NCBI GenBank assembly: GCA_964483375.1
Contig: CAZABJ010000014.1
Location: 1-48,501 of the forward strand
From: an uncultured Caulobacterales bacterium
Lineage (GTDB): Bacteria > Pseudomonadota > Alphaproteobacteria > Caulobacterales > Maricaulaceae
DNA: 48,501 bases
Direction of reading: 5' to 3'
In this document: positions 1-48,501 of the stretch, in pieces
How the letters are laid out: each line of letters starts with the position of its first letter
Numbering within the stretch: position 1 is the first letter of the stretch
Notes under the pieces: generated by a model
The model's input: only the letters and a program-made list of their open reading frames with translations
What the model was told of the DNA's origin: nothing
The model's database searches: none
Position numbers and translations under genes: made by a program

Positions 1-189
1 ACATTCTCGAAGCCGCCGACGCGCGCGGGCTACAAGACGGTCTTCAGCGACGGCTCGCGACCGGTTAGGCGGTTCTAGGTCCCGCTCCCGGGTCTCACAG
101 CGCCAGGGGGCCTGCGCCAGCGCGCCGAGAACGACGTCATTCCTGCGCTTCGCCTTCACGCGCCCGTCGAGCGCTGCTAGGCGAGCGTC

Positions 190-1068
190 ATGACCGACGC
201 CTCCGCCGCCCCGCCCGCCCTCACGCCGCATCTCGCTGATATCGCCGCCCGCTACGACGCCCTGTTGGTCGATGTGTGGGGCGTTCTGCACAATGGCCGG
301 GAGGCCTTCCAAGACGCCGCCGAGGCGTGCCGACGTTTCCGCGCTGAGCGAGGGCCGGTGGTGCTGATTTCAAACGCGCCCGCGCCCGCCCGGTTCGTGA
401 CGCGGGTGTTCGAACGATTGGAGCTCGCTCAGGACTTTTTCGACGGCGTAGTCACTTCCGGGGACGCCATCCACGCTGAACTGAAAGCGCGCGCGCCGGG
501 CCCCGCCTTCAAGCTGGGGCCGGACTGGGATGATCGGCTCTACGAAGATACGGGGCTGGCCTTCGCGTCCTTTGACGACGCGGCCTTCATCTCCTGCACG
601 GGTCTGTTTGAAGACGAGCGCGAAACCCCGGACGATTACGCCGAAATGCTCGCAGCCGCGAAGGCGCGGGAGATGGAGCTGGTCTGCGCCAATCCCGACA
701 TCGTGGTGCAGCGCGGAGACCGGCTCATCTATTGCGGCGGCGCGCTCGCCGAGGCTTATGCAAAACTCGGCGGCCGGGTGGTTTACGCCGGCAAGCCGCA
801 CGCGCCGATCTACGCGCTCGGCTACGCCGCATTGGCGCAAGCCGCCGGGCAAGCGCCCGCGCGCGAGCGCATCCTCGCTATCGGCGACGGGCTGGACACC
901 GACATACTCGGCGCAATGAACGAGGGGCTCGACGCGCTGTTCGTCGCCCGCGGGGTGCATGCCGAAGAACTCGCCGGCGCGGGAGACCTCGACCCGGACG
1001 CTTTGGCCGCGCTCATGGCGCGCCGAGGCCGTCGAGCGGCCTATGCGGCGCACGCCCTAGCCTGGTGA
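190..1068 (+). CDS. HAD-superfamily hydrolase, subfamily IIA-like
   Basis: ATG at 190. The 292-aa ORF has N-terminal 'LLVDVWGVLHNG' (HAD motif I context) and C-terminal 'AIGDGLDTDILGA' (motif IV). Codon usage is consistent with neighbours. Confidence 0.7.
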   Translation: MTDASAAPPALTPHLADIAARYDALLVDVWGVLHNGREAFQDAAEACRRFRAERGPVVLISNAPAPARFVTRVFERLELAQDFFDGVVTSGDAIHAELKARAPGPAFKLGPDWDDRLYEDTGLAFASFDDAAFISCTGLFEDERETPDDYAEMLAAAKAREMELVCANPDIVVQRGDRLIYCGGALAEAYAKLGGRVVYAGKPHAPIYALGYAALAQAAGQAPARERILAIGDGLDTDILGAMNEGLDALFVARGVHAEELAGAGDLDPDALAALMARRGRRAAYAAHALAW

Positions 1069-1210
1069 GGGGCGCGCAGAAAGGAGGACCCGACGCCGTT
1101 CAAGGGTCGCGGGAGCCTAACCTTTGCGGTCTTGGGGGCCTAGCGTTCGCCATTCACGCCCCTGTCATCCTGAGCCCAAAGGGCGAAGGATCTCGCGGCG
1201 ACTAGCAGCT

Positions 1211-1298
1211 GCGTAGGGCGGTGCTGAGCGAAGCGATGCCCGCCAGGTCGCGCTGCGTCGCGGCGGGCATCGGCCTGCGGCCTCAGCGCCGCCCTACG
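1211..1298. repeat. Long imperfect palindrome (REP/MITE-like element) in the convergent intergenic region
   Basis: Left arm 'cgtagggcggtgctgagcgaagcgatgcccgcc' (1212-1244) matches the reverse complement of right arm 'ggcgggcatcggcctgcggcctcagcgccgccctacg' (1262-1298), with an internal bulge. It is preceded at about 1164-1195 by 'gtcatcctgagcccaaagggcgaaggatc'. Confidence 0.45.
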
Positions 1299-1392
1299 GA
1301 CTGCGCCCTTCGGCGGCGAAGTCCCTCGCTGCGCTTGGGATGGCAGGGGCGAATATCAGCGGCTAAGGCGCAGACGCTGACGAGCGCCGCGT

Positions 1393-2076
1393 CTAGTCAA
1401 ACAGCTTATCGATGTCGCCCTGGTCGAGGCCATTGGTCTCATTGGAGCTGAATAGGGCGTCAATGGCGTCTTGGCCGACCGCCGGACCGTCGATTTGCGG
1501 GCCGTTGAGCAGATTGTCCTCCGCCCAGCGTTCCTTTTCGGACTGTTCGCTCTCCGCGTCCGCCACGCCCATCACTGAGGCGAAGCGCGAGATGCGTTCT
1601 TCGATATGGGCGAGGGTGGCGACGACTTTGGAGACGCGTTGACCCGTGATGTCCTGGAATGAGCACGCCTCGATCACGCGCATCATGGCTGCGTCCACCT
1701 CGGCCTTGTAAGCGTCGGCGTCATCGCCCGCATCCAGCTCCAACATGGCTTCGGCTTCGCGCATGATGTCGTCGGTCGCCCGTTCGGTGTCGCGCACCAC
1801 CGCATCCAGCTCAGCGCCGGCGGAGGGAAGGCGTGCGCCACGAATGTCGTTGGGACGAAGATTGGCGATTTCGTCGCGGGTGCGTTTGATGTAGGTGGCG
1901 ATGTAACGGAACTCGCCATGGACGCTGGTGTCGAGCGAAGAGAAGAACAGCTTCATCGCTTCGACGAGATTTTCGGCCAACGACAACACTTCCATCAAGC
2001 GCGGGTCGTTGAGGTCGGCTTGTTTAATGTCGGCCAGCGCGCCGCGAATGCGGTCGGCGACGTCTTGAGCAGGCAT
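1393..2076 (-). CDS. cheZ: Chemotaxis phosphatase CheZ
   Basis: Active-site motif 'FQDITGQ' matches the E. coli CheZ D143/Q147 region 'FQDLTGQ'. The acidic C-terminal 'DQGDIDKLFD' resembles the CheY-binding peptide. A good SD (aaggaaa) precedes the ATG at 2076, and the gene is directly downstream of cheY. Confidence 0.8.
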   Translation of the reverse strand: MPAQDVADRIRGALADIKQADLNDPRLMEVLSLAENLVEAMKLFFSSLDTSVHGEFRYIATYIKRTRDEIANLRPNDIRGARLPSAGAELDAVVRDTERATDDIMREAEAMLELDAGDDADAYKAEVDAAMMRVIEACSFQDITGQRVSKVVATLAHIEERISRFASVMGVADAESEQSEKERWAEDNLLNGPQIDGPAVGQDAIDALFSSNETNGLDQGDIDKLFD

Positions 2077-2117
2077 GGGCTTTCCTTACCGGATGACAGG
2101 CGACGACAGCCGGTCGC

Positions 2118-2504
2118 TTAGAAATCGCCGATGACCGAAACCATCTTCGATTTCAGCGTGGCGGCGTTGAACGGCTTGACGATGTAGTTGTTCACGCCGG
2201 CTTTTTTGGCGGCCACCACGTTCTCGGTTTTGGATTCCGCGGTGACCATGATGAACGGGGTGCCTTTGAGCTTTTCGTCCGCCCGCACTTCGCGCAGCAG
2301 CTCATAGCCGGTCATCGGTTCCATGTTCCAATCGGAAATCACCAATGAAAACGGCTGCTTACGAAGCTTCGACAACGCCTGCTGCCCGTCCGCAGCGTCT
2401 TCGACATTGTTGAAACCGAGCTGCTTCAGCAGGTTTCGGATGATCCGGATCATCGTCTTGTAGTCGTCAACCACAAGAATCGGCATCGTCATATCGACGG
2501 CCAT
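2118..2504 (-). CDS. cheY: Single-domain CheY-like response regulator
   Basis: 128 aa with receiver motifs 'ILVVDD', 'ISDWNMEPMTG' (phospho-Asp), 'IMVTAESK' and 'YIVKPF'. An SD (ggag) lies 9 nt upstream of the ATG at 2504. Confidence 0.85.
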   Translation of the reverse strand: MAVDMTMPILVVDDYKTMIRIIRNLLKQLGFNNVEDAADGQQALSKLRKQPFSLVISDWNMEPMTGYELLREVRADEKLKGTPFIMVTAESKTENVVAAKKAGVNNYIVKPFNAATLKSKMVSVIGDF

Positions 2505-2630
2505 GCGCTGCGCTCCATTCGCCCTACGTCGTCTTGCGCCAATGGCGTTGCGACGGTTTAGTCTGGCGACAGCTTAGGGGCGGAGCGCCTAAGATTCGGT
2601 GAAACGCAAGGACATGAGGGAGGGGCGCTG

Positions 2631-3083
2631 GTGAGCGAGGCCCTGGAACACGGCTATTATTTGGAAGATCTCGCCGTCGGGATGTCCGCGGAGAAAGTCC
2701 ATCTGGTCACCGAAGCCGACGTGGAGACGTTCGCTCAGCTCACCGGAGACACCAATCCCATCCACATGGACGAAGCCTTCGCCGCCAACACCATGTTCAA
2801 AACGCGCATCGCCCATGGCGCGTTCATCGCGAGCTTGTGCTCGGCGGTGATGGGGACCCAACTTCCCGGACCCGGCGCTATCTTCCGGACCTTGAACCTG
2901 AACTATCGCGGCCCGGTGCGGATCGGCGAGGAGGTGACCGCGCGCGTCGAAGTGACCGATGTGGATGATGCCCGCCAAATGGTGAAGTTGGCGATCACCT
3001 GCATCGTGCGCGGCCGCAAAGTCGTGCGCGGGGACGCCGGCGCTTGGGTGGCTCGGCGCTCAGATGTGGAGAACGCTGCGTGA
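2631..3083 (+). CDS. MaoC-like (R)-specific enoyl-CoA hydratase / hot-dog fold dehydratase
   Basis: GTG start at 2631 with the strong SD 'gagggagggg'. Hot-dog motifs 'TGDTNPIHMDEAFA' and 'IAHGAF' are present. 150 aa. Confidence 0.8.
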   Translation: MSEALEHGYYLEDLAVGMSAEKVHLVTEADVETFAQLTGDTNPIHMDEAFAANTMFKTRIAHGAFIASLCSAVMGTQLPGPGAIFRTLNLNYRGPVRIGEEVTARVEVTDVDDARQMVKLAITCIVRGRKVVRGDAGAWVARRSDVENAA

Positions 3084-4009
3084 TCCTCGTTTCGGGGCTC
3101 GACCAGGTTCCGGCCGAGGCCCGCGGCGCGGCGATCGCGCTAGGCAATTTCGACGGCCTGCACAAGGGGCATGAGGCGGTGCTCGCCGCCGCCCGCGACG
3201 CCGGGGCGCCGCTAGGGGCGCCATTGGCGGCGGCGACGTTCAGCCCGCACCCCCGCCGGTTCTTTCAACCCGACGCGCCGCCCTTTCGGCTCATGAGCGA
3301 CGAGACGCGCGCCCGCGCGCTTGAGGCGCGTGGCGTGCGCATACTTTTTGCGCTGCCCTTCGATGCGGCGATGCGCGAACGCACCGCTGACGCGTTCGTC
3401 GCACACGTCTTGGCGGAGCGTTTGGGCGCACGCGCCGTGGCGGCGGGCTTCGATTTTCGGTTCGGGCGCGATCGAACAGGCGACGCCGAGGCGTTGTCCC
3501 GGCTCGGCGCGGCGGCCGGCTTGACCGTGCGCATCGCAGATGCGGTGGATGAAGACGGCGCGAAATGCTCGTCCTCCGCCATCCGCGCCGCGCTCGCCGC
3601 CGGCGACCCTGAGGGCGCAGCCCGGATGCTCGGGCGGCCTTGGACGATTGAGGGGGCGGTGGAGGAGGGCGATCGCCGGGGTCGCCAGCTTGGTTTCCCG
3701 ACCGCCAACGTTCCCCTTGGCGATCTCGTGCGGCCGCGCTTCGGGGTTTACGCCGTGGAGGCGCGGATTGAAGGCGATCCGGTGTGGCGGCCGGGCGTCG
3801 CCAATATCGGCGTGCGTCCGACCTTTGATGGGGAAGCCCCACGGGCTGAAGCGCATCTTTTCGACTTCGCCGGGGATATCTACGGCCGCCGGTTGGAAAT
3901 CGCGCTTCGCGCGTTTTTAAGGCCGGAGCGGCGCTTTGACGGGCTCGACGCGCTTAAGGCCCAAATCACCGCGGACTTGGAGGCCGCGCGGGCCGCCCTG
4001 GTCGGATAG
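3080..4009 (+). CDS. ribF: Bifunctional riboflavin kinase / FMN adenylyltransferase
   Basis: 'GNFDGLHKGH' lies 22 aa from the proposed GTG start at 3080, the same spacing as E. coli RibF. The GTG overlaps the MaoC stop as GTGA. The C-terminal riboflavin-kinase region 'GFPTANV...GVYAV' is present. The ORF-track start at 3044 is a TTG inside the upstream gene. Confidence 0.88.
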   Translation: MILVSGLDQVPAEARGAAIALGNFDGLHKGHEAVLAAARDAGAPLGAPLAAATFSPHPRRFFQPDAPPFRLMSDETRARALEARGVRILFALPFDAAMRERTADAFVAHVLAERLGARAVAAGFDFRFGRDRTGDAEALSRLGAAAGLTVRIADAVDEDGAKCSSSAIRAALAAGDPEGAARMLGRPWTIEGAVEEGDRRGRQLGFPTANVPLGDLVRPRFGVYAVEARIEGDPVWRPGVANIGVRPTFDGEAPRAEAHLFDFAGDIYGRRLEIALRAFLRPERRFDGLDALKAQITADLEAARAALVG

Positions 4010-4114
4010 CCGCCGCAGTTTCTCCCGAAACAACTGAGATTGCATTGGGACACGCTTGCGTTCGCGCCGCTAGTCTCCGCCAAAGGGGGACCGCGTTTTG
4101 GCAGGGGGGGCGAG

Positions 4115-6127
4115 ATGCGACGCAAGCGGACGGATTGGCCCAATGGTCAAATGGCCGTGGGCGTCACCGGGCATCGAACCAACAATCCGACGCTCGTTCA
4201 AAACGAAGCGCGCGTAGCCGCCGTCATCGCAACGCTCCTGGAAACCGTCGAAGAGGCCGCACGCTCGCGCGGGGCGGCGTATTTCGCTGGCGAAGACGAC
4301 ACGATGGGCTTCCGTCTGCTGACAATGCTCGCGGACGGCGCGGACACGATCGCAGAGCAGCAAGCCCGGACGCGCGGATGGGAGATATGCGCGCCCACGC
4401 CGTTCGGGCGAGCGTTGACGGCGGCGATGTTGGCCGTGGACGCCGCCGATATTGGTGACATCGACGCCTTGCTGCAGCTGGACGCCCATCCGCCGGCTGA
4501 CGACGCGCCGCCGGCGTTCCACAAAGCCGCCGCTATGCTCGCGCGGACCCGCGACGCGCGCGTGATCGCGTTGGCCGAGCGCGACGATGAGTTCATTGCG
4601 CGCTGGAAGTCCGCGCGGGCGGCGAAAGACGCCCATCCCGAGGCGTGGACCCGGTTCGTCGACGTGTGCTCGCAACGCTATGCGCTCGGCGCACGGCTTG
4701 TCGTCGAACACGCCGACTTGTTGATCGCGGTTTGGGATGGGGAGAGCCGCGCGACGGTCGGCGGGGCGGGCCGCACGCTTGAGGTCGCGCTGAATGACGG
4801 CGTGCCCGTGATTTGGGTCAATCCCGCCCAGCCTGAAAACTGGCGGATTTTAAGAACGCGCGCAGACTTGGCCCAAGCGCGCGCCGACGACCCTGGCGAC
4901 GCAAACTTGGACGTGGTCTCAGCCTTGGTGGGATCGCTGATCGCGCCCGGTGACCCTGACCGGCCCGAAGATGTCAAGGCGTCGCGCGGGCTGGCCGCTT
5001 TTCGCCGGGTTCGCCATCGTATGTTCGGTTCGCTGGTTTGGAGCGGTTATCGGTTGTTGGAGTGGGGGTTCGGCGGCGCGCCGGACGGGGCGCGCACGGC
5101 GTTGCTGCCGCGCTTCGCAACGCCGGAAACCTATGGCGAGACTGAGCTAGGAGGCGTCTACGGCAAAGCGCGCGATCTGCTCGAGGACGACCCAGACTTT
5201 GTCGACAAGCTCCAAAGGGTCACCTCGCGCCGCTTTGCGCTGGCCGACGGCAGCGCCACGCGCCTGTCTGACGCCTATCGCGGCGGCATGGTGCTCAGCT
5301 TCGCGCTGGCATGGATCGCGGTGGTGGGCGGCGCCCTCGGGGCGGAGTCGGCCGACGCGGGGATGGCGTGGCCCTGGTTCGCCGCGCAATTCGCCACCAT
5401 CAGCGCCATTCTCGTGCTTACGCTGACGGGACGCGCGGTGTTTCGTTGGCATAGGCGATGGCTGGAGACGCGTCGGGTGGCGGAGTATCTGCGCCACAGC
5501 CACATCTTGGCGCTTTTGGGCGTGATGCGGCCGTTGGGACGATGGCCCGGCGCCGTGGGGGATCTGTGGCCGGAGTGGTACGCGCGGCAGACATTGCGTG
5601 AGATAGGGCCGCCGCGCGCGACAATCTCAGCAGACTATATTCGCGGCGTGTTCGAAGACGTGGTGCTCGACCATGTGGTGGGCCAAAGGGACTATCACGA
5701 CGCCAAGGCGCGCCGGCTGCAGTCCGTGGACCGTGCGCTGGAACGATTTGCAACGCTGGTTTTCGCCTTTGTTTTCGTGGTTGTCGGCGCGTATCTCGCG
5801 ACGACCTTTCTGGAGTTGGGCTTCTCGCTGGACGCGCGCCATATCGGCGTGTTGGGCGTGGTCACCCCGATGCTCGCCGCCACCATCGCCAGCATTCGCT
5901 TTTTCTGCGACTTCGAGCGCTTCGCCGACATTTCCGTCGCCGCGGCGGCCCGGTTCCGGAATATCGAGCGCGACATCACCGCCATGTTGGAGACCGAAGG
6001 CGCGCGGTTCGACTACGAAACCGCTTCCGCGATTTTGCATCGCATCGATGGGGCGACGGTTTCCGAACTCGAGAGTTGGCAAGCCATTTTCGGGACCAAA
6101 GGCATGATGACGCCGACTTACATGTGA
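4115..6127 (+). CDS. Membrane protein: N-terminal SLOG-like (LOG/DprA-type Rossmann) domain fused to two tandem 2-TM SLATT-like modules
   Basis: ATG at 4115 is preceded by 'gggggggcgag'. The N-terminal region has Gly-rich loops 'VGVTGHR', 'MLADGADTIAEQ' and 'LLIAVWDGESRATVGGAGRTLEVALNDGVPVIWVNP'. The C-terminal 300 aa carry two pairs of hydrophobic helices ('MVLSFALAWIAVVGGALGA' / 'WPWFAAQFATISAILVLTLTG' and 'FATLVFAFVFVVVGAYLATTF' / 'IGVLGVVTPMLAATIASIRFF'), each followed by a basic amphipathic helix. The CDS is confident; the domain assignment is inferred from motifs only. Confidence 0.55.
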   Translation: MRRKRTDWPNGQMAVGVTGHRTNNPTLVQNEARVAAVIATLLETVEEAARSRGAAYFAGEDDTMGFRLLTMLADGADTIAEQQARTRGWEICAPTPFGRALTAAMLAVDAADIGDIDALLQLDAHPPADDAPPAFHKAAAMLARTRDARVIALAERDDEFIARWKSARAAKDAHPEAWTRFVDVCSQRYALGARLVVEHADLLIAVWDGESRATVGGAGRTLEVALNDGVPVIWVNPAQPENWRILRTRADLAQARADDPGDANLDVVSALVGSLIAPGDPDRPEDVKASRGLAAFRRVRHRMFGSLVWSGYRLLEWGFGGAPDGARTALLPRFATPETYGETELGGVYGKARDLLEDDPDFVDKLQRVTSRRFALADGSATRLSDAYRGGMVLSFALAWIAVVGGALGAESADAGMAWPWFAAQFATISAILVLTLTGRAVFRWHRRWLETRRVAEYLRHSHILALLGVMRPLGRWPGAVGDLWPEWYARQTLREIGPPRATISADYIRGVFEDVVLDHVVGQRDYHDAKARRLQSVDRALERFATLVFAFVFVVVGAYLATTFLELGFSLDARHIGVLGVVTPMLAATIASIRFFCDFERFADISVAAAARFRNIERDITAMLETEGARFDYETASAILHRIDGATVSELESWQAIFGTKGMMTPTYM

Positions 6128-6149
6128 GGCGTCCCGCAATGGAGGCGGA

Positions 6150-9100
6150 CTAGTAGTCCCTTCGCCAGCGCAACGACACCGACGCGCCGGAGGTTCCGCC
6201 AAGGCGAGAGGCGAGTTCCAATTGCGGTCGCAGCCGCCATTGGATCTCCGCCGAAGTCCCCGCCACGGCGCTGCTTTCCACTTCGAGATAGACGTCATCG
6301 CCGATATAGCGGCCGCCCGTGACCACGGGACCGGTTTCTTCTCCCGAACGCACTCCCAACCGGTCGACGCCGAGGCTGCGTCGCAGCGCGCCGAGAATGT
6401 CCACGCCGCCGCCGCCCGCTAGCCCGGCGAGCGCGTTGGCGAGCTGGGCCGCCTCCAAGGCGCTCAGTTCTGACACGGACCGCCCGAACAGCAACCGAGA
6501 CAGGATTTCGTCCTGAGGATAGGCCGGTTGGCTTTCCCACGTGATCGCAGGGTCCGACGCGGCGCCGGAAATGCGGATGATCGCGGTGAGATCGGCGCGC
6601 TCTCGGCGTGCGGTGAGGTCGATGCGGGTCTCATCCAACGGCCCCACCAGCTCGATGCGCGCTTCGTCAAACACGAACCGCTCGCCGAGGGCCTCCAGCG
6701 CGCCGCGGATCAACCTGACTTCCCCGACGACAGAGGGGTCGGCGGCCGATCCGGTCGCTCTAGCGTCCACGGCCCATTCCGTCTCCAAGCCCGAGGCGCG
6801 GAAAAACACCCGGCGATCCGCGCGCACTGCGAGGTCAAGCGACAGGTCGAGCGGCGGCCCGACAGGCGGAGGCGGGGCGAGGTCGTCGGGTCTGTTTACG
6901 GGGACGATTTCCAAGACCACCACGCCGGGCGGGCCGAGTTCGGGCGGCGCCAGGTCGGCTTCGTCGATGCGCAGTTCCCCCGAAACCTCAACGCCAGCCT
7001 CAACGAGACCGATGCGAACCTCGCCGCTGCCGATGGCGCGCGCATCCGCCCGGTCGACCAGCAAGAGCCTGTCGAGGACGAGCTCGAGCGCGCCCGCGCC
7101 CGCGGCGATGTCATACCCGCCGGTCACGCTGAGCGCGCCGCCGTCTGGATCTGTTGCGCTGAGCCGGTCCAGGCTCAGACGGCCGCCGTCGAATGCGGCT
7201 GCGGCGTCAATGTCGCGAAGAGCGAGCCCGGTTGCGGCGTCGCGGACGGCGCCGTCCGACAACTGACCGCTTCCGGTCACCGCCGGAGACGCCATGGTTC
7301 CGCTCAAAGCGGCTTGAAGCGTCACCTGGCCCGCCGCCTCGATATCGCCGAACGCAAGAAGCGCAACCGCTTCGCCCAGCGCGCCTTGGATGTCGAGGAC
7401 GCCGGACAGCGCGCCAGCATCGTTGATGCGGATCGCAGGCGGCCAGGCCGCCAAAGAAACCGGCGCCGACAACGTCCCGCGCATCTCAAACCCGCCGGTT
7501 TGCGCGCGGGTCTCCGCGTCAAGAGCGTCCCCGAGCCTCATCAGCACGGATGCTGAGGCTGGTTCCGCTTGGCTCTCCGCTGCGGTCACCCCGGACAAGG
7601 CGAGTTCCGCTTCGCCCTCAAGCCGGTCAACGCCGGAGAGGGCGATCGCGCCGTCCGCCAAGCCGTCCATCGGTCCCGAAAAACCCATTGCGGACAACGC
7701 GCGCAGCGGCGCTTGTGCGAGTTGAGCCTCAAAACGCGTGGCCTCCGCGCGTGCGAACTCAATGCGAAGCGCGCCGCCTAACGACGTGGTCAGGCTCGCC
7801 GAACCCGCCAGCCCGTCGGGCGCGAAGGTGAAGCGCCAGGGGTCTTCTGCGGACAGGGCGAGTTCGCCGATGTCGGCGAGCGGGGAGAGTGTCGCAACGA
7901 TCTCGCCGTTCTCGCTGCGGCGAATGGCGCCGGCCGCCGCGAGGCTGGCCGGTTGCGGCAGCGTCGCCTCCGCCTCGAGGCGCACCGACAGCGCCTCAAG
8001 GTCGCCGAACAGCCGCAGCGTCGCAGCGGAAAGAAGGGCGTTTTCGCTGAGCCGTCGTTCGCCGAGCGTCACAACGGCTTCCACCACTTGGCCGCCGTCG
8101 GCTGCTCCCAGCGTGAGGCGGGCCTCGGCGTTTTCCTGCGGCGCGGCGAGGCGCAAGTCGCCGCGGGCGAGGGTGTCGGACCCTAAGGAGAGCGCCCCCG
8201 AGGCGCTCACGCCCAGGGCTTGTCCGCGGATCGCTTCGAAAGAAAGCGCGTCGGGCGCGAGGGCGAGCCTCCCCTCGAGGAAGACCGTCTCGCCTTCGAA
8301 CTCTGCGTCGAAGCGCAGCGGGCCGGCGAAAGCCCCCTCGGTCTCGGCGAGCGCCATTCGGACGCTGGGGGACGCCAACCCCGCATCGCCGGCGGCGATC
8401 CGGTCAGCGGCCGCCTCCAAGCGCAACGCGGGAGATCCCAGAACGCCGCGCGCCTCACCGCGCAGCGCCAAAGCGCCATCCAGCGCGATGGCGCCGCCCA
8501 GACCGCCAGGCGCGATCGCGAGATCGAATGTTGCGAGGTCGTCTTCGTCCGGGCCCAATACGCCTTCAGCCGTCCCGATGAAGCCTGCGCCTTCGGCGGT
8601 GACCTCCGCTAACCTAATCGCGCCCCCATGCAGCTGCGCTGAGACCGTGAACGCGGGTTCGGGGCCGAGTAAAGCGTCAAGCTCGGCTTGGGCGAGACTG
8701 AGGCCCGCCGCACCGCCCGTCGCTGACACGACCAAGGGGCGGCCTAGTCCGGCCCGGTCAGCCGACAGGGTGGCCTGCGCCGTCCCCGCCGCGCCTTCCA
8801 TCATCGTTGCAAGCGCGGTCAGCGCGAGGTCGACGCGGAGGGAGACCGCGCCGTCGCCGGTGAGGCGTCCGGCGCCGGCCGCCTCGCCGAACGCGCCGCG
8901 CAACGCCGCGCGGTCCAGGGCGATGTCACCGCTTTCGATGACATACCCCGCCGCGACAGAGAGCTCCGGCCGTTCGCCGAGGGCGCGCGCGAGAGGCGAG
9001 CCTGTGTCTGAGACGAGGGCGGAAATCGTTGCGGCCAAGTCGAGCGCGCCGTCGTCATGGGTGAGCGAAATCGGTCCGGATGCGGACGCTATGCTGACTG

Positions 9101-10256
9101 CGTCCAGGGCGATGTCCTCAAGCGCGATTTCACCTTCAAAGTCGACGATGCGGCCGATGCGCAACGCGCCTTCAAGACGGCCGGGCCCGACTGCGTCGCT
9201 CCATTCCTCCCCGATGAGCCGCCCGATTGCGGGGGCGGCGACGCGCACGGCCAACGCGTCGCGCGGTCGGAATGCGTCGGGATGAAATCCGCCGCTCGCT
9301 TCTGCGGACAGGTTCGCGGCGTCAAGGAAGACCGCGCCGACGCGCCTCCCGCTGCGGGGCGGCCCGAGCTCCGCGGCGACACGCAACTCCTCGCCCAACC
9401 GGTCCGCCAATGCGGCGAGCGGCGGGATGTCGCCCAACCGCAAAACCGCCTCGGCGGACCAAACCACGTCATCCATTGCGGCTGTGGCTTCCAGCACCGG
9501 CGCGCCGTCGATCGCGGCGGTCAGCGTCCCCCGTCCCGACCCAGCCGCGAAAGCCGCCTCGCCGTCCGCCGTGACGCCTGAGCCGGGCATGCCGAGCAGT
9601 GCGGAAAGCGCGCCCCCGCTTTCAGCGATGAGGGAGATGCGGGCTGACGCCGCGGCGTCCTCCAAGCGGCCCTCGAACCGGAACGCATCCCCCACACTGT
9701 CGGTGCGCAGCAGCTCGATGCGCGCTGCGGCTGCGCGCGCGGTGAGGCGGCCCTCCCCAGACAGGCTGAACCGCGCTGCTTCGCCGAACACGCCTTCCCC
9801 CAACGCGATGTCAGGCAGCGAAAGCCTTTCCAACTCGAGCCGCCAACCGCCCAGGCTAAGGCCGCCGCCCGTGTCCTCCTGGGGCGGCGCCGGCGGGAGG
9901 CGAGCGAGCGCGATCGTCTCGGCGGCGACCCGCTCGACGGCCAGGGTGCGGCTGAACAGGCTAAGCGGTCGCCAGTGCAAGGCAGCGTCCTGCAATTCAA
10001 GCCAAACCCCTTCCTCGTCCCTAACCGCGATGCGGCGAACCCTGAGCTCGCCCAAAAGGCTCCCGCTCAGCGCCTCCACCTCCAACGCGCCATATGCGCC
10101 CAAGGCGAGGCCGTCGAGGCGGCGTTCAACCATGTCGCGGGCGAGGGGAGAGGCTAAAAACGCCAAGGCCGCGACAAGGACGAGCAGAAGCGCGGCCGCG
10201 GCCCAGAGGCCGACGCGAAGCGCCATTTTCAGTGGGGCGCGCGGCGATGGGGACAC
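6150..10256 (-). CDS. tamB: Translocation and assembly module subunit TamB
   Basis: About 1370-aa protein with an N-terminal signal anchor 'MALRVGLWAAAALLLVLVAALAFLA' and a long Ala/Gly/Leu-rich beta-rich body. It sits immediately downstream of the Omp85-family gene, and its start region overlaps the tamA stop. Likely start is the GTG at 10256 (SD 'gaggcg') or the ATG at 10226; the ORF-track TTG at 10274 overlaps the tamA stop codon. Confidence 0.75.
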   Translation of the reverse strand: MSPSPRAPLKMALRVGLWAAAALLLVLVAALAFLASPLARDMVERRLDGLALGAYGALEVEALSGSLLGELRVRRIAVRDEEGVWLELQDAALHWRPLSLFSRTLAVERVAAETIALARLPPAPPQEDTGGGLSLGGWRLELERLSLPDIALGEGVFGEAARFSLSGEGRLTARAAAARIELLRTDSVGDAFRFEGRLEDAAASARISLIAESGGALSALLGMPGSGVTADGEAAFAAGSGRGTLTAAIDGAPVLEATAAMDDVVWSAEAVLRLGDIPPLAALADRLGEELRVAAELGPPRSGRRVGAVFLDAANLSAEASGGFHPDAFRPRDALAVRVAAPAIGRLIGEEWSDAVGPGRLEGALRIGRIVDFEGEIALEDIALDAVSIASASGPISLTHDDGALDLAATISALVSDTGSPLARALGERPELSVAAGYVIESGDIALDRAALRGAFGEAAGAGRLTGDGAVSLRVDLALTALATMMEGAAGTAQATLSADRAGLGRPLVVSATGGAAGLSLAQAELDALLGPEPAFTVSAQLHGGAIRLAEVTAEGAGFIGTAEGVLGPDEDDLATFDLAIAPGGLGGAIALDGALALRGEARGVLGSPALRLEAAADRIAAGDAGLASPSVRMALAETEGAFAGPLRFDAEFEGETVFLEGRLALAPDALSFEAIRGQALGVSASGALSLGSDTLARGDLRLAAPQENAEARLTLGAADGGQVVEAVVTLGERRLSENALLSAATLRLFGDLEALSVRLEAEATLPQPASLAAAGAIRRSENGEIVATLSPLADIGELALSAEDPWRFTFAPDGLAGSASLTTSLGGALRIEFARAEATRFEAQLAQAPLRALSAMGFSGPMDGLADGAIALSGVDRLEGEAELALSGVTAAESQAEPASASVLMRLGDALDAETRAQTGGFEMRGTLSAPVSLAAWPPAIRINDAGALSGVLDIQGALGEAVALLAFGDIEAAGQVTLQAALSGTMASPAVTGSGQLSDGAVRDAATGLALRDIDAAAAFDGGRLSLDRLSATDPDGGALSVTGGYDIAAGAGALELVLDRLLLVDRADARAIGSGEVRIGLVEAGVEVSGELRIDEADLAPPELGPPGVVVLEIVPVNRPDDLAPPPPVGPPLDLSLDLAVRADRRVFFRASGLETEWAVDARATGSAADPSVVGEVRLIRGALEALGERFVFDEARIELVGPLDETRIDLTARRERADLTAIIRISGAASDPAITWESQPAYPQDEILSRLLFGRSVSELSALEAAQLANALAGLAGGGGVDILGALRRSLGVDRLGVRSGEETGPVVTGGRYIGDDVYLEVESSAVAGTSAEIQWRLRPQLELASRLGGTSGASVSLRWRRDY

Positions 10257-10270
10257 GTGAGACGCCTCGT

Positions 10271-12016
10271 TCAAAACGATTGCCCGATGGAAAGATAAAT
10301 CTGCACGCGCGGATCCCCGTCAAACGGATCAAGCGGCGCGGCGATGTCGGCCCGCAGCGGACCAAAGTCGGTGAAGTACCGAACTCCCACGCCGGCGCCC
10401 CACCGCACGTCCCCCAGGTCGGGGGTTTCGCCTTCGCTCGCAGCACCACCGTCGACAAATGCGACCCCGCCGAAGCGGTCGCTGAAACGGGCGCGCAACT
10501 CCAGCGCGGTTTCGACCAGCGAGGCGCCGCCCGCCAGCACGCCGTCAGCATCCCGTGGGCTGACGGCCTGAAAGGGATAACCCCGGATCGAGCCCCCGCC
10601 GCCGGCGAAAAACAAATCGTCAGCCGGCACGGCGTCGGTCGCGCTTGCGGTCAGCGAGGCCGCGCGCAGGCGGGCCGCCGCAACCAGGCGCTCAGAGCGG
10701 AGCGAGCGATACGCGCTGCCCTCAATATCGCTGATGAGATAAGCGATCGCATCATCGCCGACCCCGGTGATGGGACTCAGCGTGACGCGCGCGCGCAGTC
10801 CCTCGGTAGGGTTCAGCGGATCATCGGCGTTGTCGAAACTGACGCTCGCCGCGCCGCGAAACAGGGCCAGGCGTTGGGTCGTCAGCACATCGCGCGTTTC
10901 TTGGACAGTCACCCCAAGACCCAGAGCGGCGGAGACGCGTTCGGACAGGGGCTGGGACGCTTCGACCTGAAAGGAGGCGGCGAGACGGTCAAACGCGTCG
11001 GTGTCCTCCTGGAGAAGGCCCGCGCCGAAGCGGAGATCGCGCTGGGGCCGCCGCCAGGCGGGGATGGAGAGTTGGGCGAACAGCGCCCGTTCGAGGGTGA
11101 GCGCACGGGCCTCCACGCTCAACTCCTCAGCGCCGGCGAACGCGTTTCTGAGCGTCCATCGTCCTTCAAGCCCGCCCCCGTCCTCGGTGGCGAAGGAGCC
11201 GCCAAGCGTCAGGGTGCGCCGAGGCTCGTCCTCAAGCGTAACGCGCACGGGGCGAAGACCATCGGGGCCGGCGTCGCCCAATCCAACGGCGACGGAGGAA
11301 AACGCCTCGGTCTCCCGCAAGCGCGCGGCGTAGTCGCGCAAGAGCGCCGGGGAATAAACATCGCCCGCCTCATAGGGGGCCAAGCGCAGGAGGAGCCTGT
11401 CTCGCACGCGTGCGCCGCCGGACGCTTCAGGCGCTCCCAGACGCGCCAGGGCGCCGGTGTCGAACCGCAGCGTCACATCCATGATCGCCCGGTCATAATC
11501 GACCCTAAGGGTCCGCTCGCCCGCCGCGGCGTCGGGACGGCCCGCCGCCAGCAAGGCCGCGACGACGCGCGCCTGGGCGTCCAAAATGTCTTGGGACCGC
11601 GCCGGCGCCCCAGGCCTCAGACCGACGGCGGCCTGCGCCGCGGTCTCAGCGTTCTCTTCAAGCGTCTCGCTGAGGACGAGCGTGACCTCGCCGAACACGA
11701 ACCGCTCGCCGACCGAGACCTGCACGCGCGCGACCGGCGGCGCGCCGTCCTCAACAAACGGCTCCGCGCGGGCGGCGTAAAAGCCTTCCGAATGGAGGGC
11801 GAGCGTGACGTTTTGCGCCGCGCGTCTGGCGTTGCGGCGGGCGGCGAAACGAGAGGTCGGAGCCGGCGCGTCACTCTCGGCCGCTCGCCGTGCGACATCG
11901 AAGACGGGATCCTCTGGCAACCCCTCGACGATCGCCAACGGACCCTCGGCCCGAGCCGAGGGCGACAGCGCCGCTGACAGCGCTAAAACCAAGACGAGGC
12001 ATGCGAAACGGAACAT
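10271..12016 (-). CDS. tamA: Outer-membrane Omp85-family protein TamA
   Basis: ATG at 12016 gives the signal peptide 'MFRFACLVLVLALSAALSPSARA'. The protein has POTRA-like repeats and a C-terminal beta-barrel ending in the aromatic 'LSIGQSF'. About 581 aa, upstream of tamB. Confidence 0.85.
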   Translation of the reverse strand: MFRFACLVLVLALSAALSPSARAEGPLAIVEGLPEDPVFDVARRAAESDAPAPTSRFAARRNARRAAQNVTLALHSEGFYAARAEPFVEDGAPPVARVQVSVGERFVFGEVTLVLSETLEENAETAAQAAVGLRPGAPARSQDILDAQARVVAALLAAGRPDAAAGERTLRVDYDRAIMDVTLRFDTGALARLGAPEASGGARVRDRLLLRLAPYEAGDVYSPALLRDYAARLRETEAFSSVAVGLGDAGPDGLRPVRVTLEDEPRRTLTLGGSFATEDGGGLEGRWTLRNAFAGAEELSVEARALTLERALFAQLSIPAWRRPQRDLRFGAGLLQEDTDAFDRLAASFQVEASQPLSERVSAALGLGVTVQETRDVLTTQRLALFRGAASVSFDNADDPLNPTEGLRARVTLSPITGVGDDAIAYLISDIEGSAYRSLRSERLVAAARLRAASLTASATDAVPADDLFFAGGGGSIRGYPFQAVSPRDADGVLAGGASLVETALELRARFSDRFGGVAFVDGGAASEGETPDLGDVRWGAGVGVRYFTDFGPLRADIAAPLDPFDGDPRVQIYLSIGQSF

Positions 12017-12235
12017 GAGCGTCCAAACCACGATTCGGCGGCGCGCCCGGCTGTCGCCGTCCGCTGTGCGGGCCGAAGCAGCAAGAAGCATGCTCGCGCG
12101 AGGGGGCCGAAACGCAGATCCGTTGGCGGCTCAAACGTAAGCGCGGCACGCCTGCGCGGCTCTGCGCGCGACTTCCGCTTCGCGGCTCACCGCGGCACTG
12201 TGGCTAACGACGATGGTTCCTTCAGGAGACGAACG

Positions 12236-13117
12236 ATGGCTGAGCAGGCGACGGGGGGTGCGGAGGCCGGGCTTGCGCCTTGGCTTGGCGGACGGCCGTT
12301 CGCCGAATGGCGGGCGGAGTATGACGAGACGGGGTACGTGGTTTTCGAGAGCGTCTTGGATGCGGGAGAGATTGCGCGTTATCGGGCTTTGCTTGGGCCG
12401 CACCTCGCGGCGGATCTGCGCGGCCGGAACGACTTTGAGGGATTGAAGTCGAACCGCGTATACGCGTTGCTTGCTAAAGAGCCGGCCTTCGCGGAGCTGG
12501 TGCTCCACCCGCTGGCATTGGGGTTTGCGGAGGCGGAGCTTGGGGCGTCCTGCCTGCTCTCGGCGTGTCTTGCGATCAACATTCAGCCTGGCGAAACCGC
12601 ACAGCCCTGGCACACCGATGACGGCCACATCTTCATCCCCTATCCGCGCCCGTCCTACGGGGTCAGCGCGTTTTGGACGCTCGACCCCATGACCGAAGAC
12701 AACGGCGCCACGGAAGTTCTGCCCGGGAGTCACCGGTGGGGGCCTGAGGAGATCGATTTCGGTTTGGTGGTCGACGCCCTGGCGGACAAAGACGTCCACG
12801 ACCCTGAGGACGACCCCGCCCCGCACCCCAAACGGGTGAAGGCGACCATGCCGGCGGGTTCTTTGATGCTGACGAAAGGATCGCTGTGGCACCGGGGCGG
12901 GGCGAACCGGTCGGACGCGTCCCGCCTCATCGTCACCCCGCAATATTGTCCCGGTTGGGCGCGGCAGCTTGAAAACATGATGGCGACGGTGCCGCCGGAT
13001 GCGGTCTTGGCCATGCCGGAACGGGCGCGGGAGCTTCTGGGCTATTCCATCCATCCGCCCTTCATGGGGTATGTGGACGGGGTCCACCCGCGCAAGACGC
13101 TTCCAAAGCCCGTTTAG
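12236..13117 (+). CDS. Phytanoyl-CoA dioxygenase (PhyH) family Fe(II)/2-oxoglutarate oxygenase
   Basis: ATG at 12236 with SD 'aggaga'. 'WHTDDGH' (HxD iron ligands) and 'GSLWHRGGANRS' are typical PhyH motifs. Confidence 0.8.
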   Translation: MAEQATGGAEAGLAPWLGGRPFAEWRAEYDETGYVVFESVLDAGEIARYRALLGPHLAADLRGRNDFEGLKSNRVYALLAKEPAFAELVLHPLALGFAEAELGASCLLSACLAINIQPGETAQPWHTDDGHIFIPYPRPSYGVSAFWTLDPMTEDNGATEVLPGSHRWGPEEIDFGLVVDALADKDVHDPEDDPAPHPKRVKATMPAGSLMLTKGSLWHRGGANRSDASRLIVTPQYCPGWARQLENMMATVPPDAVLAMPERARELLGYSIHPPFMGYVDGVHPRKTLPKPV

Positions 13118-13392
13118 CCGCGCCGCTTAGTCGCCGTCGGACAGATCGCGCCCCGGACGAATGTCGACCGTCGACACGCGTCTGTCATGCGGCGAAAAAA
13201 GCCGCGCCGGCGGCGGGGCCGGGATTGCGGCTTCCGATGATGAACCGTAATGCTGTCGCCATGGTCTTGCTCATACGCATAGCTGTGCGCGCTCCCGCGC
13301 GAATTACCGGCCCGGCCCGCTGACGCCATTGCGCGCGGGGCCGGGATGCTTGTCCTATTTCCACCAGCCTTACATCGCGATAGACGACAGCT

Positions 13393-16300
13393 ATGACCGA
13401 CGCATCCGACACGGGCGCGCCCGCATCCGCGCCTCAGGCCGAGACCGGCCGCGACTATAAAGAAACGCTTTTCGTTCCTAACCCCGAGGCGGCGTTCCCG
13501 ATGCGCGCGGGCCTTCCCAAGCGTGAGCCCGATTGGCTGGCGCGCTGGGCGGAAATGGGGCTGTATCAGCGCTTGCGCGCAGACGCCGCGGGCCGGCCGA
13601 AATACGTGCTCCATGACGGACCGCCCTACGCCAACGGACATCTCCATATCGGCCACGCGCTGAACAAGATCCTCAAGGACATCGTCGTCCGCTCCCGTCA
13701 GATGGATGGCTATGACGCGCCTTACGTGCCGGGGTGGGACTGTCACGGCCTGCCGATCGAATGGAAGGTGGAGGAGGCGTTCCGCGCCAAAGGGCGAAGG
13801 AAAGAGGACGTGCCCACCGCGGAGTTCCGCCAAGCCTGCCGCGACTACGCCGCGGAATGGGTCGAAACCCAGGCCGCGGAATTCAAGCGTCTGGGCGTGG
13901 AAGGCGATTGGGACGCCCCCTACACGACCATGGCGTTCGACGCCGAAGCGGCCATCGTCGCGGAGTTCCTCAAATTCGTTGAGACCGGCCAGCTCTATCG
14001 CGGCTCCAAACCGGTGATGTGGAGCCCGGTGGAGCGCACCGCGCTGGCCGAGGCCGAAGTGGAGTATCAAGACCGGCAATCGACGACGATTTGGGTCAAG
14101 TTCCCCCTCCGCGTCGATGTGGAGGCGCTCGCCGACCAAATGCTGGGCGAACAGCCTGAACTCTACATGCATGCGGCGATGGGGGACGACGAAGATCCGC
14201 CTGCGACGGACGACGCCGGCAAGCGATTATCCGAACACGACTTGGCTCGTCGCGACGCCTCAGCGCTCGCCGACGCCCTACAGGGCGCTCATGTGGTCAT
14301 CTGGACGACCACGCCTTGGACGATCCCCGGCAATCGGGCGATCGCCTATTCCGATGACGTCGCGTACGCGCTCTATGAAGTCGAAGCGATGGAGGAAATC
14401 CTCGATCCCAAGACGGGGGCGCCGATCACGCCTTGGGCGGCGGCGGGGGACAAGGTGATCCTCGCCGAAAACCTTGCCGAAGACGTTCGCGCGGCGGCCA
14501 AGATCGCATCGTGGCGACGCGTCGGCGACGTTGAGGCGTCGGTTTTGCGCGCCTCGGTCTGCGCGCATCCGTTCCGCGGCTTGGACAACGCTGAGGGCTA
14601 CTGGGATTTCGACGTCCCGCTGCTCTCCGGCGACCACGTGACCGACGAGGCCGGCACGGGCTTCGTGCATACGGCGCCCAGCCACGGGCAGGAGGACTTC
14701 GCGGTCTGGCTCGCGCACGGGCTTTCGCAGGCCGACATCCCCGAAATGGTGGACGAGAAGGGCGCCTATTACCCGCATGTGCCGGTGTTCGCAGGCGAAC
14801 AAGTCGTTCGCACCGAGGGGAAGAAAACCGGCGAAGACGGCGGAGCCAACAAAGCCGTCGTGGCGAAGCTCATCGAGGCGGGCGGCTTGTTGGCGCGCGG
14901 GCGGCTCAAGCACTCCTACCCGCACTCTTGGCGCTCCAAAGCGCCGCTCATCTTCCGCAACACCCCGCAATGGTTCATCCGGCTGGGCGACGCGGACGAC
15001 GCCAGTTCGCTGCGGGCGAAAAGCCTCGCCGCGATCGAAAAGGTCCAGTGGACACCCGCCCAATCCGTCAACCGCATTCGCGCGATGATCGCGGAGCGCC
15101 CCGATTGGCTGATCTCGCGGCAACGCGCCTGGGGCGTGCCGCTGACGATTTTCGTGAACCGAGAGACCGGCGAGGTCGCGCCGTGTCCGAACGATCCGCA
15201 CGCAGCGCGGCTGCGGTCCCGCATCCTTGATGCGGTGAAAAAGCGCGGCGCGGACGCCTGGTTCGACACCCCTGCGGAAAGCTTCCTGGAAGGTCTCGTG
15301 GCGGATCCAAGTCAATGGGAGAAAGTCGAGGACATCCTCGACGTGTGGTTCGATTCCGGCTCCACCCACGCCTTTGTGGCGGAGGGTCGGGAGGACTTGG
15401 CGTGGCCGGCGGATCTGTATCTGGAGGGCTCAGACCAGCATCGGGGCTGGTTCCAATCCTCTCTGCTGGAGGCGTGCGGCACGCGCGGTCAGGCGCCGTA
15501 CCGAGCCGTGCTCACCCACGGCTTCACGCTGGATGAAGAGGGCTTCAAGATGTCGAAGTCCAAGGGAAACGTCGTCGACCCCGCCGACATAGCCGGCAAG
15601 TACGGCGCTGAGATCCTGCGCATCTGGGTGGCGACGTCGGACTATGCCCATGACTTGCGCGTGGGGCCGAACATCATCCAGGCGAATGTCGACGCGTACC
15701 GGAAGTTGCGCAACACCATGCGCTATTTGCTCGGCGCGGTGCTGGACTTCAAGGAAGAAGAACGCGTCGAACCCGACGACATGCCGGGGCTGGAGCGCTA
15801 CGTGCTCCATCGGCTCGCCGAAATCGATGTGATCGTCCGCAGCGCCTATGAGTCTTACGACTTCAAGACGGCCTTTTCGCAGCTCGCGGTGTTTTGTTCG
15901 AACGACTTGTCCGCATTCTATCTCGACGTGCGCAAGGACGCCCTGTACTGCGATCCGCCCGGCAGCATGCGCCGACGCGCCTGCCGCACGGTCATCGATT
16001 TGTGTTTCGAGCGCCTGACCGCTTGGCTCGCCCCGGTCTTGGTCTTCACCATGGAGGAGGCGTGGCTGGCCCGTCATCCCGATGACAAGGGATCGGTGCA
16101 TTTGCGGCAGTTCCCCGAAACCCCGCAAAGCTGGCGGGATTTCACGCTGAATTCGAATTGGACCCGCCTTCGGGCCATGCGCCGCGCGGTGTCGGGGGCG
16201 TTGGAGATCGAGCGTCGGGAGAAGCGCATCGGCTCGTCTTTGGAGGCTCGGCCGACCGTCTATTTACCCAGCGATCACGACCGCGCCGTCATCGCACAAG

Positions 16301-16572
16301 AGGCCGAACGCGCCGGGGAACCTATCGAGTCGTTCTTCGCCGACGCCTTAATCGTCAGCCAAGTCGATATCCGCGCAGAAGAACCGCCTGAGGGCGCTTT
16401 CCTGCTCGACGACGTTCCCCGCGTCGGCGTGGTTGCGGGGCGCGCGCAAGGCCTTCGCTGCGCGCGGTCCTGGAAAGTCACCGGGGATGTGGGAGAGGAT
16501 CCCCGCTATCCGGATTTGAGCCTGCGAGACGCCGCAGCGGTAGCAGAATGGGATGCCCGTCATGCAGGCTGA
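13393..16572 (+). CDS. ileS: Isoleucine--tRNA ligase
   Basis: Class I signatures '[13 protein letters not shown]' (HIGH) and 'KMSKSKGN'. The editing-domain 'TTTPWT' is present. 1059 aa. Confidence 0.97.
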
Positions 16573-17092
16573 GCCTTTCTTGACCCCGATGGCGCGCCGG
16601 GGGCTCGCGCTTTCCGCCGGCGTCGTCGTCGTGGATCAGATCACCAAGTGGATTGTGCTCGGCCCTCTGGCGCTTTCCCCCGAAGGCTGCCGATACAATC
16701 CGGTGCATTGCGGCAAAATCGAAATCTCGCCGATCTTCGATTTGACCATGCTGTGGAACCAAGGCGTGAGCTTCGGCCTTCTCCGGGCGGGCAGCGAAGC
16801 GGGGCGTTGGGCGCTCATCATCCTGTCTCTCGTCATCGCCTCAGTGATGTTCTCCTGGCTGCGGAAAATCGACCGGCCGCTCGCCGCCCTGGCGCTGGGC
16901 GCCGTCATCGGCGGCGCGATCGGCAATGTGATCGACCGGGTGCGGTTTGGCGCCGTGGTCGACTTCTTCGACTTTTCGGGGCTGTTCTTCCCTTGGATCT
17001 TCAATGTCGCCGACGCCGCCATCAGCGTCGGCGTCGCCGTGCTGTTGCTCGATTTGGTTTTGGAAAGCCGGGACCGCGCTCGGGCGGCGTGA
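16553..17092 (+). CDS. lspA: Lipoprotein signal peptidase II
   Basis: 'VVVDQITKW', 'NQGVSFGL' and '[11 protein letters not shown]...FNVAD' are present. The gene overlaps the ileS 3' end. The start is either the ATG at 16553 or the ATG at 16589. Confidence 0.9.
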
Positions 17093-17179
17093 AACCCGCG
17101 CCGTTCGGGCGCCGCTAGGTCTTGGCGGGCCGGCTCAGGGTCCGGTACAACCCACAGGCTTGATATGGAGAGGCTCCTC

Positions 17180-17740
17180 ATGCGCCTGCGCACTTCCCGT
17201 CTCGTGGTCGCCGCCGCGACCATCGCCGCCCTTGGCGTCAGCGTCGCCTCATGTTCCAGCGTGCGTCGCGCGGTCGGCGCGGAGCGAGTTCGTCCCGACG
17301 AGTTCCGGATCGTGACCATGGCGCCGCTTGAGGTGCCGCCGGAGTATAATCTCCGCCCGCCGCGCCCCGGCGAACCGCGCCCGCAAGAATACGCCGCCAG
17401 CGATTCCGCCCGCGCGGCCCTCTATGGCGAAGGCGACGAGGCCGCCGGGGTGTCGCAGGGGCAGCGACTGCTGGTCGAGCGTAGCGGCGGAACGCTGGCT
17501 GACCCGAATATCCGCGCCGTCGTCGACGCTGAGGCCGCCGGCATCATCCGCCGCCGACGCGGCTTCGCCAATCGCGTGATGTTCTGGACCGACGGCGACA
17601 CCGCAGACGAGGCCAACCCCTTGAACGCCGTCAGCGAAGCGGAACGCCTCGAGCGTGAAGAAGCCGCCCGTCGCGCCACCGGCGACGGCGATGTGGTCAT
17701 CCGTCGCGCCGGCGGCGGGCTGAAGCTTCCGGGGCTGTAA
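17180..17740 (+). CDS. DUF3035-type lipoprotein
   Basis: ATG at 17180 with SD 'ggagagg'. Lipoprotein signal 'MRLRTSRLVVAAATIAALGVSVASC'. The position downstream of lspA matches the conserved alphaproteobacterial arrangement. Confidence 0.65.
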   Translation: MRLRTSRLVVAAATIAALGVSVASCSSVRRAVGAERVRPDEFRIVTMAPLEVPPEYNLRPPRPGEPRPQEYAASDSARAALYGEGDEAAGVSQGQRLLVERSGGTLADPNIRAVVDAEAAGIIRRRRGFANRVMFWTDGDTADEANPLNAVSEAERLEREEAARRATGDGDVVIRRAGGGLKLPGL

Positions 17741-17889
17741 GCCGCCGACGGGTTCACTCTCGGCCAAGCGCGGGGGCGCGGCTTGTCGGCGCGCGCTCCT
17801 GGCTGGCGCCGTGCGAAGCCTCCCTCGCGCCGCATGTCATGAACGGCGTCCCCGCTTGACCCTGCGCCCTCAGCCGCCACCCTAGGCGC

Positions 17890-19701
17890 ATGACGATTCG
17901 TCTGCTGCCGCCTGAGGCGGTGAACCGCATTGCGGCCGGGGAAGTGATCGAGCGCCCCGCCGCGGCGATCAAAGAGCTTGTCGAGAACGCGCTGGATGCG
18001 GGCGCGCGCCGGGTCGATATTCTCGCCGAGGGCGGGGGCGCGGCGCGTTTGGAAGTGCGTGACGACGGCTGCGGCATGTCCCCCGAGGAACTCGCCCTCG
18101 CGGTCGAACGCCACGCGACCTCAAAGCTCGCGCCCGATGACGCTGGCGATATCGACCTTTTGAACATCGCGACCATGGGCTTTCGCGGCGAGGCGCTGCC
18201 CTCCATCGGCGCGGTGTCGCGATTAAGCCTCACGAGCCGCGCGCAGGGCGCAGACGACACCTATGCCGTTGAGGTCACCGGCGGGGCGCTCGCCGGGCCG
18301 AAACCGGCCGCGGGATTGCCAGAACCGGGCACAGTCGTGTCTGTGCGCGATTTGTTTTTCGCCACCCCTGCGCGGTTGAAGTTTCTCAAGAGCGAGCGCG
18401 CCGAGGCCATGGCGATCGCGGACGCTATCAAGCGTTTGGCCATGGCGCGGCCGGATGTGGGCTTCACGCTGTCTGTCGATGGGCGGCGGCGATTGGCGGT
18501 GCAGGCGGAGGCTGGCGAGGCGCAGGTGCGTCGTCGGGCGCGGCTGGCCGCCATTGTCGGCGCGGAGTTCGCCGAGAACGCCATCGATATCGATCAAACG
18601 CGAGACGGCGTGCGCGTGTCCGGCCTCGCCGGGGTGCCCACATTCCATCGCGGCGCGGCGACCTTGCAGCACCTGTTCGTCAATGACAGGCCGGTGCGTG
18701 ACAAGCTGATCGTCGGGGCGCTGCGGGGCGCCTATCAGGATTTGCTGGCCCGAGACCGCCATCCCGTCGCTGCGCTCTGGCTGGATTTGGACCCCACCGA
18801 GGTCGACGTAAACGTGCATCCGGCCAAAACCGAGGTGCGGTTTCGGGACCCTGGCCTCGTTCGCGGGCTTTTGGTCGGCGCGCTGCGCCATGGTCTTGCG
18901 GCGGCGGGACACCGGGCTTCGACGACCGTGGCGGGTTACGCGCTTGGCGCCGCCCAAGCCCACACCGCTCCGCCGCCTCGCAGCGCGCCATGGACTGACG
19001 GTCGCAGCTGGGCGCAGAGCGCAGCGCAGCTGAACCTTGCGGATCGCGGCGAGGCGGGCGATTTCGCCGCGCCGTCGGTGCGGTTCGAGCCCGAGGACGC
19101 CGCGCCGCCTGAAACGGCGGACTTGCCCTTAGGCGCGGCGCGGGCGCAGCTGCACGAGACCTACATTGTCGCCCAAACGCGCGACGGCCTGGTGATCGTG
19201 GACCAACACGCCGCCCATGAGCGCTTGGTGCTCGAACGCATGAAGGCGGCGTTCGTGAACGGCGCGGCTGAGCGGCAACTGCTCCTTACGCCCGAAATCG
19301 TCGATGTGGGGGAGGCCGGCGCGGATCGCTTGGCCGCACGCGCCGAGGAGCTCGCCGCGTTGGGCCTTGTTTTGGAGCCGTTTGGGCGCGGCGCGGTGGC
19401 GGTGCGGGAAACCCCGGGGCTGCTTGGCGAGTGCGACGTCCAAGGCCTGGTGCGGGATTTGGCGGACGAGCTTGAGGAGCTCGATGCTGCGCATGCGCTT
19501 AAGGAGCGTTTGGACGAAGTCTGCGCCACCATCGCTTGCCATGGTTCGGTGCGCGCTGGTCGTCGGCTGACGGGCGAAGAAATGAACGCGCTTTTGCGGC
19601 AGATGGAGGCGACGCCCCATTCGGGACAGTGCAATCACGGGCGGCCGACTTATGTTGAGCTGAAGAGGGCGGACCTAGAAAAGCTGTTCGGCCGTCGATG
19701 A
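17890..19701 (+). CDS. mutL: DNA mismatch repair protein MutL
   Basis: N-terminal GHKL ATPase motifs '[19 protein letters not shown]', 'DDGCGM' and 'GFRGEAL'. The C-terminal dimerisation domain with 'ACHGSVRAG' is present. 603 aa. Confidence 0.95.
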
Positions 19702-19711
19702 GGGAAACGGC

Positions 19712-20161
19712 ATGACCGACACCATGGATCCTACCACGCTTGACGGCCTGACCTTGATGCGGATGGTCGCGGAGGGTCAATTGGCCCCGCCGGGCATTGG
19801 AACGATCATGCCCATGCGTTTCGGCGACGTGCAGGCTGGCAAAGTGACCGTGACGACGCAAGCCGATGAGCGGCATCTCAACCCCTTTGGCGGCGTGCAT
19901 GGCGGGTTCGCCGCCACCATTCTCGACAGTGTCACGGGATGCGCGACGCACACGCTGCTCGGTCCTGGCGAGGCTTACGCCACCACGGATTTGACGGTGA
20001 AGATGATGCGCCCGGCGCCCCGCGACGTCGAACTGGTCGCGGTCGGCGAGGTCATCAGCGAAACCCGCCGGCTTGTCGTCTCCCAGGCGCGGCTTGAGAC
20101 CGCGGAAGGCAAGATTTTGGCCTTCGCCACGGCGAGCTGCATGATCACCCGCGCCGGGTGA
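19712..20161 (+). CDS. PaaI-family hot-dog thioesterase
   Basis: SD 'gagggaaacgg' precedes the ATG. 'NPFGGVHGGFAATILD' is the TIGR00369-type motif. Confidence 0.8.
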   Translation: MTDTMDPTTLDGLTLMRMVAEGQLAPPGIGTIMPMRFGDVQAGKVTVTTQADERHLNPFGGVHGGFAATILDSVTGCATHTLLGPGEAYATTDLTVKMMRPAPRDVELVAVGEVISETRRLVVSQARLETAEGKILAFATASCMITRAG

Positions 20162-20179
20162 GCCGCCCCGGCCGCGCGC

Positions 20180-21013
20180 CTAGCCGTAGCCGACGGCGGG
20201 CGGGGTCGCAAAGGGCCCCGCCTCCGCCATCCGCACTTCCTCATAAACGTAAGAGGCGATGGAAACGCCCACGGCGATCAAAGCGGCGAGGAATACTCGG
20301 CCGAACATGCGCTTCATGCGCAGCTTATGTCCCAGCGCCAAGCCCGCAGGCAGAAAGAAAATGACCAGCAGGGCTATCGCGCCGGCGACCCCGGCCGTGA
20401 CGCCTAAGGCGATGGCCTGATCTTCGGACATGGCCGGCGCCGAGCCGCCTTCGCCAAAGCCGAAAAACGCCGGCAGACACTGCCCCATCGCGCCCGGCTC
20501 GCCGAAATTGAAACACGGATCGACATTCGCCAGGCGCTCGCTCAAGTCATAAGCGCCGAGGCTCGCATAGCTGATGATGAGCACGACGACCAAAACCGAG
20601 AACACAAGCCCGCTCAACATGCGGCCGAACCAGCCCGGCGGAACCTCGAATTTCGAGAACCAGGGCTTGGAGGCGGCGGCGAAAATCGCCAGCGGGAAGA
20701 TGAAAATCAGATGCACGACGGCGAAGACGAACGCCCAGAACCCCACGCCGGGTTTCAGATTGAGCAGCGTGATCGCAAACAGCGAAAGCACATACATCGC
20801 CAGATAAATCAGCACCGCCAGCGGCGCCATGTCGATGTCGATGAACAAACTCACAAACACCGAAAGCCGCTCCACCACGAACGCCAGAGGTTCGCGGAAG
20901 GCCTCGGCCAGGACGCCCAAATCGATGGCTTGGTCGACCGCGCCGACCATCGCGCTCGCCAAGGCGAACACCGCATAGGCCGAAAGCCCTGCGAAAATCA
21001 TCGGTTTCGACAT
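20180..21013 (-). CDS. Polytopic inner-membrane protein of unknown function
   Basis: 277 aa with 7 or more hydrophobic helices and an SD 'gggggcgag'. It is co-oriented 136 nt downstream of the SPFH gene. Confidence 0.6.
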   Translation of the reverse strand: MSKPMIFAGLSAYAVFALASAMVGAVDQAIDLGVLAEAFREPLAFVVERLSVFVSLFIDIDMAPLAVLIYLAMYVLSLFAITLLNLKPGVGFWAFVFAVVHLIFIFPLAIFAAASKPWFSKFEVPPGWFGRMLSGLVFSVLVVVLIISYASLGAYDLSERLANVDPCFNFGEPGAMGQCLPAFFGFGEGGSAPAMSEDQAIALGVTAGVAGAIALLVIFFLPAGLALGHKLRMKRMFGRVFLAALIAVGVSIASYVYEEVRMAEAGPFATPPAVGYG

Positions 21014-21149
21014 GTCTCGCCCCCCTGCGGCGACCCTCTCGCCGATACGCTACCAGAACGAACCCAGCCGCTGCGAGCCGTCTGGCGCGGACCGCGCAGC
21101 AAGACCGCGGCCAAAAGAAAGGGACGGCCGCAGGTCGCGGCCGCCCCTC

Positions 21150-22307
21150 TCAGTCTGCGCGGCCATTCGTTTCGGCGGTCTTGCCGATCCGAACCAGGCC
21201 GTTGAGGAGGGCGTCAAAGCCCTCGTCCTTGCCGGCGTGCAGCTCGATATGGCCGATCTTCTCCATCAGCTTCTCGAGCGCCTCCAGCTCCTTCAGACGC
21301 ATCAGCGTCGGGTTGTCGTCCATCAACCGCGCGGTGTTCAGGAGCGACCGCGTGGCGGCGGTTTCTTCCTGACGGCGGATCAGGTTCGCTTGCGCGGCCT
21401 TTTCCGCTTCGACCACACGGTTCAGGAGCGCGCGCATCTCGCCAGGCAAGATGACGTCCTTCACCCGAACCTCGGCGACCTCCAGACCCGTTCCGGCGAG
21501 CCGGGCGCGGGTTTGCTCGGCGATCTCCGCGTCCACGGCGACCCGGTCATTGAGGAGCTGGTCGAGCGTGCGCCCGCCCACCGCCTCCCGCGCGGCCAAT
21601 TGCACCACGCGATAGACATAGCCCTCATGATCCGGCGCGGTCCGCGACACCGTTTCGGCGTCGACGATGCGGGTGAACGCCGTCAACGTCATGCGCACCG
21701 AAACCCGATCCTTGGTCAGGATTTCCTGGGCGGCGATCTCCGTCAGTTGCGGACGCAGATCATAGATATCCGCCCGGATGGTCCGGTTGAGCGCCCAGAA
21801 CGCGTGCCAGCCAGGCTCAAGCCGCTCGGTCAACTGACCGTCGACATGCAGCAGGCCGACCGAATTCTGGTCGACGGCGAACGCCTTCACCGATTGGCCC
21901 ATCGCCATCCGCCACGCGTCATACAGCGCGGCGGGGACCCGCGGCGTCGCTTCGACGTCGACATACGCCACCGTCACGTCGCGCAGGACCTTCCAGTAAT
22001 AGGCCGTCCGCCCCGGCGCGACGAGGAACGCCGCCACGCCCTCAAAGGAGACGAGCGCGACCTGGTTCGGCTCGGTCCGCACAACGGTGAGGTAGCGCTC
22101 CGCGAGCTCGGGGTGGTTCTTTTCGATCACCCGCGCCCATTCGCTGGTGAAGGCGGGAACGCGCACGTCAAAGCGCTCCACCTGCACGCGGCGGTGGTTG
22201 AGCGAAACGCGGTGGATGCCCGGCTCGAGCACCTTCACGAGCCGGCCGTCGCGGATCAGGAGCGCGCGTTCGTGCTCCGCCACGATCGTTTCTCGGATAA
22301 ACATCAT
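21150..22307 (-). CDS. SPFH/band-7 (slipin-like) protein with long N-terminal extension
   Basis: The central SPFH-like region runs 'QVALVSFEG...DVTVAYVDVE' through the coiled-coil 'EKAAQANLIRRQEETAA'. Tandem ATG ATG at 22307/22304 follows 'ggag'. Confidence 0.7.
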   Translation of the reverse strand: MMFIRETIVAEHERALLIRDGRLVKVLEPGIHRVSLNHRRVQVERFDVRVPAFTSEWARVIEKNHPELAERYLTVVRTEPNQVALVSFEGVAAFLVAPGRTAYYWKVLRDVTVAYVDVEATPRVPAALYDAWRMAMGQSVKAFAVDQNSVGLLHVDGQLTERLEPGWHAFWALNRTIRADIYDLRPQLTEIAAQEILTKDRVSVRMTLTAFTRIVDAETVSRTAPDHEGYVYRVVQLAAREAVGGRTLDQLLNDRVAVDAEIAEQTRARLAGTGLEVAEVRVKDVILPGEMRALLNRVVEAEKAAQANLIRRQEETAATRSLLNTARLMDDNPTLMRLKELEALEKLMEKIGHIELHAGKDEGFDALLNGLVRIGKTAETNGRAD

Positions 22308-22656
22308 CTACTCCGGCCTGTTCGTTCGTACACACATCAAGTTCATGGACGCCTAGGGCAGCTCGCCGGAGCCGCTCGACGCGCGCCCCGCGGGAGGGGG
22401 CTTAAGGCGACGGGTCCAGGCCGTTGGAACCCGTCGCAGGGAGGGCCTTAGGCTCGCGCCTTATCCCTCCGGACGAACGGGCCCTTGGGCCGTTTTCCGA
22501 CGCCGGTATCCGCCCCGCCGCAAAGCGAGACGCTCGTCTGCCGGTCCGCCGACCGGACTTGGCCGAAGCCGCGTCCGAGCGAGCGGGGGCGTGAGGGACT
22601 CCGGTTCGCCGTCATTCAGTGCTCAGACCGTGAAAAGGGTCTTGCGGTTTTAGCCG

Positions 22657-22731
22657 CGGAGCGTGGAATCGGATTCGAACCGACAACCCCATGGTTGTAA
22701 CCCATGTGCTCTCCCATTGAGCTATCCATGC
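22657..22731 (-). tRNA. tRNA-like gene, anticodon UAC (Val), atypical
   Basis: The reverse complement folds as a cloverleaf: acceptor GCATGGA/TCCACGC (one A3:C70 mismatch), D arm GCTC-AATGGGA-GAGC, anticodon arm CATGG-GTTACAA-CCATG, T arm GTCGG-TTCGAAT-CCGAT. The 3' CC is encoded. G32 and the U discriminator are unusual. Confidence 0.5.
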
Positions 22732-22905
22732 GTTCCCCAGTTGGCGGAGAACAATCCGTCACGCGCGGAACACGGTCTGGCAGCGCCAGCCGCGCCCCCC
22801 GGGTCTCACGAGCCCGCGGGATGCTTGCGACAGAGGCGCGTGTTAGGTCCCGACTTGGGTCGCTCCAGGGCGTGATCGCGGCGTTTTGTGGTCTGAGCGC
22901 CGGTG

Positions 22906-22936
22906 AAAAAGGGGCGCGGACACAGGCGCTACCCCG
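22906..22936 (-). terminator. Candidate intrinsic terminator downstream of ptsN
   Basis: The minus strand reads 'ggggtagcgcctgtgtccgcgcccc' followed by 'ttttt', a GC stem with a 2-nt bulge plus a U tract. It lies between the ptsN stop and the tRNA-like gene. Confidence 0.4.
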
Positions 22937-23140
22937 CCAGCGCTCTGGTTAGCTTGGTCAGGCCATCCGCCAAGCTCGCGATATCTACGTTCTACAGGGC
23001 CTCGTCGAGCGCGGCGTTGATGGGAGCGAAGGCCTCGCGCATCGCATCAGACGCATCGCGACCTTTCTCAGTGACCGTAAGCTCCCAGGCGCGGCGGTCT
23101 GTTTGCGAGCGCTCGCGCGCGACGTGGTCAGGCTGGACGC

Positions 23141-23662
23141 CTAAGCCGCGTCCGTTTCCGCGCCGTCGCCCACCAACAGCGCGCGGACCGCGTCTATGCC
23201 GGCGGCCGCGCGCAGGCGTTCACGGAACACCGGTCGGCGCATCGCGCGCGAAACACGAGCGAGCGCGCGCAAGCGCTCGGAATTGGGTTCTTCAGGGGCG
23301 AGCAGCATGAAAACGAGGTCGACTGGGCGTTCGTCCACGGAGTCGAAGTCAATCGGCTGAGCGAGCCGTGCGAACAGCCCCCACATGCGGTCGATGCCCT
23401 CCACGGGAGCGTGCGGAATCGCGACCCCGGCGCCGACCCCGGTTGAGCCGAGCTTTTCGCGCTCCACCAACGCATCGGTGATCGAGCGCGTTTCAAGACC
23501 TGTGGCTTCGCCGGCCACGCGCGCGATCTCATGGAACAGGTGTTTTTTGGAGGTGGCGCGGACGTCCACCAAGACGCCGTTCGTCAAGAGCAGATCGCCA
23601 AACCCTCCCGCCGGGGCCGCCTCAGGCGCGCCGGCGCCGGTCTGCGTGATTCCAGCGCTCAT
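23141..23662 (-). CDS. ptsN: Nitrogen-regulatory PTS protein EIIA-Ntr
   Basis: PTS EIIA type-2 fold with 'GVAIPHA' (phosphorylatable His). The ATG overlaps the hpf stop as ATGA. Confidence 0.85.
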   Translation of the reverse strand: MSAGITQTGAGAPEAAPAGGFGDLLLTNGVLVDVRATSKKHLFHEIARVAGEATGLETRSITDALVEREKLGSTGVGAGVAIPHAPVEGIDRMWGLFARLAQPIDFDSVDERPVDLVFMLLAPEEPNSERLRALARVSRAMRRPVFRERLRAAAGIDAVRALLVGDGAETDAA

Positions 23663-24267
23663 GTTGCCTCCGCAGGGGCGGGTCTCGAGGGGTCGATCCA
23701 GCCGATGTGACCATCTGGACGGCGATACACCACATTCAACGCACCATGCGCGGCATTCTTGAAGATGAGTGCGGGGGCGTCGGTCAACCCCATTTCTTGG
23801 ACCGCCATACCCACGGTGAGAACCGGAAGTTCGCCGGCGGTCTCAGCGATGATCAGCGGATCGTCCTGCGCATCGGTTTCCTCGGCGACCGCATCTTCGC
23901 TCGCATCCGGCGCGGGCTGGGCGCTTTGAAGGACCACATAGGCTGCGGGTTCGGGCGCGGCGTTGCGGGGGCCGCGACGGTCGGTGAGGCGTGTTTTGTA
24001 GCGGCGCAGCCGTTTTTCGAGCCGAGCCGCGGCGTCATTCACCGCTGCATAGGCGTCGTCCGCTGAGCCGCTGGCGTGCAGATGCGCGCCGGACGGCAAA
24101 TGCAGGGCGCATTCCGCTTTAAAGAGATAGCCGTCTTTGGAGACGACGACGAACGCTTCGCCGACATCGCCGAAATATTTGGCTACCGTTTCTTCAATCC
24201 GTGCGGTGACGCGCTCGGACAAGGCGGCGCTCACGTCGATGCCTTTGTTGACGACTTGCACGTGCAT
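23659..24267 (-). CDS. hpf: Ribosome hibernation promoting factor (long form)
   Basis: N-terminal 'MHVQVVNKGIDVSAALSERV...' matches the YfiA/HPF fold. The C-terminal 'ALNVVYRRPDGHIGWIDP' dimerisation domain is present. Confidence 0.9.
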   Translation of the reverse strand: MHVQVVNKGIDVSAALSERVTARIEETVAKYFGDVGEAFVVVSKDGYLFKAECALHLPSGAHLHASGSADDAYAAVNDAAARLEKRLRRYKTRLTDRRGPRNAAPEPAAYVVLQSAQPAPDASEDAVAEETDAQDDPLIIAETAGELPVLTVGMAVQEMGLTDAPALIFKNAAHGALNVVYRRPDGHIGWIDPSRPAPAEAT

Positions 24268-24384
24268 GGCGGTTCGCCTCCACAGTTCCGCGACCCTCCG
24301 GTCGCAGCGGCGCCCCCCGACTATTCGGCGGTCGGACCCTAGGCTTGCGTTGAAAACGAAGTCAATTCAGGCCGTCAGCAGCTG

Positions 24385-25917
24385 TTACGGCGCTCCTCGC
24401 GAAATTCTTCTCCGTTGCACCGAAGAGGGAATGCGCATCGCTTCGCGATACTTTGCAACGGTCCGCCGCGCAATTTCCACGCCATCCGCCCGCAACAGCT
24501 CCACGATGCGGTCGTCTGAGAGCACCGCATCGGGCGTTTCCCGGTCGATAAGCGCTTTGATCCGATGGCGCACAGCCTCGGCCGAGTGGGCTTCGCCTCC
24601 GCCTGCCGCCGGAATAGCGGCGGTGAAAAAATACTTCAGCTCGAACAGCCCGCGCGGGGTCGCGATGTACTTGTTCGACGTTACGCGGCTGACGGTGGAT
24701 TCGTGCATGCCGATCGCGTCGGCGACCGTCTTGAGATTGAGCGGCCGTAAATGCTCCACGCCGAGCGCCAGAAAGCCGTCTTGCTGACGCACGATTTCCG
24801 TGGACACCTTCAGGATCGTGCGCGCCCGCTGATCGAGGCTTTTTACAAGCCAGTTCGCATTCTGGTGGCACTCGGAGACGAAATTGCGCTCATCCTCTCG
24901 CCGGGCGCCTTTCAGCACCTCGGCGAAATAGCGCTGATCCACCAAAACCCGGGGCAGGGTGTCGGAGTTGAGCTCCACCGCCCAACCCCCGCCTGCGAAC
25001 TCGCGGACATACACGTCGGGCTCGACCGCCGCGGCGGTTTCCGTGCCGAAGCTGAAGCCCGGCTTGGGGGTCAGGGCCCGAAGCTCCGCCATCATGTCTT
25101 GAAGATCGTCGCTCTCCACCCCGCAAAGCGACTGCAGCTTGCGATAGTCGTGCTTCGCCAGAAGCTCGAGGTTCTCCACCAAAGCCGCCATGGCGGGGTC
25201 GTAGCGGTCGCGCTCTTTAAGCTGAAGCGCCAGGCATTCCTTAAGGTCGCGAGCCATAACGCCGGTGGGCTCGAACGTTTGCAACATCGCCAGCGTCGCC
25301 GCGATGCGACCGGGCTCGGCGCCCAAGCGGTCGGCGAGTTCGTCCAAATCGGCGCGCAGATAGCCGTCTTCGTCCGACAAGTCGATCAGGGCCGAGCCGA
25401 TCATGCGTTCGACAGGGTCGCGCGCCGCAACGGCGAGTTGATCGAGCAGATGCTCGGCGAGGGTCTTGGCGGCCGCCGCCGCCTCAAGCGGCGAGCCGTC
25501 CTCGTCGACCGGACCCGCGCCGCGCGCGCGTGACCAATCCACATCGCCCCCGGCTTGCACGGCGTCGGACGAACCGCTGCTTTCGGGATGCAAGCTCTCA
25601 TAGTCGGCGTCGATGGCGGCGTCGGCTTGGGAGTTCGGCGTGTCTCCGGAGATGCTCAGCTCTTCGAGCGGCGCGTCGTCCCGCTTGGATTGCGGGTCTT
25701 CGCGATCCTGAGGCTCAGAGGGCGTGTCGGCGCCGTTGGCGTTGTCGCCCGCCGCGCTTTCATCGCGCTTCAGGAGCGGATTGCGCTCAAGCTCGGCTTC
25801 GACGAACTCGGCCAGCTCGATATTCGAAAGTTGCAGCAGCTTGATGGCTTGCTGCAGCTGCGGGGTCATCACCAGGGATTGACCCTGGCGCAGCTCCAAG
25901 CGTTGTCCGGCGGACAT
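24385..25917 (-). CDS. rpoN: RNA polymerase sigma-54 factor
   Basis: N-terminal 'MSAGQRLELRQGQSLVMTPQLQQAIKLLQLSNIEL' and C-terminal RpoN box 'ARRTVAKYREAMRIPSS'. 510 aa. Confidence 0.95.
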   Translation of the reverse strand: MSAGQRLELRQGQSLVMTPQLQQAIKLLQLSNIELAEFVEAELERNPLLKRDESAAGDNANGADTPSEPQDREDPQSKRDDAPLEELSISGDTPNSQADAAIDADYESLHPESSGSSDAVQAGGDVDWSRARGAGPVDEDGSPLEAAAAAKTLAEHLLDQLAVAARDPVERMIGSALIDLSDEDGYLRADLDELADRLGAEPGRIAATLAMLQTFEPTGVMARDLKECLALQLKERDRYDPAMAALVENLELLAKHDYRKLQSLCGVESDDLQDMMAELRALTPKPGFSFGTETAAAVEPDVYVREFAGGGWAVELNSDTLPRVLVDQRYFAEVLKGARREDERNFVSECHQNANWLVKSLDQRARTILKVSTEIVRQQDGFLALGVEHLRPLNLKTVADAIGMHESTVSRVTSNKYIATPRGLFELKYFFTAAIPAAGGGEAHSAEAVRHRIKALIDRETPDAVLSDDRIVELLRADGVEIARRTVAKYREAMRIPSSVQRRRISRGAP

Positions 25918-25925
25918 GAGCGTTC

Positions 25926-26696
25926 CTAATGAAAGCGCTCGCCGAGATAGACGCGGCGAACATCGGCGTTGGCCCGGACTTCTTCAGGATCGCCTTCGAA
26001 CAAAACCTCGCCTTCGAAGAGGATGGACGCACGGTCGACGATATCCAACGTCTCCCGCACATTGTGGTCGGTGATCAGCACGCCTATTCCACGACGCTTC
26101 AGGTAAAGGATGAGTTCCCGAATATCATTTACCGCGAGCGGATCGATGCCGGCGAACGGCTCGTCAAGCAGAATGAACGACGGCCCCGTCGCCAAACAGC
26201 GCGCGATTTCGACCCGTCGGCGTTCCCCGCCTGACAGCGAAAGCGAGGCCGAGCCCCTGAGATGCTCGATGTGCAGCTCAGCCAACAGGCTGTCGACGAT
26301 TTCCGCTCTGCGGGTCTTGTCGGGTTCGACCAGTTCGACCACGCCGGAGAGGTTTTTCTCCACGGTCAAGCCGCGGAAAATGGAGGCCTCTTGCGGGAGA
26401 TAGCCCAGCCCGAGCCGCGCGCGCTGGTACATCGGCAATGACGTGATGTCGTGACCATCCAGCATGATGCGCCCGGTGTCCGCCGAAACCAGCCCGGTGA
26501 TCATGTAGAAGCAGGTGGTCTTACCGGCCCCGTTGGGCCCCAAGAGCCCCACCACTTCGCCGCGATGCAGAGAAAGGGAGACTTCGCGGACCACTTGGCG
26601 GCTCCGGTAGGATTTGCCGACGCGGTCGACAAAGAGGCCGACATCCGCCTGCAGTTCGCCCGACCTGGCCGCGCGCCTCGCTCTGTTCGGCTTCAT
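25926..26696 (-). CDS. lptB: LPS export ABC transporter ATP-binding protein
   Basis: Walker A '[12 protein letters not shown]', signature '[13 protein letters not shown]' and Walker B '[11 protein letters not shown]'. The ATG at 26696 gives about 256 aa. Confidence 0.9.
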
Positions 26697-26742
26697 GGAT
26701 GACGCTTCGCGTTTGAGACGAGATGCAACAACGGCCAATGCG

Positions 26743-27258
26743 TCACCGGTTGTCGTCGGCCACGACGCCGCCGCCTTCCTCTTCAGGATAGAAGACGGCC
26801 CGGACCGGCGCATCGGAGGACACCAAGCGAGAGCGCCCAGCGGAGGGCTCCACGATGAGTTGGTCGCCGGTGAGCGTGTCGCGGCCGCGCACCAAGGTCA
26901 CATTGCCGGTGAGCACGATTTCATCGGTTTCGATGCGGTACTCGCCGCGATCGCCGCGAGCGGTTTCTTCAGCGGTGATGTAGGAAACCGCGCCTTCAGC
27001 GACGAGACGCACCACTTCGCCGACCCCGCCATCGGGGGCTTCAGCGAAATGCACGTCCAATTGGTCGGCCAAAAGCCGGCCTTCGCCTTGGCGCACATCC
27101 ACGTTGCCGCTCCACCGGGAGACCCGCAACTCGCTGAGAAATTCGGTGGAATCCGCGGTGATGTCGATGGGGCCGCCTTCGCGCCCCACTTGGGCGACGC
27201 CGGGCGCCGCATGCAACGCCGCCGCGCAGAGCGCCGCTGCGACGATAAGCGTTTTCAT
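26743..27258 (-). CDS. lptA: LPS transport periplasmic protein LptA (OstA-like)
   Basis: ATG at 27258 gives the signal peptide '[22 protein letters not shown]'. OstA-like beta-jellyroll repeats 'ITADSTEF...GNVDVRQGE' are present. Located between lptC and lptB. Confidence 0.8.
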
Positions 27259-27259
27259 C

Positions 27260-28003
27260 TCACCCATCTTCGTCTCCTCCCGCCGACTGGCCGTCCACGT
27301 CCTCAGCCACGCCGGCGTCATCGCCTTCTTCCCGCAGGGGCGGCGCCAAGCGCGGCTCCTGGTCGATGCGCCCCACCACATTGTCGTAAAACAAAATCCG
27401 CGCGCCGCCATCGATAATCTCAAACGATTGCGACTCAATTTCGCCCAACGGCCCGTTTCCGCTCACCGGCTCCTCGCCGACGATGCGCCCCTCGCGCAGA
27501 TAAACGCGCGCTGAGGAGGTGAAGAACTCGTAGCCGTTGGCGCTTGCGAACCGCACGTCGCCTTCCAAATCGAGCGCGGAGGTCTCCTCTATGAAATCGC
27601 CGACGGTCGCATTGACGAACAGCGTTGGCCCGTCGGGATCTTCAAAAACGAGCGCGGGGACCGACAACTCGATGCGTTCGTCGCCGCCGGCTTCCCGCAT
27701 CGCGGCGTCGGCGGTGATGACGTAGGGGACGCCGTCGGTGTCCCGCCCGGTGAAGCGCGGATTGATCATGCGAACCGTGCGCGTCTCGGCGCCGCCTTCG
27801 GCGGGGCTGTTCCCCGCGATCGCGGCGTGACGAATGACGATCGTCGCGATGGAAGAGGAAATCCCGAGGATCGCGACGCCCAAGGTGATGCGCAGCGCTT
27901 TCACGAACACCGAGCGGCGACGCGCGGCGGCCAGCGTCACCGCGCGACGCGGTTCCAGGTATGACAATCCGCGACCATACGGGGCCGCGGCCTGGGCGGT
28001 CAT
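27260..28003 (-). CDS. lptC: LPS export protein LptC
   Basis: ATG at 28003 with SD 'aagagg'. Single N-terminal TM 'ITLGVAILGISSSIATIVI' followed by a beta-rich periplasmic domain. The position upstream of lptA matches the lptCAB-rpoN arrangement. Confidence 0.7.
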   Translation of the reverse strand: MTAQAAAPYGRGLSYLEPRRAVTLAAARRRSVFVKALRITLGVAILGISSSIATIVIRHAAIAGNSPAEGGAETRTVRMINPRFTGRDTDGVPYVITADAAMREAGGDERIELSVPALVFEDPDGPTLFVNATVGDFIEETSALDLEGDVRFASANGYEFFTSSARVYLREGRIVGEEPVSGNGPLGEIESQSFEIIDGGARILFYDNVVGRIDQEPRLAPPLREEGDDAGVAEDVDGQSAGGDEDG

Positions 28004-28109
28004 GGGTGAACCTCTTCGCAATCGCGAAAGCCCGGAGGCGTTGACCGCAAGATGCGCGCGCGAGGGAGCGGGGTCAAACGCGAAGCGCTGCGGTCCTGCG
28101 GTCGTCGGG

Positions 28110-28724
28110 TCAGGAGTGCGCGAAGATGTCCACGTCCGCCCAGCCCGCCCTGTCAAGCGCCGCCCGAGTGGGCACAAAGTCAAAGCAGGCGCGCGCCAGG
28201 TCGAGCCGTCCCTCTCGCACGAGCATGGCCTCCAAGGCGTCGCGAACGACGTGTAAATGCAGCACGTCGGAGGCAGCGTAAGACAGCTGCGCCTCGCTGA
28301 GCGTTTTTGCGCCCCAATCCGAACTCTGCTGTTGCTTCGACAGCTCCACCCCCGCCAATTCGCGGACCACGTCTTTCAGCCCGTGCCGGTCAGTATAGGT
28401 GCGCGCGAGTTTGGAGGCGATTTTGGTGCAGAAAAGCGGGGTTGGGCGCACATGCAGGTCGCGCTCGACGATCGCCGCGTCAAACCGGGCGTAGTGGAAG
28501 ATCTTTTCCACCGTTTCATCCCCGAGCAGACGCTTGAGGTTCGGACAGTCATAAGCGGGACGGTCAAGCTGGACGACATGGGCGTCCCCATCCCCGGCGG
28601 AGAGCTGAACCACGCAGAGCGCGTCACGCTGGAGCGACAGCCCGAGGGTCTCGGTGTCCACGGCGACCCGGCGACCGAACGCAAGGCCTTCAGGCAGGTC
28701 GGTCCGATGAAAGTGAATGGTCAC
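28110..28724 (-). CDS. RNase D-like 3'-5' exonuclease (DEDDy), short form
   Basis: 'VAVDTETLGL' (Exo I), 'KIFHYARFDAA' (Exo II) and 'YAASDVLHLH' (Exo III, DEDDy Tyr). 204 aa. Confidence 0.8.
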   Translation of the reverse strand: MTIHFHRTDLPEGLAFGRRVAVDTETLGLSLQRDALCVVQLSAGDGDAHVVQLDRPAYDCPNLKRLLGDETVEKIFHYARFDAAIVERDLHVRPTPLFCTKIASKLARTYTDRHGLKDVVRELAGVELSKQQQSSDWGAKTLSEAQLSYAASDVLHLHVVRDALEAMLVREGRLDLARACFDFVPTRAALDRAGWADVDIFAHS

Positions 28725-29002
28725 GGCATGCTCTCCGGGACAGTCTTCTAGCGCGTCGCGCAGGGCTAGCCTGGTGCGTGCGTCGTGTCACCTCGCCGCG
28801 AAGCGCGCCAAGGTCTCAATCGGGCCGCATTCCTCGCTAAACTTGGCGAGGCTTTGCACCGGTCCTTGACCGGCCTCACCCTCCCTCAGGCGGGGAAAAC
28901 GCGACGAAGAAGCAGGCTCGCCAGGCATTGGTCACCAAGCCGGCGCAGCTTACTCTGCAGACATCGACGTTTCCTTCGCCCCGACCAGATCCGAGGTCAT
29001 CC

Positions 29003-29788
29003 ATGCATCGTTCGCTCCTCGCCGCAGTTTTCGCCGCCGCCGCGCTCACCGCGCCGAGCCTTGCACAGAAGGGTCCGCCGACGGGCGAGACCGAGGCCGC
29101 CCCGGGCCCGGGCGTTCCAGCGCCACTGCGGCCCAGCGCGGAGGAGGCCAGGACGCTGCTCGTGGGCGAGTGGTCGGCCGACGATCCTGACGAGGACCTA
29201 TATTTGCAGCTGTTCGCCGATGGCCAGGTCTTGATTGACGACGGCGGCAGTGACGTCGAAACGGGCTATTGGGAGGTGCGCGACGACGGTTACGGCGGCC
29301 TTGAAATAATCGCCTACGAAAACATCGAGCGCGACGACCCCAATGTCGAGCCGCTGGTGTTTCTGACCGAAGACAGAATCCTCATTGAGGACGAGGGCGC
29401 CTTCAGCCGCGTCTCTTTCGAGCCCGGCGAAGCCACGACCGGGGACGGCTGGACGACCGAAAGCGCAACGGCGTTTCTGGTCGGCCGTTGGGTCGGCGAC
29501 GGGAATGGCGGTCTGACCGAGCTGACGCTCATGGAAGGCGGACGCGCCATCGCGGTGCAGTCGCCGGGCGGTGCGGAGGAACCGGGCATTTGGCGCGTGT
29601 TGGTCGGCGCGCGCGGTGACCTAACGATCATCGCCGGCCCGGACGGGGACACGCCCGATTCCGGGATCCTAGAAATCCTCGACGACAACACCATCCGTAT
29701 CGCGGACGACTTCACGATGCGCCGCGCCGACGCTGGGTCGGCGATGCCCGCGCCTTCGCCGTCGCCGGCGCCGGGCCCGAAGGGCTAG
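29003..29788 (+). CDS. Secreted protein with two copies of a ~95-aa 'LLVGxW' module
   Basis: ATG at 29003 (SD gagg) gives the signal peptide 'MHRSLLAAVFAAAALTAPSLA'. Modules start at 'EEARTLLVGEW' and 'ESATAFLVGRW'. The C-terminal tail is Pro/Ala-rich. Confidence 0.65.
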   Translation: MHRSLLAAVFAAAALTAPSLAQKGPPTGETEAAPGPGVPAPLRPSAEEARTLLVGEWSADDPDEDLYLQLFADGQVLIDDGGSDVETGYWEVRDDGYGGLEIIAYENIERDDPNVEPLVFLTEDRILIEDEGAFSRVSFEPGEATTGDGWTTESATAFLVGRWVGDGNGGLTELTLMEGGRAIAVQSPGGAEEPGIWRVLVGARGDLTIIAGPDGDTPDSGILEILDDNTIRIADDFTMRRADAGSAMPAPSPSPAPGPKG

Positions 29789-29824
29789 ACCAACCGGGCG
29801 ATCGTTGCGAAAGCAGCCGCAGAA

Positions 29825-29858
29825 GGGGCCCTCGCGGGAACGCGAGGGCTTTTTCTTT
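29825..29858 (+). terminator. Intrinsic terminator after first module-protein gene
   Basis: 'ggggccctcgcgggaacgcgagggc' (9-bp GC stem, GGAA loop) followed by 'tttttcttt'. Confidence 0.55.
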
Positions 29859-29998
29859 GGACTGTTTGCGTCTCATTTACCGTCACATAGGCATCAGCGG
29901 ATGGCAGCTTGCGCTGCAGGCGGGGCGGGCGACGGTCACACAATCGCCGTGGCGGCTGAACATCCTGCGGATTGACGCTCAACCGAGGAGACGGAGCG

Positions 29999-31795
29999 AT
30001 GCGAACCCTGACGGCGTTGGTCGCCCTGTTGGCGGCGCTCACAGGCGTGCCGGCGCCTGCGCAGGACCTGCCCGACGCGGAGGTCGCGTTCGACGCGGGC
30101 GCGTTGGCCGCCCCCGACGCGGCGTCCGAGGCTATTGTGGGGCTTTGGCGCGTGGGTCTGCCTGGCGGCGCTGAGGCGCGGTTCGAAGAGGGCGGCGCGT
30201 TCACTTATTACGAAGAGACCGGCGAGGAGGTCCTGGGCGATTGGGACATTCGCGCCGGCTCGGCGGGCACGCTGGAACTGGTTACCTGGCCCCCGGTTTG
30301 GCCGGATGTGACGTTCGGCGACATCGAAACCTTCCGCTTCCTCGCCGCGGATCGCGCGTTAGTCGGCGAGACGCTCGAATTGAGCCGCGTCCCCGACGCC
30401 GCCCCGTCCGGGCCCGGCCTGGACGAAGGCGCGGGGCCCGCTGAGCCCGCGCCCGCCATTGGCGACGATGACCTCGGCGTTGAAGAGCTGCCCGCCATCG
30501 AAGGGCCTGATGTTCCCTTCGTCCCAAGAGATTTTGCGGAGACCCGGTCCGCCGCCGCAATTGACGCTGAAGCCGTGCTCATAGGCCGCTGGAATGCGCC
30601 CGACGTCCAAGCCGATGGGTTCGTCGAGTTCCAAACCGGCGGCGTCATTCTGTTCTCTGAAAACGGCATTGACGTCGAGAGCGGAGCCTGGCGCGTTGTC
30701 GATGATGCAAGCGGAGGCTTGACCATCGTCGTCAGCGGCGAGGATCGCCCGACCGAACGGGACTCGCTGGAAATCCTGTCTCCCGATCGTGTGCTTGTCG
30801 CCGGCGAAACCACGCTGTTGCGAATTCACGAGCAAACCGCCTCCCAACCGCAACTCTCCGCCCAAGAGGCCGCCGCGCTGCTGGTCGGGGTGTGGGTTGG
30901 CGAGGAGTTTGGCGAGCGCGGCGAGATTACGTTCCTGGCCAATGGCCGGCTCGAGGCGTTCCCTCCCGGCGGCGGACCGGCCGTGCGGGGGCGGTGGGAC
31001 GTGATCGAAGACGGCGGCGGCCTGGCCGTGCGCGCGTGGCGCGACGACCGGGGGTCGGAGCCGGAAATCGCCTCGCTTGAGGTGATGGGAGACGATTCCA
31101 TCATCATCGACGGCGAGCTCACGCTGAGCCGATTGAGCGGCGCGCCTGAACCCTTCGCCCCGTCCGCGGACGAAGCCGAAACGCTGCTTGTCGGCGTTTG
31201 GGAGGAACGCAACGACCAGGTGTTGATCGAATTCAGCGTCGATGGGCGGTTCCGGTCCGTTCTCGAGGGCGATTTCGCCCAGGAGGAGGCGGGACGCTGG
31301 TCGCTGGAGCCCACGCTGAATGGCGCGCTGTCCCTGGTGCTCTATCGCGATGGGATCTACGAGCCCAGTCGCTTGGGAACCGTCTATTTCATCACTGCCG
31401 ATAGGATCGAAACCGCCGATGGGGCCGTGCTCGAGCGCAGCGCGCGCAGCTTTGCGCCCGCGGCGCCGGCTGACGACGCGGTCGCGGCGGAAGGGGCGTT
31501 GGGCGGTCGCGAGGCCTTGGCCGGCGTTTGGCGCGGCGAGTTCGACGGCCGTCTCGCCGAAGTGACTTTCACCGCGAACGACCAAGTTCGGTTCCGCGAT
31601 CTCAGCGCTGAGCCGATTGCGGACGGCGTCGGCGTTTGGGATATCGCGCCGCTCTCGCCGGAGCTTTACGACGTCGTCGTCACGCTTCGCGACGCGCACG
31701 GCACGGCCCTGTCGCTGCGGGTCAGATTTCTCACCCCCGATGTGATCGAGGTTGAAACCGACGGCGTTGCGACCGTCATGCGCCGGCTGTCATAG
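29999..31795 (+). CDS. Secreted protein with five copies of the same module
   Basis: ATG at 29999 with SD 'gaggagacgga' gives the signal peptide 'MRTLTALVALLAALTGVPAPA'. Modules start at 'SEAIVGLW', 'AEAVLIGRW', 'QEAAALLVGVW', 'DEAETLLVGVW' and 'REALAGVW'. Each contains an internal G-x-W and an alternating hydrophobic beta pattern. Confidence 0.7.
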   Translation: MRTLTALVALLAALTGVPAPAQDLPDAEVAFDAGALAAPDAASEAIVGLWRVGLPGGAEARFEEGGAFTYYEETGEEVLGDWDIRAGSAGTLELVTWPPVWPDVTFGDIETFRFLAADRALVGETLELSRVPDAAPSGPGLDEGAGPAEPAPAIGDDDLGVEELPAIEGPDVPFVPRDFAETRSAAAIDAEAVLIGRWNAPDVQADGFVEFQTGGVILFSENGIDVESGAWRVVDDASGGLTIVVSGEDRPTERDSLEILSPDRVLVAGETTLLRIHEQTASQPQLSAQEAAALLVGVWVGEEFGERGEITFLANGRLEAFPPGGGPAVRGRWDVIEDGGGLAVRAWRDDRGSEPEIASLEVMGDDSIIIDGELTLSRLSGAPEPFAPSADEAETLLVGVWEERNDQVLIEFSVDGRFRSVLEGDFAQEEAGRWSLEPTLNGALSLVLYRDGIYEPSRLGTVYFITADRIETADGAVLERSARSFAPAAPADDAVAAEGALGGREALAGVWRGEFDGRLAEVTFTANDQVRFRDLSAEPIADGVGVWDIAPLSPELYDVVVTLRDAHGTALSLRVRFLTPDVIEVETDGVATVMRRLS

Positions 31796-31929
31796 CCGGA
31801 CAGGGCTGCAGCGCCGGCGGCGTTGTCAGGGGCGGTGTGACCGGGGTCACAGCGAAAGGCGCGGCGAGAGGGTTTTCTCTCTTCAGCTCGGCGGCAATGA
31901 CGCCGCACCGAGAAAACCTGGAGAGAGAC

Positions 31930-32472
31930 ATGACCAAATCGTTTGCCGCCATCGCCGCCATCGCCTTTGCCGGCCTCCTCGCCCATGCCGCCCCGGCGGC
32001 CGCGTGCTACGTCGAAATCGACGAAGCCCCGCCGCTCGTGGATATGAACGCAGCCCCGGACGACCAAGTCTTGGCGTTCGACAGCCAATCCCAAACGGGT
32101 CCGGAGATCGTCGAAACCGACGAGCGCCGCACCGATGTCCGCGGTCCCGCCGTCGACGCCCAGTTCTTTGTCGGGGAGTGGGTCACTGAGACCGCCAACC
32201 CGCAATTCCAAAGCCGCGAGCAGACCCGCTTTATGCCGGACGGGCGCTTCTCCACCTCCGCCCAGCTCAGCGTTCAGGGCCAGACCCAGCAGTTCACCGC
32301 AACCGGGACATGGTCGGCGACCCCGGGCGACGGCGGCTTCATGATCCGGGCGCGCTTCGACCGTCCGATGTTTCCCGGCGCGCCTTCGGAAATCACGCAG
32401 AGGATCGAAATCATCGATCAGAACACGACCTATGATCCGGCGTCCGGGTCATATTCTCACCGCATGCGCTGA
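31930..32472 (+). CDS. Secreted protein with one copy of the module
   Basis: ATG at 31930 with SD 'ggagagag' gives the signal peptide 'MTKSFAAIAAIAFAGLLAHAAPAAA'. The single module is 'AQFFVGEWVTE...TGTWSATPGDGGFMIRARF'. Confidence 0.6.
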   Translation: MTKSFAAIAAIAFAGLLAHAAPAAACYVEIDEAPPLVDMNAAPDDQVLAFDSQSQTGPEIVETDERRTDVRGPAVDAQFFVGEWVTETANPQFQSREQTRFMPDGRFSTSAQLSVQGQTQQFTATGTWSATPGDGGFMIRARFDRPMFPGAPSEITQRIEIIDQNTTYDPASGSYSHRMR

Positions 32473-32501
32473 CTTTTTTGCGCCCGCCGCGCCTCTCGCT
32501 G

Positions 32502-32534
32502 CCCCGCCGGTTCGCCCGGCGGGGCTTCCTTTTT
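32502..32534 (+). terminator. Candidate intrinsic terminator after third module-protein gene
   Basis: 'ccccgccgg ttcg cccggcgggg' gives a 9-bp stem, followed by 'cttcc' and 'ttttt'. It lies in the convergent gap before epmB. Confidence 0.45.
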
Positions 32535-32548
32535 CACCGGCGCGCGCG

Positions 32549-33616
32549 TCAGGTTTTGTCCGGCGCCGGCGGATAGGCCGCCCAGCGACCGTCGGCGGTC
32601 TTAGCGCGCCACGCGCCCGTTTCGTCCCGCCGCACCTCGGCCTCGCAAATGGGCGCCTTGGACGCCCCGCCGGGAACGTCGAGCACATAAGTCGGCTGGC
32701 AGAGGCCGGAGGCCCGCGAGCGCAGCGTCCCGGCGATCGCCCGCCCGTCGTCCAGCGAGACGCGGAAGCGGCCCGTGCCTGGGGCGAGGTCCAGATGGTG
32801 GAGGTAATAGGGCTTCACCCGCGCCTCTACGAGCGCCCGCATTAAAGCCTCCAGAGTTTCGGCGTCGTCGTTCACCCCTTTTAGGAGAACGGTCTGGGAC
32901 ACCACCGGCGTCCCGGCGTCGACCAGCCGTGCGATCGCTGACAAAGCGGGCGGGGACAATTCGCGTGCATGATTGACGTGCAGCGCCACCCAAGTGCTCG
33001 CACCCTCAGCGCGCAACGCCTCAACCAGCGCAGGGGCGACGCGGTCGGGGTCGGCGACGGGCACGCGCGTGTGCCAGCGAATAATCTTCACATGGTCTAT
33101 GGCGGCCAAGCGATCGGTGAGGTCTCGGATGCGCGCGGGGGAGAGGATGAACGGATCTCCTCCGGTTAGAATAACCTCCCAGATGTCCGGTCTGGCGGCG
33201 ATATAGTCCAACGCCGCCTCCAACTCGGCGGGCTTCAATGTCGTCTCCCCGCCAGGGCCCACCATTTCGCGACGGAAACAAAACCGGCAATAGACCGGAC
33301 AGGCGTGCACGGCCTTCAGCAACACCCGGTCGGGATAGCGATGCACGACGCCTTTCACCGGCGAATGGGCGGCGTCGTCAATGGGGTCGAGGCGTTCTTC
33401 CGGCGCGATCGCCAGTTCGCGCGGGTCCGGGAGAAACTGCGCCGCAATGGGGTCGTCAGGGTCGTCGGGGTCCATCAACGCCGCAACGGCGGGCGTGATA
33501 GCGACGGCGTAGCGGGCGGCGACGGCCTCAAGCGCGCGGCGTTCACGGTCTGAAACCAAGGCTGCGTCGGCGAGGTCGGTTGGGGAGCGGAGCGTTTTCG
33601 AAGCGGCGGAGGTCAT
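32549..33616 (-). CDS. epmB: EF-P beta-lysylation radical SAM enzyme (lysine 2,3-aminomutase family)
   Basis: KamA-family cluster motif 'CPVYCRFCFRR' (CxxxCxxC) and N-terminal 'RYAVAITPAVAALMDPDDPDDPIAAQFLP'. The 355-aa length fits EpmB rather than full KamA. It is adjacent to epmA and efp. Confidence 0.8.
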   Translation of the reverse strand: MTSAASKTLRSPTDLADAALVSDRERRALEAVAARYAVAITPAVAALMDPDDPDDPIAAQFLPDPRELAIAPEERLDPIDDAAHSPVKGVVHRYPDRVLLKAVHACPVYCRFCFRREMVGPGGETTLKPAELEAALDYIAARPDIWEVILTGGDPFILSPARIRDLTDRLAAIDHVKIIRWHTRVPVADPDRVAPALVEALRAEGASTWVALHVNHARELSPPALSAIARLVDAGTPVVSQTVLLKGVNDDAETLEALMRALVEARVKPYYLHHLDLAPGTGRFRVSLDDGRAIAGTLRSRASGLCQPTYVLDVPGGASKAPICEAEVRRDETGAWRAKTADGRWAAYPPAPDKT

Positions 33617-33656
33617 CAGCGGGCCATAGCGCGCCTCGCCCGCGGGCGGAAGCGGC

Positions 33657-34691
33657 TCAGCGTTCCGGGGTCCATTGCACCGCCTCGATGTTCGGCGCGG
33701 CGAGACACACCATCACCACCCGATCAAATCCCATCGCCACGCCGGAAGCCGGCGGCATCTGCGCGAGCGCGGCGAGAAAATCCTCGTCCAAGGGGTAGCG
33801 TTCGCCATAGCGCGCCTCTTTCAGCGCCATTTCCGCTTCGAAGCGCGCGCGTTGTTCAAGCGGATCGGTGAGTTCGCCGAAGCCATTGGCGAGCTCCACC
33901 CCGCAGGCATAGACCTCGAAGCGTTCCGCGACCCGCGGGTCGGAAGGTTTTTTGCGTGCAAGCGCGGCTTCGACCGCCGGATATTCGTCGAGCACGCAAA
34001 GCGCGCCGCGACCGAGCGCCGGCTCCACCCGCGCCGTCAGAATGCGGGCGAACAGATCCGACCAATCGTCGTCCTCCCGCGCATCCAAGCCGATCGCTTC
34101 GGTCTGAGCGGCGAGGGCGGCGCGGTCGGGCGCCCCGTGATCCGACAGCGTCTCAAGCAAGTCCACCCTGGCATGGCGCCTGAAGGCTTCGGCGACGGTG
34201 ATGCGCTCATAGGGCTTGAACGGGTCGCAGGATGCGTCGCGCCACCGCAACGCCTCCGCGCCGACGGTTTCGGCGGCCAACGCGATCAACGCCGCGGTGT
34301 CGGCGATCGCGACTTCATAGGGCCTCTCGGCGCGATACCATTCCAGCATGGTGAATTCGCGGGCGTGCAGGGGACCGCTCTCGCGGTTTCGAAACACGCG
34401 GGCGAACTCGAACAGTTTGTCCTCGCCCGCCGCCAACAGCTTTTTCATCGCGAATTCAGGCGAGGTATGGAGATAGACCCGCCTTCGAGCGCCGTCGGCG
34501 CCGATCGCGTCGCTCGCGAAGGCGTGCAAATGCGCCTCATTGCCCGGCGAGCCTTGCAGAATTGCGCATTCTGTCTCTTCGAAGTCGTCGGCCTCGAACC
34601 AGCGTCGCATCGCCTGTTTGATGCGATTGCGCGCGAGAAGCAGACCGCGTCGGTCGGCGTACGCCGTCGTGTCCCAAAACGGCGTGGTCAT
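33657..34691 (-). CDS. epmA: EF-P--(R)-beta-lysine ligase (truncated LysRS paralogue GenX/PoxA)
   Basis: Class II aaRS catalytic core lacking an anticodon-binding domain ('[20 protein letters not shown]', 'GFDRVVM'). 344 aa. Divergent from efp. Confidence 0.85.
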
Positions 34692-34799
34692 GACCCGAAG
34701 CGCGCCCCCGCTTGGCCCGCGCGGCGAGCGCGGCTAAGACCTCCGCTCACCCCAGCTCTGATCGGCGCGCTCGCGCCGGGCTCTCTATCGAGGTTCACC

Positions 34800-35372
34800 A
34801 TGCCCAAGGTCATCGCGAGCGGCGTGCGCAAAGGCAATGTCATCGAGCACGAAGACGGCAAGCTTTACGTCGTGTTGTCCGCAGAAAACTTCCATCCCGG
34901 CAAAGGCACGCCGACCACCTCCATCGACATGCGCCGCATCGCCGACGGCACCAAAGTCTCGGTGCGCTACAAAACGACCGAACAGCTAGAGCGCGCCATC
35001 GTCGAGGAGATCGACCACCAATATCTGTATGACGACGGCACGAACTACGTGTTCATGAACCCCGATAACTACGAGCAGCTGGAAGTCGGCCGCGACGTGG
35101 TCGGGGACAACGCCGTGTATCTGCAAGAGAACATGGACTGCATTCTGTCCATCTATGACGGCCGCGCTATCGCCATGCAGCTGCCGCCGCGGGTGACGCT
35201 CGAAATCACGGAAACCGAACCGGTCATCAAAGGCCAAACCGCGACTTCTTCGTACAAGCCGGCCATGCTCGAAAACGGCGTGCGCACCAGCGTGCCGCCC
35301 CATGTGGGCGTCGGCGTTAAAATCGTCGTCTCCACCGAAGACGGCTCTTACGTGGAACGCGCGAAGGACTAA
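34800..35372 (+). CDS. efp: Translation elongation factor P
   Basis: ATG at 34800 with SD 'gagg'. 190 aa. '[20 protein letters not shown]' carries the modifiable Lys at position 34, and the KOW and OB domains are typical. The ORF-track 565-aa frame is an artefact upstream of this start. Confidence 0.95.
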
Positions 35373-35437
35373 GCCCTGGCGCGCCCGGCCCGTGAGGCGT
35401 TTACTCCCTTTCGGGACGGCGGCGGCGCAGTTGAGGC

Positions 35438-36586
35438 ATGGCGAAGACGGCCGAAGAGGTGAAAGCCCGCGCGCGCGGGCTCGGCTTTGACGTCGTGGGC
35501 GTGGCGGACGCGCGCGCGCCTTGGGATGCGGGCGATCATCTTAGACGCTTTGTCGAACTCGCCCGCCATGGCGATATGGACTGGATGGAGACCACGCTTG
35601 AGCGGCGGGCCCATCCCACCGCGATGTGGCCTGAGGCGCGCTCAGCGGTGATGGTAGGGGTGAATTACGGTCCCGCCGACGACCCGCTTGCGCGTTTGGA
35701 GCGTCCGCGCGACGCGGCGATTTCAGCCTATGCGCAAGGCGCGGACTATCATGACCTTCTCAAAAAGCGCCTAAAGCAGCTCGCCCGCTGGTTCGCCGAA
35801 GAAACCGGCGAAGACGTCAAGGTGTTCGTGGACACCGCGCCTTTGATGGAGAAGCCCCTCGCGCAGCGCGCCGGGCTCGGCTGGCGCGGCAAACATACCA
35901 ATCTCATTAGCCGGGAACGCGGCTCATGGCTGTTTCTCGGCGCGATGCTCACCACCGCGGAACTGACGTCCGACGAGGCGGAGACCGACCACTGCGGTTC
36001 GTGTCAGGCATGTCTGACAATTTGTCCGACAGACGCCTTTCCCGCGCCCTACGAGCTCGACGCCCGACGGTGTCTGGCATACCTCTCGATTGAGCATAAG
36101 GGCCCGATCCCGCGCGAGTTCCGCGCCGCCATGGGCAACAGAGTGTATGGCTGCGACGATTGTCTCGCCGTTTGTCCCTGGAACAAATTCGCGCAAACCG
36201 CCCGCGAAACGTCCTTGCAGGCCCGCCCGGAATTGACCGCCGCGCGCCTGGTCGATTTGGCGCAGTTGGACGATGTGAGCTTTCGCACGGTTTTCGCAGG
36301 CACGGCGGTAAAGCGCATCGGGCGGGCCAGATTTCTCCGCAATGTAGCCATCGCGCTGGGCAATACCGGAGAGACGGCCTTGGCCAGGGACGTCGCGCGT
36401 TTGCTGGATGACGAGAGCCCCCTGGTGCGGGGCGCCGCGGTGTGGGCCCTCTGGCGCTTGACCTCCGCGGAAGACTTCGCCGCGCAACACGACGCGCTTG
36501 CGGACCGCGAACCGGACGCAATGGTGAGGGAAGAGTGGCGGCTCTGCGCGCAAAGCGCAGGTTTGGAACCGGGGGCGGAGGCGTGA
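35438..36586 (+). CDS. queG: Epoxyqueuosine reductase
   Basis: 4Fe-4S motifs 'CGSCQACLTICP' and 'CDDCLAVCPW'. C-terminal HEAT-like repeats. SD 'ttgagg'. Confidence 0.9.
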   Translation: MAKTAEEVKARARGLGFDVVGVADARAPWDAGDHLRRFVELARHGDMDWMETTLERRAHPTAMWPEARSAVMVGVNYGPADDPLARLERPRDAAISAYAQGADYHDLLKKRLKQLARWFAEETGEDVKVFVDTAPLMEKPLAQRAGLGWRGKHTNLISRERGSWLFLGAMLTTAELTSDEAETDHCGSCQACLTICPTDAFPAPYELDARRCLAYLSIEHKGPIPREFRAAMGNRVYGCDDCLAVCPWNKFAQTARETSLQARPELTAARLVDLAQLDDVSFRTVFAGTAVKRIGRARFLRNVAIALGNTGETALARDVARLLDDESPLVRGAAVWALWRLTSAEDFAAQHDALADREPDAMVREEWRLCAQSAGLEPGAEA

Positions 36587-37269
36587 TTCTCAAACTGCTG
36601 GGGTGGGGCGTTCGCCTGGTCGCGCTTGGGACAGCGGCGAGCATTGTTTGGGTGGGCGCCTATCGCGTGCTGCACCCGCCCGCCACGCTGACCATGCTCG
36701 CGCGGGGGCTCGACGGCATGGATGTTCGTCGCACGCCGGTGTCCCTGAACGATATCTCGCCGCATTTGGTGCGGGCGGTCATCGCCGCGGAGGATGCGCG
36801 GTTTTGTTCGCATACGGGTTTTGATTTCGACGCCATGCGCGAGGCCATTGAGGAGGCGCGCAACGGCAGGCGGCTGCGCGGCGCCTCGACCATTTCCCAG
36901 CAGACCGCAAAAAACGCGTTTCTGTGGGGCGGCGGCGGCTTCCCTCGCAAGGTCGCCGAGGCCTGGTTCACCATCTGGGGCGAGATTTTTTGGGGCAAAC
37001 GCCGCACGATGGAGCTCTATCTCAATGTCGCGGAGTGGGGCGACGGTCTGTTTGGCGCTGAAGCCGCGGCGCGCGCCTATTTTGGCGTGTCCGCAGCCGA
37101 TTTGGCGCCGCGGGAGGCGGCGCTCTTGGCGGCCGTCTTGCCGAACCCGCATGTCCGGCGCGCTGACAGGCCCAGCGATTTCGTCCGCCGAAGGGCGGCC
37201 TCCATCGAACGCCAGATCCGCGATGTCGAGCTCTCGGGCGGAGACGATTGCGTCTACCCTGACCGCTAA
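36583..37269 (+). CDS. mtgA: Monofunctional biosynthetic peptidoglycan transglycosylase
   Basis: GTG at 36583 overlaps the queG stop as GTGA. N-terminal TM 'ILKLLGWGVRLVALGTAASIVWV'. GT51 motifs 'AAEDARFCSHTGFD' and 'GASTISQQ'. Confidence 0.85.
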   Translation: MILKLLGWGVRLVALGTAASIVWVGAYRVLHPPATLTMLARGLDGMDVRRTPVSLNDISPHLVRAVIAAEDARFCSHTGFDFDAMREAIEEARNGRRLRGASTISQQTAKNAFLWGGGGFPRKVAEAWFTIWGEIFWGKRRTMELYLNVAEWGDGLFGAEAAARAYFGVSAADLAPREAALLAAVLPNPHVRRADRPSDFVRRRAASIERQIRDVELSGGDDCVYPDR

Positions 37270-37339
37270 GGCCGCCGCGGCACTTGCGCCAGGCCGCGTG
37301 TGCGGGGTAGCCCAAGCCCAATCGTGACGGGGCGGCTTG

Positions 37340-38068
37340 ATGACGACGCTTATTCTCCTTCGCCACGGCCAGTCGGCCTGGAACCTCGAAAATCGTTTCA
37401 CCGGATGGGTGGACGTGGACTTGACCGCGGAGGGGGAAGCCCAAGCCCGCGCTGCGGGGCTGCGCCTGAAAGACGCCGGCGTGACGCTCGACCGCGCCTA
37501 CGCTTCGCTGCTGACCCGCGCCATTCGGACGCTCTGGCTCGCCCTTACGGAAATGGGGCAGGTCTATGTGCCGATCACCAAGGATTGGCGTTTGAACGAG
37601 CGCCACTATGGCGGGCTGACTGGTCTGAATAAGGCGGAGACGGCCGCTAAGCACGGCGAGGACCAAGTGAAAGTGTGGCGTCGTTCCTTCGACATCCCCC
37701 CGCCGGCGATGGCCGACGGCGACGCTCAAGACCCCGCGCGCGACCGGCGCTACGGCCATATCGACCCCGCCGCGCTTCCAAAAACCGAGTCGCTTAAGAC
37801 CACGCTGGACCGCGTGCTTCCCTATTGGCAGGCGGACATCGCGCCCCGCGTCGCAGCGGGCGAGAACGTCGTCGTGGCCGCCCATGGCAATTCGCTGCGC
37901 GCGCTTATGAAGCACCTGTTCGGGGTGTCGGACGCCGATATCGTCAATGTCGAAATTCCCACCGGAAATCCGCTCCAAATCGAACTCGAGCCCGGCGGAA
38001 CGCGTCTGAAATCCGCTCGCTATCTCGACGCCGAGCGCGCCGCCGACTTGCCTGTCGCACCGGCCTGA
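37340..38068 (+). CDS. gpmA: 2,3-bisphosphoglycerate-dependent phosphoglycerate mutase
   Basis: '[12 protein letters not shown]' (catalytic His) and 'ERHYGGL'. 242 aa. Confidence 0.92.
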
Positions 38069-38172
38069 GCCGCTCACAAAAATGGCGGCGCCCCAGTCCC
38101 TGGAGCGCCGCCGCGGACGATCTCGCCCTGCGTCCCCTGCTGACGCGATCGCCCGGTCTGCATCCGTTCCGC

Positions 38173-39054
38173 TTAGCGGCGCAGATAGGTGAACGGACGC
38201 CCGCGTCCGACCCAGCAGGAGTAGCGCAGGTCGTTCTGGCGGATAAGGCGGACGATTTGCCGAGCCTCGCGGCGGTTCGGCGCTGAGAACAGCAGACGAT
38301 CCGCGCCGTCCACGACTGAGAAGCCAGAGCCCGCATTGCGGCGCACGGCGATCGAACGAGGGTCGAGGGCGATGCAGTTTTCATTCGCCAGGTAGCCCTG
38401 CGGGAACGCGCCCGTCCGACGGTTGAGGTAATAGGTCAACGATGCATCGGGACGGCCGATGAAGCACTGCTGGTTCAGGCGATAGTGGTCCATCACCTCG
38501 ATGGTCCGCTCCAAGACGCGCCGACGGCCCGCGGTCATGAGAATGCTGTTCCCGTCGGTCAGACGCCAGGTCCCGCCATGGCGCTCGATCTCCAGATTGC
38601 GCCGACGGACATTGATGCAGTCCTCTTCAAACCGGCGGTTCTGCCGCTGGAGCGAAACCTCGCTCACATAGTCCGACCGCCGGTCGCCGGCGCGGAAGAA
38701 CGTGAAGCTGCGGACCGTCAACTGATCGCCGTGCAAGCTGAGAAGCAGCGTGCGCCGGCCGGCCGAGAGGTCGAACTCGGCGAGTATGACTTGGGTGTCT
38801 TGCTCGATGGACGCTGCGGGACCGGAAGAAAACGCCGTGGCGTTGACCTCGCCCCATTGACAGTTTTGCGGCGAGCAGCTGCCTTCCGCACGCACGCGGA
38901 GCTGGCCGCCTTGGCGTCGGATCTCCACGACTTCGACGCCGCGTGACGCCTCGTCTGCGAAAGTTCCAATATATCGGTCTAGAGGCGCCGCGGAGGCGGC
39001 TTGAGAGAAAAACGCCGATGCGCCGCATGCGATCGCCGCTGCAAATCGTTTCAT
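38173..39054 (-). CDS. Secreted Cys-containing protein of unknown function
   Basis: ATG at 39054 with SD 'gggga' gives the signal peptide 'MKRFAAAIACGASAFFSQAASAA'. The mature part has six Cys. The N-terminal beta-rich half includes 'GTFADEASRGVEVVEIRRQGGQLRV'. Confidence 0.6.
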   Translation of the reverse strand: MKRFAAAIACGASAFFSQAASAAPLDRYIGTFADEASRGVEVVEIRRQGGQLRVRAEGSCSPQNCQWGEVNATAFSSGPAASIEQDTQVILAEFDLSAGRRTLLLSLHGDQLTVRSFTFFRAGDRRSDYVSEVSLQRQNRRFEEDCINVRRRNLEIERHGGTWRLTDGNSILMTAGRRRVLERTIEVMDHYRLNQQCFIGRPDASLTYYLNRRTGAFPQGYLANENCIALDPRSIAVRRNAGSGFSVVDGADRLLFSAPNRREARQIVRLIRQNDLRYSCWVGRGRPFTYLRR

Positions 39055-39178
39055 GGTTAGTCCCCAATTCGCGTTGCCCGAGGCGAGGAGCGCTTCGGCA
39101 TGGGGCGACCTTAGAAAGGCCGAGACGAACCGGCGGTGACCCGACAGTTCATGCCGCAGACAGGCTTGGGGCGAAAAT

Positions 39179-39814
39179 GTGAACGCTCACAGAGACTTAC
39201 ACTATATGCGTCGAGCCCTTGCGCTGGCTGACGCAAAGCTGGGTCGCACCGCGCCGAACCCGGCGGTGGGCTGCGTCATCGTTGCGGCCGGAGGCGGCGC
39301 GGTCATCGGCGAGGCCGCTACGGGGGAGGGCGGGCGTCCGCATGCGGAGGAGCTGGCGCTCGCGCTGGCCGAGGGCGAGACGGCGGGCGCTGAGGTCTAT
39401 GTCACCCTTGAACCCTGTGCGGAGCGGAGTTCCGGCGCGCCATCCTGTACGGAGCGTTTGCTCGCCGCGCGTCCCGCACGGGTCATCATCGCCGCACAGG
39501 ACCCGCATCCTAAAGCGGCCGGTCGGGGGCTCGCGCGCCTGCGCGAGGCGGGCGTGAGGGTGGAGACGGGATTTTGCGCGGCCGAAGCCGAGGCGCTCAA
39601 CGCCGGTTTCTTCAGCGTGGTGAGACGCGGGCGCCCGTGGGTGGCGGCGGATGACGACCCGCGTCGTTATGATGATGCGTATCGGGCGGCTGTTGACGCG
39701 GACCACGCCGGGAATTTGCGCGCGCTCGCAGACGCGGGGGTGACCCGCGTGCATGTGCCGCCAAACGGCGCGCTTGCGCAAAAGCTAGCGGCGCTCGGAT
39801 TGCTTGATGCTTGA
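39179..39814 (+). CDS. RibD-type cytidine/deoxycytidylate deaminase-domain protein (no reductase domain)
   Basis: GTG start. 'HYMRRALALA', 'PNPAVGCVIV', 'PHAE' and 'TLEPCAERSSGAPSC' align with the E. coli RibD N-terminal deaminase 'YVTLEPCSHHGRTPPC'. The remaining C-terminal ~60 aa are unrelated to RibD. Confidence 0.65.
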   Translation: MNAHRDLHYMRRALALADAKLGRTAPNPAVGCVIVAAGGGAVIGEAATGEGGRPHAEELALALAEGETAGAEVYVTLEPCAERSSGAPSCTERLLAARPARVIIAAQDPHPKAAGRGLARLREAGVRVETGFCAAEAEALNAGFFSVVRRGRPWVAADDDPRRYDDAYRAAVDADHAGNLRALADAGVTRVHVPPNGALAQKLAALGLLDA

Positions 39815-39878
39815 GAGAAAAACGGGCGGCGCGTCATGCGCCGCCCGAAGGGTCGATCGAAGGTTGGTCGAAAGTCGG

Positions 39879-40331
39879 TTAGGCGGCGTCGTCTTGAATC
39901 AGACGGCCGGCGTCCTTGGCCTGGATTTCAATCCGCCGAGGACGCTTGGCTTCCGGCGTTTCTCGGCGCAAATCGACGGACAACAGCCCGTTTTGGAGTT
40001 TGGCGCCGGTCACGATCACATGGTCGGCCAGCTTGAAACGCCGCTCGAAAGCGCGCGAGGCGATGCCTCGGTGCAGATAGCGGCGCTCGGCTTCGTCTTC
40101 CTTCCGGCCACGGATTGTGAGCGTTCCGTCGGTCACTTCAACCGCAAGGTCCGCTTCGGCGAAGCCGGCCACGGCGAGTTCGACGCGATACGACTCCTCG
40201 CCGATATCCTCGACATTAAAAGGCGGATAGCCGGGACCGCCGTCCAGGCGGGTCGCGGCGTCGATGAGATCGGCGACGCGATCGAAGCCGATCATTGAAC
40301 GGTACAAGGGGGAAAGATCGATAGTGCGCAT
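39879..40331 (-). CDS. Small heat-shock protein, Hsp20/alpha-crystallin family
   Basis: ATG at 40331 with SD 'ggagga'. The alpha-crystallin domain 'YRVELAVAGFAEADLAVEVTDGTLTIRG...AKLQNGLLSVDL' is present. Confidence 0.88.
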   Translation of the reverse strand: MRTIDLSPLYRSMIGFDRVADLIDAATRLDGGPGYPPFNVEDIGEESYRVELAVAGFAEADLAVEVTDGTLTIRGRKEDEAERRYLHRGIASRAFERRFKLADHVIVTGAKLQNGLLSVDLRRETPEAKRPRRIEIQAKDAGRLIQDDAA

Positions 40332-40548
40332 TGACGTCACATCCTCCATACGAAGCGACATGTCGGACCGCGCGCACGAACGTCGCGGCGCGGCCTAGGG
40401 GCGTTCCGCGCTGTTCGTCCCTGTTTCAGGCGACGCGGCGCGGCGGACCCGGCTCTCCGGCGTCCTGAAACCGATGTGGGAGCGCCCTGCGACCCGTGCA
40501 AGCCCCCTAAGATTGCGGGAGAAGGCGGGCTCGTGTAGACGCCCGCGC

Positions 40549-41574
40549 ATGACCAGACGCCTTTACGCCCTGCCGTCGGCTGCGCTTGCCGCTTTGTTCT
40601 GTTTGGCCGCGTGCGGCGGTGAAAGCGAGGCTCCGCCGTCGCCGGATGACGCCGCCGCTTCAACCCTGCCTGAAGCGACAGACGACAACGGCTCCGAGCC
40701 CGGCGCGGCGCCGCCCGCGGAACCTGGCGATGTCGGCCCGCCAGAGGGATCGCTCGCTTGGGCGCTGGCGGGAGAATGGCGGCCTCCGGCTGCGCGCGCG
40801 CGCGATGAGGGGCTGGCGCCTGAGGCCGTCTTGGCGTTTCTCGGCCTCGAGCCCGGGCAGACAGTGCTTCATGCGTGGCCGGACAGTTACTATCCCGACA
40901 TTCTCAGCCCCTATCTGCACGCCAATGACGGGACCTATGTCATGGCGACCCCCGTGGCGTGGGGGGAAAACGGCGAGGCCGCCGAATGCGATGCGCGCGC
41001 CGACGACCCCTTGCTGGCGCCGTGTCCTCATGCGCGCGTCGTCTTGAATGAGGCCTCCGGAGCTTTGGCAGCGCCGGGATCGGTCGATCTCGCGCTGTCG
41101 ATTCGCTCGGTGCATGCGTGGATGGCGCTCGGCGTTGCGGAAAAGGCCATGGCCGATATTTTCGTCGCGCTGCGACCAGGCGGGGCGTTCGCGGTGATTG
41201 AGGCGCGCGCGCCTGACGGACCGCCGCAAGATCCCGGAGCCGCGTCGGGCTATGTGCAGGAAGCGTATGTGCGCCTGCTTGCCGAGGAAGCGGGCTTTGA
41301 GGCCGCGGGGGCCAGCGATTTGGGTCAAAACCTGCGCGACGACGCCGAGCATCCCTTCGGCGTCTGGACGCTGGCGCCCCACAATCGGACGTCGCCGCTA
41401 TGGGAACCCGCCGATCCCGACTTCGACCGCTCGGCCTTTGACGAAATCGGCGAACCTGACCGGATGATCCTGGTGTTCCGCAAACCTGCCGAGAGTGATG
41501 AGACCCAAGCGGAAGACGCCGACGCGGCGCCGGCGGACGACGCCTCGACCGACGACGAGACGGGGGAAGAGTGA
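40549..41574 (+). CDS. Lipoprotein with class I methyltransferase-like fold but degenerate SAM-binding motif
   Basis: Lipobox 'AALFCLAAC'. 'ALRPGGAFAVIEA', 'SGYVQEAYVRLLAEEAGFE' and the terminal 'DRMILVFRKP' resemble COG4798-type periplasmic methyltransferases. No GxGxG loop is present ('GQTVLHAWPDSYYP' in its place). Confidence 0.55.
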   Translation: MTRRLYALPSAALAALFCLAACGGESEAPPSPDDAAASTLPEATDDNGSEPGAAPPAEPGDVGPPEGSLAWALAGEWRPPAARARDEGLAPEAVLAFLGLEPGQTVLHAWPDSYYPDILSPYLHANDGTYVMATPVAWGENGEAAECDARADDPLLAPCPHARVVLNEASGALAAPGSVDLALSIRSVHAWMALGVAEKAMADIFVALRPGGAFAVIEARAPDGPPQDPGAASGYVQEAYVRLLAEEAGFEAAGASDLGQNLRDDAEHPFGVWTLAPHNRTSPLWEPADPDFDRSAFDEIGEPDRMILVFRKPAESDETQAEDADAAPADDASTDDETGEE

Positions 41575-42236
41575 GGCGCGCCGCGCTTCTCGCGCTCGTC
41601 GTGGGCTTTGTTGGGATTGCGGACGCACAGGAGGCGGCCGACCCCATCGTCGTCACCATGGCGGATCTCTTGCCGCATCTGGACAGATATCGCGCGCTCC
41701 CGCCCGAAGATCGCGACTTGTTCGCGCTCACGTATTGTGTCGACGGCGGCATGATCGACCTGGAGGCCGTGGTGTTGCGGTATCGCGCCGGCGACGAGGA
41801 GGGCGCGCTTGGCCTTGACGACCGCGGTTGCGTGGATCCGTTGCCCAGCCCTGCGCTCTACGACCGCAATCCGTTGGTGATCATCAATCAAGCGCGGGGA
41901 GAGGCGGAGATGATCGTGCATATCACGCCGCAAGCCCCCCTCGGCGAGGCGGTGGATGCGCGCCTGTTGCGCAATGCGGCGGGCCAGGCGAGCCGGGCTT
42001 TGCGGGAGCGCGCGGGGCCGTTGGCGCTTTTGCTGCCGGGTTTCGGCGGCGTGGCGTTTCAGTGGGACGGCCCTGCGCCTCTCGACGCCTTTGCGGAATT
42101 GGAGAACGGCGAGCGCGTCGATCTGCCGGCGGTCTATGACACCGTCTATTATCGGCCCGTCTTGGACCGTCGGCTCCGGGACGCTGAGACGCTGCGCTTC
42201 GGCGTCCCGCCCGCGCGTGCGAGCCTCATTCCATGA
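41571..42236 (+). CDS. Secreted hypothetical protein
   Basis: GTG start overlaps the upstream stop as GTGA. Signal peptide 'MRRAALLALVVGFVGIADA'. 221 aa. Confidence 0.55.
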   Translation: MRRAALLALVVGFVGIADAQEAADPIVVTMADLLPHLDRYRALPPEDRDLFALTYCVDGGMIDLEAVVLRYRAGDEEGALGLDDRGCVDPLPSPALYDRNPLVIINQARGEAEMIVHITPQAPLGEAVDARLLRNAAGQASRALRERAGPLALLLPGFGGVAFQWDGPAPLDAFAELENGERVDLPAVYDTVYYRPVLDRRLRDAETLRFGVPPARASLIP

Positions 42237-42541
42237 CCGACGCGCTGGAGAAAATACGCGCCCGCGCCCAGGCGGCGTTGACCGCGGAGGAGGGGTTCGA
42301 CAAGCGGGTCGCCTTGGATTTCGGCGAGGCGGGGTATGTGTTTGTGGACGGGCCCGCCGGCGTGGTGTCCGGCGAACAGGGCGAGGCGGATTGTACGGTG
42401 CGGGTCAGCTTGGACAATTTCGTCGCAATTGCGCGAGGCGCGCTCGATCCCGCCAAAGCGTTTCTCCAAGGCAAACTGAAAATCGACGGCGACATGGGGT
42501 TGGCGATCGCCTTGGCCAAACGCATGGGCGAAACCGAGTGA
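42233..42541 (+). CDS. SCP2 sterol-carrier-like domain protein
   Basis: ATGA overlap with the upstream gene. 'FLQGKLKIDGDMGLA' is the SCP2 signature. 102 aa. Confidence 0.8.
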   Translation: MTDALEKIRARAQAALTAEEGFDKRVALDFGEAGYVFVDGPAGVVSGEQGEADCTVRVSLDNFVAIARGALDPAKAFLQGKLKIDGDMGLAIALAKRMGETE

Positions 42542-42554
42542 GCGGACCGACGCC

Positions 42555-43166
42555 ATGCAGCTGACGGCAACCGCGTTGTCACATTTTTCCAGGAAAGTGC
42601 GTCTTGTATTGGACCACTATGGGCTCGATTACGACGTCGTGAACCCGGGCGATGTGGCCGACGCCGACCCCGCGGATTTCGCTGACAACCCCTTGATGAG
42701 CGTTCCGGTGCTGCGTGACGGCCCCGTATGGCTCATCGATGCCGATGCCATCGCCGCTCATGTGACGCGCCGCCATGACCCTGGCGACCGTTTCGGCGTT
42801 TTGGCGACCGACCCTGAGACGCTGGCGATCCGCGCGGTGATGAACGGCGTGATGACCAATGACGTGAAGCTCATTCTCGCCGCGCGCACCGGAACGGTTC
42901 CCCAAGACCACGCCTATTTCCGCAAAGCCGAGAAGGCGCTCCGCCAGGGGCTGGATTGGCTTGAAGCGCGGGCGGGCGCCTATGCCGCTGACGCGCCGGG
43001 CTATCAGGAGTTTCATCTCGTCGCGCTCTATGAGCATCTGGCCTATTATGAGCTGATTGACACCGCGGTTCCGCGTCTCGCCGCGCTGGTCGAGGCGATC
43101 GGCGCGCGTCCTTTGGTCAAACAGACGTCGCCCTTCGTTTTGGCGCCGAAAACGGCCGCCCCTTAA
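42555..43166 (+). CDS. Glutathione S-transferase family protein
   Basis: N-terminal thioredoxin-like 'LSHFSRKVRLVLDHYGLDY...SVPVL'. The C-terminal domain is helical. Confidence 0.7.
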   Translation: MQLTATALSHFSRKVRLVLDHYGLDYDVVNPGDVADADPADFADNPLMSVPVLRDGPVWLIDADAIAAHVTRRHDPGDRFGVLATDPETLAIRAVMNGVMTNDVKLILAARTGTVPQDHAYFRKAEKALRQGLDWLEARAGAYAADAPGYQEFHLVALYEHLAYYELIDTAVPRLAALVEAIGARPLVKQTSPFVLAPKTAAP

Positions 43167-43981
43167 GCCAAAGCGCGTTGCAGCACCGGCAGCGCTTCTT
43201 CATGAACGCGGGGGTCGCCGGCGGCGATGATGCGGCCGCCCCGCCACGCCGGCTCGCGACGTCCGGACCAATCGCTGACCCGTCCGCCCGCCGCCTCGAT
43301 GATCGGAACAAGGGCGCAGATATCGAACGGCTTCAGGCCCGCTTCGACGACCAAATCGACGCCCCCTTCCGCCAGAAGCGCATAGCCATAGGCGTCCAAG
43401 CCAAATCGCGACAGTCGCGCGGCGTCCTGCAAGAGCCGAAAGCCGCCCATTTCGGCGGGGTTGAACATGGCGAAGGGATCGGTTGCGGCCATGACCGCAT
43501 CGCTCAAACGCGCGCACGGGCGCACGGCCAAACGCCGCCGCTCGCCGCGATGCGTTCGCCAGGCTTGGTCGGCGAACCCCAGCCAACGCTCATCGGTGAA
43601 GGGTTGGTCGATGACCCCCAAGACCGGTCGACCCTCATAGGCGAGCCCGATCAGGGTCGTCCAGGTGGGCGCGCCTATGATGTAGGCGCGGGTGCCGTCG
43701 ATGGGATCGAGCAGCCATGTCCAAGGGGACCGGCCCGGTTTGTCCGGCCATTCCTCGCCTTCGACGCCGTGATCGGGATAGGTCTCCCCGATAAGCGCGC
43801 GCAAAGCCGTTTCGGCGGCGCGGTCGGCTTCGGTTACGGGATCGAACCCGTGGGCGGATTTGTTTTCAACGTCGTTCCGCGTGCGGAAGCGCGTCAGCGT
43901 GCAGGGACGCGCCGCGTCGGCGAGTGTTTCCGCAAAGCGGGCGAATTCGCGTAACGCGTCGAGCGGGACGGCGGTCGTCAT
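43163..43981 (-). CDS. Inositol monophosphatase-family protein, probable histidinol-phosphatase HisN
   Basis: IMPase motifs 'DPIDGT' and 'WDICAL'-type 'FDICALVPIIEAAGG'. The ATG at 43981 is preferred over the ORF-track GTG at 43996. Confidence 0.72.
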   Translation of the reverse strand: MTTAVPLDALREFARFAETLADAARPCTLTRFRTRNDVENKSAHGFDPVTEADRAAETALRALIGETYPDHGVEGEEWPDKPGRSPWTWLLDPIDGTRAYIIGAPTWTTLIGLAYEGRPVLGVIDQPFTDERWLGFADQAWRTHRGERRRLAVRPCARLSDAVMAATDPFAMFNPAEMGGFRLLQDAARLSRFGLDAYGYALLAEGGVDLVVEAGLKPFDICALVPIIEAAGGRVSDWSGRREPAWRGGRIIAAGDPRVHEEALPVLQRALA

Positions 43982-44008
43982 GCCGCCGTTTAGCACGAGC
44001 GTTCGGGA

Positions 44009-44377
44009 TTATTCGACGTTCAGCGACTTTGCGAGATCGAGCAGCCGACGGCGGGGACCCTCGCCCAGCCGGTAATAGGCCCGAATGAGGTCCATCGTCT
44101 CTTTCTGGGAGAAGACGTCCGGCGACAAATCGCCGTTGAGGAGGTGTTCCTCCAGGTCGTGGCCCAGACCGTCATAAAAGTATTGAACCGGCACATGCAG
44201 CGCTTCGCTGAGCTCAAAGAGCCGGCTTGCGCTGATGCGGTTCGCCCCGCATTCGTATTTCTGGATCTGCTGGAACCGAATGCCCACGGACTCCGCCAGC
44301 TGCTGTTGCGTCAAGCCCAACAAACGCCGACGCCGACGCAGGCGTTTGCCGACGTGAAGATCGATCGCGTTGGCCAT
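44009..44377 (-). CDS. XRE-family helix-turn-helix transcriptional regulator
   Basis: ATG at 44377 with SD 'aagggg'. The HTH is 'LGLTQQQLAESVGIRFQQIQKYECGANRIS'. 122 aa. Confidence 0.8.
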   Translation of the reverse strand: MANAIDLHVGKRLRRRRRLLGLTQQQLAESVGIRFQQIQKYECGANRISASRLFELSEALHVPVQYFYDGLGHDLEEHLLNGDLSPDVFSQKETMDLIRAYYRLGEGPRRRLLDLAKSLNVE

Positions 44378-44601
44378 GATCGCCCCTTCGTCATCCCGAT
44401 GCGCCCCAGCGGCGCGTCGTCGCCCCAAAGCGAGCAATCCGCGTGCCAAGGAAAGGGCTCTGAACGGCGAATCGCGGCGCAGCATAACCGCGGGGGCGTC
44501 GCTATACGCATTTAGTATGATGCGTTGCAGCAACAGAGGCGTGCACGATTCTGCCGCTCAGCATCGAGTGGGCCTGAAAATAAAGAAAAATTCTGCAGAT
44601 C

Positions 44602-44756
44602 ATGACCGCTATGCGGAATTGCGGTGCACAATCCCGCTTGCCTGATTGTGCGGCGCGGGATAGCGTCATGGATGTCGCGGCGCGTTGCGCCGCCGCCCTT
44701 CATGGGCGTTTCCTCCCTAGACAGACTGGGCCGCGCGCAAGCGCGGCCCTTTTTTT
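44602..44756 (+). ncRNA. Candidate small RNA (terminator-bounded transcript divergent from the XRE regulator)
   Basis: A strong plus-strand intrinsic terminator has no plus-strand gene upstream. The 44575-44598 tract is AT-rich ('tgaaaataaagaaaaattc'), unusual in this genome. An internal hairpin is 'gcacaatc...gattgtgc'. ORFs in this interval read through the terminator. The 5' end is unknown. Confidence 0.3.
44728..44756 (+). terminator. Rho-independent terminator
   Basis: 'gggccgcgcgcaagcgcggccc' forms a perfect 9-bp GC stem with a GCAA loop, followed by 'ttttttt'. Confidence 0.75.
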
Positions 44757-44772
44757 GCGGATCAGCGGGCGC

Positions 44773-45684
44773 TCACTCCGCCGCCTGCAGCGCACGCCCG
44801 TGGATAAGCCGCGCTATCACGACCGCTAGATCCGATCTGAGACGCAAATAGCCCGGCGTCAGCGCGACCCGTGCTTCATCCAGGTACAAACTGCGATTGA
44901 TCTCAATCTGTATGGCGTGGACGCCGCGTCGGGGCCGGCCGTAGCGCTCGGTGGAATAGCCCCCCGCATAAGGCGCGTTTCGCGCCACCCGATAGCCCAG
45001 CGCTGTCAGCTCCAATTCGATCGCATCGGCGACCCAACTGGCGCAAGACGACCCGTATCGGTCCCCTAACACCATGTCGACACGCCCGTGAGGGGCGTTC
45101 TTGTCCGCAGCGCCCGCTGAGGGCATGGAGTGGCAATCCACCAGGATTGCGCGGCCCTCACGCCGCTTCGTCTCAGTCAGGAGCGCTTCGACCGACCGAT
45201 GGTAGGGGTGATGCAGCCGGCGAACGCGTTGCTGCGCCTCAGCGAACGGAATTGGCCGATCATAGATGGATGCGCCGTCCGCCACGATGCGCGGCACCGC
45301 GCCTAGCCCGGCCGCCACCCGCGCCGTGCGGCCGTTCACCCAAGAGGGCAGCGGACCGTCGAACATGGCGGGATCCAGCTCCCACGGCTCGCGATTCGCA
45401 TCGAGATACGCGCGCGGAAACCGGGCTGAAATCAGCGGCGCGCCCAATGTCGGAGCGTCGGCGAATAATTCGTCCACAAAAGCGTCTTCTGAGGCGCGCA
45501 GCGTTAAGGGGTCCAGCGCCGTCTGCGACAGAAAGCGCGGGGAATAGGCGCGACCGCTGTGCGGGGAAGCAAAGACGTACGGTCCCGCGGCCCGAGACGG
45601 GCGCGAGATATCCACCGGTTGTTCATAAGGGTCGCCTATCGCTTGGGGGATAGAGCGCCCGAACGTCTTGATCGCGCCGTCCAT
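44773..45684 (-). CDS. N-formylglutamate amidohydrolase (HutG-like) family protein
   Basis: ATG at 45684 with SD 'gggagaagag'. 'PYVFASPHSGRAY', 'RAYLDANREPWELD' and 'ILVDCHSMPS' are characteristic of the FGase fold. Confidence 0.72.
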   Translation of the reverse strand: MDGAIKTFGRSIPQAIGDPYEQPVDISRPSRAAGPYVFASPHSGRAYSPRFLSQTALDPLTLRASEDAFVDELFADAPTLGAPLISARFPRAYLDANREPWELDPAMFDGPLPSWVNGRTARVAAGLGAVPRIVADGASIYDRPIPFAEAQQRVRRLHHPYHRSVEALLTETKRREGRAILVDCHSMPSAGAADKNAPHGRVDMVLGDRYGSSCASWVADAIELELTALGYRVARNAPYAGGYSTERYGRPRRGVHAIQIEINRSLYLDEARVALTPGYLRLRSDLAVVIARLIHGRALQAAE

Positions 45685-45818
45685 CGCGGCCACTCTTCTC
45701 CCGCACGGCGAGGGCGTCAACCAGCTCTCGCTGCAGCGCAGTTCATAGCTGGTTTACCTCTTTGTATAAGGCTCGCACGAAGGCGCGCGGCGGTGCGCCG
45801 TCACCAACGGGAACGGCG

Positions 45819-46184
45819 ATGGCGAAGATCCTCTTAGCGGAAGACGACGACTCGATGCGCGGCTTTTTGGCCAAGGCGCTGGAGCGTGCAGGTCATGATG
45901 TAATCTCCTGCGCGGACGGCGAAGAGGGCCTCGAAGCGTTGGAAGTAAACGATGCGCGTTTCGACTTGTTGTTGACCGACATCGTCATGCCGGGACTTGA
46001 TGGCATCGAACTCGCGCGGCGGGCGGCGGAAATCCATCCCGATCTCCGGATCATGTTCATTACCGGATTTGCGGCGGTGGCGCTGAATTCAAACTCGGAT
46101 ACGCCGCAAGACGCGAAGGTGCTGTCTAAACCTTTCCACCTGCGCGAGTTGGTGGATGAGGTTAACCGGATGATGGCCGCCTGA
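45819..46184 (+). CDS. cpdR: Single-domain response regulator CpdR-like
   Basis: 'MAKILLAEDDDSMR', 'LLLTDIVMPGLDG' and 'SKPFHLRELVDEV' match the Caulobacter CpdR-type receiver. The N-formylglutamate amidohydrolase-like neighbour fits the conserved context. Confidence 0.78.
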   Translation: MAKILLAEDDDSMRGFLAKALERAGHDVISCADGEEGLEALEVNDARFDLLLTDIVMPGLDGIELARRAAEIHPDLRIMFITGFAAVALNSNSDTPQDAKVLSKPFHLRELVDEVNRMMAA

Positions 46185-46216
46185 CCTGGCGCTGGTCAGA
46201 GTTTCTATACTGTCTC

Positions 46217-46657
46217 CTAGGTCACCCGGGGCACGCCGTCTTGGCGGGCGGCTTCGACGCCTCCGCATGTGACGCGCACGGCTGAATAGCGGACGCGCGC
46301 GGGCTCCTCGTAGCGGAACCCGATGGCGTAGTCGCGCGGAGGGTCATCGCCCGACCCGCTGACCGCGAGGCTCAAGACGCCGGTTGGTTCGTCGAGGGAG
46401 GTCTCCACCGTCACTGGGCCGCCTTCGCCGTCGGGCAAATTCACTCGTCCCGTAACGATGAGCGAGATTGCTTGGCCCGGTTGCCGGTTCACCCAGGCGC
46501 GCAGGTCTAGCACTTCGCACGGCGCTGAAACGGGAGCAGGCGCGGGCGTTATCGACCGCGAGGCGGGCTCGCTCGGTCCTGTTGAGGAGAGAGAGTACGC
46601 CGTCACGCCTGTGATGGCGGCGACGGCGCCCGCCGATGCATAAGCCCAAATTTTCAT
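46217..46657 (-). CDS. Small secreted hypothetical protein
   Basis: Signal peptide 'MKIWAYASAGAVAAITGVTAYS'. 146 aa with two Cys. No good SD. Confidence 0.45.
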   Translation of the reverse strand: MKIWAYASAGAVAAITGVTAYSLSSTGPSEPASRSITPAPAPVSAPCEVLDLRAWVNRQPGQAISLIVTGRVNLPDGEGGPVTVETSLDEPTGVLSLAVSGSGDDPPRDYAIGFRYEEPARVRYSAVRVTCGGVEAARQDGVPRVT

Positions 46658-46730
46658 GATGTTAGCGTATCACACATTGTCTAGGCGGACGATGAGGCTA
46701 ATCCGCCCGGCGCCTCGGCGACCCGCCTGG

Positions 46731-47597
46731 TCAAGCGGCGCGCCGCGCCTCCAACGCCGACAACGCGGCTTTTCGGCGCCGGCTGACAGGCACGCGCAGA
46801 CCGCTTGTCAGAACCACTTCGGCGAGACCGCCGGCTTGAGGTTCGATGGACCGGACCGCGCCGGCCGCCGCCCACCAGGACCGGTGGGTTTGAACGCCGG
46901 GATACCCTTCCAAGGCGGCCAGGGCGTCCTCAAAGCGCATCAGCACGAGATCGTCCCCCGCACTTGTGTAGACGCGCACATAGTGGTCTTCGGCCTTAAG
47001 CGCCAAAAGCTCCGCGCCGCGTAAGGGCGGCGGCAGGCGTTGCATCAAAAATCCAAACAGACCCTCGCCCCATTGTTCTCTTCGCTCGCGCGCCAGCGCG
47101 TTGGCGATGAATAACAGCGGGGCGATCACCCCGAGCGTCAAAGCCATCCATTCCAGGAACGCCGCGGGCCACTGCGCAAGCACGCTCCCCATGGGCCAGG
47201 CGCCGAAAAGCAGAGAAACCGATGTCAGGGTGAACAGCGACCCCAGTGCGCAAAACGGCGGCGCGATCAGCGCAGCGCGCATGAAGGTGTAGCCGCGTCG
47301 CTCCGGAATGAGCTGCGAGATCGCCAGTCGCAGCAATTGCCACAAAAGGGCGGTCAGGAGAATTTTGAGCGTCCAATACGGCATGCGCACCGCCAAGGGC
47401 AGCGCAAAGGTGCCGAACGGCCCCGTGTAGCCAAGGCCTGCGCCGAGCAGCGCGATGAACGCCGCCTCAAGCCCGAACAGCCGCCAGCTCGCCCGGGCCC
47501 GCCGCTCACGAAACCACCCCGCCGCTCGCGATGCGTAAACGGCGACCAGGCCCCGTTCGCGAATTTCCTCGGCGTTTCCGCCGCTTGGGACTGTCAC
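46731..47597 (-). CDS. Membrane-embedded LytTR-family DNA-binding protein
   Basis: The C-terminal LytTR domain is 'LLALKAEDHYVRVYTSAGDDLVLMRFEDALAALEG...HRSWW'. 4-5 hydrophobic helices lie upstream. The proposed GTG start at 47597 has the SD 'gaggagg'; the ORF-track start at 47759 would overlap the divergent gene. Confidence 0.55.
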   Translation of the reverse strand: MTVPSGGNAEEIRERGLVAVYASRAAGWFRERRARASWRLFGLEAAFIALLGAGLGYTGPFGTFALPLAVRMPYWTLKILLTALLWQLLRLAISQLIPERRGYTFMRAALIAPPFCALGSLFTLTSVSLLFGAWPMGSVLAQWPAAFLEWMALTLGVIAPLLFIANALARERREQWGEGLFGFLMQRLPPPLRGAELLALKAEDHYVRVYTSAGDDLVLMRFEDALAALEGYPGVQTHRSWWAAAGAVRSIEPQAGGLAEVVLTSGLRVPVSRRRKAALSALEARRAA

Positions 47598-47675
47598 GCG
47601 CCGCGCCTCCTCGACTAGCTGTTGTTCGGCCGTCGCCTGTCGGAACGGCCCATTCGATACCCCGGAGGACCCCAA

Positions 47676-48101
47676 ATGATGAAGCTTGCGTCCGGTTTTG
47701 CTTTCGCTCTCGCCCTGCCTTGGGCCGCCTCGGCGGCGGATTTGAGCGTTCGGATCCAAAATGTGACTGAGGAAAGCGGCGAGATCTACGTGCAGGTCTG
47801 CACGCCCGAGACCCGTGACGTGGCGCTGTCAGGCGGCTGCGAACCCCGAGCGATGGCGCCGGCCGAAGACGGAGTGGTGGTGGTTTTCGAAGATCTCGAC
47901 CCGGGCGTCTACGGCGTAACCATGTGGCACGACGTCGATGGCGACGGCGAATTGCGCTCGAACGTCATGGGCATTCCACGCGAGCCCTTAGGCTACGCGA
48001 ACGATGCGCGCGGCCGCTTCGGTCCGCCTGGTTTTGACGATTGGTCCTTCGAACTCGGCGAGGAAGACCTGGAAATCGTCGTGAACCTCTACCGATTGTA
48101 A
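47676..48101 (+). CDS. DUF2141-family secreted protein
   Basis: ATG at 47676 with SD 'ggagga' gives the signal peptide 'MMKLASGFAFALALPWAASA'. 'VYGVTMWHDVDGDGELRSNVMGIPREPLGYAND' is the DUF2141 signature. Confidence 0.7.
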   Translation: MMKLASGFAFALALPWAASAADLSVRIQNVTEESGEIYVQVCTPETRDVALSGGCEPRAMAPAEDGVVVVFEDLDPGVYGVTMWHDVDGDGELRSNVMGIPREPLGYANDARGRFGPPGFDDWSFELGEEDLEIVVNLYRL

Positions 48102-48184
48102 CTCGACTTAGCCGTGCGCCCGGGTAGAGCCCTGGCAGCGAATGTCCTAACCTCAGTTCGGATCCTTTTGGGGGCGCTGCGGCC

Positions 48185-48501
48185 ATGAGTGACGTATCGG
48201 ATAAGCTAAAGTCTCTGTCGATCGACAGGAGCGGATCGGCTCGGCCCCACGGGCGGGGTCATGGGATTTTGATCGCCGCCATACTGGCCCTGGCCGGCGC
48301 GATCGGATTCGGCGCTTGGGCCATTTGGCATGATCAGCCCGGCGCGCCTGGAGCGATCGCTCGGAATGGCGATGCTGAAACCGCTGCGCCCGCAGCCCCG
48401 GCGCCCGCAGCGGCGCCGGATGCCGCCGCCCGTCAGACGCCGCCTTCCTCCGGCGCTCCGCCAGCGGCCAGACGCGGGGATTTGGTGGCGTCCGGCTATG
48501 T
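48185..48501 (+). CDS. 5' part of a membrane-anchored protein, possibly an HlyD/efflux periplasmic adaptor (truncated by window end)
   Basis: 'MSDVSDKLKSLSIDRS' is followed by the TM 'ILIAAILALAGAIGFGAWAIW' and an Ala/Pro linker. This is typical of adaptor N-termini. The 3' end is missing. Confidence 0.35.
   Translation, partial: MSDVSDKLKSLSIDRSGSARPHGRGHGILIAAILALAGAIGFGAWAIWHDQPGAPGAIARNGDAETAAPAAPAPAAAPDAAARQTPPSSGAPPAARRGDLVASGY

What the first reader, a model, noticed from the sequence alone, without database searches (positions are those of the whole stretch)
4115..6127. Solitary SLOG-like sensor domain fused to two tandem 2-TM SLATT-like modules between ribF and tamB
Seen in sequence: residues about 38-260 carry three Gly-rich loops in the order expected for the SLOG Rossmann fold (LOG/DprA/ThsA-SLOG, TRPM LSDAT). 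These are 'VGVTGHR', 'MLADGADTIAEQ' and 'LLIAVWDGESRATVGGAGRTLEVALNDGVPVIWVNP'. The C-terminal 300 aa contain two consecutive units, each of two hydrophobic helices plus a basic amphipathic helix: 'MVLSFALAWIAVVGGALGA' / 'WPWFAAQFATISAILVLTLTG' + 'RWHRRWLETRRVAEYLR', and 'FATLVFAFVFVVVGAYLATTF' / 'IGVLGVVTPMLAATIASIRFF'. Established knowledge: SLOG domains bind nucleotide-derived ligands (cytokinin riboside phosphate in LOG, gcADPR in Thoeris ThsA, ADPR in TRPM). SLATT 2-TM modules were defined by Burroughs and Aravind (2015) as predicted membrane-perturbing effectors that co-occur with SLOG or SMODS domains in conflict systems. Inference: this would be a single-polypeptide ligand-gated membrane effector of an abortive-infection type. 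No nucleotide-generating partner (CD-NTase/SMODS, TIR, SIR2) lies within 20 kb on either side, so the activating ligand and its source are unknown. The gene has host-like GC content and sits among core genes, which argues for an old or domesticated insertion rather than a fresh island.
Basis: partly seen in the sequence, partly recalled or inferred. Interest (0 to 1): 0.75.

Follow-up and report, generated by a model that had tools for sequence, protein, structure and literature searches.

The report
Orphan SLOG–double-SLATT membrane effector gene
This gene encodes a membrane protein with a nucleotide-sensor-type head and four membrane helices; its relatives usually sit beside a TIR signalling enzyme as in Thoeris-type phage defence, but this copy stands alone among housekeeping genes.

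Summary
Window 4115-6127 (+) is an intact 670-aa ORF between ribF and tamB.

- **C-terminal half.** It has four hydrophobic helices in a 2+2 layout. Both modules hit SLATT HMMs, below the curated cut-offs but in 40 of 42 family members. They also match SLATT-annotated viral proteins by fold.

- In 48 of 80 homologous loci from other genomes, a TIR_2-domain protein of one subfamily lies within 6 kb. It keeps the catalytic W-x-x-x-E motif and is fused to TPR, FGE-sulfatase or STAND regions. It is often directly upstream with a 4-nt overlap.
- The family is therefore most likely the effector of a Thoeris-like TIR signalling system. It has the "SLOG and 4TM" architecture that Yirmiya et al. (2025 preprint) listed as a putative, unvalidated Thoeris effector.
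- The window copy has no TIR anywhere in 48.5 kb.
- Such orphans are common, at least 25% of loci, and are under purifying selection (dN/dS about 0.1).

Verdict: a new member of a computationally predicted kind, with function untested. Moderate interest.

The parts
4115..6127 (+). Complete coding sequence of the SLOG-2xSLATT protein (670 aa from ATG 4115; stop included). An in-frame TTG at 4040 is a less likely start.
   Evidence: ORF list. Full-length homologues of 640-690 aa begin about 10 aa before the GVTGHR motif. An SD-like GGGGGGCGAG run lies just upstream of 4115. AF2 model: pLDDT 87.7, pTM 0.89.
4115..4900 (+). N-terminal cytoplasmic SLOG-type Rossmannoid domain (aa about 1-262). Conserved loops are TGHR (18-21), DGxD (74-77), E198/D201, WDG (207-209) and GxxGxT (216-221).
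4901..5185 (+). Helical linker region (aa about 263-357) between the sensor domain and the membrane modules. Confidence is lower here (pLDDT blocks of 60-86).
   Evidence: Secondary structure and per-block pLDDT of the model. R313 and E316 are invariant and Y312 and R314 nearly invariant.
5186..5524 (+). SLATT module 1 (aa about 358-470). A long helix runs into TM1 (389-412), then a short outer loop, TM2 (417-443), and the basic juxtamembrane helix RWHRRWLETRRVAEYLRH.
   Evidence: NCBIfam SLATT_1 at aa 381-463, E 2.7e-6, 27.4 bits against a cut-off of 41. Pfam DUF4231 at aa 386-462, 22 bits against 24.7. Hits in 40-41 of 42 members. Hydropathy. Helices 360-412, 418-443 and 445-460.
5525..5626 (+). 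Highly conserved cytoplasmic connector (aa about 471-504; GRWP...WPEWYAR...R..G.P) between the two SLATT modules.
   Evidence: A dense run of invariant residues: G469 R472 G475 W477 W485 P486 E487 R491 R495 G498 P500.
5627..6124 (+). SLATT module 2 (aa about 505-670). A long helix runs into TM3 (546-572), then TM4 (576-598), the conserved R(Y/F)FGDFERF segment (RFFCDFERF in the window), and two C-terminal helices.
   Evidence: NCBIfam SLATT_4 at aa 524-635, E 1.6e-4. A second SLATT_1 stretch falls on this module in homologues, for example P0042 517-662. Hydropathy. Helices 506-566, 574-598, 600-626 and 634-662.
3044..4009 (+). Upstream neighbour ribF (context only, not part of the system). It occupies the position that a TIR gene holds in many homologous loci.
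   Evidence: Pfam FAD_syn 152 bits and Flavokinase 141 bits. The same ribF-gene-tamB order is seen in a 99.8%-identical contig, L086.
6150..10274 (-). Downstream convergent neighbour tamB (context only).
   Evidence: Pfam TamB 164.6 bits.

Best explanation
**What the gene encodes.** The gene encodes an inner-membrane protein. Nearly all of its mass is cytoplasmic. It has an N-terminal SLOG-fold small-molecule sensor domain of the YpsA/DprA type, then a helical linker, then two SLATT-type two-helix membrane hairpins (four TM helices in all).

**Family-level role.** The protein is most likely the effector of a Thoeris-like TIR signalling system. A neighbouring TIR_2 protein carries a TPR, FGE-sulfatase or STAND sensor region. 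It is inferred to make an NAD+-derived nucleotide, a cADPR isomer or a related ADPR derivative, when triggered. The SLOG domain is inferred to bind that nucleotide. Binding is inferred to drive oligomerisation or opening of the SLATT helices, so that the membrane is permeabilised and the cell arrests or dies.

**The window copy.** It is an orphan effector with no TIR gene in the 48.5-kb contig. If it works this way, its signal comes from a gene elsewhere in the genome or from another source.

**Shown versus inferred.**
- Shown: the fold, the TM layout, the family-wide TIR linkage, conservation, and the orphan state of this copy.
- Inferred: ligand identity, pore formation and a defence role.
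For: - **SLATT.** SLATT_1, SLATT_3 and SLATT_4 hit 40, 39 and 19 of 42 members, and both modules are hit. DUF4231 hits 41 of 42. There are fold matches to SLATT-annotated viral proteins. Hydropathy shows 2+2 TM segments.
- **TIR linkage.**
  - Three homologues on long contigs have a TIR_2 gene directly upstream with a 4-nt overlap. The closest homologue, P0002, has the C-terminal FGE-sulfatase part of such a gene at its contig edge.
  - 48 of 80 GTDB loci have the same TIR subfamily within 6 kb, sometimes as 2-3 tandem paralogues.
  - All 10 sampled partners pass the Pfam TIR_2 gathering score. Their C-terminal regions are TPR or FGE-sulfatase. One further partner is TIR-STAND-TPR.
  - The TIR consensus keeps the W-V-R-A-E catalytic-Glu motif that the published ThsB domain sequences share.
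- **Variable genomic position.** The location differs between genomes, and no locus shares synteny with the window.
- **Published parallels.** 'SLOG and 4TM' effectors next to TIRs, and TIR + SLATT (type VII, signal cADPR), are described in bioRxiv 10.64898/2025.12.03.692087.
Against: - The window has no TIR, and every neighbour is housekeeping.
- 32 of 80 loci lack a TIR within the sequence held. About 20 of these have roughly full flanks.
- Two of four sampled sister-family members are also solitary.
- PADLOC gives no hit, and no family member is on IMG/VR viral contigs.
- All SLOG and SLATT HMM scores for the window protein are below the curated cut-offs.
- The only published tests of the 'SLOG and 4TM' architecture, two systems expressed in E. 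coli, showed no defence. Homology of those proteins to this family was not established.
- The TIR partners are large multidomain proteins, unlike typical short ThsB.
Confidence: 0.6

Rival explanations
1. A stand-alone physiological channel or membrane regulator. On this view the SLOG domain senses an endogenous nucleotide metabolite, such as ADPR, an NAD+ breakdown product or a modified nucleotide, and gates the membrane modules as part of normal stress physiology. The TIR linkage in other genomes would then be a secondary recruitment.
For: - The window copy has host-like composition and sits among core genes.
- At least 25% of family loci have no TIR within 6 kb on either side.
- TIR-less copies are under strong purifying selection, with dN/dS 0.07-0.12 in syntenic Novosphingobium and Hyphomonadaceae pairs.
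- Two sister-family loci are solitary.
- The family is absent from PADLOC and from viral contigs.
- There is weak fold resemblance to the ADPR-binding region of TRPM channels.
Against: - The genomic position varies between genera, with no shared synteny.
- The gene occurs in only about 450 loci among 185,579 species representatives, so it is accessory rather than core.
- It is tightly and repeatedly linked to one TIR subfamily, including translationally coupled operons.
- One sister-family member lies in a nucleotide-conflict-type neighbourhood with RyR/MoxR-AAA, CAP12-type TIR and NDT-like genes.
Confidence: 0.25
2. A membrane-anchored enzyme. On this view the SLOG domain is catalytically active, as a LOG-type phosphoribohydrolase or a nucleoside-2-deoxyribosyltransferase-type base-releasing enzyme, rather than a sensor. 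The TM region would only anchor it.
Against: - In the alignment to the deoxyribosyltransferase, the family has His-Thr (GGTGHT) where the enzyme has Ser-Glu. That this Glu is the enzyme's catalytic residue is from memory.
- The family lacks an invariant Glu after the GxxGxT loop, which the LOG PGGxGTxxE motif requires.
- The best structural relatives, YpsA and DprA, are non-enzymatic binders.
- About 300 highly conserved residues of SLATT modules and juxtamembrane segments are hard to explain as a simple anchor.
Confidence: 0.07
3. A decaying remnant. On this view the gene is the leftover effector of a lost TIR operon and no longer functions.
For: - No partner gene is present.
- The window protein departs from the family at a nearly invariant position: Cys598 in RFFCDFERF where at least 90% of members have Gly. 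It also has an atypical C-terminal tail.
- Its clade is rare. Only P0002 (49% identity), one near-identical protein (P0121) and one 35% metagenome hit were found.
Against: - The reading frame is intact and full length, and codon GC3 matches the neighbours.
- The model is confident.
- The protein shares every one of the 84 columns that are invariant across the 42-sequence alignment.
- Orphan copies in other lineages evolve under dN/dS of about 0.1.
- The comparison with L086 (4 synonymous changes, 1 non-synonymous) has too few changes to be informative.
Confidence: 0.05

Closest known systems
'SLOG and 4TM' putative Thoeris effector class (Yirmiya et al., bioRxiv 10.64898/2025.12.03.692087, Table S2; no type number assigned)
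   Same: The architecture label is the same, a SLOG sensor plus four TM helices. So is the context in most family loci, a gene next to a TIR-domain gene.
   Different: - Their TIR domains match this family's TIR profile only weakly, at 25 and 5 bits.
- The partner TIR motif was not found in the held part of Table S1.
- The published systems gave no defence in E. coli.
- Here the TIR partners carry TPR, FGE-sulfatase or STAND regions.
- The window copy has no TIR at all.
Type VII Thoeris (TIR + ThsH SLATT effector; signal canonical cADPR)
   Same: A TIR-linked SLATT-domain membrane effector, thought to oligomerise in the membrane on binding a TIR product.
   Different: The paper annotates ThsH with a SLATT domain only. 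Its predicted ligand pockets lie between SLATT protomers. The protein here has a separate SLOG sensor domain and two SLATT modules in one chain.
Type I Thoeris ThsA (SIR2-SLOG; binds 3'cADPR)
   Same: A SLOG domain acts as receptor for a TIR-made cyclic ADPR isomer, and a toxic output domain is fused to it.
   Different: In ThsA the output is a SIR2 NADase, not membrane helices. The domain order is also reversed: by my recollection, the SLOG domain is C-terminal in ThsA, whereas it is N-terminal here. PADLOC Thoeris models do not hit this protein.
SLOG-SLATT fusions predicted by Burroughs, Zhang, Schaffer, Iyer and Aravind (Nucleic Acids Res 2015)
   Same: The same concept: a SLOG ligand sensor fused to a SLATT 2-TM pore-forming effector in nucleotide-centred conflict systems. 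This is from my own knowledge, as the paper was not held. Its prediction is restated in PMC7159879.
   Different: I could not check whether this particular YpsA/DprA-like SLOG + tandem SLATT family was among their examples. The Pfam SLOG-clan models derived from that work hit the family only in a few members and below threshold (YAcAr in 5 of 42), and LSDAT_prok is not among the families listed.
YpsA (Bacillus subtilis, PDB 2nx2), a SLOG family protein
   Different: It shares only 14% identity. YpsA is a soluble single-domain protein of 178 aa. By my recollection it is linked to cell division. It has no membrane modules.
TRPM2-type channels (N-terminal LSDAT/MHR1-2 SLOG domain that binds ADPR and gates a cation channel)
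   Same: The logic is analogous: a SLOG-fold nucleotide-binding domain fused N-terminally to a membrane pore. TRPM2, TRPM5 and TRPM8 appear among the Foldseek hits.
   Different: The Foldseek probabilities are low (0.05-0.25), and the alignments have very high rmsd. The pore is a 6-TM channel unrelated to SLATT. Pfam LSDAT models are not among the hits.

Membership tests
SLOG superfamily (Smf/DprA-LOG Rossmannoid domains) | Three-layer alpha/beta Rossmannoid fold, superimposable on known SLOG structures | tested here: met
SLOG superfamily (Smf/DprA-LOG Rossmannoid domains) | Conserved Gly-rich loops after the first strand and after a later strand, which form the ligand/phosphate pocket | tested here: met
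   T18 G19 H20 R21 follow strand 12-19. W207 D208 and G216 G219 T221 follow strand 202-206. All are invariant in 42 sequences.
SLOG superfamily (Smf/DprA-LOG Rossmannoid domains) | A match to a curated SLOG-clan HMM at its gathering score | tested here: not met
   No Pfam or NCBIfam SLOG model hits the window protein. Across the family there are only sub-threshold hits: YAcAr in 5 of 42 (best E 0.0099) and Nuc_deoxyrib_tr in 7 of 42.
SLOG superfamily (Smf/DprA-LOG Rossmannoid domains) | Binding of a nucleotide-derived ligand | not testable with these tools
   This needs binding assays or a ligand-bound structure.
SLATT (SMODS and SLOG-associating 2-TM effector domain) | A two-TM helical hairpin with flanking cytoplasmic helices | tested here: met
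   Two hairpins, at 389-412/417-443 and 546-572/576-598. In the model each is entered by a long helix and followed by an amphipathic helix.
SLATT (SMODS and SLOG-associating 2-TM effector domain) | A match to SLATT HMMs at the curated cut-off | tested here: inconclusive
   In the window protein, SLATT_1 scores 27.4 bits against a cut-off of 41, SLATT_4 21.6 against 55, and DUF4231 22 against 24.7. The hits are nevertheless consistent across the family: SLATT_1 in 40 of 42 (best E 4e-11) with both modules matched, SLATT_3 in 39 of 42, SLATT_4 in 19 of 42, DUF4231 in 41 of 42. A direct profile comparison of module 1 with module 2 found no similarity.
SLATT (SMODS and SLOG-associating 2-TM effector domain) | Fold similarity to annotated SLATT proteins | tested here: met
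   BFVD Foldseek matches SLATT-annotated proteins of Klosneuvirus, Marseillevirus, Pyramimonas orientalis virus and Aureococcus virus, at prob 1.0 and E 0.07-0.15 over 164-182 columns. The PDB searches listed only generic helical proteins for this half.
SLATT (SMODS and SLOG-associating 2-TM effector domain) | Genomic association with a nucleotide-signal-generating enzyme (SMODS/CD-NTase, TIR and similar) | tested here: inconclusive
   Met for the family: a TIR lies within 6 kb in 48 of 80 loci. Not met for the window copy: no TIR in 48.5 kb.
Thoeris-type TIR signalling defence system | A TIR-domain gene with a catalytic Glu in the same operon or locus as the effector | tested here: not met
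   The window has none. Homologous loci do: TIR_2 at 72-80 bits against a cut-off of 28, a conserved W-V-R-A-E motif, and overlapping stop/start codons.
Thoeris-type TIR signalling defence system | An effector that combines a signal-binding domain with a toxic output domain | tested here: met
   A SLOG sensor plus SLATT membrane modules, by fold and HMM. Toxicity itself was not tested.
Thoeris-type TIR signalling defence system | Protection against phage and TIR-dependent signal production | not testable with these tools
   This needs experiments. The only published tests of the 'SLOG and 4TM' architecture were negative in E. coli.
Thoeris-type TIR signalling defence system | Location in defence islands, or recognition by defence-system HMM sets | tested here: not met
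   PADLOC gives no hit. All window neighbours are housekeeping genes. The family is absent from IMG/VR contigs.
LOG cytokinin-riboside phosphoribohydrolase enzymes | The catalytic PGGxGTxxE motif | tested here: not met
   The family has GG(T/A)G(H/R)T with no invariant Glu in the following residues, and no invariant Pro before it.
LSDAT (TRPM-type SLOG) family | A match to the LSDAT_prok or LSDAT_euk models, or close fold similarity to TRPM MHR1/2 | tested here: not met

The most novel reading that the evidence does not exclude
The orphan SLOG-2xSLATT proteins may not be defence effectors waiting for a TIR signal. They include the window copy, at least a quarter of the core family, and part of a wider group of more than 1,100 clusters at 50% identity. 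They could instead be a widespread class of bacterial nucleotide-gated membrane channels that sense an endogenous NAD+- or ADPR-derived metabolite. That would make them a prokaryotic functional counterpart of ADPR-gated TRPM2, from which TIR-linked immune versions were recruited (or the reverse).
Probability: 0.2. Interest if true: 0.75.

Novelty: new member of a known kind. Interest (0 to 1): 0.5.

Why it matters
Thoeris-type TIR signalling is now known to use many effectors. The SLOG + 4-TM class has been predicted but never shown to work. No ligand is known for it, and the PDB searches here gave only generic helical matches for the SLATT half.

This family offers a well-defined, confidently modelled and highly conserved example. 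It comes with natural TIR partners that carry recognisable sensor regions (TPR, FGE-sulfatase, STAND). It also has many partner-less copies that selection still maintains.

This gives two testable questions. Which TIR product gates a SLOG-SLATT pore? Can such effectors work without a linked signal generator? The second bears on how bacterial immune effectors relate to ordinary nucleotide-gated channels such as eukaryotic TRPM2.

For genome annotation, about 450 species-representative loci now labelled 'hypothetical' or 'DUF4231' could be named.

Tried and rejected
- **PADLOC** scan of the protein: no hit.
- **Profile search of PDB sequences:** only chance-level hits, namely an antibody light chain and a nucleoside 2-deoxyribosyltransferase at E 0.5.
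- **hhalign of SLATT module 1 against module 2:** no similarity. An internal duplication therefore cannot be shown from sequence.
- **Synteny test:** ribF, tamB, tamA, MaoC, CheZ and the HAD gene are not found next to any homologue. Only unrelated response regulators matched. This rejects 'syntenic core gene'.
- **Viral contigs (IMG/VR):** no family member.
- **Metagenome scan for close relatives of the window protein:** a single 35% hit. The point at which this clade lost its TIR could not be dated.
- **Link to the published 'SLOG and 4TM' systems:** the Nitrospira TIR domain found only 55-64%-identical TIRs. The one with a usable contig (L087) has no SLOG-SLATT gene next to it. The partner TIR motif is absent from the held part of Table S1, which is truncated.
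- **Burroughs et al. 2015:** could not be opened.
- **afdb50 fold library:** unavailable.
- **dN/dS between the window and L086:** uninformative, with only 5 differences.
- **Source organism:** not identified. The window protein carries no name or accession in the protein collection, and its genome is not among the GTDB representatives returned.
- **First tree script:** timed out. It was replaced by identity clustering.
Full report
**1. The observation**

Window 4115-6127 (+) is an intact ORF of 670 codons from the ATG. An in-frame TTG at 4040 would add 25 residues. The ATG is preceded by GGGGGGCGAG. Full-length homologues begin about ten residues before the GVTGHR motif, so 4115 is the likely start.

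Kyte-Doolittle hydropathy finds exactly four hydrophobic segments: aa 389-412, 417-443, 546-572 and 576-598. This is a 2+2 layout, and a strongly basic helix follows the second segment.

The neighbours are ribF (FAD_syn + Flavokinase) upstream and tamB/tamA, convergent, downstream. The rest of the sequence within 20 kb encodes CheY, CheZ, MaoC, PhyH, IleRS, MutL, a thioesterase, an SPFH protein, PtsN, RpoN, LptB and LptC. GC and GC3 match the surroundings. A contig 99.8% identical from another sequencing run has the same ribF-gene-tamB order.

**2. The two domain calls**

Sequence profiles alone are weak for this one protein.
- NCBIfam gives SLATT_1 at aa 381-463 (27.4 bits, cut-off 41) and SLATT_4 at aa 524-635 (21.6 bits, cut-off 55).
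- PADLOC gives nothing.

The signal becomes consistent across the family. Of 42 aligned homologues sharing 35-48% identity with the window protein, 41 hit DUF4231, 40 hit SLATT_1 (best E 4e-11), 39 hit SLATT_3 and 19 hit SLATT_4. SLATT_1 matches twice per protein, once in each module. SLATT_3 falls on module 1 and SLATT_4 on module 2.

- YgdH and YvdD.

These are families I know as SLOG members. Between them the list holds only generic helical-bundle hits to the C-terminal half. Foldseek against the PDB gives the same families.

Foldseek against predicted viral structures again finds YspA, DprA and DUF2493 SLOG proteins, with best E 2e-5. For the C-terminal half it finds several giant-virus proteins annotated as SLATT domains.

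I therefore accept both calls: an N-terminal SLOG-fold domain of the YpsA/DprA type, and two SLATT-type 2-TM modules. Two caveats apply. No curated HMM threshold is reached by the window protein. And a direct profile comparison of the two modules shows no similarity.

**3.

The protein belongs to a large family of uniformly 640-690-aa 'hypothetical' proteins.
- The first search returned 700 hits.
- About 450 loci were found among 185,579 species-representative genomes. They are mainly Sphingomonadales, Caulobacterales, Hyphomonadaceae and Micropepsaceae, with some Gammaproteobacteria.
- An exhaustive profile search found 1,121 clusters at 50% identity with E <= 1e-30. These include a sister group of similar length that matches from about profile position 180 onward.

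The first three homologues examined on long contigs each have a TIR_2-domain gene directly upstream, overlapping the start codon by 4 nt. One is TIR + FGE-sulfatase and two are TIR + TPR. The closest homologue, P0002 at 49% identity, has the FGE-sulfatase end of such a gene at its contig edge.

A profile built from these TIR domains finds the same subfamily within 6 kb in 48 of 80 genome loci. Its position varies: directly upstream, in tandem arrays of two or three, or downstream on either strand.
- Ten sampled partners all pass Pfam's TIR_2 threshold, at 72-80 bits against 28. Eight have C-terminal TPR regions and two have FGE-sulfatase.
- One further partner is TIR-STAND-TPR.
- The TIR consensus keeps the W-V-R-A-E motif. 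Its Glu aligns with the W-x-x-x-E seen in the published ThsB domain sequences.

None of the window's neighbours is found next to any homologue. The gene is therefore an accessory gene with variable location, not a syntenic core gene.

**4. The window copy is an orphan, and orphans are common**

No ORF of at least 60 codons in any frame of the 48.5-kb window matches the TIR profile, and tblastn with four partner proteins finds nothing better than E 0.2.

32 of the 80 loci also lack a TIR in the sequence held. About 20 of those have roughly full 6-kb flanks on both sides, so at least a quarter are true local orphans. They are scattered over the protein clustering. They include whole syntenic groups, such as four Novosphingobium loci between a HAD-acyltransferase gene and a PAPS-reductase gene.

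Orphans are not decaying. Pairwise dN/dS among TIR-less loci is 0.07-0.12 at dS 0.4-1.2.

The window protein shares every one of the 84 alignment columns that are invariant across the 42 sequences. It does carry Cys instead of the nearly invariant Gly in R(Y/F)FGDFERF, and it has an unusual C-terminal tail.

In the sister group, four sets of loci were sampled.
- Two are solitary.
- One lies beside an ACT-domain protein and a PAS/GAF protein.
- One lies in a conflict-type neighbourhood with a RyR/MoxR-like AAA protein, a giant TPR protein, a CAP12-type TIR protein and an NDT-like protein.

**5. Mechanism**

The following is shown:
- a cytoplasmic SLOG domain with invariant loop residues (TGHR, DGxD, WDG, GxxGxT);
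- a helical linker;
- two 2-TM hairpins with very short outer loops;
- extremely conserved basic and aromatic juxtamembrane segments (RWHxRWFETRRVAEYxRH, GRWP...WPEWYAR, RxFGDFERF);
- frequent operonic linkage to a TIR that looks catalytically competent.

The following is inferred. The TIR protein, triggered through its TPR, FGE-sulfatase or STAND region, converts NAD+ to a cyclic or linear ADPR derivative. The SLOG domain binds it, as the SLOG domain of ThsA binds 3'cADPR. The SLATT modules then oligomerise or open, which collapses membrane integrity.

This parallels two published systems. Type II Thoeris has an effector that binds His-ADPR through a Macro domain and forms a membrane pore. 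Type VII has a SLATT effector with cADPR as its signal.

For the window copy, the signal would have to come from elsewhere in the genome or from another source. I put 0.6 on the overall reading. The architecture itself is about 0.9. The TIR-effector role for this particular copy is nearer 0.4.

**6. Rivals**

- (a) A stand-alone nucleotide-gated channel that senses an endogenous metabolite: 0.25. The orphan statistics, purifying selection and core-gene setting favour it. The accessory distribution and tight TIR linkage count against it.
- (b) A membrane-anchored LOG-like or NDT-like enzyme: 0.07. The expected catalytic Glu is missing.
- (c) A decaying remnant: 0.05.

**7. Comparison with what is known**

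Burroughs et al. (2015) predicted SLOG sensors fused to SLATT pores. This is from my own knowledge, restated in PMC7159879.

Yirmiya et al. (bioRxiv, December 2025) list 'SLOG and 4TM' among putative Thoeris effectors found next to TIR genes. They tested two examples in E. coli, saw no defence, and assigned no type number. They also showed that type VII (TIR + SLATT) signals with canonical cADPR.

The present family fits that predicted class by architecture and context. Homology to the published examples could not be tested. The partner TIR subfamily is only distantly related to theirs.

The differences worth noting are:
- the YpsA/DprA-like rather than LSDAT-like SLOG domain;
- the tandem SLATT modules;
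- multidomain TIR partners rather than short ThsB proteins;
- the high frequency of conserved orphans.

**8. Verdict**

On novelty, this is a new member of a computationally predicted but experimentally unvalidated kind. Interest is moderate at 0.5. It is not surprising to a specialist in conflict systems, but it is a clean, testable entry point into an uncharacterised effector class. It also bears on the question of what partner-less effectors do.

Noticed in passing
L018 1786-5959; L038 2-5915; L029 and L064 2172-5956; L035 295-3929; L050 266-4051: Several homologous loci carry two or three tandem TIR_2-TPR paralogues upstream of a single SLOG-SLATT gene. This recalls the multi-TIR layout reported for type III Thoeris. 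It suggests that several sensors feed one effector.
   Followed up: partly
L001 6421-8004 (TIR + FGE-sulfatase partner): Between its TIR and FGE-sulfatase domains, this partner has a hydrophobic stretch (PLILGAAALAAAAFGAYVFM) that looks like a TM helix. The FGE-sulfatase/lectin-like domain may therefore face the periplasm. That would be unusual for a Thoeris-type TIR sensor.
   Followed up: no
L076 5233-8115; also L069 2852-5830 and L023 7794-8531: In three loci without the usual TIR partner, a gene for a large WD40-repeat protein (961 aa in L076) starts 4 nt after the SLOG-SLATT gene. About 430 N-terminal residues are unassigned, and the N-terminus gives a weak match to the partner TIR profile (E 1e-4). 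It may be a divergent TIR-WD40 partner.
   Followed up: partly
L083 7936-11966; also L009 3427-4749 and L067 4180-5970: Proteins with C-terminal trypsin-like peptidase domains and unassigned N-terminal halves lie directly next to the homologue in loci without a TIR. L083 has two in tandem.
   Followed up: partly
L091 1-11379 (sister-family member P0193): This neighbourhood combines a protein of more than 1,300 aa with TPR repeats, a RyR-domain protein with a MoxR-like AAA region, a CAP12/Pycsar-type TIR protein and an NDT-like protein around a sister-family SLOG-SLATT gene. It looks like a nucleotide-centred conflict island.
   Followed up: partly
L014 (contig labelled Candidatus Sulfopaludibacter, Acidobacteriota) versus L026 (Hyphomonadaceae MAG): The two SLOG-SLATT genes differ by only dS 0.43 and share a MaoC/mesaconyl-CoA hydratase-like neighbour. 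The 'Sulfopaludibacter' contig is therefore probably a mis-binned alphaproteobacterial contig, or else a very recent transfer.
   Followed up: no
window 16636-17319 (-), 20180-21013 (-), 23707-24066 (+): Three ORFs with coding-like GC3 (0.77-0.80) have no Pfam match at the thresholds used (1e-5 for 20180-21013, 1e-3 for the others). They also do not match the partner TIR profile.
   Followed up: partly
window 3044-3083: The longest ribF ORF (TTG at 3044) overlaps the end of the MaoC-like gene (2631-3083) by 40 nt. The near-identical contig L086 has ribF called 12 codons shorter (309 aa), so the true ribF start is probably near 3080.
   Followed up: no
window 5906-5908 (Cys598 of the protein): The window protein has Cys where at least 90% of the family has Gly, in the R(Y/F)FGDFERF juxtamembrane motif. 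It also ends ...GTKGMMTPTYM instead of the family's ...GGKHITVPV. The functional meaning is unknown.
   Followed up: no
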